Source of the DNA: Mytilus trossulus
Taxonomy: Eukaryota
Assembly (NCBI RefSeq): GCF_036588685.1
Contig: NC_086383.1
Coordinates: 70,990,001 to 71,054,000, forward strand
DNA length: 64,000 nt
Direction of reading: 5' to 3'
This document shows positions 1 through 64,000 of this stretch, in pieces. Positions within the stretch are counted from its first letter, which is position 1, and the number at the start of each line of letters is the position of its first letter. A model generated the notes under the pieces. It saw only the letters and a list, made by a program, of their open reading frames with translations. It was not told the origin of the DNA and did not search any database. The position numbers and the translations under genes were made by a program.

Positions 1-228
1 GACCCCCTTTACCTTCACAACTCACACAGTATTAACTTATTACCTTCACAAACGATACTGTTATCTATCCAGGCAAGACAAATCACATGGGCTGTTGGGT
101 ATTTCTGATCAAACTCCAACACCTGGAAAACAGAATGTTAATGGTGTAGCATGTTGAACAACACACTGCTGACAGCCTTGGCGATTGACAAATAAATAGG
201 ACACCTAATGTTACAAAATGGATCTTAA

Positions 229-693
229 TTATACCCCCGCTTATACTTATAGGGAGGGTATACTGTTTTACCTCTGTCTGTCCTTCCGTCAGTCCGTCAG
301 TCAGTCTGTCCGTCCCATGAATATTTTTCTCAGGAACTACAATACAAGGATTTCTGAAATTTGGTTTCAGGGTTTATCTAAGTCAGGTATACCGTGTGAT
401 GCGTTTTCAGATTGATCACTTGACAACTTCCTGCTTACCGAACAATTGTATGATTTTACACATGATAGCTAAGTTGAAAATTTTTGTCACATTTTTCTCA
501 GGAACTACAATACAAGGATTTTTGAAATTTGGTTTCAGGATTTATATAAGTCAGCTATACTGTGAGATGCGTTTTCAGATTCATCACTCGACAACTTCCT
601 GTTTACCGAACACTTGCATATTTTACACTATTTATGTTATCTACTTGCAGCGGGGGTATCATCAGTGAGCAGTAGCTAGCAGTTTCACTTGTT
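229..693 (+). mobile_element. Non-autonomous Helentron-associated element (HINE/DINE-1-like MITE) with two ~168-bp central repeats
   Basis: 5' subTIR TTATACCCCCGC (229-240), internal inverted copy GGGAGGGTATA and a CTGT/CCGT microsatellite (~275-315). Two repeats start ATTTTTCTCAGGAACTAC at ~323 and ~491. The 3' subTIR GCGGGGGTAT (650-659) is followed by a short hairpin and TT. Confidence 0.8.
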
Positions 694-1145
694 ATTAATC
701 TGCCGAAAAGATGGTATATACCACAAACATGAGGTGTACAAATTGTTACACCATATCTGGATTTAGACAATAAATGTCTCTTCAGTGATGTTAGGAATTG
801 AATCAGTATTTGGAAGGACATATAAGTTGTATAAGTTTCCTTTATTAAGATTTAATTTGTAATATTAATAGTCAAAATAGGATGAACGTATTATGTTAAC
901 CCAAAGTCAAACATAATACAAGTCCAAAATAATATTATAAACATATCTATCTAAAATGGCAAAAAGTTCAAACCTTTGACAACGTTAGATAAAAACCTAA
1001 AAATTTTAAATAATTAATATTCAAAACAAATACAATTTCTTGCCTTTTTAAATAATTCGCAACACATATTATAGATCCTTTACTGCTTATAGTATCTTAA
1101 TGCAAAAAAAAGTCACGTTAAGTAACTTACTACATGTTACTGAGA

Positions 1146-1388
1146 AACAGAATTTGTCTCAAAAAGTTCATCTGTTCAGTGAACCAAGAAATGATGTTAA
1201 TGTCTGGTGAAAGGTGTTTGACATGTATACCTACCATATAAAACCATAGACCAAATATCAGTGGCCTACCATAAACAGTTTCTGAGAAACTGTCCTAATC
1301 TCAAAACTTTGATAATATTTTACACAGTTGTTGGAAAAGCAATCCCTATGTCTCGCATTCTGAGACTTTTGTAGCAGGCCAGACAAAG
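1146..1388 (-). mobile_element. Probable degenerate HINE/Helentron-like MITE remnant
   Basis: Ends in CCTATGTCTCGC...GCAGGCCAGACAAA, an inverted-repeat terminus of the HINE type. The internal segment (CCAAATATCAGTGGCCTA...TCTGAGAAAC) resembles HINE core repeats. Boundaries are approximate. Confidence 0.4.
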
Positions 1389-1576
1389 AACGTAATTTGG
1401 ACAATTTTAATTATTTTTATATCAACCATAATTCTATACTTGATACCTTTTTCTTTAATCCATCCCAACATTTCTGAAGTGAATCTGGCATCTTATTATT
1501 ATTGTCTCAGCTGAAAATAAAATTAAATTTTCATCATTACTTAGCATACTTTTAATCATGATAAGTTATCTATATA

Positions 1577-1994
1577 AAAAAGAAGATGTGGTATGATTGC
1601 CAATGAGACAACTATCCACAAAAGACCAAAATGAAACAAACATTAACAACTATAGGTCAGCGTACGGCCTTCAACAATGAGCAAAGCCCATACCGCATAG
1701 TCAGTTATAACAGGCGATAAGACAATGTAAAACTTCAAACGAGAAAACTAACGGCCCTATTTATATAAAAAAATGAACGAAAAACAAATATATGTTACAC
1801 TTAAACAAACGACAACCACTGAATTACAGGCTCCTGACTTGGGACAGGCACATTCATGTACATAGATAATGAGGCCAGTTCAACATGTTAGCGGGATCCC
1901 AACCCTCCCCTAACCTGGGACAGTGGTATAACAGTACAACATAAGAACAAACTATAAAAATCAGTTGAAAAAGGCTTAACTCATCAGATGGAAT
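1577..1994. mobile_element. Interspersed repeat (SINE/LINE-tail-like), family unassigned
   Basis: Starts AAGATGTGGTATGATTGCCAATGAGACAACT. An inverted diverged copy lies at ~9988-10220, and a short fragment sits in every H1 spacer (e.g. 17621-17725, 10835-10875). Confidence 0.7.
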
Positions 1995-2029
1995 ATGTTT
2001 TCCTTATCCATTTATTATTTTTTGATACA

Positions 2030-2593
2030 TTTTAGCACTGTTTTATTCTGTATTCTCTATTTTAGCACTGTTTTATTCTGTATTCTCTATTTTAGCACTG
2101 TTTTATTCTGTATTCTCTATTTTTGCACTGTTTTATTCTGTATTCTCTATTTTAGCACTATTTTCTTCTGTATTCTCTATTTTTAGCATTGTTTTATTCT
2201 GTATTTTCTATTTTAGCACTGTTTTATTCTGTATCTTCTATTTTTAGCAGTTTTATTCTGTAGTTTATATTTTGCACTGTTTTATTTTGTATTCTCTATT
2301 TTTAGCACTGTTTTATTCTCTATTTTAGCACTGTTTTATTCTGTATTCTCTATTTTAGCACTATTTTATTCTGTATTCTCTATTTTTAGCACTGTTTTAT
2401 TCTGTATTCTCTATTTTAGCACTGCTTCATTCTGTATTCTCTATTTTTTGCAGTTTTATTCTGTATTCTCTATTTTTAGCAGTTTTAATCTGTATTCTCT
2501 ATTTTTAGCAGTTTTATTCTGTATTCTCTATTTTTAGCACTGTTTTATTCTGTATTCTCTATTTTTAGCACTGTTTTATTCTGTATTCTCTAT
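2030..2593. repeat. ~30-31 bp tandem minisatellite (TTTTAGCACTGTTTTATTCTGTATTCTCTAT)n, about 19 copies
   Basis: Directly visible tandem repeat. It explains the spurious (FSTVLFCILY)n ORF at 1995-2186. Confidence 0.95.
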
Positions 2594-2699
2594 GTTTTGT
2601 GGGATAGGATTCTTAATACTATAACAGTATCTACAAGGAGATTTTAAGTGAAATGCACATTCAACAACCAATCAACAAAAAGGGTTGCCTACTTATTTT

Positions 2700-2920
2700 C
2701 ACAAGTTATATAAAAGTTTTAGAATATATATATATGTTTTAATATCATGTATATTTTGTGTTTAGCTGTGTAACTTTTGTCGTCTTTTCAGTAATAGTGT
2801 TTCAATGACAACCCATGCAAAGTTTGCCTACATGTACTATCACAAGTTATACATGTTATATAAAAGCTTTAGAATATGTTTTTATATTTTGTGTTTAGCT
2901 GTGTAACTTTTGTTGTCTCC
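2700..2920. repeat. Degenerate local duplication (~140-bp period)
   Basis: CACAAGTTATA...AGAATAT...TATTTTGTGTTTAGCTGTGTAACTTTTGT occurs at ~2700-2785 and again at ~2841-2918. Confidence 0.75.
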
Positions 2921-3216
2921 TATTTTTAGTACCTTTGGTTTACTTTTTAATCGCTGTGTGTGAAAAATCATAACTAAAATGCCTGCCAAAATGGTTATTG
3001 GGTATAAATTAATTATCTTTCTTTTGGCAATATAGGAAAAGTGTACTGTCATAACTAGTCTCTAAACACAATAACTCCAAATGGAGCTTTCGTTAGTAGA
3101 AGCCATATTAACTATGTGTATCAGTGAGAAAAAAGGTAAAAGCATAAAAATATAGTATATATATATATATACATGTATACCAATACACATAATTAACAGC
3201 GCCTGGTAATGTTTTA

Positions 3217-3261
3217 CAGCCTGACCGGTTTCGGTCCAAAAAGGACCTTTATCAGAGGCAG
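3217..3261 (-). ncRNA. Minimal type I hammerhead ribozyme motif (Penelope-like element type, G8A core variant)
   Basis: Minus strand reads CUGCCU-CUGAUAA-A-GGUCC-UUUUU-GGACC-GAAA-CCGG-UC-AGGCUG. Stem I is GCCU/AGGC, the core is CUGAUAA...GAAA, stem II is GGUCC/GGACC, stem III is the palindrome ACCGGU, and the cleavage triplet is GUC. Confidence 0.7.
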
Positions 3262-3289
3262 AATGTTTGCACCCTATTTATATAGATAT

Positions 3290-3490
3290 GGTAACCGGCG
3301 GTTTAGTAAACCGGCGTTCGAGTTTCAGATTAACAGCCCGTTGAGTTAACCTGCGGTTCAGATTAACCGCCCATTGAGTAATCCAGCAGTTCAGAGTTCA
3401 CCAGCAGTTCAGAGTTAACTGGTGGATCAACATGTTATCCAGTGGACGAATATATATCTGGTTGATATCTAAACAGGTTCAGTTATCCTT
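3290..3490. repeat. Degenerate ~17-20 bp repeats (TAACC-GCGGTTCAGAG-like) next to the hammerhead motif
   Basis: Recurrent GTTAAC/TAACC...GTTCAGA motifs, more GC-rich than the flanks. Confidence 0.5.
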
Positions 3491-4012
3491 TCAGGCAAAA
3501 ATCCCAGTGGGTCAGTAGTGGTTTTTATTTTTGCGATTTTTGAATGGAATGAGAAAAACTATATCTCCAGTGAAAGCGGTTGGTAGTTTAGAAATTTTTT
3601 ACCGATAACCGCTACGAATTTCAGCTGACTGCGACTATAGGTATGTTGAAAACAAATGTACAATCAACAATAAACAACAACGTGGAGTTACTAGCATTAC
3701 TGCATATTCATCATGTTCATCGGTATTTCAGTGTGAATATTGACAAAGTAATAGAAAAGTTTGTTTCTGCCTAGACCCAAAGATCAGAATTTTAACGATT
3801 TTGAGTAAATTCTGTATCATGTGTTGTTTATGTAATATTACTCTATTCAGAAGATTTATAGTTATACAATCATAATTTTGTTATAAGTTCCTACTACATA
3901 TAGCACCTCTTTTAACCGCCCTATGACCGAAAACCGGAATAAAAACTATGTTTCTGTATAAAAGGGTCTCGCTCTGCAGTTGTTGCTTGAACATCGTTTC
4001 TTTCTAACGCCT

Positions 4013-7000
4013 TCTTCTTCTTCTTTTAGTTTCCGCACTCCATCATAATATTGATGACTATGTGCCGTGCATGCGTGGGTAAAATTTACAATTTTATATT
4101 TACATCAACAACAAAAATTTAATAAAGAAATAATAACTTGTTTTTGGTTTTCACTGTACATATAAGATAAAACTATTTACAAGGTGTTACATTACATGGT
4201 GTAGTATTGGTTGAGAACAGATATAGGAATCTGTTCTCTGAATGTTTCAACTGTGGTGCATTGGACAGCAGTAACTGGTAAAAGGTTCCATTGGACGATT
4301 GTCCTAGGATAGAATGAAAATTTATATGAGTCTTTTTTTGCCTGTATGTGCCTGAATGAGTGACTATGAGTGTATTGTCTTGTTCGATTGTCTGATGGTA
4401 TTAACAAGTTCGTAGGGTATATTGCTACTTGGTGGTGTATAATTTTGAAGAAAAATATAAGCCTTGTTCTTATTCTTCTAATTTCAAGTGTTGGCCAGTT
4501 AAGATGGTTAAGCATGTTTGTCACAGAGCTGGTGTTATGATATCGATTACATATATATCTGGCTGCGCGTCTTTGGACCATTTCTATTTGTGATTTTTGG
4601 GATTTTGTATGTGGGTCCCAGATGCAGCTACCATACTCTAGCTTTGGTCTCACAAGTGAGATATAGGCCTTTTCTTTAACTGACTGCGAGCTGACTTTAA
4701 GGTTTCTTTTGATAAAATTTAGTTGTTTAGTTGCATTTGCTGTGATGTTATTTATGTGTTTGTTAAATTTTAAATCAGTTTGTATGGTTAAGCCAAGATA
4801 TTTGGTAGATGTTTCTTGTTGCAAAGTGTGCCCATGTAAGATGTAGTCATATGGGAGAGGTGTTTTCTTTGTTGTTACTTGGAGGACTGAACACTTGTCC
4901 GGATGGAAGGACATGAGCCAGTCCTCTTCCCACTTTGCTGCTGCAGTTAGGTCTTCTTGTAATTTTTCTGAGTCATTTTCATTTTTGATGGTTTTATATA
5001 TGATGCTATCATCTGCAAAAAGTCTAAGAGTGCCATGTTTTATGTAATCATTCAGATCATTTATGTACACCAGGAATAAGATGGGGCCAAGTACTGTTCC
5101 TTGAGGTACCCCTGATGTGACATGTATTTGTTCAGATTTGGTGCCTTCCAGTAATACCGTTTGTGTGCGGAGTGAGAGAAAGTCTTCTATCCAGTTCAGT
5201 GTTTGGTTGTCGACACCATAGTGTTTAAGTTTATGAAGTAGTCTTTTGTGAGGGACTTTGTCAAATGCTTTGGCAAAGTCCATCACAATTACATCAGTTT
5301 GGATGTTATCATTGCTGTATTTTGCCAGTTCTTGTATGAATGACACTAACTGGGTTTCGCAAGATCTTGAGGAGCGAAACCCATGTTGTAGATCGTATAG
5401 AATGTTGTTATTTTCTAGATGTGCCATGATGTTACTTGCTAATACATGCTCCATGATCTTACATAGGATGCATGTTAGGGATATAGGCCTGTAGTTGATA
5501 GGGTTGTGTTTATCTCCCTTTTTAAATACTGGGCAGACGTTGGCATGCTTCCAGTCAGTTGGTATTTTTCCGGTGTTCAGGGATTTTTCAAATATTAATG
5601 TTATTATGGGTGCGATGTCAGTACTTAGTTCTTTAAGCACACGCCCATATATGCCATCTGGCCCTGTGGCCTTGTGTGGGTTAATCTTTCCTAGTAGTTT
5701 TTGTATGCCTTTCTCTGAAATTTGTATGGTGTTCATTTTAGGATGTTTAGAAATTCCCATGTCCGGTATTGTTTCGCTGGATGTTTCTGTTGAGAATGCC
5801 TTCTGAAATTGATTGTTTAGCAAATTGGCCTTTTCTTCGGTGTTATCAGTTAAAATGCCATCTTTTCTTAATGCTGCAATGCCTGAACTGTCATTTTTCA
5901 TGTTTTTAATATAGCTGTACAAGTTTTTAGGTTGTCTTTTAAATATGGGATTGTCTGGTTCGTTTACTGGGAGATCAAATATCATGTTCTCGATGTAGTT
6001 CCAGTAGGATCTTCTCATATCTGTTTGAATTGATTTTTTGAGATGCTTGTACTTTTTCTTCAGTTGTTCATTTTTTCTACTCTTTTTATGAAGTCGTTTA
6101 GCTTTGTTGATGTCAATTTTAAGCTTGTTGTTTACCCATGGTAGTTTTTTCTTGTTTGTAACTATTTTGTGAGGGATATTAGCTTCTACTGATTGTGTTA
6201 GAGCTTCTGTGAACGTATTCCATAGAATATTTGAGGTGGATTCTTTAAATTGTTCTTTAATTTTGCATAAGAGTGTTCCTAAATCTATTTTTATTTTGCT
6301 CCAGTCGGCTTTGGTATATTGTAAAACTTTGATAGGTTGTTTTTTGTTTCTTTTTAAAGATACATTACATTCAGAATAGACAATGTCGTGGTCCGCATTC
6401 CCAATAGGGGGCATAGTTTCTGTCTTGTTAACTATACTTGGTGTGTTTGTGAGTAGGAGGTCGAGTATTCGGTCACCTCTAGTAGGCTTATTTACAATTT
6501 GCTCTAAAGAGTGGTCATTTATGATGTCTAAAAGTTGTGTGTGCAATTTAATTTCTGGTTTGCCTGGAATAATGCATGGTACTTCCCAGTCAATGTGGCC
6601 GAGGTTGAAATCGCCACCTAGCATCACAGTGGTTTTTGTATTATTATTGATGCGATTAAGTGAGATGTTAAGATTTTCAAGTGATATGCCATTATCTGAA
6701 GGTGGTCTATAGTAACAGCCTAGTATGAGTTTTCTTGCATTTGTCATGTTTATTTCTGCCCATATACTTTCAGAGTCTGTTTGTAATTCTCTGATTTCAT
6801 TGGATAGTAATTGTGTTGATATGGCAATGAGGACACCACCGTAGCTTTGGTTATTATTGGATGGAGGGCGATCTTTCCTATAAACTGTATAATCATTAGC
6901 TGGAAAGAATTCAGATGATAAGATATCGCTACTGAGCCAGGTTTCAGTGCCCAATATTATTTCTGGTTGTACAGATGAAATAATTTCATCAAGTTCAGCC

Positions 7001-7872
7001 TTTTTATTTTTAATAGACTGAAAGTTTATTGTTAATATTTTCAATGGTGTTTCTTTCTTTTGAGCTCTCTTGATATAAGTTTGTTTTATAGGTGACGATG
7101 TTGCTTTAGGTAAGCCAGGACTTCCTACTGAATGTTCTGATAATGGTGCGAATGAGTTAGATGTTTCAGGTATGGTAAGATCAAATATGGATGAGGAGAA
7201 GTTTGGCATACCACATTGTATGCATGCCCAAGATATATTTGATGAATCCATACATTGATATACATTAGATGACATGCCTTGACAGTTTGCATGATACCAA
7301 ACATCACATGAATCGCAACAGAGTGCTTTTTGTTTCCATGTGACCGCTTTTCCACATGTTCCGCAGGGCCACCTAGGTGTTCTGGGGCCTGGGTTTATTT
7401 CAGTGTCTCCAGATAATGCAAGTACTAGAAAACATAAGTATGTGTTTGATTGTTTAATGTACCTTTGATGTGATTTATCTGTAATAGTTCTGTGGTTTGT
7501 AAAGTACACTGATGATATGCTATGCATATTACCAAGAGAATCTATTAAGTCAGCTGGTGTGTTCATTTGTACAGGTTGGTTGTACAATTTATGGAATAGT
7601 ATTGATAGTATGACTATGTGAAGTGTTAATACATAGGCCATGACTACAACTTTTGAAGTCAGATATGGTTCTTTTATAAAATTATAATAGCCTTTGCCTG
7701 TATCCATGCATTTGTTTTCCACTGTATCCCATAGTAATTTAGTTTGTGTGTTAATAAGTGCGTGTGGGTGTGTGGATGTTTGTCTAACATTCTAGACTTT
7801 GTATTTCACAGATGTGATTGACTGCTTACCAAAAATAAGAAAAAGATATCTGTAATCAAAATATTGGAAAGG
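4013..7872 (-). mobile_element. Apparently full-length single-ORF non-LTR retrotransposon (CR1/L2 group)
   Basis: Intact 1176-codon ORF. The 3' tail is (AAG)n (plus strand CTTCTT, ~4011-4025), preceded by a stem-loop. Candidate 8-bp TSD TAACGCCT at 4005-4012 and 7873-7880. Confidence 0.85.
4192..7722 (-). CDS. LINE polyprotein: 2A-like peptide, PHD finger, APE endonuclease, reverse transcriptase
   Basis: GDTEINPGP; C4HC3 PHD (CGTC...CDSC...H..C...CIQC); APE motifs (INFQSI, GTETWL, YRKDR, GDFN, DHDIV); RT motifs (NYRPISL, QHGFR, DFAKAFDKV, GVPQGTVLGP, LFADD, KYLG). The ORF-track start is GTG, so the real start may be a downstream ATG. Confidence 0.95.
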   Translation of the reverse strand: MENKCMDTGKGYYNFIKEPYLTSKVVVMAYVLTLHIVILSILFHKLYNQPVQMNTPADLIDSLGNMHSISSVYFTNHRTITDKSHQRYIKQSNTYLCFLVLALSGDTEINPGPRTPRWPCGTCGKAVTWKQKALCCDSCDVWYHANCQGMSSNVYQCMDSSNISWACIQCGMPNFSSSIFDLTIPETSNSFAPLSEHSVGSPGLPKATSSPIKQTYIKRAQKKETPLKILTINFQSIKNKKAELDEIISSVQPEIILGTETWLSSDILSSEFFPANDYTVYRKDRPPSNNNQSYGGVLIAISTQLLSNEIRELQTDSESIWAEINMTNARKLILGCYYRPPSDNGISLENLNISLNRINNNTKTTVMLGGDFNLGHIDWEVPCIIPGKPEIKLHTQLLDIINDHSLEQIVNKPTRGDRILDLLLTNTPSIVNKTETMPPIGNADHDIVYSECNVSLKRNKKQPIKVLQYTKADWSKIKIDLGTLLCKIKEQFKESTSNILWNTFTEALTQSVEANIPHKIVTNKKKLPWVNNKLKIDINKAKRLHKKSRKNEQLKKKYKHLKKSIQTDMRRSYWNYIENMIFDLPVNEPDNPIFKRQPKNLYSYIKNMKNDSSGIAALRKDGILTDNTEEKANLLNNQFQKAFSTETSSETIPDMGISKHPKMNTIQISEKGIQKLLGKINPHKATGPDGIYGRVLKELSTDIAPIITLIFEKSLNTGKIPTDWKHANVCPVFKKGDKHNPINYRPISLTCILCKIMEHVLASNIMAHLENNNILYDLQHGFRSSRSCETQLVSFIQELAKYSNDNIQTDVIVMDFAKAFDKVPHKRLLHKLKHYGVDNQTLNWIEDFLSLRTQTVLLEGTKSEQIHVTSGVPQGTVLGPILFLVYINDLNDYIKHGTLRLFADDSIIYKTIKNENDSEKLQEDLTAAAKWEEDWLMSFHPDKCSVLQVTTKKTPLPYDYILHGHTLQQETSTKYLGLTIQTDLKFNKHINNITANATKQLNFIKRNLKVSSQSVKEKAYISLVRPKLEYGSCIWDPHTKSQKSQIEMVQRRAARYICNRYHNTSSVTNMLNHLNWPTLEIRRIRTRLIFFFKIIHHQVAIYPTNLLIPSDNRTRQYTHSHSFRHIQAKKDSYKFSFYPRTIVQWNLLPVTAVQCTTVETFREQIPISVLNQYYTM

Positions 7873-8120
7873 TAACGCCTGGTATGGGGAAGGAAGCATG
7901 TCCGATGATTACCGGCGTTACATGTTACTTAATCTGTAGATTCCGCCTCTGTCAGGCGCACCTCCATACGGTGTTACATCGATGTTGCTATATACAAGGG
8001 CTCAATCACATCCTAACTTCGTGATTTATTGTGGATTTCATCAAGTACTTTATATGTTAACCGGGTATATACAAATAATTACCATAACTCGGCCCTTGAC
8101 AATCTCGGCCCTATCTGAAT

Positions 8121-9671
8121 TCTCTATCTCTATCTTCATATTTCCGCACTCAGTCACAACTTTGACTATTACGTGCCGTTGCATGCGTGGCTTATTTACA
8201 ATTAAAAAAGAAATAAATTTGCAGTAATATTACGTTACATTGCATTGGTGCTTAGAATAAATAATTAAAGTAAAAATATTACAGTGATTTAAATTTTTTT
8301 TTTGTGGATTGTTATCCTATGTATATTTCTTGTTAAAACTATGTACATGTTATGCATTTTTTTAGAATATTTGTGAAAGAGCAGATATAGAAATCTGCTC
8401 TTTGAAGCCGTCGACTGTTGTACAAAGGATTGCTGATGTAGGAAGTAGGTTCCATTGTATTATTGTATGTGGATAAAATGAAAACTTGTATGAATCTTTA
8501 TTTGTTTGAATTTGTTTAAAGTGGTTTGTATGTTTATTTCTTGTTCTACTGTCTGATTTAACTAGAAGATCTTTAGGGTAAATTGCTATGTGTTGGTGTA
8601 TGATCTTATAGAATACCACTAGTCTTGTTTGTATACGTCTCAGTTCTAATGTAGGCCACTGTAGGTGATCAAGCATGTTTGAGACAGAGCTGGTATTGTG
8701 ATATTTATTACATGTGTAGCGAGCAGCTCTGCGTTGGACCATCTCAATTTGGTTGATTTGACTTTTTGTGTGAGGGTCCCAGACGCAAGAACTGTACTCA
8801 AGCTTAGGTCTAACTAAAGACATGTATGCCCTTTCTTTGATTTTTTGTGATGAAACTTTAAGGTTACGTTTGAGAAAATTCAGTTGTCTGTTTGCATTAG
8901 CTGTTACATTATTGATGTGTTTATTCCATTTTAGATCAGATTGGATGGTTATGCCTAAATTTTGTAGCTGTTTCAGTTTGGAGAATGTGACTGGCCATGT
9001 AGGATGTAGTCATGGTTGACTGGTTTCTTTTTTTGTGTAATTCTAAGTATGGAGCATTTGTCTGGATGGAATGACATTAACCAGTCTTTTTCCCATTGTG
9101 CCGCTGAATTTAAATCCTGTTGTAGTTTGGCAGCATCATGTGTGTTTTTGATGTTTCTATAGATGATGCTGTCATCGGCAAATAATCTTAAGGTGCTGTG
9201 TTGTAAGTATTCTGGGAAATCGTTTATGTAAATGAGGAATAAAATTGGGCCAAGGACAGTGCCTTGTGGCACCCCAGATGTTACCCCATTTTTTTCTGAT
9301 TGTTCTCCATCTAGCATGACTGTTTGTGTACGGTTGTTTAAAAAGTCACCAATCCATTCCAAGGTATTATTCTCTATGCCGTAGTATTTTAATTTGTAAA
9401 AGTAATCTTTTGTGAGGGACTTTGTCAAAAGCTTTGGCAAAGTCCATCACAACGACATCAGTTTGTATGTTAATATTGTTGTCTCTTGCAAGGTCCTGAA
9501 TGAAAGATAATAGTTGTGTCTCACAAGAACGTTTTGATCGGAAGCCATGTTGTAATTCATATAAAATATTGTTTTTTTCAAGATGTTCCATTACTTGACT
9601 AGCTATGATATGCTCCATTATTTTGCAAAGAATACATGTTAGTGAAATAGGCCTGTAATTTATGGCATTGT
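8121..9671 (-). pseudogene. 5'-truncated, frameshifted copy of a related CR1-group LINE (RT C-terminal half plus 3' UTR)
   Basis: ORF fragments 9367-9618, 8973-9440 and 8362-8823 align in order to the RT/C-terminus of 4192-7722 (QHGFR, DFAKAFDKV, GVPQG, LFADD, RRAARY) but sit in different frames. The 3' end motif is shared and the tail is (ATAGAG)n. Confidence 0.92.
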
Positions 9672-9987
9672 CTCTTCTAGTTCAGGTTTTTTGTTTTTTA
9701 TTGATTGGCCCATTACAAACTCGGCCTATACTAATGATTGATGTTGTTTTAAAAATGCCACATCGGCGACATAGACCACACAGGAACAAATATATTGATT
9801 GTATTTATTTATGATTAGAGTTATGTGGTTAATTTATTGAGCAGTTCCGATATTTTTCAGTCAGACGCTACCAAATCTATAAATTTCGGAAGTCTCGGGG
9901 AGTACGAGATTTCATTAATTTTATACTGAAAAGCCTATCAGATTCATTTCCCGTTAGATATACTGTTAACAAAAAAATAAGAAAACA

Positions 9988-10220
9988 GAATTTAGTGGTT
10001 GTTGTTTGTTTATGTGTTACATATTTGTTTTTTCGTTCATTTTCTTTAATTTAAATTAGACCGTTTGTTTTTCTCGTTTGAATTGTATCACATGTTCAAT
10101 TCTAGGCCATTATTATTTGACCTATGCGGTATGGGCTTTGCACATTGTTGAAGGCAGTGCGATGACCTAAACTGTGTCATTTTGGTCTCTTCAGGAGAGC
10201 TGTCTGATTGGCAATCATCA
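9988..10220. mobile_element. Diverged inverted copy of the 1577-1994 interspersed repeat
   Basis: Reverse-complement matches, e.g. TATGCGGTATGGGCTTTG, CATTGTTGAAGGC and ATTGGCAATCAT. Confidence 0.8.
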
Positions 10221-10245
10221 GTTTTATATCATAGGATGTATAAGT

Positions 10246-11508
10246 TATAAGCTATGCAAGTCGGAAACCAGAACCGGTAAACGGGGTGAAGCAGCATTCA
10301 GACGGACTATTAAAAAGAGACAGAAGCACAAAAACACATCAGTGTGAACCATTGGACTTTGGGCAAAACATTTTCCCACCGTATTTAACCAGCCCCCCCC
10401 CCCTTTTCAAAAAAAAATCCGGAGAAAAAAGGGGGGATACATTTTCACTGAATGAATTGTATTTGGACAACAAATATTTGTTAACTTTTGCAACAGTGAG
10501 AAGCAGATTTAATGTAAAAAGAATCAAAAACAAAGATTGAAATGAAGAAAAAATAAATTAAAATAAAGTAATAAATAAGGGTTCTCTTTTGAAGACATAT
10601 TAGCATAGCGTTTAATGGATGTTAGTACAAGATCTAATATGCGTGTTTCCTACTCCCTATCTACCTTATATTTTAAGTTTAGTCATAGCATACCTTAAAG
10701 ATTTTTTTTAATTTTTTTTATCATTTTCCAATCAGCACAGATTTTCTCAGTCTCCCGGCCATGTACGTATACACTAGTAGGCTACGTTTGTGTGTGTGGT
10801 TAAGTTGCTGTCATTTCAATATGAAAATAAGGAAGGAGATGTGGTATGATTGCCAATGAGACAACTATCCATCATAGTTCAAATGAAATGGATGTAAGCA
10901 ATTAGACAACTGTATACCGTGAACCTACAATTCACGCGATTCCTGTTATCAGAGAAATAACTTTTTCTAACTTTTTGTACCACTGTCCGTCCATCCATCC
11001 TTGTTTTTGTTCATCACAGTAGTCACATGTGACGTCACTGTATTGTTTCGGGTTTATTCACCTCGCGTGCTGTCGACAGATTAAAACGACATAGCAAAGA
11101 TACAGTCAAGTCGTCACACACTAAATAACAGAGAGAAAAAAGAAGAGAAAAATCACAGGACAACCATTTGAAAGAAACATAGAAACAAGTAGGTGCTTTT
11201 ATTGTATACACGAGTAAAACAAAGGTGAAATTCGAAAGGTAGAGAATAGTGAAATTTGCATAATAAATCGCAGGTAATAAAATGACAAAACAATTGCAGA
11301 ACTGTTAAATGTTGAACAAAAACCTCCGTACTTTAGAGTTTCCTTCTAAATTTTAATACACAATATTATTGTAGTAATTTTGACAAATAATTAATAAAAA
11401 AAAAAAAATAACAGACAAACGTCACTGCATTCATTTGCTACTAATCTGATTTTGACGATACGTTATACATCTTTTGTGTACATTTTAACAGTTTATTTAT
11501 ATAGTACT
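10246..11508. repeat. Diverged terminal copy of the H1 spacer, continued at 14793 after an insertion
   Basis: Colinear with ~17113-18340 of the canonical unit, with many indels and substitutions. Confidence 0.92.
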
Positions 11509-12112
11509 AAAGACATAAGACATAAGACATTTTATTTCACTAAAGCCCCCACATGGGGTATGTTAGTACAACATTTTTTAACAAACTATAAAAGTATGAA
11601 CATATTTACATATTTACATTAGAACATGGTTAACAAAGGTGCAATAATAGTATATATAATTAATACAGATATTTGACAGGAAGTACAAAATATAGTAACA
11701 TGATTAAGCACATGTATTAAAAGGTTATAATAACACTTTTACAAAATTTTGCTATTCCAGTAAGTGTGAATAAATCTGATGTATTCATCAATTCTTTAAA
11801 TTTTAAAACATTTGGGTTTTTACATATATCTAAAGGTAAAAATTTAGCTCTAACATTGTTGAAAAAGGTACATTTGAATAAGTAATGGAACTCATCACCA
11901 AGTTCATTAGCATTACAAAGATTACAATGTCTTTCAGATCTATCAATATTAAAAAATCTCCCCGTTTCAATGGGCAATTTATTACTAAGGCAACGGAATT
12001 TACATAAATACATTCTTAGATGAGATGGTAACACAGTTAAATATTTCTCAAAACAAAAATCAGACTTGTATATTCTGTAATTAAGACATTTTGCAGAATT
12101 CATAACATTATT

Positions 12113-14158
12113 GAGGGGGGGCAAGGGGTTTAGCTGTTATGCTGTTATGGGGCATTTTAATTCTTTGTTATCTGTTATTCTGAAAATCTATTTTCTGTTA
12201 GCTGTTATTGTCTTATTCTTTGTTAGCTGTTATTGGGCTTTGATTTTTTTTGTTATCTGTTATTGTGATAATGTATTTGCTGTTAACTGTTATTGAAGAT
12301 TGGAATGTTAGCATTTTTTGACAGCCAAAATTCGGTCGAAAATGAAGATCATTGGATATTGGGGTCTACCACTACTAATATATTGGTCCTGTATTCAGAG
12401 GATTCAATTAACATATACCCATCACAGAAGTGAGGTCCAGGACAATTCCAGTATATCTTATGATTTTCCTTTGTAATACATTCCATTTTTTTTGGAACAT
12501 TTATTTAGAATTATCTTAATTTTTTTTTGTATAAGGATAATGATCCTTGTTTCCTGTACGAATATATTAAATTAGAACAATTTTTAATAGGACAAAAAGA
12601 AAAACATATGGTCAGGAATATCTGACAAGGATCTCAATGAAGGACTAGGATTTACAACCTTACAACCAGTTAACCTTTTATATTATATTGTACATGTGTA
12701 GACTAAGCTCTTTTCAAAGCAGAACCAAATACATTGTACAATGAAAGTTCCCACGATATACTGGGTTCCGAAGCTGCACATAACTCATTACAAACAAAGA
12801 TTTAGTGAGTCTCCATGCCATTGTTACCCTACTTAACTATGTATTTTACTTACTAGTAGACTTAATACAATCAAAAACCTGATAAAAATTGTTTAAATAA
12901 GGCCTTTGAAAATAGTGGAATAAATTACGTTTGTAGTGTCAAAATTGGTTCGAGGCACTTGATAAATTGCATGCTTATAATCGGTGCTTTTGATTTTTGT
13001 ACCCTATATACAACTTTTACCTCAGAATCTAATATATAAACTCTTTTAGGTAGTTTTTTTAGTAGCAACAAACACAAGAACTATGTCAATTGGACCTACT
13101 TTGATACCAACACTTCCCTTGATTTTTACTAGATATCATTTTTGTCTCTTAGACATATTCCTCATTTCCATTCTTAATTTTATTACACACTATTTAAATT
13201 ACAAGCATGTGTGAGTTTCTGTTTAACTGTACAAAAATAAATGTTAAAAAGTGTTCTATAACAAACAAACAGTTACGCCATGAGCACATGATACGCCCGT
13301 CACCTTTTAGAAATATTCGATAACTTCAAAATCAGTCAACATATATCATGTATATAAACAATACATCAAAGTTTCATGAGAACTGCTTAAAACATTTTTG
13401 AGTTATTGTCCGAAAACTGGAAAATACAATTTTTTAATGAATAACCCCCTTAACTGAATAACATAAAATCGAAAATTTATAAAAATCAAAAGAGCTTATA
13501 ACAATCACAGATATACACAATTCAACAAAATTTCATGAGAACTGCTAAAAACGTGTTTGTGTACATGTGAATGTCCGAAAACTAGAAAATCCCCCCTTTT
13601 TGATTAAAAAAAAACCCTTAACTCGAAAACGTAAGATCTAAAATTTATAAAAATTAAAAGGGAGCTCATATCAATAGATATTAACAATTCGCAAAAATTC
13701 CTGGCAAACTTGTGAAAGGATTTTTGAGATATTATCAGAAAACTGAAAAAAAACACCATTTTTGTTTAATAAAACCCCATTACTCAGAAACTTAAAATCT
13801 AAAACTCATATAAAACAATAGGGAGCTCACGTCAATAGATATAAACAATTCCTCAAAGTTTTATGTAAATTGGTTAAAGAGTGTTTGAGTTAATGTCCGA
13901 GATGTTGACGAAGGACGAACAAGAATATACCATATACATTATCTAGATACAAAATTATAAAAACCATGTTCAAAGAAAATGGAATACATTACAAAAAAGT
14001 ATACCAGTAATAAGAAATACTGGATTTGTCAAGGACTGGACTTATTTTAAAATTTAATTTACTGTTATCTGTTTTTGTCCATTTTAATTCCTTGTTATCT
14101 GTTATAAGCCAAATCAATTTTCTGTTTTGCTGTTATTGGGACCCCCCTTGCCCCCCTC
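12113..14158. mobile_element. Non-autonomous TIR DNA transposon nested in the LINE
   Basis: TIRs GAGGGGGG(G)CAAGGGG / CCCCTTGCCCCCCTC, with ATTATT duplicated at 12107-12112 and 14159-14164. Subterminal TGTTA(T/G)CTGTTAT arrays occur at both ends. Removing the element rejoins the LINE frame (…NWSNN-VMNSAKC…). Confidence 0.9.
13263..13963 (-). mobile_element. HINE/Helentron-like MITE with ~3.5 copies of a ~160-bp central repeat, nested in the DNA transposon
   Basis: SubTIR ATACGCCCGTC (~13291) with an adjacent hairpin. Repeats anchor at AAAGTTTCATGAG-like motifs near 13372, 13531, 13698 and 13858. A GACG/GGAC microsatellite remnant lies near 13907-13920. Confidence 0.7.
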
Positions 14159-15099
14159 ATTATTACTCCAGTTCAACATAAATTTATTACTTAAACATTT
14201 CTTGACATTCTTACTAATATTATCAGATTTAGCAATTATTTGATTTACCCACATCAAATTAAATCCACATTCATATAAAGTATTTTTAATTTCTAACAAC
14301 CATTTAGAGTGGTAGATACCCCTTTTACTAAGCTGATACAATATAGAATACAGTGTATATGATTTTTTTTTTCTCTTTTACCACACATGATACGTTGCCA
14401 GAAACCAACCATTCTAGCTTTAATAAGAATTCTCCATAAATCATACAATGAGCAGTACTTTTTTTAACATTCAAAATTATTTTACAAAATTGCATATGCA
14501 AGTTTTCTATAATATTACAATTTTCAAAACCCCAAACTTCTGCACCATATAACAAAATAGGTACAACCATTGTATCAAATAGTTCTAATTGCATATCAAT
14601 TGGTAAATTCAACTTCCTAGCCTTTCTTAAGACTATAAACATGGCCTTTCTTGCTTGCTGTACAAGATGTGCTTTGGTGTCACTAAAATTAACCTTACAT
14701 GAAAATATAATACCAAGGTATTGAAAATTTGTAACAATATTGAGGCTTTCACTACTATATTTAAAGTGCATATTATCTGTGTTAAGTCTAGATACTGAAA
14801 AAAAGTACTGAGTTTAATTTTAGAGTTACCTCCCCGTTGACTAGTTGATATGAAATAGTGAGCCAACCTTTGACTTTGCATACGTGTAGAAAAAGTCCAA
14901 CTAAAAATGTCAGTCAAGTTGAACACGAAGAAGAAGAGAGAAATGGAAAAACTCATATAATGACAAAAATGATTTTTCGGTTGAAGGTTAGCTGTGTGAT
15001 TTTGACCCCCTTCCCCATTAAAAAAGAGCACAATAAAACCCTAGCATGACTTCCTATTTTCGTAGATTGTCATTCTAACGAAAACTGATTAGAAAAAGT

Positions 15100-15105
15100 T
15101 TTATT
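15100..15105 (-). terminator. Candidate AATAAA polyadenylation signal ~280 nt downstream of the H1 stem-loop (present in every unit)
   Basis: Plus-strand TTTATT. An ATTAAA also occurs at 15143-15148. The AT-rich background weakens the call. Confidence 0.45.
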
Positions 15106-15365
15106 CAGTTCTAACAAGTGCGTGAAAATACACTGATATAACTTTAATGGTGCCTAACTACACTAAAAATATCCAAAAAAACAGCTGCATACTTAGGTGT
15201 TAGAAATAGTATAGTCATAAGGAGTGAAATAAAACAAACAATGGAAATAATTTGACCCAAAAAAAATATTTCAGAGACCAGTGCAAAGTTCAGAGAAAAG
15301 TAAAGAAAAGGGTAGGGCTCAGCTAGATTTAGTTTGATAACTAATGAATGTACAACAATTGTAGA

Positions 15366-15402
15366 TTCTTTTTGAATAAATTGGGTAGCCCTTAAAAGGG
15401 CT
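15366..15402 (-). terminator. Histone 3' stem-loop plus purine-rich downstream element (repeated in each unit, e.g. stem-loop at 18913-18928)
   Basis: CCAAA-AGCCCT-TTTA-AGGGCT-ACCCA (stem-loop 15387-15402), followed by CAAAAAGAA (15366-15374). Confidence 0.92.
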
Positions 15403-15445
15403 TTTGGTGGCTGAATAGCCTCTGCAGACTGAAGTCTGGAACAGT

Positions 15446-16021
15446 TTACTTCTTCTTTGGTGTCTTCTTGGCTTTTGGTTTGGCTGCCTTCTTTTTGGCT
15501 GGTGACTTGGCTGCTGGCTTCTTTGGCTTGGCTGCTTTCTTTGCTGCTGGTTTTTTTGCTTTTGGTTTGGCCGCCTTTTTCTCTCCAGCTGGTTTCTTTG
15601 CTGCTGGCTTCTTTTTCTTGGGTGTGGTCTTTGCCTTCTTAGGCTTGGCGGCCTTAGGTTTGGCTGCTTTTTTTGCCTTTGCTGGCTTCTTTTTAACCAC
15701 TTTAGCCTCTCCAATTCTGAAAGAGCCGGATGCTCCAGTTCCCTTGGACTGCTTCAAACTGTTGTTCTTAACTCCGGCTCTGAGTGCTAGTTTTAAATGA
15801 GCATTTACTGACTTGGCATCTTTTCCGACGTTGAAGTTGGCCATGATGTACTTCAGAATTGCTTGCCTTGAGGAACCTCCACGTTCTTTCAAAGCGGCGA
15901 TGGCTTTTCCAATCATCTCGCTGTATTTAGGATGTGCGGAAGGCTTCTTTGGCTTGGCTGCTGCCTTTTTCTTTGGTGATTTAGCTGGTGCTACTGCTGG
16001 TGCTGCTGTTGCGTCTGCCAT
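15446..16021 (-). CDS. H1: Linker histone H1, H1.0/H5-like orphon type (edge copy)
   Basis: 191 aa, intronless. Globular domain HPKYSEMI...GGSSRQAILKYI...LKQSKGTGASGSFR, Lys/Ala/Pro-rich tail with S/TPxK sites, TATA box and histone stem-loop. Confidence 0.98.
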   Translation of the reverse strand: MADATAAPAVAPAKSPKKKAAAKPKKPSAHPKYSEMIGKAIAALKERGGSSRQAILKYIMANFNVGKDAKSVNAHLKLALRAGVKNNSLKQSKGTGASGSFRIGEAKVVKKKPAKAKKAAKPKAAKPKKAKTTPKKKKPAAKKPAGEKKAAKPKAKKPAAKKAAKPKKPAAKSPAKKKAAKPKAKKTPKKK

Positions 16022-16103
16022 TTTGAATGATTCAAAATATTATCCTTTACGAAGTTTATACTACGAATAACGATTTGAAAATAACGCCATTCCAGGCCTC
16101 GTT

Positions 16104-16198
16104 TATTTATAACAGACGAACGCGGACCTCGACGAAGACACCCTTAAAAATAACTTGTAAAATCCATTACGCGATCTCGGTAAAATGATTATGTGCTT
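16104..16198 (-). promoter_or_regulatory. H1 promoter: TATA box, H4-box-like GGTCCG, H1-box-like AAGCACA (repeated in each unit)
   Basis: Minus strand: TATAAATA (16104-16111), GAGGTCCGCG (16121-16130) and AAGCACA (16192-16198). There is no CCAAT in the usual position. Confidence 0.8.
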
Positions 16199-17844
16199 CT
16201 TCGAAGACTTTTATGATAATTTATAGTATAATTCTATCAAAAACATTCACATATAGCATACCAAATTGCTCAACAGTCATTAATCTTGCATGTTAGATAA
16301 ACTGTGTATTTTTCGATGTACACAGTAAAAAGATATTAATAGTTAAAGTAGAACCGACTGAATTGTCTTCGCAGGTATGTTGACAGAAAATTTACGAGTT
16401 TTTCTCATTACACAAATATTCTATCGTCATAAAATTGTACAGCGGAAGAAAAATCATTTCTCTCTAGGTTTCTTTCCGTTTTTATTCACTGGAAGCATGT
16501 TCCTCCTCGTAATAAGTTTGTTTCCAGCTAGAGGGAAACACACAAAAAGTTCACGCGCCATTGTTTAATTGCAGATTTTTACTAAAACTTCAAATAACAT
16601 TTTTATTCAACCCGAGCGAAATTTCGCAAACATTCAAGATTCGAATGAACAAACCCAATATCTAGAATACGAATTTGAAACATCTTTTTATTTAATTTAG
16701 CGTTGGGAACTTTTCAGAGAGCGACTTTGTTTTCAGTGGGTCTCAGGCACTGAACAACTGTTCTGTATGATGCGTATTCGCTTTTATTTCCATTTTCATG
16801 TACAATTTGCGCTCTTTCAAGTCAAAAACTCGAATATGTCTTATAGAATATACCATATTTTTCAACAAAATATATTTAATTAATTTTATTATCAATAACC
16901 GATGATCAGAGCTCAAAGTGGCCTGGCCGCCTGAAAGTTTCGATACAAACAAAAACAAAAACAAAACACGAAGATTTTTGTAGTTTTATAATTCGAAAGT
17001 GGTACATATCATTTGTATCTTAATTGACAATTACAAAAGTTCATTTATTTCCCCTAAAAAAGGGGAATGTGTGTCACAGTGAAGACTCTAGCTATACATA
17101 TGCATTATACCTATATAAGCTATGCAAGTGAACCCAGAACCGGTAACGGGTGAAGCAGCATCCCGTGACACGGACGATTAAAAAGAGACGGAAGGACAAA
17201 AACACATCAGTGTGAACCATTGGACTTTGGGCAAAACATTTTCCCACTGTATTGAACTAAACCGCCAGCCCCTCCCCCTTTTTCCAAAAAAAACAAAATC
17301 CGGAGAAAAAAGGGGGGATATATAATAGGGTTCTCTTTTGAAGACATATTAGCATAGCGTTTAATGGATGTTAGTACAAGATGTAATATGCTGTGTGTGT
17401 GGTTTTCTTCTTCATTAAGGCCAAATAAAAAAGAATATGTGTGCTTCCTACTCCCTATCTACCTTATATTTTAAGCTTAGTCATAGCATACCTTAAAATT
17501 TTTTTTTTTTTTATCATTTTCCAATAAGCACAGATTTTTCAGTCTCCCATGTACGTATATACTAGTAGGCTATGTTTGTGTGTGTCGTTAAGGTGCTGTC
17601 ATTTCAATATGAAAATAAAGAAGGAGATGTGGTATGATTGCCAATGAGACAACTATCCACCATAGTTCAAATGAAGTGGATGTAAGCAATTATAGACAAC
17701 TGTATAGATGATCTTCAAAAATGAGAGAAAAAAACCTATACCGTGAACCTACAATTCACGCGATACCTGTTATCAGAGAAATAACTTTTTCTTACTTTTG
17801 TACCACTGTCCGTCCATCCATCCTTGTGTTTGTTCATCACAGTA

Positions 17845-17861
17845 GTCACATGTGACGTCAC
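17845..17861. promoter_or_regulatory. Overlapping palindromes GTCACATGTGAC / GTGACGTCAC (E-box plus CRE-like), one per unit
   Basis: Seen directly and unchanged in the diverged edge copy (~11022-11038). Function is inferred only. Confidence 0.4.
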
Positions 17862-18971
17862 TGTATTGTTTCGGGTTTATTCACCTCGCGTGCTGTCGAC
17901 AGATTAAAACGACATAGCAAAGATACAGTCAAGTCGTCACACACTAAATAACAGAGAGAAAAAAGAAGAGAAAAATCACAGGACAACCATTTGAAAGAAA
18001 CATAGAAACAAGTAGGTGCATTTATTTTATACACGAGTAAAACAAAGGTGAAATTCTAAAGGTAGAGAATAGTGAAATTTGCATAATAAATCGCAGGTAA
18101 TAAAATGACAAAATAATTGCAGAACTGTTAAATGTTGAACAAAAACCTCCGTACTTTAGAGTTTCCTTCTAAATTTTAATACACAATATTATTGTAGTAA
18201 TTTTGACAAATAATAAATAAAAAAATAAATATATATAACAGACAAACGTCACTGCATTCATTTGCTACTAATCTGATTTTGACGATACGTTATACATCTT
18301 TTGTATTGTGTACATTTTAACAGTTTATTTATATAGTACTGAAAAAAAGTACTGAGTTTAATTTCAGAGTTACCTCCCCATTGGCTAGTTGATATGAAAT
18401 AGTGAGCCAACCTTTGACTTTGCATACGTGTAGAAAAAGTCCAACTAAAAATGTCAGTCAAGTTGAACACGAAGAAGAAGAGAGAAATGGAAAAACTCAT
18501 ATAATGACAAAAATGATTTTTCGGTTGAAGGTTAGCTGTGTGATTTTGACCCCCTTCCCCCTTAAAAAAGAGCACAATAAAACCCTAGCATGACTTCCTA
18601 TATTCGTAGATTGTCATTCTAACGAAAACTGATTAGAAAAAGTTTTATTCAGTTCTAACAAGTGCGTGAAAATACACTGATATAACTTTAATGGTGCCTA
18701 ACTACACAAAAAATATCCAAAAAAAACAGCTGCATACTTAGGTGTTAGAAATAGTATAGTCATAAGGAGTGAAATAAAACAAACAATGGAAATAATTTGA
18801 CCAAAAAAATATTTCAGAGACCAGTGCAAAGTTCAGAGAAAGTAGGGCTCAGCTAGATTTAGTTTGATAACTAATGTACAACAATTGTAGATTCTTTTTG
18901 AATAAATTGGGTAGCCCTTAAAAGGGCTTTTGGTGGCTGAATAGCCTCTGCAGACTGAAGTCTGGAACAGT

Positions 18972-19547
18972 TTACTTCTTCTTTGGTGTCTTCTTGGCTT
19001 TTGGTTTGGCTGCCTTCTTTTTGGCTGGTGACTTGGCTGCTGGCTTCTTTGGCTTGGCTGCTTTCTTTGCTGCTGGTTTTTTTGCTTTTGGTTTGGCCGC
19101 CTTTTTCTCTCCAGCTGGTTTCTTTGCTGCTGGCTTCTTTTTCTTGGGTGTGGTCTTTGCCTTCTTAGGCTTGGCGGCCTTAGGTTTGGCTGCTTTTTTT
19201 GCCTTTGCTGGCTTCTTTTTAACCACTTTAGCCTCTCCAATTCTGAAAGAGCCGGATGCTCCAGTTCCCTTGGACTGCTTCAAACTGTTGTTCTTAACTC
19301 CGGCTCTGAGTGCAAGTTTTAAATGAGCATTTACTGACTTGGCATCTTTTCCGACGTTGAAGTTGGCCATGATGTACTTCAGAATTGCTTGCCTTGAGGA
19401 ACCTCCACGTTCTTTCAAAGCGGCGATGGCTTTTCCAATCATCTCGCTGTATTTAGGATGTGCGGAAGGCTTCTTTGGCTTGGCTGCTGCCTTTTTCTTT
19501 GGTGATTTAGCTGGTGCTACTGCTGGTGCTGCTGTTGCGTCTGCCAT
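18972..19547 (-). CDS. H1: Histone H1
   Basis: Identical 191-aa protein. Confidence 0.98.
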   Translation of the reverse strand: MADATAAPAVAPAKSPKKKAAAKPKKPSAHPKYSEMIGKAIAALKERGGSSRQAILKYIMANFNVGKDAKSVNAHLKLALRAGVKNNSLKQSKGTGASGSFRIGEAKVVKKKPAKAKKAAKPKAAKPKKAKTTPKKKKPAAKKPAGEKKAAKPKAKKPAAKKAAKPKKPAAKSPAKKKAAKPKAKKTPKKK

Positions 19548-22492
19548 TTTGAATGATTCAAAATATTATCCTTTACGAAGTTTATACTACGAATAACGAT
19601 TTGAAAATAACGCCATTCCAGGCCTCGTTTATTTATAACAGACGAACGCGGACCTCGACGAAGACACCCTTAAAAATAACTTGTAAAATCCATTACGCGA
19701 TCTCGGTAAAATGATTATGTGCTTCTTCGAAGACTTTTATGATAATTTATAGTATAATTCTATCAAAAACATTCACATATAGCATACCAAATTGCTCAAC
19801 AGTCATTAATCTTGCATGTTAGATAAACTGTGTATTTTTCGATGTACACAGTAAAAAGATATTAATAGTTAAAGTAGAACCGACTGAATTGTCTTCGCAG
19901 GTATGTTGACAGAAAATTTACGAGTTTTTCTCATTACACAAATATTCTATCGTCGTAAAATTGTACAGCGGAAGAAAAATCATTTCTCTCTAGGTTTCTT
20001 TCCGTTTTTATTCACTGGAAGCATGTTCCTCCTCGTAATAAGTTTGTTTCCAGCTAGAGGGAAACACACAAAAAGTTCACGCGCCATTGTTTAATTGCAG
20101 ATTTTTACTAAAACTTCAAATAACATTTTTATTCAACCCGAGCGAAATTTCGCAAACATTCAAGATTCGAATGAACAAACCCAATATCTAGAATACGAAT
20201 TTGAAACATCTTTTTATTTAATTTAGCGTTGGGAACTTTTCAGAGAGCGACTTTGTTTTCAGTGGATCTCAGGCACTGAACAACTGTTCTGTATGATGCG
20301 TATTCGCTTTTATTTCCATTTTCATGTACAATTTGCGCTCTTTCAAGTCAAAAACTCGAATATGTCTTATAGAATATACCATATTTTTCAACAAAATATA
20401 TTTAATTAATTTTATTATCAATAACCGATGATCAGAGCTCAAAGTGGCCTGGCCGCCTGAAAGTTTCGATACAAACAAAAACAAAACACGAAGATTTTTG
20501 TAGTTTTATAATTCGAAAGTGGTACATATCATTTGTATCTTAATTGACAATTACAAAAGTTCATTTATTTCCCCTAAAAAAGGGGAATGTGTGTCACAGT
20601 GAAGACTCTAGCTATACATATGCATTATACCTATATAAGCTATGCAAGTGAACCCAGAACCGGTAACGGGTGAAGCAGCATCCCGTGACACGGACGATTA
20701 AAAAGAGACGGAAGGACAAAAACACATCAGTGTGAACCATTGGACTTTGGGCAAAACATTTTCCCACTGTATTGAACTAAACCGCCAGCCCCTCCCCCTT
20801 TTTCCAAAAAAAACAAAATCCGGAGAAAAAAGGGGGGATATATAATAGGGTTCTCTTTTGAAGACATATTAGCATAGCGTTTAATGGATGTTAGTACAAG
20901 ATGTAATATGCTGTGTGTGTGGTTTTCTTCTTCATTAAGGCCAAATAAAAAAGAATATGTGTGCTTCCTACTCCCTATCTACCTTATATTTTAAGCTTAG
21001 TCATAGCATACCTTAAAGATTTTTTTTTTTTTTATCATTTTCCAATAAGCACAGATTTTTCAGTCTCCCATGTACGTATATACTAGTAGGCTATGTTTGT
21101 GTGTGTCGTTAAGGTGCTGTCATTTCAATATGAAAATAAAGAAGGAGATGTGGTATGATTGCCAATGAGACAACTATCCACCATAGTTCAAATGAAGTGG
21201 ATGTAAGCAATTATAGACAACTGTATAGATGATCTTCAAAAATGAGAGAAAAAAACCTATACCGTGAACCTACAATTCACGCGATACCTGTTATCAGAGA
21301 AATAACTTTTTCTTACTTTTGTACCACTGTCCGTCCATCCATCCTTGTGTTTGTTCATCACAGTAGTCACATGTGACGTCACTGTATTGTTTCGGGTTTA
21401 TTCACCTCGCGTGCTGTCGACAGATTAAAACGACATAGCAAAGATACAGTCAAGTCGTCACACACTAAATAACAGAGAGAAAAAAGAAGAGAAAAATCAC
21501 AGGACAACCATTTGAAAGAAACATAGAAACAAGTAGGTGCATTTATTTTATACACGAGTAAAACAAAGGTGAAATTCTAAAGGTAGAGAATAGTGAAATT
21601 TGCATAATAAATCGCAGGTAATAAAATGACAAAATAATTGCAGAACTGTTAAATGTTGAACAAAAACCTCCGTACTTTAGAGTTTCCTTCTAAATTTTAA
21701 TACACAATATTATTGTAGTAATTTTGACAAATAATAAATAAAAAAATAAATATATATAACAGACAAACGTCACTGCATTCATTTGCTACTAATCTGATTT
21801 TGACGATACGTTATACATCTTTTGTATTGTGTACATTTTAACAGTTTATTTATATAGTACTGAAAAAAAGTACTGAGTTTAATTTCAGAGTTACCTCCCC
21901 ATTGGCTAGTTGATATGAAATAGTGAGCCAACCTTTGACTTTGCATACGTGTAGAAAAAGTCCAACTAAAAATGTCAGTCAAGTTGAACACGAAGAAGAA
22001 GAGAGAAATGGAAAAACTCATATAATGACAAAAATGATTTTTCGGTTGAAGGTTAGCTGTGTGATTTTGACCCCCTTCCCCCTTAAAAAAGAGCACAATA
22101 AAACCCTAGCATGACTTCCTATATTCGTAGATTGTCATTCTAACGAAAACTGATTAGAAAAAGTTTTATTCAGTTCTAACAAGTGCGTGAAAATACACTG
22201 ATATAACTTTAATGGTGCCTAACTACACAAAAAATATCCAAAAAAAACAGCTGCATACTTAGGTGTTAGAAATAGTATAGTCATAAGGAGTGAAATAAAA
22301 CAAACAATGGAAATAATTTGACCAAAAAAATATTTCAGAGACCAGTGCAAAGTTCAGAGAAAGTAGGGCTCAGCTAGATTTAGTTTGATAACTAATGTAC
22401 AACAATTGTAGATTCTTTTTGAATAAATTGGGTAGCCCTTAAAAGGGCTTTTGGTGGCTGAATAGCCTCTGCAGACTGAAGTCTGGAACAGT

Positions 22493-23068
22493 TTACTTCT
22501 TCTTTGGTGTCTTCTTGGCTTTTGGTTTGGCTGCCTTCTTTTTGGCTGGTGACTTGGCTGCTGGCTTCTTTGGCTTGGCTGCTTTCTTTGCTGCTGGTTT
22601 TTTTGCTTTTGGTTTGGCCGCCTTTTTCTCTCCAGCTGGTTTCTTTGCTGCTGGCTTCTTTTTCTTGGGTGTGGTCTTTGCCTTCTTAGGCTTGGCGGCC
22701 TTAGGTTTGGCTGCTTTTTTTGCCTTTGCTGGCTTCTTTTTAACCACTTTAGCCTCTCCAATTCTGAAAGAGCCGGATGCTCCAGTTCCCTTGGACTGCT
22801 TCAAACTGTTGTTCTTAACTCCGGCTCTGAGTGCAAGTTTTAAATGAGCATTTACTGACTTGGCATCTTTTCCGACGTTGAAGTTGGCCATGATGTACTT
22901 CAGAATTGCTTGCCTTGAGGAACCTCCACGTTCTTTCAAAGCGGCGATGGCTTTTCCAATCATCTCGCTGTATTTAGGATGTGCGGAAGGCTTCTTTGGC
23001 TTGGCTGCTGCCTTTTTCTTTGGTGATTTAGCTGGTGCTACTGCTGGTGCTGCTGTTGCGTCTGCCAT
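22493..23068 (-). CDS. H1: Histone H1
   Basis: Identical 191-aa protein. Confidence 0.98.
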   Translation of the reverse strand: MADATAAPAVAPAKSPKKKAAAKPKKPSAHPKYSEMIGKAIAALKERGGSSRQAILKYIMANFNVGKDAKSVNAHLKLALRAGVKNNSLKQSKGTGASGSFRIGEAKVVKKKPAKAKKAAKPKAAKPKKAKTTPKKKKPAAKKPAGEKKAAKPKAKKPAAKKAAKPKKPAAKSPAKKKAAKPKAKKTPKKK

Positions 23069-25991
23069 TTTGAATGATTCAAAATATTATCCTTTACGAA
23101 GTTTATACTACGAATAACGATTTGAAAATAACGCCATTCCAGGCCTCGTTTATTTATAACAGACGAACGCGGACCTCGACGAAGACACCCTTAAAAATAA
23201 CTTGTAAAATCCATTACGCGATCTCGGTAAAATGATTATGTGCTTCTTCGAAGACTTTTATGATAATTTATAGTATAATTCTATCAAAAACATTCACATA
23301 TAGCATACCAAATTGCTCAACAGTCATTAATCTTGCATGTTAGATAAACTGTGTATTTTTCGATGTACACAGTAAAAAGATATTAATAGTTAAAGTAGAA
23401 CCGACTGAATTGTCTTCGCAGGTATGTTGACAGAAAATTTACGAGTTTTTCTCATTACACAAATATTCTATCGTCGTAAAATTGTACAGCGGAAGAAAAA
23501 TCATTTCTCTCTAGGTTTCTTTCCGTTTTTATTCACTGGAAGCATGTTCCTCCTCGTAATAAGTTTGTTTCCAGCTAGAGGGAAACACACAAAAAGTTCA
23601 CGCGCCATTGTTTAATTGCAGATTTTTACTAAAACTTCAAATAACATTTTTATTCAACCCGAGCGAAATTTCGCAAACATTCAAGATTCGAATGAACAAA
23701 CCCAATATCTAGAATACGAATTTGAAACATCTTTTTATTTAATTTAGCGTTGGGAACTTTTCAGAGAGCGACTTTGTTTTCAGTGGATCTCAGGCACTGA
23801 ACAACTGTTCTGTATGATGCGTATTCGCTTTTATTTCCATTTTCATGTACAATTTGCGCTCTTTCAAGTCAAAAACTCGAATATGTCTTATAGAATATAC
23901 CATATTTTTCAACAAAATATATTTAATTAATTTTATTATCAATAACCGATGATCAGAGCTCAAAGTGGCCTGGCCGCCTGAAAGTTTCGATACAAACAAA
24001 AACAAAATTATAATTCGAAAGTGGTACATATCATTTGTATCTTAATTGACAATTACAAAAGTTCATTTATTCCCCTAAAAAAGGGGAATGTGTGTCACAA
24101 GTGAAGACTCTAGCTATACATATGCATTATACCTATATAAGCTATGCAAGTGAACCCAGAACCGGTAACGGGTGAAGCAGCATCCCGTGACACGGACGAT
24201 TAAAAAGAGACGGAAGGACAAAAACACATCAGTGTGAACCATTGGACTTTGGGCAAAACATTTTCCCACTGTATTGAACTAAACCGCCAGCCCCTCCCCC
24301 TTTTTCCAAAAAAAACAAAATCCGGAGAAAAAAGGGGGGATATATAATAGGGTTCTCTTTTGAAGACATATTAGCATAGCGTTTAATGGATGTTAGTACA
24401 AGATGTAATATGCTGTGTGTGTGGTTTTCTTCTTCATTAAGGCCAAATAAAAAAGAATATGTGTGCTTCCTACTCCCTATCTACCTTATTTTTAAGCTTA
24501 GTCATAGCATACCTTAAAGATTTTTTTTTTTTTATCATTTTCCAATAAGCACAGATTTTCAGTCTCCCATGTACGTATATACTAGTAGGCTATGTTTGTG
24601 TGTGTCGTTAAGGTGCTGTCATTTCAATATGAAAATAAAGAAGGAGATGTGGTATGATTGCCAATGAGACAACTATCCACCATAGTTCAAATGAAGTGGA
24701 TGTAAGCAATTATAGACAACTGTATAGATGATCTTCAAAAATGAGAGAAAAAAACCTATACCGTGAACCTACAATTCACGCGATACCTGTTATCAGAGAA
24801 ATAACTTTTTCTTACTTTTGTACCACTGTCCGTCCATCCATCCTTGTGTTTGTTCATCACAGTAGTCACATGTGACGTCACTGTATTGTTTCGGGTTTAT
24901 TCACCTCGCGTGCTGTCGACAGATTAAAACGACATAGCAAAGATACAGTCAAGTCGTCACACACTAAATAACAGAGAGAAAAAAGAAGAGAAAAATCACA
25001 GGACAACCATTTGAAAGAAACATAGAAACAAGTAGGTGCATTTATTTTATACACGAGTAAAACAAAGGTGAAATTCTAAAGGTAGAGAATAGTGAAATTT
25101 GCATAATAAATCGCAGGTAATAAAATGACAAAATAATTGCAGAACTGTTAAATGTTGAACAAAAACCTCCGTACTTTAGAGTTTCCTTCTAAATTTTAAT
25201 ACACAATATTATTGTAGTAATTTTGACAAATAATAAATAAAAAAATAAATATATATAACAGACAAACGTCACTGCATTCATTTGCTACTAATCTGATTTT
25301 GACGATACGTTATACATCTTTTGTATTGTGTACATTTTAACAGTTTATTTATATAGTACTGAAAAAAAGTACTGAGTTTAATTTCAGAGTTACCTCCCCA
25401 TTGGCTAGTTGATATGAAATAGTGAGCCAACCTTTGACTTTGCATACGTGTAGAAAAAGTCCAACTAAAAATGTCAGTCAAGTTGAACACGAAGAAGAAG
25501 AGAGAAATGGAAAAACTCATATAATGACAAAAATGATTTTTCGGTTGAAGGTTAGCTGTGTGATTTTGACCCCCTTCCCCCTTAAAAAAGAGCACAATAA
25601 AACCCTAGCATGACTTCCTATATTCGTAGATTGTCATTCTAACGAAAACTGATTAGAAAAAGTTTTATTCAGTTCTAACAAGTGCGTGAAAATACACTGA
25701 TATAACTTTAATGGTGCCTAACTACACAAAAAATATCCAAAAAAAACAGCTGCATACTTAGGTGTTAGAAATAGTATAGTCATAAGGAGTGAAATAAAAC
25801 AAACAATGGAAATAATTTGACCAAAAAAATATTTCAGAGACCAGTGCAAAGTTCAGAGAAAGTAGGGCTCAGCTAGATTTAGTTTGATAACTAATGTACA
25901 ACAATTGTAGATTCTTTTTGAATAAATTGGGTAGCCCTTAAAAGGGCTTTTGGTGGCTGAATAGCCTCTGCAGACTGAAGTCTGGAACAGT

Positions 25992-26567
25992 TTACTTCTT
26001 CTTTGGTGTCTTCTTGGCTTTTGGTTTGGCTGCCTTCTTTTTGGCTGGTGACTTGGCTGCTGGCTTCTTTGGCTTGGCTGCTTTCTTTGCTGCTGGTTTT
26101 TTTGCTTTTGGTTTGGCCGCCTTTTTCTCTCCAGCTGGTTTCTTTGCTGCTGGCTTCTTTTTCTTGGGTGTGGTCTTTGCCTTCTTAGGCTTGGCGGCCT
26201 TAGGTTTGGCTGCTTTTTTTGCCTTTGCTGGCTTCTTTTTAACCACTTTAGCCTCTCCAATTCTGAAAGAGCCGGATGCTCCAGTTCCCTTGGACTGCTT
26301 CAAACTGTTGTTCTTAACTCCGGCTCTGAGTGCAAGTTTTAAATGAGCATTTACTGACTTGGCATCTTTTCCGACGTTGAAGTTGGCCATGATGTACTTC
26401 AGAATTGCTTGCCTTGAGGAACCTCCACGTTCTTTCAAAGCGGCGATGGCTTTTCCAATCATCTCGCTGTATTTAGGATGTGCGGAAGGCTTCTTTGGCT
26501 TGGCTGCTGCCTTTTTCTTTGGTGATTTAGCTGGTGCTACTGCTGGTGCTGCTGTTGCGTCTGCCAT
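25992..26567 (-). CDS. H1: Histone H1
   Basis: Identical 191-aa protein. Confidence 0.98.
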   Translation of the reverse strand: MADATAAPAVAPAKSPKKKAAAKPKKPSAHPKYSEMIGKAIAALKERGGSSRQAILKYIMANFNVGKDAKSVNAHLKLALRAGVKNNSLKQSKGTGASGSFRIGEAKVVKKKPAKAKKAAKPKAAKPKKAKTTPKKKKPAAKKPAGEKKAAKPKAKKPAAKKAAKPKKPAAKSPAKKKAAKPKAKKTPKKK

Positions 26568-27552
26568 TTTGAATGATTCAAAATATTATCCTTTACGAAG
26601 TTTATACTACGAATAACGATTTGAAAATAACGCCATTCCAGGCCTCGTTTATTTATAACAGACGAACGCGGACCTCGACGAAGACACCCTTAAAAATAAC
26701 TTGTAAAATCCATTACGCGATCTCGGTAAAATGATTATGTGCTTCTTCGAAGACTTTTATGATAATTTATAGTATAATTCTATCAAAAACATTCACATAT
26801 AGCATACCAAATTGCTCAACAGTCATTAATCTTGCATGTTAGATAAACTGTGTATTTTTCGATGTACACAGTAAAAAGATATTAATAGTTAAAGTAGAAC
26901 CGACTGAATTGTCTTCGCAGGTATGTTGACAGAAAATTTACGAGTTTTTCTCATTACACAAATATTCTATCGTCGTAAAATTGTACAGCGGAAGAAAAAT
27001 CATTTCTCTCTAGGTTTCTTTCCGTTTTTATTCACTGGAAGCATGTTCCTCCTCGTAATAAGTTTGTTTCCAGCTAGAGGGAAACACACAAAAAGTTCAC
27101 GCGCCATTGTTTAATTGCAGATTTTTACTAAAACTTCAAATAACATTTTTATTCAACCCGAGCGAAATTTCGCAAACATTCAAGATTCGAATGAACAAAC
27201 CCAATATCTAGAATACGAATTTGAAACATCTTTTTATTTAATTTAGCGTTGGGAACTTTTCAGAGAGCGACTTTGTTTTCAGTGGATCTCAGGCACTGAA
27301 CAACTGTTCTGTATGATGCGTATTCGCTTTTATTTCCATTTTCATGTACAATTTGCGCTCTTTCAAGTCAAAAACTCGAATATGTCTTATAGAATATACC
27401 ATATTTTTCAACAAAATATATTTAATTAATTTTATTATCAATAACCGATGATCAGAGCTCAAAGTGGCCTGGCCGCCTGAAAGTTTCGATACAAACAAAA
27501 ACAAAACACGAAGATTTTTGTAGTTTTATAATTCGAAAGTGGTACATATCAT

Positions 27553-27652
27553 NNNNNNNNNNNNNNNNNNNNNNNNNNNNNNNNNNNNNNNNNNNNNNNN
27601 NNNNNNNNNNNNNNNNNNNNNNNNNNNNNNNNNNNNNNNNNNNNNNNNNNNN
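27553..27652. other. Assembly gap (100 N)
   Basis: N run; array phase jumps across it. Confidence 1.
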
Positions 27653-27697
27653 CTTTTGGTGGCTGAATAGCCTCTGCAGACTGAAGTCTGGAACAGT

Positions 27698-28273
27698 TTA
27701 CTTCTTCTTTGGTGTCTTCTTGGCTTTTGGTTTGGCTGCCTTCTTTTTGGCTGGTGACTTGGCTGCTGGCTTCTTTGGCTTGGCTGCTTTCTTTGCTGCT
27801 GGTTTTTTTGCTTTTGGTTTGGCCGCCTTTTTCTCTCCAGCTGGTTTCTTTGCTGCTGGCTTCTTTTTCTTGGGTGTGGTCTTTGCCTTCTTAGGCTTGG
27901 CGGCCTTAGGTTTGGCTGCTTTTTTTGCCTTTGCTGGCTTCTTTTTAACCACTTTAGCCTCTCCAATTCTGAAAGAGCCGGATGCTCCAGTTCCCTTGGA
28001 CTGCTTCAAACTGTTGTTCTTAACTCCGGCTCTGAGTGCAAGTTTTAAATGAGCATTTACTGACTTGGCATCTTTTCCGACGTTGAAGTTGGCCATGATG
28101 TACTTCAGAATTGCTTGCCTTGAGGAACCTCCACGTTCTTTCAAAGCGGCGATGGCTTTTCCAATCATCTCGCTGTATTTAGGATGTGCGGAAGGCTTCT
28201 TTGGCTTGGCTGCTGCCTTTTTCTTTGGTGATTTAGCTGGTGCTACTGCTGGTGCTGCTGTTGCGTCTGCCAT
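27698..28273 (-). CDS. H1: Histone H1 (3' stem-loop falls in the gap)
   Basis: Identical 191-aa protein. Confidence 0.97.
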   Translation of the reverse strand: MADATAAPAVAPAKSPKKKAAAKPKKPSAHPKYSEMIGKAIAALKERGGSSRQAILKYIMANFNVGKDAKSVNAHLKLALRAGVKNNSLKQSKGTGASGSFRIGEAKVVKKKPAKAKKAAKPKAAKPKKAKTTPKKKKPAAKKPAGEKKAAKPKAKKPAAKKAAKPKKPAAKSPAKKKAAKPKAKKTPKKK

Positions 28274-31218
28274 TTTGAATGATTCAAAATATTATCCTTT
28301 ACGAAGTTTATACTACGAATAACGATTTGAAAATAACGCCATTCCAGGCCTCGTTTATTTATAACAGACGAACGCGGACCTCGACGAAGACACCCTTAAA
28401 AATAACTTGTAAAATCCATTACGCGATCTCGGTAAAATGATTATGTGCTTCTTCGAAGACTTTTATGATAATTTATAGTATAATTCTATCAAAAACATTC
28501 ACATATAGCATACCAAATTGCTCAACAGTCATTAATCTTGCATGTTAGATAAACTGTGTATTTTTCGATGTACACAGTAAAAAGATATTAATAGTTAAAG
28601 TAGAACCGACTGAATTGTCTTCGCAGGTATGTTGACAGAAAATTTACGAGTTTTTCTCATTACACAAATATTCTATCGTCGTAAAATTGTACAGCGGAAG
28701 AAAAATCATTTCTCTCTAGGTTTCTTTCCGTTTTTATTCACTGGAAGCATGTTCCTCCTCGTAATAAGTTTGTTTCCAGCTAGAGGGAAACACACAAAAA
28801 GTTCACGCGCCATTGTTTAATTGCAGATTTTTACTAAAACTTCAAATAACATTTTTATTCAACCCGAGCGAAATTTCGCAAACATTCAAGATTCGAATGA
28901 ACAAACCCAATATCTAGAATACGAATTTGAAACATCTTTTTATTTAATTTAGCGTTGGGAACTTTTCAGAGAGCGACTTTGTTTTCAGTGGATCTCAGGC
29001 ACTGAACAACTGTTCTGTATGATGCGTATTCGCTTTTATTTCCATTTTCATGTACAATTTGCGCTCTTTCAAGTCAAAAACTCGAATATGTCTTATAGAA
29101 TATACCATATTTTTCAACAAAATATATTTAATTAATTTTATTATCAATAACCGATGATCAGAGCTCAAAGTGGCCTGGCCGCCTGAAAGTTTCGATACAA
29201 ACAAAAACAAAACACGAAGATTTTTGTAGTTTTATAATTCGAAAGTGGTACATATCATTTGTATCTTAATTGACAATTACAAAAGTTCATTTATTTCCCC
29301 TAAAAAAGGGGAATGTGTGTCACAGTGAAGACTCTAGCTATACATATGCATTATACCTATATAAGCTATGCAAGTGAACCCAGAACCGGTAACGGGTGAA
29401 GCAGCATCCCGTGACACGGACGATTAAAAAGAGACGGAAGGACAAAAACACATCAGTGTGAACCATTGGACTTTGGGCAAAACATTTTCCCACTGTATTG
29501 AACTAAACCGCCAGCCCCTCCCCCTTTTTCCAAAAAAAACAAAATCCGGAGAAAAAAGGGGGGATATATAATAGGGTTCTCTTTTGAAGACATATTAGCA
29601 TAGCGTTTAATGGATGTTAGTACAAGATGTAATATGCTGTGTGTGTGGTTTTCTTCTTCATTAAGGCCAAATAAAAAAGAATATGTGTGCTTCCTACTCC
29701 CTATCTACCTTATATTTTAAGCTTAGTCATAGCATACCTTAAAGATTTTTTTTTTTTTTATCATTTTCCAATAAGCACAGATTTTTCAGTCTCCCATGTA
29801 CGTATATACTAGTAGGCTATGTTTGTGTGTGTCGTTAAGGTGCTGTCATTTCAATATGAAAATAAAGAAGGAGATGTGGTATGATTGCCAATGAGACAAC
29901 TATCCACCATAGTTCAAATGAAGTGGATGTAAGCAATTATAGACAACTGTATAGATGATCTTCAAAAATGAGAGAAAAAAACCTATACCGTGAACCTACA
30001 ATTCACGCGATACCTGTTATCAGAGAAATAACTTTTTCTTACTTTTGTACCACTGTCCGTCCATCCATCCTTGTGTTTGTTCATCACAGTAGTCACATGT
30101 GACGTCACTGTATTGTTTCGGGTTTATTCACCTCGCGTGCTGTCGACAGATTAAAACGACATAGCAAAGATACAGTCAAGTCGTCACACACTAAATAACA
30201 GAGAGAAAAAAGAAGAGAAAAATCACAGGACAACCATTTGAAAGAAACATAGAAACAAGTAGGTGCATTTATTTTATACACGAGTAAAACAAAGGTGAAA
30301 TTCTAAAGGTAGAGAATAGTGAAATTTGCATAATAAATCGCAGGTAATAAAATGACAAAATAATTGCAGAACTGTTAAATGTTGAACAAAAACCTCCGTA
30401 CTTTAGAGTTTCCTTCTAAATTTTAATACACAATATTATTGTAGTAATTTTGACAAATAATAAATAAAAAAATAAATATATATAACAGACAAACGTCACT
30501 GCATTCATTTGCTACTAATCTGATTTTGACGATACGTTATACATCTTTTGTATTGTGTACATTTTAACAGTTTATTTATATAGTACTGAAAAAAAGTACT
30601 GAGTTTAATTTCAGAGTTACCTCCCCATTGGCTAGTTGATATGAAATAGTGAGCCAACCTTTGACTTTGCATACGTGTAGAAAAAGTCCAACTAAAAATG
30701 TCAGTCAAGTTGAACACGAAGAAGAAGAGAGAAATGGAAAAACTCATATAATGACAAAAATGATTTTTCGGTTGAAGGTTAGCTGTGTGATTTTGACCCC
30801 CTTCCCCCTTAAAAAAGAGCACAATAAAACCCTAGCATGACTTCCTATATTCGTAGATTGTCATTCTAACGAAAACTGATTAGAAAAAGTTTTATTCAGT
30901 TCTAACAAGTGCGTGAAAATACACTGATATAACTTTAATGGTGCCTAACTACACAAAAAATATCCAAAAAAAACAGCTGCATACTTAGGTGTTAGAAATA
31001 GTATAGTCATAAGGAGTGAAATAAAACAAACAATGGAAATAATTTGACCAAAAAAATATTTCAGAGACCAGTGCAAAGTTCAGAGAAAGTAGGGCTCAGC
31101 TAGATTTAGTTTGATAACTAATGTACAACAATTGTAGATTCTTTTTGAATAAATTGGGTAGCCCTTAAAAGGGCTTTTGGTGGCTGAATAGCCTCTGCAG
31201 ACTGAAGTCTGGAACAGT

Positions 31219-31794
31219 TTACTTCTTCTTTGGTGTCTTCTTGGCTTTTGGTTTGGCTGCCTTCTTTTTGGCTGGTGACTTGGCTGCTGGCTTCTTTGGC
31301 TTGGCTGCTTTCTTTGCTGCTGGTTTTTTTGCTTTTGGTTTGGCCGCCTTTTTCTCTCCAGCTGGTTTCTTTGCTGCTGGCTTCTTTTTCTTGGGTGTGG
31401 TCTTTGCCTTCTTAGGCTTGGCGGCCTTAGGTTTGGCTGCTTTTTTTGCCTTTGCTGGCTTCTTTTTAACCACTTTAGCCTCTCCAATTCTGAAAGAGCC
31501 GGATGCTCCAGTTCCCTTGGACTGCTTCAAACTGTTGTTCTTAACTCCGGCTCTGAGTGCAAGTTTTAAATGAGCATTTACTGACTTGGCATCTTTTCCG
31601 ACGTTGAAGTTGGCCATGATGTACTTCAGAATTGCTTGCCTTGAGGAACCTCCACGTTCTTTCAAAGCGGCGATGGCTTTTCCAATCATCTCGCTGTATT
31701 TAGGATGTGCGGAAGGCTTCTTTGGCTTGGCTGCTGCCTTTTTCTTTGGTGATTTAGCTGGTGCTACTGCTGGTGCTGCTGTTGCGTCTGCCAT
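31219..31794 (-). CDS. H1: Histone H1
   Basis: Identical 191-aa protein. Confidence 0.98.
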   Translation of the reverse strand: MADATAAPAVAPAKSPKKKAAAKPKKPSAHPKYSEMIGKAIAALKERGGSSRQAILKYIMANFNVGKDAKSVNAHLKLALRAGVKNNSLKQSKGTGASGSFRIGEAKVVKKKPAKAKKAAKPKAAKPKKAKTTPKKKKPAAKKPAGEKKAAKPKAKKPAAKKAAKPKKPAAKSPAKKKAAKPKAKKTPKKK

Positions 31795-34739
31795 TTTGAA
31801 TGATTCAAAATATTATCCTTTACGAAGTTTATACTACGAATAACGATTTGAAAATAACGCCATTCCAGGCCTCGTTTATTTATAACAGACGAACGCGGAC
31901 CTCGACGAAGACACCCTTAAAAATAACTTGTAAAATCCATTACGCGATCTCGGTAAAATGATTATGTGCTTCTTCGAAGACTTTTATGATAATTTATAGT
32001 ATAATTCTATCAAAAACATTCACATATAGCATACCAAATTGCTCAACAGTCATTAATCTTGCATGTTAGATAAACTGTGTATTTTTCGATGTACACAGTA
32101 AAAAGATATTAATAGTTAAAGTAGAACCGACTGAATTGTCTTCGCAGGTATGTTGACAGAAAATTTACGAGTTTTTCTCATTACACAAATATTCTATCGT
32201 CGTAAAATTGTACAGCGGAAGAAAAATCATTTCTCTCTAGGTTTCTTTCCGTTTTTATTCACTGGAAGCATGTTCCTCCTCGTAATAAGTTTGTTTCCAG
32301 CTAGAGGGAAACACACAAAAAGTTCACGCGCCATTGTTTAATTGCAGATTTTTACTAAAACTTCAAATAACATTTTTATTCAACCCGAGCGAAATTTCGC
32401 AAACATTCAAGATTCGAATGAACAAACCCAATATCTAGAATACGAATTTGAAACATCTTTTTATTTAATTTAGCGTTGGGAACTTTTCAGAGAGCGACTT
32501 TGTTTTCAGTGGATCTCAGGCACTGAACAACTGTTCTGTATGATGCGTATTCGCTTTTATTTCCATTTTCATGTACAATTTGCGCTCTTTCAAGTCAAAA
32601 ACTCGAATATGTCTTATAGAATATACCATATTTTTCAACAAAATATATTTAATTAATTTTATTATCAATAACCGATGATCAGAGCTCAAAGTGGCCTGGC
32701 CGCCTGAAAGTTTCGATACAAACAAAAACAAAACACGAAGATTTTTGTAGTTTTATAATTCGAAAGTGGTACATATCATTTGTATCTTAATTGACAATTA
32801 CAAAAGTTCATTTATTTCCCCTAAAAAAGGGGAATGTGTGTCACAGTGAAGACTCTAGCTATACATATGCATTATACCTATATAAGCTATGCAAGTGAAC
32901 CCAGAACCGGTAACGGGTGAAGCAGCATCCCGTGACACGGACGATTAAAAAGAGACGGAAGGACAAAAACACATCAGTGTGAACCATTGGACTTTGGGCA
33001 AAACATTTTCCCACTGTATTGAACTAAACCGCCAGCCCCTCCCCCTTTTTCCAAAAAAAACAAAATCCGGAGAAAAAAGGGGGGATATATAATAGGGTTC
33101 TCTTTTGAAGACATATTAGCATAGCGTTTAATGGATGTTAGTACAAGATGTAATATGCTGTGTGTGTGGTTTTCTTCTTCATTAAGGCCAAATAAAAAAG
33201 AATATGTGTGCTTCCTACTCCCTATCTACCTTATATTTTAAGCTTAGTCATAGCATACCTTAAAGATTTTTTTTTTTTTTATCATTTTCCAATAAGCACA
33301 GATTTTTCAGTCTCCCATGTACGTATATACTAGTAGGCTATGTTTGTGTGTGTCGTTAAGGTGCTGTCATTTCAATATGAAAATAAAGAAGGAGATGTGG
33401 TATGATTGCCAATGAGACAACTATCCACCATAGTTCAAATGAAGTGGATGTAAGCAATTATAGACAACTGTATAGATGATCTTCAAAAATGAGAGAAAAA
33501 AACCTATACCGTGAACCTACAATTCACGCGATACCTGTTATCAGAGAAATAACTTTTTCTTACTTTTGTACCACTGTCCGTCCATCCATCCTTGTGTTTG
33601 TTCATCACAGTAGTCACATGTGACGTCACTGTATTGTTTCGGGTTTATTCACCTCGCGTGCTGTCGACAGATTAAAACGACATAGCAAAGATACAGTCAA
33701 GTCGTCACACACTAAATAACAGAGAGAAAAAAGAAGAGAAAAATCACAGGACAACCATTTGAAAGAAACATAGAAACAAGTAGGTGCATTTATTTTATAC
33801 ACGAGTAAAACAAAGGTGAAATTCTAAAGGTAGAGAATAGTGAAATTTGCATAATAAATCGCAGGTAATAAAATGACAAAATAATTGCAGAACTGTTAAA
33901 TGTTGAACAAAAACCTCCGTACTTTAGAGTTTCCTTCTAAATTTTAATACACAATATTATTGTAGTAATTTTGACAAATAATAAATAAAAAAATAAATAT
34001 ATATAACAGACAAACGTCACTGCATTCATTTGCTACTAATCTGATTTTGACGATACGTTATACATCTTTTGTATTGTGTACATTTTAACAGTTTATTTAT
34101 ATAGTACTGAAAAAAAGTACTGAGTTTAATTTCAGAGTTACCTCCCCATTGGCTAGTTGATATGAAATAGTGAGCCAACCTTTGACTTTGCATACGTGTA
34201 GAAAAAGTCCAACTAAAAATGTCAGTCAAGTTGAACACGAAGAAGAAGAGAGAAATGGAAAAACTCATATAATGACAAAAATGATTTTTCGGTTGAAGGT
34301 TAGCTGTGTGATTTTGACCCCCTTCCCCCTTAAAAAAGAGCACAATAAAACCCTAGCATGACTTCCTATATTCGTAGATTGTCATTCTAACGAAAACTGA
34401 TTAGAAAAAGTTTTATTCAGTTCTAACAAGTGCGTGAAAATACACTGATATAACTTTAATGGTGCCTAACTACACAAAAAATATCCAAAAAAAACAGCTG
34501 CATACTTAGGTGTTAGAAATAGTATAGTCATAAGGAGTGAAATAAAACAAACAATGGAAATAATTTGACCAAAAAAATATTTCAGAGACCAGTGCAAAGT
34601 TCAGAGAAAGTAGGGCTCAGCTAGATTTAGTTTGATAACTAATGTACAACAATTGTAGATTCTTTTTGAATAAATTGGGTAGCCCTTAAAAGGGCTTTTG
34701 GTGGCTGAATAGCCTCTGCAGACTGAAGTCTGGAACAGT

Positions 34740-35315
34740 TTACTTCTTCTTTGGTGTCTTCTTGGCTTTTGGTTTGGCTGCCTTCTTTTTGGCTGGTGAC
34801 TTGGCTGCTGGCTTCTTTGGCTTGGCTGCTTTCTTTGCTGCTGGTTTTTTTGCTTTTGGTTTGGCCGCCTTTTTCTCTCCAGCTGGTTTCTTTGCTGCTG
34901 GCTTCTTTTTCTTGGGTGTGGTCTTTGCCTTCTTAGGCTTGGCGGCCTTAGGTTTGGCTGCTTTTTTTGCCTTTGCTGGCTTCTTTTTAACCACTTTAGC
35001 CTCTCCAATTCTGAAAGAGCCGGATGCTCCAGTTCCCTTGGACTGCTTCAAACTGTTGTTCTTAACTCCGGCTCTGAGTGCAAGTTTTAAATGAGCATTT
35101 ACTGACTTGGCATCTTTTCCGACGTTGAAGTTGGCCATGATGTACTTCAGAATTGCTTGCCTTGAGGAACCTCCACGTTCTTTCAAAGCGGCGATGGCTT
35201 TTCCAATCATCTCGCTGTATTTAGGATGTGCGGAAGGCTTCTTTGGCTTGGCTGCTGCCTTTTTCTTTGGTGATTTAGCTGGTGCTACTGCTGGTGCTGC
35301 TGTTGCGTCTGCCAT
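34740..35315 (-). CDS. H1: Histone H1
   Basis: Identical 191-aa protein. Confidence 0.98.
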   Translation of the reverse strand: MADATAAPAVAPAKSPKKKAAAKPKKPSAHPKYSEMIGKAIAALKERGGSSRQAILKYIMANFNVGKDAKSVNAHLKLALRAGVKNNSLKQSKGTGASGSFRIGEAKVVKKKPAKAKKAAKPKAAKPKKAKTTPKKKKPAAKKPAGEKKAAKPKAKKPAAKKAAKPKKPAAKSPAKKKAAKPKAKKTPKKK

Positions 35316-38260
35316 TTTGAATGATTCAAAATATTATCCTTTACGAAGTTTATACTACGAATAACGATTTGAAAATAACGCCATTCCAGGCCTCGTTTAT
35401 TTATAACAGACGAACGCGGACCTCGACGAAGACACCCTTAAAAATAACTTGTAAAATCCATTACGCGATCTCGGTAAAATGATTATGTGCTTCTTCGAAG
35501 ACTTTTATGATAATTTATAGTATAATTCTATCAAAAACATTCACATATAGCATACCAAATTGCTCAACAGTCATTAATCTTGCATGTTAGATAAACTGTG
35601 TATTTTTCGATGTACACAGTAAAAAGATATTAATAGTTAAAGTAGAACCGACTGAATTGTCTTCGCAGGTATGTTGACAGAAAATTTACGAGTTTTTCTC
35701 ATTACACAAATATTCTATCGTCGTAAAATTGTACAGCGGAAGAAAAATCATTTCTCTCTAGGTTTCTTTCCGTTTTTATTCACTGGAAGCATGTTCCTCC
35801 TCGTAATAAGTTTGTTTCCAGCTAGAGGGAAACACACAAAAAGTTCACGCGCCATTGTTTAATTGCAGATTTTTACTAAAACTTCAAATAACATTTTTAT
35901 TCAACCCGAGCGAAATTTCGCAAACATTCAAGATTCGAATGAACAAACCCAATATCTAGAATACGAATTTGAAACATCTTTTTATTTAATTTAGCGTTGG
36001 GAACTTTTCAGAGAGCGACTTTGTTTTCAGTGGATCTCAGGCACTGAACAACTGTTCTGTATGATGCGTATTCGCTTTTATTTCCATTTTCATGTACAAT
36101 TTGCGCTCTTTCAAGTCAAAAACTCGAATATGTCTTATAGAATATACCATATTTTTCAACAAAATATATTTAATTAATTTTATTATCAATAACCGATGAT
36201 CAGAGCTCAAAGTGGCCTGGCCGCCTGAAAGTTTCGATACAAACAAAAACAAAACACGAAGATTTTTGTAGTTTTATAATTCGAAAGTGGTACATATCAT
36301 TTGTATCTTAATTGACAATTACAAAAGTTCATTTATTTCCCCTAAAAAAGGGGAATGTGTGTCACAGTGAAGACTCTAGCTATACATATGCATTATACCT
36401 ATATAAGCTATGCAAGTGAACCCAGAACCGGTAACGGATGAAGCAGCATCCCGTGACACGGACGATTAAAAAGAGACGGAAGGACAAAAACACATCAGTG
36501 TGAACCATTGGACTTTGGGCAAAACATTTTCCCACTGTATTGAACTAAACCGCCAGCCCCTCCCCCTTTTTCCAAAAAAAACAAAATCCGGAGAAAAAAG
36601 GGGGGATATATAATAGGGTTCTCTTTTGAAGACATATTAGCATAGCGTTTAATGGATGTTAGTACAAGATGTAATATGCTGTGTGTGTGGTTTTCTTCTT
36701 CATTAAGGCCAAATAAAAAAGAATATGTGTGCTTCCTACTCCCTATCTACCTTATATTTTAAGCTTAGTCATAGCATACCTTAAAGATTTTTTTTTTTTT
36801 TATCATTTTCCAATAAGCACAGATTTTTCAGTCTCCCATGTACGTATATACTAGTAGGCTATGTTTGTGTGTGTCGTTAAGGTGCTGTCATTTCAATATG
36901 AAAATAAAGAAGGAGATGTGGTATGATTGCCAATGAGACAACTATCCACCATAGTTCAAATGAAGTGGATGTAAGCAATTATAGACAACTGTATAGATGA
37001 TCTTCAAAAATGAGAGAAAAAAACCTATACCGTGAACCTACAATTCACGCGATACCTGTTATCAGAGAAATAACTTTTTCTTACTTTTGTACCACTGTCC
37101 GTCCATCCATCCTTGTGTTTGTTCATCACAGTAGTCACATGTGACGTCACTGTATTGTTTCGGGTTTATTCACCTCGCGTGCTGTCGACAGATTAAAACG
37201 ACATAGCAAAGATACAGTCAAGTCGTCACACACTAAATAACAGAGAGAAAAAAGAAGAGAAAAATCACAGGACAACCATTTGAAAGAAACATAGAAACAA
37301 GTAGGTGCATTTATTTTATACACGAGTAAAACAAAGGTGAAATTCTAAAGGTAGAGAATAGTGAAATTTGCATAATAAATCGCAGGTAATAAAATGACAA
37401 AATAATTGCAGAACTGTTAAATGTTGAACAAAAACCTCCGTACTTTAGAGTTTCCTTCTAAATTTTAATACACAATATTATTGTAGTAATTTTGACAAAT
37501 AATAAATAAAAAAATAAATATATATAACAGACAAACGTCACTGCATTCATTTGCTACTAATCTGATTTTGACGATACGTTATACATCTTTTGTATTGTGT
37601 ACATTTTAACAGTTTATTTATATAGTACTGAAAAAAAGTACTGAGTTTAATTTCAGAGTTACCTCCCCATTGGCTAGTTGATATGAAATAGTGAGCCAAC
37701 CTTTGACTTTGCATACGTGTAGAAAAAGTCCAACTAAAAATGTCAGTCAAGTTGAACACGAAGAAGAAGAGAGAAATGGAAAAACTCATATAATGACAAA
37801 AATGATTTTTCGGTTGAAGGTTAGCTGTGTGATTTTGACCCCCTTCCCCCTTAAAAAAGAGCACAATAAAACCCTAGCATGACTTCCTATATTCGTAGAT
37901 TGTCATTCTAACGAAAACTGATTAGAAAAAGTTTTATTCAGTTCTAACAAGTGCGTGAAAATACACTGATATAACTTTAATGGTGCCTAACTACACAAAA
38001 AATATCCAAAAAAAACAGCTGCATACTTAGGTGTTAGAAATAGTATAGTCATAAGGAGTGAAATAAAACAAACAATGGAAATAATTTGACCAAAAAAATA
38101 TTTCAGAGACCAGTGCAAAGTTCAGAGAAAGTAGGGCTCAGCTAGATTTAGTTTGATAACTAATGTACAACAATTGTAGATTCTTTTTGAATAAATTGGG
38201 TAGCCCTTAAAAGGGCTTTTGGTGGCTGAATAGCCTCTGCAGACTGAAGTCTGGAACAGT

Positions 38261-38836
38261 TTACTTCTTCTTTGGTGTCTTCTTGGCTTTTGGTTTGGCT
38301 GCCTTCTTTTTGGCTGGTGACTTGGCTGCTGGCTTCTTTGGCTTGGCTGCTTTCTTTGCTGCTGGTTTTTTTGCTTTTGGTTTGGCCGCCTTTTTCTCTC
38401 CAGCTGGTTTCTTTGCTGCTGGCTTCTTTTTCTTGGGTGTGGTCTTTGCCTTCTTAGGCTTGGCGGCCTTAGGTTTGGCTGCTTTTTTTGCCTTTGCTGG
38501 CTTCTTTTTAACCACTTTAGCCTCTCCAATTCTGAAAGAGCCGGATGCTCCAGTTCCCTTGGACTGCTTCAAACTGTTGTTCTTAACTCCGGCTCTGAGT
38601 GCAAGTTTTAAATGAGCATTTACTGACTTGGCATCTTTTCCGACGTTGAAGTTGGCCATGATGTACTTCAGAATTGCTTGCCTTGAGGAACCTCCACGTT
38701 CTTTCAAAGCGGCGATGGCTTTTCCAATCATCTCGCTGTATTTAGGATGTGCGGAAGGCTTCTTTGGCTTGGCTGCTGCCTTTTTCTTTGGTGATTTAGC
38801 TGGTGCTACTGCTGGTGCTGCTGTTGCGTCTGCCAT
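38261..38836 (-). CDS. H1: Histone H1
   Basis: Identical 191-aa protein. Confidence 0.98.
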   Translation of the reverse strand: MADATAAPAVAPAKSPKKKAAAKPKKPSAHPKYSEMIGKAIAALKERGGSSRQAILKYIMANFNVGKDAKSVNAHLKLALRAGVKNNSLKQSKGTGASGSFRIGEAKVVKKKPAKAKKAAKPKAAKPKKAKTTPKKKKPAAKKPAGEKKAAKPKAKKPAAKKAAKPKKPAAKSPAKKKAAKPKAKKTPKKK

Positions 38837-41781
38837 TTTGAATGATTCAAAATATTATCCTTTACGAAGTTTATACTACGAATAACGATTTGAAAATAAC
38901 GCCATTCCAGGCCTCGTTTATTTATAACAGACGAACGCGGACCTCGACGAAGACACCCTTAAAAATAACTTGTAAAATCCATTACGCGATCTCGGTAAAA
39001 TGATTATGTGCTTCTTCGAAGACTTTTATGATAATTTATAGTATAATTCTATCAAAAACATTCACATATAGCATACCAAATTGCTCAACAGTCATTAATC
39101 TTGCATGTTAGATAAACTGTGTATTTTTCGATGTACACAGTAAAAAGATATTAATAGTTAAAGTAGAACCGACTGAATTGTCTTCGCAGGTATGTTGACA
39201 GAAAATTTACGAGTTTTTCTCATTACACAAATATTCTATCGTCGTAAAATTGTACAGCGGAAGAAAAATCATTTCTCTCTAGGTTTCTTTCCGTTTTTAT
39301 TCACTGGAAGCATGTTCCTCCTCGTAATAAGTTTGTTTCCAGCTAGAGGGAAACACACAAAAAGTTCACGCGCCATTGTTTAATTGCAGATTTTTACTAA
39401 AACTTCAAATAACATTTTTATTCAACCCGAGCGAAATTTCGCAAACATTCAAGATTCGAATGAACAAACCCAATATCTAGAATACGAATTTGAAACATCT
39501 TTTTATTTAATTTAGCGTTGGGAACTTTTCAGAGAGCGACTTTGTTTTCAGTGGATCTCAGGCACTGAACAACTGTTCTGTATGATGCGTATTCGCTTTT
39601 ATTTCCATTTTCATGTACAATTTGCGCTCTTTCAAGTCAAAAACTCGAATATGTCTTATAGAATATACCATATTTTTCAACAAAATATATTTAATTAATT
39701 TTATTATCAATAACCGATGATCAGAGCTCAAAGTGGCCTGGCCGCCTGAAAGTTTCGATACAAACAAAAACAAAACACGAAGATTTTTGTAGTTTTATAA
39801 TTCGAAAGTGGTACATATCATTTGTATCTTAATTGACAATTACAAAAGTTCATTTATTTCCCCTAAAAAAGGGGAATGTGTGTCACAGTGAAGACTCTAG
39901 CTATACATATGCATTATACCTATATAAGCTATGCAAGTGAACCCAGAACCGGTAACGGGTGAAGCAGCATCCCGTGACACGGACGATTAAAAAGAGACGG
40001 AAGGACAAAAACACATCAGTGTGAACCATTGGACTTTGGGCAAAACATTTTCCCACTGTATTGAACTAAACCGCCAGCCCCTCCCCCTTTTTCCAAAAAA
40101 AACAAAATCCGGAGAAAAAAGGGGGGATATATAATAGGGTTCTCTTTTGAAGACATATTAGCATAGCGTTTAATGGATGTTAGTACAAGATGTAATATGC
40201 TGTGTGTGTGGTTTTCTTCTTCATTAAGGCCAAATAAAAAAGAATATGTGTGCTTCCTACTCCCTATCTACCTTATATTTTAAGCTTAGTCATAGCATAC
40301 CTTAAAGATTTTTTTTTTTTTTATCATTTTCCAATAAGCACAGATTTTTCAGTCTCCCATGTACGTATATACTAGTAGGCTATGTTTGTGTGTGTCGTTA
40401 AGGTGCTGTCATTTCAATATGAAAATAAAGAAGGAGATGTGGTATGATTGCCAATGAGACAACTATCCACCATAGTTCAAATGAAGTGGATGTAAGCAAT
40501 TATAGACAACTGTATAGATGATCTTCAAAAATGAGAGAAAAAAACCTATACCGTGAACCTACAATTCACGCGATACCTGTTATCAGAGAAATAACTTTTT
40601 CTTACTTTTGTACCACTGTCCGTCCATCCATCCTTGTGTTTGTTCATCACAGTAGTCACATGTGACGTCACTGTATTGTTTCGGGTTTATTCACCTCGCG
40701 TGCTGTCGACAGATTAAAACGACATAGCAAAGATACAGTCAAGTCGTCACACACTAAATAACAGAGAGAAAAAAGAAGAGAAAAATCACAGGACAACCAT
40801 TTGAAAGAAACATAGAAACAAGTAGGTGCATTTATTTTATACACGAGTAAAACAAAGGTGAAATTCTAAAGGTAGAGAATAGTGAAATTTGCATAATAAA
40901 TCGCAGGTAATAAAATGACAAAATAATTGCAGAACTGTTAAATGTTGAACAAAAACCTCCGTACTTTAGAGTTTCCTTCTAAATTTTAATACACAATATT
41001 ATTGTAGTAATTTTGACAAATAATAAATAAAAAAATAAATATATATAACAGACAAACGTCACTGCATTCATTTGCTACTAATCTGATTTTGACGATACGT
41101 TATACATCTTTTGTATTGTGTACATTTTAACAGTTTATTTATATAGTACTGAAAAAAAGTACTGAGTTTAATTTCAGAGTTACCTCCCCATTGGCTAGTT
41201 GATATGAAATAGTGAGCCAACCTTTGACTTTGCATACGTGTAGAAAAAGTCCAACTAAAAATGTCAGTCAAGTTGAACACGAAGAAGAAGAGAGAAATGG
41301 AAAAACTCATATAATGACAAAAATGATTTTTCGGTTGAAGGTTAGCTGTGTGATTTTGACCCCCTTCCCCCTTAAAAAAGAGCACAATAAAACCCTAGCA
41401 TGACTTCCTATATTCGTAGATTGTCATTCTAACGAAAACTGATTAGAAAAAGTTTTATTCAGTTCTAACAAGTGCGTGAAAATACACTGATATAACTTTA
41501 ATGGTGCCTAACTACACAAAAAATATCCAAAAAAAACAGCTGCATACTTAGGTGTTAGAAATAGTATAGTCATAAGGAGTGAAATAAAACAAACAATGGA
41601 AATAATTTGACCAAAAAAATATTTCAGAGACCAGTGCAAAGTTCAGAGAAAGTAGGGCTCAGCTAGATTTAGTTTGATAACTAATGTACAACAATTGTAG
41701 ATTCTTTTTGAATAAATTGGGTAGCCCTTAAAAGGGCTTTTGGTGGCTGAATAGCCTCTGCAGACTGAAGTCTGGAACAGT

Positions 41782-42357
41782 TTACTTCTTCTTTGGTGTC
41801 TTCTTGGCTTTTGGTTTGGCTGCCTTCTTTTTGGCTGGTGACTTGGCTGCTGGCTTCTTTGGCTTGGCTGCTTTCTTTGCTGCTGGTTTTTTTGCTTTTG
41901 GTTTGGCCGCCTTTTTCTCTCCAGCTGGTTTCTTTGCTGCTGGCTTCTTTTTCTTGGGTGTGGTCTTTGCCTTCTTAGGCTTGGCGGCCTTAGGTTTGGC
42001 TGCTTTTTTTGCCTTTGCTGGCTTCTTTTTAACCACTTTAGCCTCTCCAATTCTGAAAGAGCCGGATGCTCCAGTTCCCTTGGACTGCTTCAAACTGTTG
42101 TTCTTAACTCCGGCTCTGAGTGCAAGTTTTAAATGAGCATTTACTGACTTGGCATCTTTTCCGACGTTGAAGTTGGCCATGATGTACTTCAGAATTGCTT
42201 GCCTTGAGGAACCTCCACGTTCTTTCAAAGCGGCGATGGCTTTTCCAATCATCTCGCTGTATTTAGGATGTGCGGAAGGCTTCTTTGGCTTGGCTGCTGC
42301 CTTTTTCTTTGGTGATTTAGCTGGTGCTACTGCTGGTGCTGCTGTTGCGTCTGCCAT
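41782..42357 (-). CDS. H1: Histone H1
   Basis: Identical 191-aa protein. Confidence 0.98.
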   Translation of the reverse strand: MADATAAPAVAPAKSPKKKAAAKPKKPSAHPKYSEMIGKAIAALKERGGSSRQAILKYIMANFNVGKDAKSVNAHLKLALRAGVKNNSLKQSKGTGASGSFRIGEAKVVKKKPAKAKKAAKPKAAKPKKAKTTPKKKKPAAKKPAGEKKAAKPKAKKPAAKKAAKPKKPAAKSPAKKKAAKPKAKKTPKKK

Positions 42358-45302
42358 TTTGAATGATTCAAAATATTATCCTTTACGAAGTTTATACTAC
42401 GAATAACGATTTGAAAATAACGCCATTCCAGGCCTCGTTTATTTATAACAGACGAACGCGGACCTCGACGAAGACACCCTTAAAAATAACTTGTAAAATC
42501 CATTACGCGATCTCGGTAAAATGATTATGTGCTTCTTCGAAGACTTTTATGATAATTTATAGTATAATTCTATCAAAAACATTCACATATAGCATACCAA
42601 ATTGCTCAACAGTCATTAATCTTGCATGTTAGATAAACTGTGTATTTTTCGATGTACACAGTAAAAAGATATTAATAGTTAAAGTAGAACCGACTGAATT
42701 GTCTTCGCAGGTATGTTGACAGAAAATTTACGAGTTTTTCTCATTACACAAATATTCTATCGTCGTAAAATTGTACAGCGGAAGAAAAATCATTTCTCTC
42801 TAGGTTTCTTTCCGTTTTTATTCACTGGAAGCATGTTCCTCCTCGTAATAAGTTTGTTTCCAGCTAGAGGGAAACACACAAAAAGTTCACGCGCCATTGT
42901 TTAATTGCAGATTTTTACTAAAACTTCAAATAACATTTTTATTCAACCCGAGCGAAATTTCGCAAACATTCAAGATTCGAATGAACAAACCCAATATCTA
43001 GAATACGAATTTGAAACATCTTTTTATTTAATTTAGCGTTGGGAACTTTTCAGAGAGCGACTTTGTTTTCAGTGGATCTCAGGCACTGAACAACTGTTCT
43101 GTATGATGCGTATTCGCTTTTATTTCCATTTTCATGTACAATTTGCGCTCTTTCAAGTCAAAAACTCGAATATGTCTTATAGAATATACCATATTTTTCA
43201 ACAAAATATATTTAATTAATTTTATTATCAATAACCGATGATCAGAGCTCAAAGTGGCCTGGCCGCCTGAAAGTTTCGATACAAACAAAAACAAAACACG
43301 AAGATTTTTGTAGTTTTATAATTCGAAAGTGGTACATATCATTTGTATCTTAATTGACAATTACAAAAGTTCATTTATTTCCCCTAAAAAAGGGGAATGT
43401 GTGTCACAGTGAAGACTCTAGCTATACATATGCATTATACCTATATAAGCTATGCAAGTGAACCCAGAACCGGTAACGGGTGAAGCAGCATCCCGTGACA
43501 CGGACGATTAAAAAGAGACGGAAGGACAAAAACACATCAGTGTGAACCATTGGACTTTGGGCAAAACATTTTCCCACTGTATTGAACTAAACCGCCAGCC
43601 CCTCCCCCTTTTTCCAAAAAAAACAAAATCCGGAGAAAAAAGGGGGGATATATAATAGGGTTCTCTTTTGAAGACATATTAGCATAGCGTTTAATGGATG
43701 TTAGTACAAGATGTAATATGCTGTGTGTGTGGTTTTCTTCTTCATTAAGGCCAAATAAAAAAGAATATGTGTGCTTCCTACTCCCTATCTACCTTATATT
43801 TTAAGCTTAGTCATAGCATACCTTAAAGATTTTTTTTTTTTTTATCATTTTCCAATAAGCACAGATTTTTCAGTCTCCCATGTACGTATATACTAGTAGG
43901 CTATGTTTGTGTGTGTCGTTAAGGTGCTGTCATTTCAATATGAAAATAAAGAAGGAGATGTGGTATGATTGCCAATGAGACAACTATCCACCATAGTTCA
44001 AATGAAGTGGATGTAAGCAATTATAGACAACTGTATAGATGATCTTCAAAAATGAGAGAAAAAAACCTATACCGTGAACCTACAATTCACGCGATACCTG
44101 TTATCAGAGAAATAACTTTTTCTTACTTTTGTACCACTGTCCGTCCATCCATCCTTGTGTTTGTTCATCACAGTAGTCACATGTGACGTCACTGTATTGT
44201 TTCGGGTTTATTCACCTCGCGTGCTGTCGACAGATTAAAACGACATAGCAAAGATACAGTCAAGTCGTCACACACTAAATAACAGAGAGAAAAAAGAAGA
44301 GAAAAATCACAGGACAACCATTTGAAAGAAACATAGAAACAAGTAGGTGCATTTATTTTATACACGAGTAAAACAAAGGTGAAATTCTAAAGGTAGAGAA
44401 TAGTGAAATTTGCATAATAAATCGCAGGTAATAAAATGACAAAATAATTGCAGAACTGTTAAATGTTGAACAAAAACCTCCGTACTTTAGAGTTTCCTTC
44501 TAAATTTTAATACACAATATTATTGTAGTAATTTTGACAAATAATAAATAAAAAAATAAATATATATAACAGACAAACGTCACTGCATTCATTTGCTACT
44601 AATCTGATTTTGACGATACGTTATACATCTTTTGTATTGTGTACATTTTAACAGTTTATTTATATAGTACTGAAAAAAAGTACTGAGTTTAATTTCAGAG
44701 TTACCTCCCCATTGGCTAGTTGATATGAAATAGTGAGCCAACCTTTGACTTTGCATACGTGTAGAAAAAGTCCAACTAAAAATGTCAGTCAAGTTGAACA
44801 CGAAGAAGAAGAGAGAAATGGAAAAACTCATATAATGACAAAAATGATTTTTCGGTTGAAGGTTAGCTGTGTGATTTTGACCCCCTTCCCCCTTAAAAAA
44901 GAGCACAATAAAACCCTAGCATGACTTCCTATATTCGTAGATTGTCATTCTAACGAAAACTGATTAGAAAAAGTTTTATTCAGTTCTAACAAGTGCGTGA
45001 AAATACACTGATATAACTTTAATGGTGCCTAACTACACAAAAAATATCCAAAAAAAACAGCTGCATACTTAGGTGTTAGAAATAGTATAGTCATAAGGAG
45101 TGAAATAAAACAAACAATGGAAATAATTTGACCAAAAAAATATTTCAGAGACCAGTGCAAAGTTCAGAGAAAGTAGGGCTCAGCTAGATTTAGTTTGATA
45201 ACTAATGTACAACAATTGTAGATTCTTTTTGAATAAATTGGGTAGCCCTTAAAAGGGCTTTTGGTGGCTGAATAGCCTCTGCAGACTGAAGTCTGGAACA
45301 GT

Positions 45303-45878
45303 TTACTTCTTCTTTGGTGTCTTCTTGGCTTTTGGTTTGGCTGCCTTCTTTTTGGCTGGTGACTTGGCTGCTGGCTTCTTTGGCTTGGCTGCTTTCTTTG
45401 CTGCTGGTTTTTTTGCTTTTGGTTTGGCCGCCTTTTTCTCTCCAGCTGGTTTCTTTGCTGCTGGCTTCTTTTTCTTGGGTGTGGTCTTTGCCTTCTTAGG
45501 CTTGGCGGCCTTAGGTTTGGCTGCTTTTTTTGCCTTTGCTGGCTTCTTTTTAACCACTTTAGCCTCTCCAATTCTGAAAGAGCCGGATGCTCCAGTTCCC
45601 TTGGACTGCTTCAAACTGTTGTTCTTAACTCCGGCTCTGAGTGCAAGTTTTAAATGAGCATTTACTGACTTGGCATCTTTTCCGACGTTGAAGTTGGCCA
45701 TGATGTACTTCAGAATTGCTTGCCTTGAGGAACCTCCACGTTCTTTCAAAGCGGCGATGGCTTTTCCAATCATCTCGCTGTATTTAGGATGTGCGGAAGG
45801 CTTCTTTGGCTTGGCTGCTGCCTTTTTCTTTGGTGATTTAGCTGGTGCTACTGCTGGTGCTGCTGTTGCGTCTGCCAT
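45303..45878 (-). CDS. H1: Histone H1
   Basis: Identical 191-aa protein. Confidence 0.98.
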   Translation of the reverse strand: MADATAAPAVAPAKSPKKKAAAKPKKPSAHPKYSEMIGKAIAALKERGGSSRQAILKYIMANFNVGKDAKSVNAHLKLALRAGVKNNSLKQSKGTGASGSFRIGEAKVVKKKPAKAKKAAKPKAAKPKKAKTTPKKKKPAAKKPAGEKKAAKPKAKKPAAKKAAKPKKPAAKSPAKKKAAKPKAKKTPKKK

Positions 45879-48360
45879 TTTGAATGATTCAAAATATTAT
45901 CCTTTACGAAGTTTATACTACGAATAACGATTTGAAAATAACGCCATTCCAGGCCTCGTTTATTTATAACAGACGAACGCGGACCTCGACGAAGACACCC
46001 TTAAAAATAACTTGTAAAATCCATTACGCGATCTCGGTAAAATGATTATGTGCTTCTTCGAAGACTTTTATGATAATTTATAGTATAATTCTATCAAAAA
46101 CATTCACATATAGCATACCAAATTGCTCAACAGTCATTAATCTTGCATGTTAGATAAACTGTGTATTTTTCGATGTACACAGTAAAAAGATATTAATAGT
46201 TAAAGTAGAACCGACTGAATTGTCTTCGCAGGTATGTTGACAGAAAATTTACGAGTTTTTCTCATTACACAAATATTCTATCGTCGTAAAATTGTACAGC
46301 GGAAGAAAAATCATTTCTCTCTAGGTTTCTTTCCGTTTTTATTCACTGGAAGCATGTTCCTCCTCGTAATAAGTTTGTTTCCAGCTAGAGGGAAACACAC
46401 AAAAAGTTCACGCGCCATTGTTTAATTGCAGATTTTTACTAAAACTTCAAATAACATTTTTATTCAACCCGAGCGAAATTTCGCAAACATTCAAGATTCG
46501 AATGAACAAACCCAATATCTAGAATACGAATTTGAAACATCTTTTTATTTAATTTAGCGTTGGGAACTTTTCAGAGAGCGACTTTGTTTTCAGTGGATCT
46601 CAGGCACTGAACAACTGTTCTGTATGATGCGTATTCGCTTTTATTTCCATTTTCATGTACAATTTGCGCTCTTTCAAGTCAAAAACTCGAATATGTCTTA
46701 TAGAATATACCATATTTTTCAACAAAATATATTTAATTAATTTTATTATCAATAACCGATGATCAGAGCTCAAAGTGGCCTGGCCGCCTGAAAGTTTCGA
46801 TACAAACAAAAACAAAACACGAAGATTTTTGTAGTTTTATAATTCGAAAGTGGTACATATCATTTGTATCTTAATTGACAATTACAAAAGTTCATTTATT
46901 TCCCCTAAAAAAGGGGAATGTGTGTCACAGTGAAGACTCTAGCTATACATATGCATTATACCTATATAAGCTATGCAAGTGAACCCAGAACCGGTAACGG
47001 GTGAAGCAGCATCCCGTGACACGGACGATTAAAAAGAGACGGAAGGACAAAAACACATCAGTGTGAACCATTGGACTTTGGGCAAAACATTTTCCCACTG
47101 TATTGAACTAAACCGCCAGCCCCTCCCCCTTTTTCCAAAAAAAACAAAATCCGGAGAAAAAAGGGGGGATATATAATAGGGTTCTCTTTTGAAGACATAT
47201 TAGCATAGCGTTTAATGGATGTTAGTACAAGATGTAATATGCTGTGTGTGTGGTTTTCTTCTTCATTAAGGCCAAATAAAAAAAAGAATATGTGTGCTTC
47301 CTACTCCCTATCTACCTTATATTTTAAGCTTAGTCATAGCATACCTTAAAGATTTTTTTTTTTTTTATCATTTTCCAATAAGCACAGATTTTTCAGTCTC
47401 CCATGTACGTATATACTAGTAGGCTATGTTTGTGTGTGTCGTTAAGGTGCTGTCATTTCAATATGAAAATAAAGAAGGAGATGTGGTATGATTGCCAATG
47501 AGACAACTATCCACCATAGTTCAAATGAAGTGGATGTAAGCAATTATAGACAACTGTATAGATGATCTTCAAAAATGAGAGAGAAAAAAACCTATACCGT
47601 GAACCTACAATTCACGCGATACCTGTTATCAGAGAAATAACTTTTTCTTACTTTTGTACCACTGTCCGTCCATCCATCCTTGTGTTTGTTCATCACAGTA
47701 GTCACATGTGACGTCACTGTATTGTTTCGGGTTTATTCACCTCGCGTGCTGTCGACAGATTAAAACGACATAGCAAAGATACAGTCAAGTCGTCACACAC
47801 TAAATAACAGAGAGAAAAAAGAAGAGAAAAATCACAGGACAACCATTTGAAAGAAACATAGAAACAAGTAGGTGCATTTATTTTATACACGAGTAAAACA
47901 AAGGTGAAATTCTAAAGGTAGAGAATAGTGAAATTTGCATAATAAATCGCAGGTAATAAAATGACAAAATAATTGCAGAACTGTTAAATGTTGAACAAAA
48001 ACCTCCGTACTTTAGAGTTTCCTTCTAAATTTTAATACACAATATTATTGTAGTAATTTTGACAAATAATAAATAAAAAAATAAATATATATAACAGACA
48101 AACGTCACTGCATTCATTTGCTACTAATCTGATTTTGACGATACGTTATACATCTTTTGTATTGTGTACATTTTAACAGTTTATTTATATAGTACTGAAA
48201 AAAAAGTACTGAGTTTAATTTCAGAGTTACCTCCCCATTGGCTAGTTGATATGAAATAGTGAGCCAACCTTTGACTTTGCATACGTGTAGAAAAAGTCCA
48301 ACTAAAAATGTCAGTCAAGTTGAACACGAAGAAGAAGAGAGAAATGGAAAAAACTCATAT

Positions 48361-48460
48361 NNNNNNNNNNNNNNNNNNNNNNNNNNNNNNNNNNNNNNNN
48401 NNNNNNNNNNNNNNNNNNNNNNNNNNNNNNNNNNNNNNNNNNNNNNNNNNNNNNNNNNNN
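48361..48460. other. Assembly gap (100 N)
   Basis: N run. The flanks imply at least one H1 gene is missing inside the gap. Confidence 1.
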
Positions 48461-50936
48461 GAAGCATGTTCCTCCTCGTAATAAGTTTGTTTCCAGCTAG
48501 AGGGAAACACACAAAAAGTTCACGCGCCATTGTTTAATTGCAGATTTTTACTAAAACTTCAAATAACATTTTTATTCAACCCGAGCGAAATTTCGCAAAC
48601 ATTCAAGATTCGAATGAACAAACCCAATATCTAGAATACGAATTTGAAACATCTTTTTATTTAATTTAGCGTTGGGAACTTTTCAGAGAGCGACTTTGTT
48701 TTCAGTGGATCTCAGGCACTGAACAACTGTTCTGTATGATGCGTATTCGCTTTTATTTCCATTTTCATGTACAATTTGCGCTCTTTCAAGTCAAAAACTC
48801 GAATATGTCTTATAGAATATACCATATTTTTCAACAAAATATATTTAATTAATTTTATTATCAATAACCGATGATCAGAGCTCAAAGTGGCCTGGCCGCC
48901 TGAAAGTTTCGATACAAACAAAAACAAAACACGAAGATTTTTGTAGTTTTATAATTCGAAAGTGGTACATATCATTTGTATCTTAATTGACAATTACAAA
49001 AGTTCATTTATTTCCCCTAAAAAAGGGGAATGTGTGTCACAGTGAAGACTCTAGCTATACATATGCATTATACCTATATAAGCTATGCAAGTGAACCCAG
49101 AACCGGTAACGGGTGAAGCAGCATCCCGTGACACGGACGATTAAAAAGAGACGGAAGGACAAAAACACATCAGTGTGAACCATTGGACTTTGGGCAAAAC
49201 ATTTTCCCACTGTATTGAACTAAACCGCCAGCCCCTCCCCCTTTTTCCAAAAAAAAACAAAATCCGGAGAAAAAAGGGGGGATATATAATAGGGTTCTCT
49301 TTTGAAGACATATTAGCATAGCGTTTAATGGATGTTAGTACAAGATGTAATATGCTGTGTGTGTGGTTTTCTTCTTCATTAAGGCCAAATAAAAAAGAAT
49401 ATGTGTGCTTCCTACTCCCTATCTACCTTATATTTTAAGCTTAGTCATAGCATACCTTAAAGATTTTTTTTTTTTTTATCATTTTCCAATAAGCACAGAT
49501 TTTTCAGTCTCCCATGTACGTATATACTAGTAGGCTATGTTTGTGTGTGTCGTTAAGGTGCTGTCATTTCAATATGAAAATAAAGAAGGAGATGTGGTAT
49601 GATTGCCAATGAGACAACTATCCACCATAGTTCAAATGAAGTGGATGTAAGCAATTATAGACAACTGTATAGATGATCTTCAAAAATGAGAGAAAAAAAC
49701 CTATACCGTGAACCTACAATTCACGCGATACCTGTTATCAGAGAAATAACTTTTTCTTACTTTTGTACCACTGTCCGTCCATCCATCCTTGTGTTTGTTC
49801 ATCACAGTAGTCACATGTGACGTCACTGTATTGTTTCGGGTTTATTCACCTCGCGTGCTGTCGACAGATTAAAACGACATAGCAAAGATACAGTCAAGTC
49901 GTCACACACTAAATAACAGAGAGAAAAAAGAAGAGAAAAATCACAGGACAACCATTTGAAAGAAACATAGAAACAAGTAGGTGCATTTATTTTATACACG
50001 AGTAAAACAAAGGTGAAATTCTAAAGGTAGAGAATAGTGAAATTTGCATAATAAATCGCAGGTAATAAAATGACAAAATAATTGCAGAACTGTTTAATGT
50101 TGAACAAAAACCTCCGTACTTTAGAGTTTCCTTCTAAATTTTAATACACAATATTATTGTAGTAATTTTGACAAATAATAAATAAAAAAATAAATATATA
50201 TAACAGACAAACGTCACTGCATTCATTTGCTACTAATCTGATTTTGACGATACGTTATACATCTTTTGTATTGTGTACATTTTAACAGTTTATTTATATA
50301 GTACTGAAAAAAAGTACTGAGTTTAATTTCAGAGTTACCTCCCCATTGGCTAGTTGATATGAAATAGTGAGCCAACCTTTGACTTTGCATACGTGTAGAA
50401 AAAGTCCAACTAAAAATGTCAGTCAAGTTGAACACGAAGAAGAAGAGAGAAATGGAAAAACTCATATAATGACAAAAATGATTTTTCGGTTGAAGGTTAG
50501 CTGTGTGATTTTGACCCCCTTCCCCCTTAAAAAAGAGCACAATAAAACCCTAGCATGACTTCCTATATTCGTAGATTGTCATTCTAACGAAAACTGATTA
50601 GAAAAAGTTTTATTCAGTTCTAACAAGTGCGTGAAAATACACTGATATAACTTTAATGGTGCCTAACTACACAAAAAATATCCAAAAAAAACAGCTGCAT
50701 ACTTAGGTGTTAGAAATAGTATAGTCATAAGGAGTGAAATAAAACAAACAATGGAAATAATTTGACCAAAAAAATATTTCAGAGACCAGTGCAAAGTTCA
50801 GAGAAAGTAGGGCTCAGCTAGATTTAGTTTGATAACTAATGTACAACAATTGTAGATTCTTTTTGAATAAATTGGGTAGCCCTTAAAAGGGCTTTTGGTG
50901 GCTGAATAGCCTCTGCAGACTGAAGTCTGGAACAGT

Positions 50937-51512
50937 TTACTTCTTCTTTGGTGTCTTCTTGGCTTTTGGTTTGGCTGCCTTCTTTTTGGCTGGTGACTTG
51001 GCTGCTGGCTTCTTTGGCTTGGCTGCTTTCTTTGCTGCTGGTTTTTTTGCTTTTGGTTTGGCCGCCTTTTTCTCTCCAGCTGGTTTCTTTGCTGCTGGCT
51101 TCTTTTTCTTGGGTGTGGTCTTTGCCTTCTTAGGCTTGGCGGCCTTAGGTTTGGCTGCTTTTTTTGCCTTTGCTGGCTTCTTTTTAACCACTTTAGCCTC
51201 TCCAATTCTGAAAGAGCCGGATGCTCCAGTTCCCTTGGACTGCTTCAAACTGTTGTTCTTAACTCCGGCTCTGAGTGCAAGTTTTAAATGAGCATTTACT
51301 GACTTGGCATCTTTTCCGACGTTGAAGTTGGCCATGATGTACTTCAGAATTGCTTGCCTTGAGGAACCTCCACGTTCTTTCAAAGCGGCGATGGCTTTTC
51401 CAATCATCTCGCTGTATTTAGGATGTGCGGAAGGCTTCTTTGGCTTGGCTGCTGCCTTTTTCTTTGGTGATTTAGCTGGTGCTACTGCTGGTGCTGCTGT
51501 TGCGTCTGCCAT
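50937..51512 (-). CDS. H1: Histone H1
   Basis: Identical 191-aa protein. Confidence 0.98.
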   Translation of the reverse strand: MADATAAPAVAPAKSPKKKAAAKPKKPSAHPKYSEMIGKAIAALKERGGSSRQAILKYIMANFNVGKDAKSVNAHLKLALRAGVKNNSLKQSKGTGASGSFRIGEAKVVKKKPAKAKKAAKPKAAKPKKAKTTPKKKKPAAKKPAGEKKAAKPKAKKPAAKKAAKPKKPAAKSPAKKKAAKPKAKKTPKKK

Positions 51513-54457
51513 TTTGAATGATTCAAAATATTATCCTTTACGAAGTTTATACTACGAATAACGATTTGAAAATAACGCCATTCCAGGCCTCGTTTATTTA
51601 TAACAGACGAACGCGGACCTCGACGAAGACACCCTTAAAAATAACTTGTAAAATCCATTACGCGATCTCGGTAAAATGATTATGTGCTTCTTCGAAGACT
51701 TTTATGATAATTTATAGTATAATTCTATCAAAAACATTCACATATAGCATACCAAATTGCTCAACAGTCATTAATCTTGCATGTTAGATAAACTGTGTAT
51801 TTTTCGATGTACACAGTAAAAAGATATTAATAGTTAAAGTAGAACCGACTGAATTGTCTTCGCAGGTATGTTGACAGAAAATTTACGAGTTTTTCTCATT
51901 ACACAAATATTCTATCGTCGTAAAATTGTACAGCGGAAGAAAAATCATTTCTCTCTAGGTTTCTTTCCGTTTTTATTCACTGGAAGCATGTTCCTCCTCG
52001 TAATAAGTTTGTTTCCAGCTAGAGGGAAACACACAAAAAGTTCACGCGCCATTGTTTAATTGCAGATTTTTACTAAAACTTCAAATAACATTTTTATTCA
52101 ACCCGAGCGAAATTTCGCAAACATTCAAGATTCGAATGAACAAACCCAATATCTAGAATACGAATTTGAAACATCTTTTTATTTAATTTAGCGTTGGGAA
52201 CTTTTCAGAGAGCGACTTTGTTTTCAGTGGATCTCAGGCACTGAACAACTGTTCTGTATGATGCGTATTCGCTTTTATTTCCATTTTCATGTACAATTTG
52301 CGCTCTTTCAAGTCAAAAACTCGAATATGTCTTATAGAATATACCATATTTTTCAACAAAATATATTTAATTAATTTTATTATCAATAACCGATGATCAG
52401 AGCTCAAAGTGGCCTGGCCGCCTGAAAGTTTCGATACAAACAAAAACAAAACACGAAGATTTTTGTAGTTTTATAATTCGAAAGTGGTACATATCATTTG
52501 TATCTTAATTGACAATTACAAAAGTTCATTTATTTCCCCTAAAAAAGGGGAATGTGTGTCACAGTGAAGACTCTAGCTATACATATGCATTATACCTATA
52601 TAAGCTATGCAAGTGAACCCAGAACCGGTAACGGGTGAAGCAGCATCCCGTGACACGGACGATTAAAAAGAGACGGAAGGACAAAAACACATCAGTGTGA
52701 ACCATTGGACTTTGGGCAAAACATTTTCCCACTGTATTGAACTAAACCGCCAGCCCCTCCCCCTTTTTCCAAAAAAAACAAAATCCGGAGAAAAAAGGGG
52801 GGATATATAATAGGGTTCTCTTTTGAAGACATATTAGCATAGCGTTTAATGGATGTTAGTACAAGATGTAATATGCTGTGTGTGTGGTTTTCTTCTTCAT
52901 TAAGGCCAAATAAAAAAGAATATGTGTGCTTCCTACTCCCTATCTACCTTATATTTTAAGCTTAGTCATAGCATACCTTAAAGATTTTTTTTTTTTTTAT
53001 CATTTTCCAATAAGCACAGATTTTTCAGTCTCCCATGTACGTATATACTAGTAGGCTATGTTTGTGTGTGTCGTTAAGGTGCTGTCATTTCAATATGAAA
53101 ATAAAGAAGGAGATGTGGTATGATTGCCAATGAGACAACTATCCACCATAGTTCAAATGAAGTGGATGTAAGCAATTATAGACAACTGTATAGATGATCT
53201 TCAAAAATGAGAGAAAAAAACCTATACCGTGAACCTACAATTCACGCGATACCTGTTATCAGAGAAATAACTTTTTCTTACTTTTGTACCACTGTCCGTC
53301 CATCCATCCTTGTGTTTGTTCATCACAGTAGTCACATGTGACGTCACTGTATTGTTTCGGGTTTATTCACCTCGCGTGCTGTCGACAGATTAAAACGACA
53401 TAGCAAAGATACAGTCAAGTCGTCACACACTAAATAACAGAGAGAAAAAAGAAGAGAAAAATCACAGGACAACCATTTGAAAGAAACATAGAAACAAGTA
53501 GGTGCATTTATTTTATACACGAGTAAAACAAAGGTGAAATTCTAAAGGTAGAGAATAGTGAAATTTGCATAATAAATCGCAGGTAATAAAATGACAAAAT
53601 AATTGCAGAACTGTTAAATGTTGAACAAAAACCTCCGTACTTTAGAGTTTCCTTCTAAATTTTAATACACAATATTATTGTAGTAATTTTGACAAATAAT
53701 AAATAAAAAAATAAATATATATAACAGACAAACGTCACTGCATTCATTTGCTACTAATCTGATTTTGACGATACGTTATACATCTTTTGTATTGTGTACA
53801 TTTTAACAGTTTATTTATATAGTACTGAAAAAAAGTACTGAGTTTAATTTCAGAGTTACCTCCCCATTGGCTAGTTGATATGAAATAGTGAGCCAACCTT
53901 TGACTTTGCATACGTGTAGAAAAAGTCCAACTAAAAATGTCAGTCAAGTTGAACACGAAGAAGAAGAGAGAAATGGAAAAACTCATATAATGACAAAAAT
54001 GATTTTTCGGTTGAAGGTTAGCTGTGTGATTTTGACCCCCTTCCCCCTTAAAAAAGAGCACAATAAAACCCTAGCATGACTTCCTATATTCGTAGATTGT
54101 CATTCTAACGAAAACTGATTAGAAAAAGTTTTATTCAGTTCTAACAAGTGCGTGAAAATACACTGATATAACTTTAATGGTGCCTAACTACACAAAAAAT
54201 ATCCAAAAAAAACAGCTGCATACTTAGGTGTTAGAAATAGTATAGTCATAAGGAGTGAAATAAAACAAACAATGGAAATAATTTGACCAAAAAAATATTT
54301 CAGAGACCAGTGCAAAGTTCAGAGAAAGTAGGGCTCAGCTAGATTTAGTTTGATAACTAATGTACAACAATTGTAGATTCTTTTTGAATAAATTGGGTAG
54401 CCCTTAAAAGGGCTTTTGGTGGCTGAATAGCCTCTGCAGACTGAAGTCTGGAACAGT

Positions 54458-55033
54458 TTACTTCTTCTTTGGTGTCTTCTTGGCTTTTGGTTTGGCTGCC
54501 TTCTTTTTGGCTGGTGACTTGGCTGCTGGCTTCTTTGGCTTGGCTGCTTTCTTTGCTGCTGGTTTTTTTGCTTTTGGTTTGGCCGCCTTTTTCTCTCCAG
54601 CTGGTTTCTTTGCTGCTGGCTTCTTTTTCTTGGGTGTGGTCTTTGCCTTCTTAGGCTTGGCGGCCTTAGGTTTGGCTGCTTTTTTTGCCTTTGCTGGCTT
54701 CTTTTTAACCACTTTAGCCTCTCCAATTCTGAAAGAGCCGGATGCTCCAGTTCCCTTGGACTGCTTCAAACTGTTGTTCTTAACTCCGGCTCTGAGTGCA
54801 AGTTTTAAATGAGCATTTACTGACTTGGCATCTTTTCCGACGTTGAAGTTGGCCATGATGTACTTCAGAATTGCTTGCCTTGAGGAACCTCCACGTTCTT
54901 TCAAAGCGGCGATGGCTTTTCCAATCATCTCGCTGTATTTAGGATGTGCGGAAGGCTTCTTTGGCTTGGCTGCTGCCTTTTTCTTTGGTGATTTAGCTGG
55001 TGCTACTGCTGGTGCTGCTGTTGCGTCTGCCAT
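54458..55033 (-). CDS. H1: Histone H1
   Basis: Identical 191-aa protein. Confidence 0.98.
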   Translation of the reverse strand: MADATAAPAVAPAKSPKKKAAAKPKKPSAHPKYSEMIGKAIAALKERGGSSRQAILKYIMANFNVGKDAKSVNAHLKLALRAGVKNNSLKQSKGTGASGSFRIGEAKVVKKKPAKAKKAAKPKAAKPKKAKTTPKKKKPAAKKPAGEKKAAKPKAKKPAAKKAAKPKKPAAKSPAKKKAAKPKAKKTPKKK

Positions 55034-57978
55034 TTTGAATGATTCAAAATATTATCCTTTACGAAGTTTATACTACGAATAACGATTTGAAAATAACGCC
55101 ATTCCAGGCCTCGTTTATTTATAACAGACGAACGCGGACCTCGACGAAGACACCCTTAAAAATAACTTGTAAAATCCATTACGCGATCTCGGTAAAATGA
55201 TTATGTGCTTCTTCGAAGACTTTTATGATAATTTATAGTATAATTCTATCAAAAACATTCACATATAGCATACCAAATTGCTCAACAGTCATTAATCTTG
55301 CATGTTAGATAAACTGTGTATTTTTCGATGTACACAGTAAAAAGATATTAATAGTTAAAGTAGAACCGACTGAATTGTCTTCGCAGGTATGTTGACAGAA
55401 AATTTACGAGTTTTTCTCATTACACAAATATTCTATCGTCGTAAAATTGTACAGCGGAAGAAAAATCATTTCTCTCTAGGTTTCTTTCCGTTTTTATTCA
55501 CTGGAAGCATGTTCCTCCTCGTAATAAGTTTGTTTCCAGCTAGAGGGAAACACACAAAAAGTTCACGCGCCATTGTTTAATTGCAGATTTTTACTAAAAC
55601 TTCAAATAACATTTTTATTCAACCCGAGCGAAATTTCGCAAACATTCAAGATTCGAATGAACAAACCCAATATCTAGAATACGAATTTGAAACATCTTTT
55701 TATTTAATTTAGCGTTGGGAACTTTTCAGAGAGCGACTTTGTTTTCAGTGGATCTCAGGCACTGAACAACTGTTCTGTATGATGCGTATTCGCTTTTATT
55801 TCCATTTTCATGTACAATTTGCGCTCTTTCAAGTCAAAAACTCGAATATGTCTTATAGAATATACCATATTTTTCAACAAAATATATTTAATTAATTTTA
55901 TTATCAATAACCGATGATCAGAGCTCAAAGTGGCCTGGCCGCCTGAAAGTTTCGATACAAACAAAAACAAAACACGAAGATTTTTGTAGTTTTATAATTC
56001 GAAAGTGGTACATATCATTTGTATCTTAATTGACAATTACAAAAGTTCATTTATTTCCCCTAAAAAAGGGGAATGTGTGTCACAGTGAAGACTCTAGCTA
56101 TACATATGCATTATACCTATATAAGCTATGCAAGTGAACCCAGAACCGGTAACGGGTGAAGCAGCATCCCGTGACACGGACGATTAAAAAGAGACGGAAG
56201 GACAAAAACACATCAGTGTGAACCATTGGACTTTGGGCAAAACATTTTCCCACTGTATTGAACTAAACCGCCAGCCCCTCCCCCTTTTTCCAAAAAAAAC
56301 AAAATCCGGAGAAAAAAGGGGGGATATATAATAGGGTTCTCTTTTGAAGACATATTAGCATAGCGTTTAATGGATGTTAGTACAAGATGTAATATGCTGT
56401 GTGTGTGGTTTTCTTCTTCATTAAGGCCAAATAAAAAAGAATATGTGTGCTTCCTACTCCCTATCTACCTTATATTTTAAGCTTAGTCATAGCATACCTT
56501 AAAGATTTTTTTTTTTTTTATCATTTTCCAATAAGCACAGATTTTTCAGTCTCCCATGTACGTATATACTAGTAGGCTATGTTTGTGTGTGTCGTTAAGG
56601 TGCTGTCATTTCAATATGAAAATAAAGAAGGAGATGTGGTATGATTGCCAATGAGACAACTATCCACCATAGTTCAAATGAAGTGGATGTAAGCAATTAT
56701 AGACAACTGTATAGATGATCTTCAAAAATGAGAGAAAAAAACCTATACCGTGAACCTACAATTCACGCGATACCTGTTATCAGAGAAATAACTTTTTCTT
56801 ACTTTTGTACCACTGTCCGTCCATCCATCCTTGTGTTTGTTCATCACAGTAGTCACATGTGACGTCACTGTATTGTTTCGGGTTTATTCACCTCGCGTGC
56901 TGTCGACAGATTAAAACGACATAGCAAAGATACAGTCAAGTCGTCACACACTAAATAACAGAGAGAAAAAAGAAGAGAAAAATCACAGGACAACCATTTG
57001 AAAGAAACATAGAAACAAGTAGGTGCATTTATTTTATACACGAGTAAAACAAAGGTGAAATTCTAAAGGTAGAGAATAGTGAAATTTGCATAATAAATCG
57101 CAGGTAATAAAATGACAAAATAATTGCAGAACTGTTAAATGTTGAACAAAAACCTCCGTACTTTAGAGTTTCCTTCTAAATTTTAATACACAATATTATT
57201 GTAGTAATTTTGACAAATAATAAATAAAAAAATAAATATATATAACAGACAAACGTCACTGCATTCATTTGCTACTAATCTGATTTTGACGATACGTTAT
57301 ACATCTTTTGTATTGTGTACATTTTAACAGTTTATTTATATAGTACTGAAAAAAAGTACTGAGTTTAATTTCAGAGTTACCTCCCCATTGGCTAGTTGAT
57401 ATGAAATAGTGAGCCAACCTTTGACTTTGCATACGTGTAGAAAAAGTCCAACTAAAAATGTCAGTCAAGTTGAACACGAAGAAGAAGAGAGAAATGGAAA
57501 AACTCATATAATGACAAAAATGATTTTTCGGTTGAAGGTTAGCTGTGTGATTTTGACCCCCTTCCCCCTTAAAAAAGAGCACAATAAAACCCTAGCATGA
57601 CTTCCTATATTCGTAGATTGTCATTCTAACGAAAACTGATTAGAAAAAGTTTTATTCAGTTCTAACAAGTGCGTGAAAATACACTGATATAACTTTAATG
57701 GTGCCTAACTACACAAAAAATATCCAAAAAAAACAGCTGCATACTTAGGTGTTAGAAATAGTATAGTCATAAGGAGTGAAATAAAACAAACAATGGAAAT
57801 AATTTGACCAAAAAAATATTTCAGAGACCAGTGCAAAGTTCAGAGAAAGTAGGGCTCAGCTAGATTTAGTTTGATAACTAATGTACAACAATTGTAGATT
57901 CTTTTTGAATAAATTGGGTAGCCCTTAAAAGGGCTTTTGGTGGCTGAATAGCCTCTGCAGACTGAAGTCTGGAACAGT

Positions 57979-58554
57979 TTACTTCTTCTTTGGTGTCTTC
58001 TTGGCTTTTGGTTTGGCTGCCTTCTTTTTGGCTGGTGACTTGGCTGCTGGCTTCTTTGGCTTGGCTGCTTTCTTTGCTGCTGGTTTTTTTGCTTTTGGTT
58101 TGGCCGCCTTTTTCTCTCCAGCTGGTTTCTTTGCTGCTGGCTTCTTTTTCTTGGGTGTGGTCTTTGCCTTCTTAGGCTTGGCGGCCTTAGGTTTGGCTGC
58201 TTTTTTTGCCTTTGCTGGCTTCTTTTTAACCACTTTAGCCTCTCCAATTCTGAAAGAGCCGGATGCTCCAGTTCCCTTGGACTGCTTCAAACTGTTGTTC
58301 TTAACTCCGGCTCTGAGTGCAAGTTTTAAATGAGCATTTACTGACTTGGCATCTTTTCCGACGTTGAAGTTGGCCATGATGTACTTCAGAATTGCTTGCC
58401 TTGAGGAACCTCCACGTTCTTTCAAAGCGGCGATGGCTTTTCCAATCATCTCGCTGTATTTAGGATGTGCGGAAGGCTTCTTTGGCTTGGCTGCTGCCTT
58501 TTTCTTTGGTGATTTAGCTGGTGCTACTGCTGGTGCTGCTGTTGCGTCTGCCAT
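57979..58554 (-). CDS. H1: Histone H1
   Basis: Identical 191-aa protein. Confidence 0.98.
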   Translation of the reverse strand: MADATAAPAVAPAKSPKKKAAAKPKKPSAHPKYSEMIGKAIAALKERGGSSRQAILKYIMANFNVGKDAKSVNAHLKLALRAGVKNNSLKQSKGTGASGSFRIGEAKVVKKKPAKAKKAAKPKAAKPKKAKTTPKKKKPAAKKPAGEKKAAKPKAKKPAAKKAAKPKKPAAKSPAKKKAAKPKAKKTPKKK

Positions 58555-61499
58555 TTTGAATGATTCAAAATATTATCCTTTACGAAGTTTATACTACGAA
58601 TAACGATTTGAAAATAACGCCATTCCAGGCCTCGTTTATTTATAACAGACGAACGCGGACCTCGACGAAGACACCCTTAAAAATAACTTGTAAAATCCAT
58701 TACGCGATCTCGGTAAAATGATTATGTGCTTCTTCGAAGACTTTTATGATAATTTATAGTATAATTCTATCAAAAACATTCACATATAGCATACCAAATT
58801 GCTCAACAGTCATTAATCTTGCATGTTAGATAAACTGTGTATTTTTCGATGTACACAGTAAAAAGATATTAATAGTTAAAGTAGAACCGACTGAATTGTC
58901 TTCGCAGGTATGTTGACAGAAAATTTACGAGTTTTTCTCATTACACAAATATTCTATCGTCGTAAAATTGTACAGCGGAAGAAAAATCATTTCTCTCTAG
59001 GTTTCTTTCCGTTTTTATTCACTGGAAGCATGTTCCTCCTCGTAATAAGTTTGTTTCCAGCTAGAGGGAAACACACAAAAAGTTCACGCGCCATTGTTTA
59101 ATTGCAGATTTTTACTAAAACTTCAAATAACATTTTTATTCAACCCGAGCGAAATTTCGCAAACATTCAAGATTCGAATGAACAAACCCAATATCTAGAA
59201 TACGAATTTGAAACATCTTTTTATTTAATTTAGCGTTGGGAACTTTTCAGAGAGCGACTTTGTTTTCAGTGGATCTCAGGCACTGAACAACTGTTCTGTA
59301 TGATGCGTATTCGCTTTTATTTCCATTTTCATGTACAATTTGCGCTCTTTCAAGTCAAAAACTCGAATATGTCTTATAGAATATACCATATTTTTCAACA
59401 AAATATATTTAATTAATTTTATTATCAATAACCGATGATTAGAGCTCAAAGTGGCCTGGCCGCCTGAAAGTTTCGATACAAACAAAAACAAAACACGAAG
59501 ATTTTTGTAGTTTTATAATTCGAAAGTGGTACATATCATTTGTATCTTAATTGACAATTACAAAAGTTCATTTATTTCCCCTAAAAAAGGGGAATGTGTG
59601 TCACAGTGAAGACTCTAGCTATACATATGCATTATACCTATATAAGCTATGCAAGTGAACCCAGAACCGGTAACGGGTGAAGCAGCATCCCGTGACACGG
59701 ACGATTAAAAAGAGACGGAAGGACAAAAACACATCAGTGTGAACCATTGGACTTTGGGCAAAACATTTTCCCACTGTATTGAACTAAACCGCCAGCCCCT
59801 CCCCCTTTTTCCAAAAAAAACAAAATCCGGAGAAAAAAGGGGGGATATATAATAGGGTTCTCTTTTGAAGACATATTAGCATAGCGTTTAATGGATGTTA
59901 GTACAAGATGTAATATGCTGTGTGTGTGGTTTTCTTCTTCATTAAGGCCAAATAAAAAAGAATATGTGTGCTTCCTACTCCCTATCTACCTTATATTTTA
60001 AGCTTAGTCATAGCATACCTTAAAGATTTTTTTTTTTTTTATCATTTTCCAATAAGCACAGATTTTTCAGTCTCCCATGTACGTATATACTAGTAGGCTA
60101 TGTTTGTGTGTGTCGTTAAGGTGCTGTCATTTCAATATGAAAATAAAGAAGGAGATGTGGTATGATTGCCAATGAGACAACTATCCACCATAGTTCAAAT
60201 GAAGTGGATGTAAGCAATTATAGACAACTGTATAGATGATCTTCAAAAATGAGAGAAAAAAACCTATACCGTGAACCTACAATTCACGCGATACCTGTTA
60301 TCAGAGAAATAACTTTTTCTTACTTTTGTACCACTGTCCGTCCATCCATCCTTGTGTTTGTTCATCACAGTAGTCACATGTGACGTCACTGTATTGTTTC
60401 GGGTTTATTCACCTCGCGTGCTGTCGACAGATTAAAACGACATAGCAAAGATACAGTCAAGTCGTCACACACTAAATAACAGAGAGAAAAAAGAAGAGAA
60501 AAATCACAGGACAACCATTTGAAAGAAACATAGAAACAAGTAGGTGCATTTATTTTATACACGAGTAAAACAAAGGTGAAATTCTAAAGGTAGAGAATAG
60601 TGAAATTTGCATAATAAATCGCAGGTAATAAAATGACAAAATAATTGCAGAACTGTTAAATGTTGAACAAAAACCTCCGTACTTTAGAGTTTCCTTCTAA
60701 ATTTTAATACACAATATTATTGTAGTAATTTTGACAAATAATAAATAAAAAAATAAATATATATAACAGACAAACGTCACTGCATTCATTTGCTACTAAT
60801 CTGATTTTGACGATACGTTATACATCTTTTGTATTGTGTACATTTTAACAGTTTATTTATATAGTACTGAAAAAAAGTACTGAGTTTAATTTCAGAGTTA
60901 CCTCCCCATTGGCTAGTTGATATGAAATAGTGAGCCAACCTTTGACTTTGCATACGTGTAGAAAAAGTCCAACTAAAAATGTCAGTCAAGTTGAACACGA
61001 AGAAGAAGAGAGAAATGGAAAAACTCATATAATGACAAAAATGATTTTTCGGTTGAAGGTTAGCTGTGTGATTTTGACCCCCTTCCCCCTTAAAAAAGAG
61101 CACAATAAAACCCTAGCATGACTTCCTATATTCGTAGATTGTCATTCTAACGAAAACTGATTAGAAAAAGTTTTATTCAGTTCTAACAAGTGCGTGAAAA
61201 TACACTGATATAACTTTAATGGTGCCTAACTACACAAAAAATATCCAAAAAAAACAGCTGCATACTTAGGTGTTAGAAATAGTATAGTCATAAGGAGTGA
61301 AATAAAACAAACAATGGAAATAATTTGACCAAAAAAATATTTCAGAGACCAGTGCAAAGTTCAGAGAAAGTAGGGCTCAGCTAGATTTAGTTTGATAACT
61401 AATGTACAACAATTGTAGATTCTTTTTGAATAAATTGGGTAGCCCTTAAAAGGGCTTTTGGTGGCTGAATAGCCTCTGCAGACTGAAGTCTGGAACAGT

Positions 61500-62075
61500 T
61501 TACTTCTTCTTTGGTGTCTTCTTGGCTTTTGGTTTGGCTGCCTTCTTTTTGGCTGGTGACTTGGCTGCTGGCTTCTTTGGCTTGGCTGCTTTCTTTGCTG
61601 CTGGTTTTTTTGCTTTTGGTTTGGCCGCCTTTTTCTCTCCAGCTGGTTTCTTTGCTGCTGGCTTCTTTTTCTTGGGTGTGGTCTTTGCCTTCTTAGGCTT
61701 GGCGGCCTTAGGTTTGGCTGCTTTTTTTGCCTTTGCTGGCTTCTTTTTAACCACTTTAGCCTCTCCAATTCTGAAAGAGCCGGATGCTCCAGTTCCCTTG
61801 GACTGCTTCAAACTGTTGTTCTTAACTCCGGCTCTGAGTGCAAGTTTTAAATGAGCATTTACTGACTTGGCATCTTTTCCGACGTTGAAGTTGGCCATGA
61901 TGTACTTCAGAATTGCTTGCCTTGAGGAACCTCCACGTTCTTTCAAAGCGGCGATGGCTTTTCCAATCATCTCGCTGTATTTAGGATGTGCGGAAGGCTT
62001 CTTTGGCTTGGCTGCTGCCTTTTTCTTTGGTGATTTAGCTGGTGCTACTGCTGGTGCTGCTGTTGCGTCTGCCAT
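61500..62075 (-). CDS. H1: Histone H1
   Basis: Identical 191-aa protein. Confidence 0.98.
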   Translation of the reverse strand: MADATAAPAVAPAKSPKKKAAAKPKKPSAHPKYSEMIGKAIAALKERGGSSRQAILKYIMANFNVGKDAKSVNAHLKLALRAGVKNNSLKQSKGTGASGSFRIGEAKVVKKKPAKAKKAAKPKAAKPKKAKTTPKKKKPAAKKPAGEKKAAKPKAKKPAAKKAAKPKKPAAKSPAKKKAAKPKAKKTPKKK

Positions 62076-64000
62076 TTTGAATGATTCAAAATATTATCCT
62101 TTACGAAGTTTATACTACGAATAACGATTTGAAAATAACGCCATTCCAGGCCTCGTTTATTTATAACAGACGAACGCGGACCTCGACGAAGACACCCTTA
62201 AAAATAACTTGTAAAATCCATTACGCGATCTCGGTAAAATGATTATGTGCTTCTTCGAAGACTTTTATGATAATTTATAGTATAATTCTATCAAAAACAT
62301 TCACATATAGCATACCAAATTGCTCAACAGTCATTAATCTTGCATGTTAGATAAACTGTGTATTTTTCGATGTACACAGTAAAAAGATATTAATAGTTAA
62401 AGTAGAACCGACTGAATTGTCTTCGCAGGTATGTTGACAGAAAATTTACGAGTTTTTCTCATTACACAAATATTCTATCGTCGTAAAATTGTACAGCGGA
62501 AGAAAAATCATTTCTCTCTAGGTTTCTTTCCGTTTTTATTCACTGGAAGCATGTTCCTCCTCGTAATAAGTTTGTTTCCAGCTAGAGGGAAACACACAAA
62601 AAGTTCACGCGCCATTGTTTAATTGCAGATTTTTACTAAAACTTCAAATAACATTTTTATTCAACCCGAGCGAAATTTCGCAAACATTCAAGATTCGAAT
62701 GAACAAACCCAATATCTAGAATACGAATTTGAAACATCTTTTTATTTAATTTAGCGTTGGGAACTTTTCAGAGAGCGACTTTGTTTTCAGTGGATCTCAG
62801 GCACTGAACAACTGTTCTGTATGATGCGTATTCGCTTTTATTTCCATTTTCATGTACAATTTGCGCTCTTTCAAGTCAAAAACTCGAATATGTCTTATAG
62901 AATATACCATATTTTTCAACAAAATATATTTAATTAATTTTATTATCAATAACCGATGATCAGAGCTCAAAGTGGCCTGGCCGCCTGAAAGTTTCGATAC
63001 AAACAAAAACAAAACACGAAGATTTTTGTAGTTTTATAATTCGAAAGTGGTACATATCATTTGTATCTTAATTGACAATTACAAAAGTTCATTTATTTCC
63101 CCTAAAAAAGGGGAATGTGTGTCACAGTGAAGACTCTAGCTATACATATGCATTATACCTATATAAGCTATGCAAGTGAACCCAGAACCGGTAACGGGTG
63201 AAGCAGCATCCCGTGACACGGACGATTAAAAAGAGACGGAAGGACAAAAACACATCAGTGTGAACCATTGGACTTTGGGCAAAACATTTTCCCACTGTAT
63301 TGAACTAAACCGCCAGCCCCTCCCCCTTTTTCCAAAAAAAACAAAATCCGGAGAAAAAAGGGGGGATATATAATAGGGTTCTCTTTTGAAGACATATTAG
63401 CATAGCGTTTAATGGATGTTAGTACAAGATGTAATATGCTGTGTGTGTGGTTTTCTTCTTCATTAAGGCCAAATAAAAAAGAATATGTGTGCTTCCTACT
63501 CCCTATCTACCTTATATTTTAAGCTTAGTCATAGCATACCTTAAAGATTTTTTTTTTTTTTATCATTTTCCAATAAGCACAGATTTTTCAGTCTCCCATG
63601 TACGTATATACTAGTAGGCTATGTTTGTGTGTGTCGTTAAGGTGCTGTCATTTCAATATGAAAATAAAGAAGGAGATGTGGTATGATTGCCAATGAGACA
63701 ACTATCCACCATAGTTCAAATGAAGTGGATGTAAGCAATTATAGACAACTGTATAGATGATCTTCAAAAATGAGAGAAAAAAACCTATACCGTGAACCTA
63801 CAATTCACGCGATACCTGTTATCAGAGAAATAACTTTTTCTTACTTTTGTACCACTGTCCGTCCATCCATCCTTGTGTTTGTTCATCACAGTAGTCACAT
63901 GTGACGTCACTGTATTGTTTCGGGTTTATTCACCTCGCGTGCTGTCGACAGATTAAAACGACATAGCAAAGATACAGTCAAGTCGTCACACACTAAATAA

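What the first reader, a model, noticed from the sequence alone, without database searches (positions are those of the whole stretch)
3217..3261. Hidden minimal hammerhead ribozyme with palindromic stem III and a G8A core variant
Seen (minus strand): GCCU-CUGAUAA-AGGUCC-UUUUU-GGACC-GAAACCGGUC-AGGC, with every hammerhead element in type I order. Stem III is the self-complementary ACCGGU and is too short to fold as a monomer. Known: minimal hammerheads of this kind mark Penelope-like element repeats and retrozymes, and can cleave as dimers. The core is CUGAUAA instead of CUGANGA, which breaks the C3-G8 pair, so it is either a natural variant or a dead copy. No ORF annotation would reveal it.
Basis: partly seen in the sequence, partly recalled or inferred. 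Interest (0 to 1): 0.7.

Follow-up and report, generated by a model that had tools for sequence, protein, structure and literature searches.

The report
Dead hammerhead in Penelope-type retrozyme stub
The motif is a real but mutated, likely dead copy of a known minimal self-cutting "hammerhead" RNA, sitting in a truncated piece of a 1.1-1.2 kb non-coding repeat that likely borrows the enzyme of Penelope-type jumping genes; the odd core letter is private decay, but a few percent of sister copies begin exactly at the predicted cut site, which likely records the ribozyme cutting in living cells.

Summary
The motif is there as described (minus strand, 3259-3219; predicted cut 3223/3222) and is not chance. 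It is a textbook minimal type I hammerhead of Penelope-like elements (PLEs). G8A is not a natural variant: 96 of 100 listed sister motifs have G8, the six A8 copies lie on different backgrounds, and RNA reads carry G8. The window copy (3511-3026) is a lone, 5'-truncated, decayed stub. Its family is non-coding, with units of 1056-1219 bp, head-to-tail and back-to-back arrays, target duplications in 25 of 32 insertions, and two alternative 3' ends paired in 58 of 67 back-to-back insertions: the PLE signature. No protein-coding helper copy was found. The one notable point: 13 insertion junctions at 11 loci start exactly at the predicted cut site; in a sample chosen without regard to the hammerhead, 6 of 35 junctions do, and no other position has more than 2. 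This suggests cleavage in vivo in about 6% of templates. The scan noted such a footprint before in a shark PLE (e1-9207248). RNA reads showed no pile-up at the cut. New member of a known kind.

The parts
3026..3511 (-). 5'-truncated solo copy of the non-coding, hammerhead-bearing Penelope-type repeat; holds the last ~290 bp of one unit and the first ~178 bp after the cut site
   Evidence: BLASTN to sister loci, best 80% over 512 columns including gaps; no sister extends the match beyond 3511; 3' end at unit position ~176; no target duplication found
3295..3425 (-). degenerate 16-17 bp minisatellite of the repeat unit, upstream of the TATA box
   Evidence: Tandem Repeats Finder; same array in intact units
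3275..3284 (-). TATA-like box; in sister copies followed about 30 nt later by an initiator-like site just before stem I (promoter role inferred)
   Evidence: sequence; TATA start lies 40 nt before C3 in the family and 35-36 nt in 14 of 14 examined relatives from another animal
3261..3262 (-). site of an 11-nt deletion private to this copy, which shortens the TATA-to-hammerhead spacing
   Evidence: alignments
3219..3259 (-). minimal type I hammerhead: stem I 4 bp, stem II 5 bp, unpaired nt between 9 and 10.1, palindromic helix III
   Evidence: sequence; family alignment; cross-family covariation
3250..3250 (-). G8A substitution, breaks C3-G8; private decay
   Evidence: reads carry G8
3222..3223 (-). 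predicted scissile bond (GUC|AGGC); the position at which 13 junctions of sister insertions begin
3106..3198 (-). predicted 20-bp hairpin downstream of the cut; the family's short 3' ends fall in its loop; here the loop carries a (TA)n expansion
   Evidence: fold of the intact unit, z = -3.83; pairs kept in most of 112 copies but almost no two-sided changes; 3' ends
3026..3030 (-). long 3' end of the insertion (unit position ~176-178), one of two inferred reverse-transcription start sites
   Evidence: 98 of 216 3' ends at unit 165-196, 107 of 216 at unit 40-80

Best explanation
The motif is a mutated, likely inactive minimal hammerhead in a lone 5'-truncated copy of a 1.1-1.2 kb non-coding repeat that is likely a non-autonomous Penelope-like element (a long non-LTR retrozyme). 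How the family most likely works: (1, inferred) tandem arrays are transcribed from a TATA/initiator promoter directly before the hammerhead, reading into the next unit; (2, inferred from junctions, not assayed) two hammerheads pair through the palindromic ACCGGU, perhaps with protein help, and cut a minority of transcripts after GUC; (3, inferred from PMC11167929 and the shown ends) a PLE reverse transcriptase/GIY-YIG protein supplied in trans cuts both DNA strands with a stagger of about 13 nt and starts copying at two internal sites, about 61 and 178 nt after the cut site, one per strand; (4, shown) the result is back-to-back or solo copies with target duplications and variable 5' truncation, most running through the uncut hammerhead and about 6% stopping exactly at the cut site. 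The window copy then decayed neutrally (shown: G8A, 11-nt deletion, TA expansion) and has no neighbouring hammerhead to pair with.
For: Family core: 107 exact G8 motifs versus 4 with another base, all A; 96 of 100 listed G8 with the core left free. Six A8 copies on different subfamily backgrounds; G>A at G8 is 6 of 170, against 8 and 5 at two other non-CpG G sites. No coding: longest stop-free frame in a doubled unit is 100 codons; no PLE ORF continuous with any copy. Tandem spacing 1056-1219 bp, 15 spacings. Target duplications flush with the ends in 25 of 32 insertions examined, offset in 3, absent in 4. 3' ends bimodal, and 58 of 67 back-to-back pairs have one short and one long end, as for the two RT start sites of Anolis Poseidon (PMC11167929). 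The same core and palindrome with two-sided stem changes (4 pairs) lie about 100 nt before an RT + GIY-YIG frame in another animal's DNA (L193). Cut-site footprint: 13 of 19 matches lacking C17 are junctions beginning at the first base after the cut; controls one base downstream 0 junctions of 1 match, at unit position 12 0 of 3, one base upstream 1 of 3. Sample anchored downstream: 6 of 35 junctions at that base, at most 2 at any other; Poisson P = 6e-5 with the local rate.
Against: No helper element identified and no own-genome protein search was run for one. No cleavage assay; A8 inactivity rests on established chemistry (G8C and C3G kill a PLE hammerhead in PMC11167929; G8A itself is recalled). 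In genomic copies the core is no better conserved than flanks (11 of 831 versus 41 of 2635 and 22 of 1764 sites). RNA reads are few, run in both directions, mostly continue into unrelated sequence, and show no start or end pile-up at the cut. About half of the 13 junctions have 1-2 nt of microhomology that allows a start 1-2 bases later; counting only 4 of the 6 sampled ones gives P = 0.004. The promoter rests on motif spacing and 3 exact junctions of 9 matches at the predicted start. PMC11167929 found cleavage dispensable for insertion in vitro.
Confidence: 0.8

Rival explanations
1. Same element and same dead copy, but the junction excess at the cut site has another cause: a reverse-transcriptase pause at the folded hammerhead, a microhomology hotspot, or a splice acceptor (CAG|G) rather than self-cleavage.
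For: AG microhomology at several junctions, including overlap with the target duplication in L125 and L128. A looser cluster of starts at unit positions 16-22 and scattered starts at 4-11. No RNA end pile-up.
Against: A structural stall should stop at the 3' edge of stem I (position 5: 1 junction) rather than at position 1 (6 junctions). Starts at position 2 or 3 with random flanks predict more hits in the position-2 control than in the position-1 search; observed 0 versus 13. Upstream sequences differ among loci, so there is no common spliced exon. Several junctions have filler or blunt ends (L117, L118, L120, L122, L126, L133).
Confidence: 0.2
2. G8A is a natural, functional core variant propagated by its own subfamily.
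For: 6 of 170 copies carry A8, while G5, in the same TGA context, has 0 substitutions. An A8 core exists in Schistosoma PLEs (PMC4209133).
Against: The published variant is U3-A8; all 169 readable copies here keep C3. The A8 copies differ in subfamily markers and share no private change; other non-CpG G sites mutate as often. 14 of 15 and 3 of 3 reads over this base carry G8.
Confidence: 0.04
3. The family is a classical circular-RNA retrozyme: unit-length RNA is cut at both ends, circularised, accumulates, and is copied by rolling-circle reverse transcription, which makes the tandem arrays.
For: Head-to-tail arrays of up to four hammerheads with near-identical units. Most copies keep the joined hammerhead, as a religated circle would. 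The model is proposed in PMC7229834.
Against: At most 348 reads among 12.9 million read, concentrated on the part shared with short stubs, low over the rest of the unit. Read-through of uncut multimers explains the same arrays. The libraries may miss circles, so this is weak.
Confidence: 0.25
4. The hammerhead belongs to the adjacent LINE (ORF 4192-7791) as a 3' processing signal.
For: Same strand, about 930 nt downstream of the ORF.
Against: The LINE appears to end near 4010-4030 at a short repeat tail (sequence); window 3512-4200 had no match in sister loci; the hammerhead family inserts on its own with target duplications.
Confidence: 0.02

Closest known systems
Minimal type I hammerheads (min-HHR) in pLTRs of metazoan Penelope-like elements (Cervera and De la Pena 2014, PMC4209133)
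   Same: Fits the published consensus: U-rich lead, CUGANGA plus one unpaired base, G10.1-C11.1, short helix I, palindromic 15.2-16.2 and loop 3, AU-rich tail; mostly single motifs in truncated copies or opposite-strand pairs.
   Different: This copy has C3 with A8 (broken), not the U3-A8 covariant of Schistosoma. Helix II is 5 bp rather than 7-8. It sits in a non-coding unit, not beside an ORF.
Animal non-LTR retrozymes (Cervera and de la Pena 2020, PMC7229834; Li, Clavereau and Pollet 2026, bioRxiv 10.64898/2026.07.22.740005)
   Same: Non-coding, AT-rich (38% GC) tandem units with one type I hammerhead each, no LTR, long target duplications, many solo copies, PLEs as proposed helpers.
   Different: Unit of 1056-1219 bp exceeds the 150-450 bp and 51-972 bp reported (the 2026 pipeline capped the period at 1000). 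Minimal rather than canonical hammerhead. Only a few hundred copies. No abundant RNA seen; circles untested. I could not compare sequences with the 350-390 bp mussel retrozymes (supplement unreadable).
Insertion architecture of endonuclease-positive PLEs; Poseidon from Anolis (Craig et al. 2021, PMC8557442; Frangieh et al. 2024, PMC11167929)
   Same: Partial tandems, inverted 5'-truncated partner, two 3' ends downstream of the hammerhead, a tail on one side only, AT-rich targets, mostly uncut templates.
   Different: Tail about 117 nt instead of 30-40. No ORF. A genomic excess of 5' ends at the cut site, whereas that study found no RNA reads beginning or ending there.

Membership tests
PLE-type minimal hammerhead (min-HHR) | Core CUGANGA...GAAA...UH in type I order | tested here: met
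   Met by the family (96 of 100); see next row for the window copy
PLE-type minimal hammerhead (min-HHR) | C3-G8 pair (or a covariant pair) in this copy | tested here: not met
   C3 with A8 at 3255/3250; so a decayed member, not a working one
PLE-type minimal hammerhead (min-HHR) | Unpaired nucleotide between 9 and 10.1; G10.1-C11.1; palindromic helix III | tested here: met
   consensus in the PMC4209133 supplement passage
PLE-type minimal hammerhead (min-HHR) | Covariation of helices I and II | tested here: inconclusive
   None within the family; 4 pairs with two-sided change across 15 chosen motifs from this family and metagenome relatives, essentially two or three lineages, core fixed by the search pattern
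PLE-type minimal hammerhead (min-HHR) | Self-cleavage, as dimer or protein-assisted | not testable with these tools
   Only indirect: dimer is the cofold minimum for the window motif but not for the L035 motif; junction excess
Non-autonomous Penelope-like element | Partial-tandem and inverted 5'-truncated arrangement | tested here: met
Non-autonomous Penelope-like element | Two 3' ends giving a one-sided tail | tested here: met
   205 of 216 ends in two clusters; 58 of 67 pairs short plus long
Non-autonomous Penelope-like element | Target-site duplication | tested here: met
   25 of 32 flush, 11-19 nt including microhomology; not found for the window copy
Non-autonomous Penelope-like element | Sequence shared with the pLTR of an autonomous PLE in the same genome | tested here: inconclusive
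   No ORF-linked copy among the fetched loci; PLE RT fragments occur in 4 fetched loci but not joined to the element; no genome-wide protein search
Non-LTR retrozyme | Non-coding tandem units each with a type I hammerhead | tested here: met
   15 head-to-tail spacings, no ORF; arrays
Non-LTR retrozyme | Unit size of a few hundred bp | tested here: not met
   1056-1219 bp; lowers 'typical retrozyme', not 'works like one'
Non-LTR retrozyme | Abundant unit-length linear or circular RNA | tested here: inconclusive
   Low, two-directional, mostly read-through reads in 2 RNA-seq runs; 0-4 reads in 3 miRNA runs; libraries may miss circles

The most novel reading that the evidence does not exclude
The genome holds a fossil record that a minimal PLE hammerhead cuts in the germ line: about 6% of insertions that reach the ribozyme start at the scissile bond to the nucleotide. 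Together with the strict short/long pairing of the two 3' ends, this points to a two-headed insertion complex in which two RNAs, possibly held together by the palindromic helix III, are each primed from a different site. The family, the longest animal retrozyme-like unit I found described in the papers read, would be a compact substrate for testing what PLE hammerheads are for.
Probability: 0.4. Interest if true: 0.6.

Novelty: new member of a known kind. Interest (0 to 1): 0.4.

Why it matters
The flagged copy itself matters little: it is a broken stub. The family bears on an open question. PMC4209133 proposed self-scission without in vivo evidence, PMC8557442 calls the function of PLE hammerheads unclear, and PMC11167929 found cleavage dispensable in vitro and no RNA reads ending at the cut site. 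Insertions that begin exactly at the scissile bond are indirect evidence that cleavage happens in cells that transmit insertions, at a low rate that fits uncut RNA being the main template. The short non-coding unit with two well-defined start sites makes cleavage, dimerisation and trans-mobilisation directly testable. Three paper searches (listings only, open-licence library) showed no title or abstract start reporting such a genomic footprint; that is a limited check.

Tried and rejected
Rfam: no hammerhead model hit, even on intact copies, so it gives no test. Functional A8 subfamily: rejected. Link to the neighbouring LINE: rejected. Autonomous copy with the same hammerhead: the 100 listed of 103 relaxed-pattern matches all look like this family; ORF scans of loci L031-L114 and L141-L188 found none joined to a PLE ORF. 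Naiad as helper: Naiad-like fragments (DKA motif) abut the element's 5' end in inverted orientation in L088 and, 40-50 nt away, in L180, but such fragments are common in the fetched loci, so this stays a weak lead. Selection on the core in genomic copies: not seen. Strand-biased G>A editing as cause of A8: G>A and C>T rates are alike. Covariation in the downstream hairpin: almost none (the table was in the wrong register and is discarded). Viral contigs: 48 pattern matches, none passed my stem filter. Sequencing runs: no RNA holder listed on record; laid raw reads showed no end pile-up. Paper searches for G8A data found nothing usable. Earlier-findings search by sequence was blank. The first fuzzy-match script timed out.

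Full report
Observation. The motif is present at the stated place on the minus strand, with the predicted cut between 3223 and 3222. The A before stem II is the unpaired base between positions 9 and 10.1. A descriptor for such motifs found 1 site in the first 15 kb and none in 300 simulated regions. Rfam does not detect it, nor intact sister copies.

Context. The window is from a 1.3-Gb, AT-rich genome in 541 contigs. The host is probably a bivalve mollusc; that is my guess from composition and the histone H1 array, not checked. The motif lies in a repeat copy spanning 3511-3026, about 80% identical with gaps to its best sister. The LINE upstream on the same strand (PHD, endonuclease, RT) is a separate element.

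Is A8 a variant? No. An exact pattern found 107 motifs with G8 and 4 with another base, all A, this copy included. With the core left free, 119 motifs matched; of the 100 listed, 96 have G8 and 4 have A8, 6 vary at the two free positions, and none at C3, U4, G5, A6 or A9. Among 170 aligned copies (a set partly chosen by these patterns) 163 have G8, 6 A8 and 1 U8. The A8 copies differ in subfamily markers and share no private change, and other non-CpG G sites show up to 8 G>A changes. In 76 copies chosen by a downstream anchor, the core is no more conserved than the flanks (11 of 831 versus 41 of 2635 and 22 of 1764 sites), as expected for neutral decay after insertion. Reads over position 3250 carry G8 in 14 of 15 and 3 of 3 cases, and none of the raw reads matches this copy at 99% or more; those runs are presumably from other individuals. 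The copy also has a private 11-nt deletion after its TATA box and no second hammerhead nearby. Single G8C or C3G changes abolish cleavage of a PLE hammerhead (PMC11167929); that G8A does likewise is recalled, not from a call.

What the family is. The unit is 1056-1219 bp (15 spacings), 38% GC, without an ORF. It holds two minisatellites, a TATA box, the hammerhead and a predicted 20-bp hairpin. Copies form head-to-tail arrays and back-to-back inverted pairs. Of 216 3' ends, 107 lie 40-80 nt and 98 lie 165-196 nt after the cut site; 58 of 67 back-to-back pairs have one of each (three of the 67 look like one duplicated event). Target duplications lie flush with the ends in 25 of 32 hand-picked insertions, offset in 3, absent in 4. 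This is the PLE pattern of PMC8557442, and the two ends match the two internal reverse-transcription starts shown for Anolis Poseidon (PMC11167929), though the tail is about 117 nt rather than 30-40. In a metagenome scan, 14 of 22 matches were one related family, apparently from an animal, with the same core and palindrome, changed but paired stems, and a TATA-like box 35-36 nt before C3; in L193 the motif precedes a frame with RT and GIY-YIG domains. I found no coding copy of the window's family, and did not run a genome-wide protein search for one.

Cut-site footprint. A genome-wide pattern for copies lacking C17 gave 19 matches: 6 are point changes in whole hammerheads and 13, at 11 loci, are junctions at which the element begins at the first base after the predicted cut. 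Controls gave 0 junctions of 1 match one base downstream, 0 of 3 at position 12, and 1 of 3 one base upstream, which may be a chance C. For a test that does not depend on the hammerhead I took the 100 listed of 167 matches to a downstream anchor. Thirty-five are junctions between positions +12 and -76 (12 rows with indels or complex ends and 2 rows too near the reference edge were set aside; 51 run further upstream). Six fall on the cut-site base and at most two on any other; Poisson P = 6e-5 at the local rate, 0.004 if two microhomology cases are dropped. That is 6 of 92 copies reaching the site. A structural stall should stop four bases earlier, and splicing should give a shared upstream exon; neither fits. 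A weaker cluster sits 41 nt upstream at the initiator-like base: 3 exact junctions among 9 matches, plus 3 events compatible through microhomology.

Against. RNA data give no direct support: 348 and 35 reads in two RNA-seq runs and 2, 4 and 0 in three miRNA runs, in both directions, mostly continuing into unrelated sequence, with no pile-up of ends. The double-hammerhead dimer is the cofold minimum for the window motif (-34.7 kcal/mol) but not for the L035 motif, where a different pairing wins; the intermolecular helix III adds -9.7 kcal/mol in both. Cleavage, promoter, helper and circle are all inferred.

Papers. PMC4209133: parts 1-2 of 4 and supplement passages (one supplementary file not searched). 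PMC7229834: parts 2-4 of 6; its supplement could not be read and may hold the mussel hammerhead sequences that would show whether this family was seen. bioRxiv 10.64898/2026.07.22.740005: parts 1-3 of 5, no supplements. PMC11167929: parts 1-2 of 4. PMC8557442: passages and section 6. PMC6155905: passages. Others: search listings only.

Earlier scan notes. I found the footprint before the look-up. Unchecked notes report the same footprint in a shark PLE, starts at the hammerhead's front edge in other fish, and a 477-bp retrozyme with the PLE insertion signature in another genome. They are leads, not support.

Verdict. Interest 0.4, carried by the family's junction record rather than by the flagged copy.

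Noticed in passing
window 15362-62093, minus strand: Tandem array of 14 linker-histone H1 ORFs, period about 3.52 kb, with no other long ORF in the unit; 13 have the histone 3' stem-loop. The copy at 27698-28291 follows a shortened spacer and has no stem-loop hit, and there is a longer gap at about 46-50.8 kb. H1-only arrays are recalled from mussels.
   Followed up: partly
window 4192-7791, minus strand: Intact 1199-codon LINE-type frame with PHD finger, endonuclease and RT domains; a frameshifted older relative lies directly upstream at 8141-9681.
   Followed up: partly
window 3512-3680: A different repeat abuts the 5' end of the hammerhead copy; RNA reads from many loci break off at 3639-3640 with varied flanks. 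No match in fetched loci. Could be an inverted partner from another family.
   Followed up: partly
L088:1314-3350 and L180:984-1310: The element's truncated 5' end is joined back-to-back to a 5'-truncated Naiad-like PLE (DKA motif); in L088 an imperfect duplication of about 15 nt may flank the composite. Weak hint that a hammerhead-less Naiad could mobilise this family.
   Followed up: partly
L193:2469-5702 (metagenome contig, probably animal DNA): Apparently intact PLE with a minimal hammerhead, an upstream frame of about 250 codons overlapping a second frame with RT and C-terminal GIY-YIG, suggesting two ORFs or a frameshift.
   Followed up: partly
L163 and L167 at 1501-1502: Two of the three insertions that begin exactly at the predicted transcription start have a G just before it, as copying of a cap would leave (recalled for LINE-1); the third has T.
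   Followed up: partly
family unit positions 16-22 (L040, L067, L070, L077, L081, L086): A loose second cluster of six 5' junctions at a second CAGGC motif 18 nt after the cut site; unexplained.
   Followed up: no
run X24, loose end at window 3223 / L035:8739: 21-23 reads join one unrelated sequence to the element at C17, i.e. a transcribed insertion beginning at or one base before the cut site.
   Followed up: no
window 2029-2598: 30-bp minisatellite, about 19 copies.
   Followed up: no
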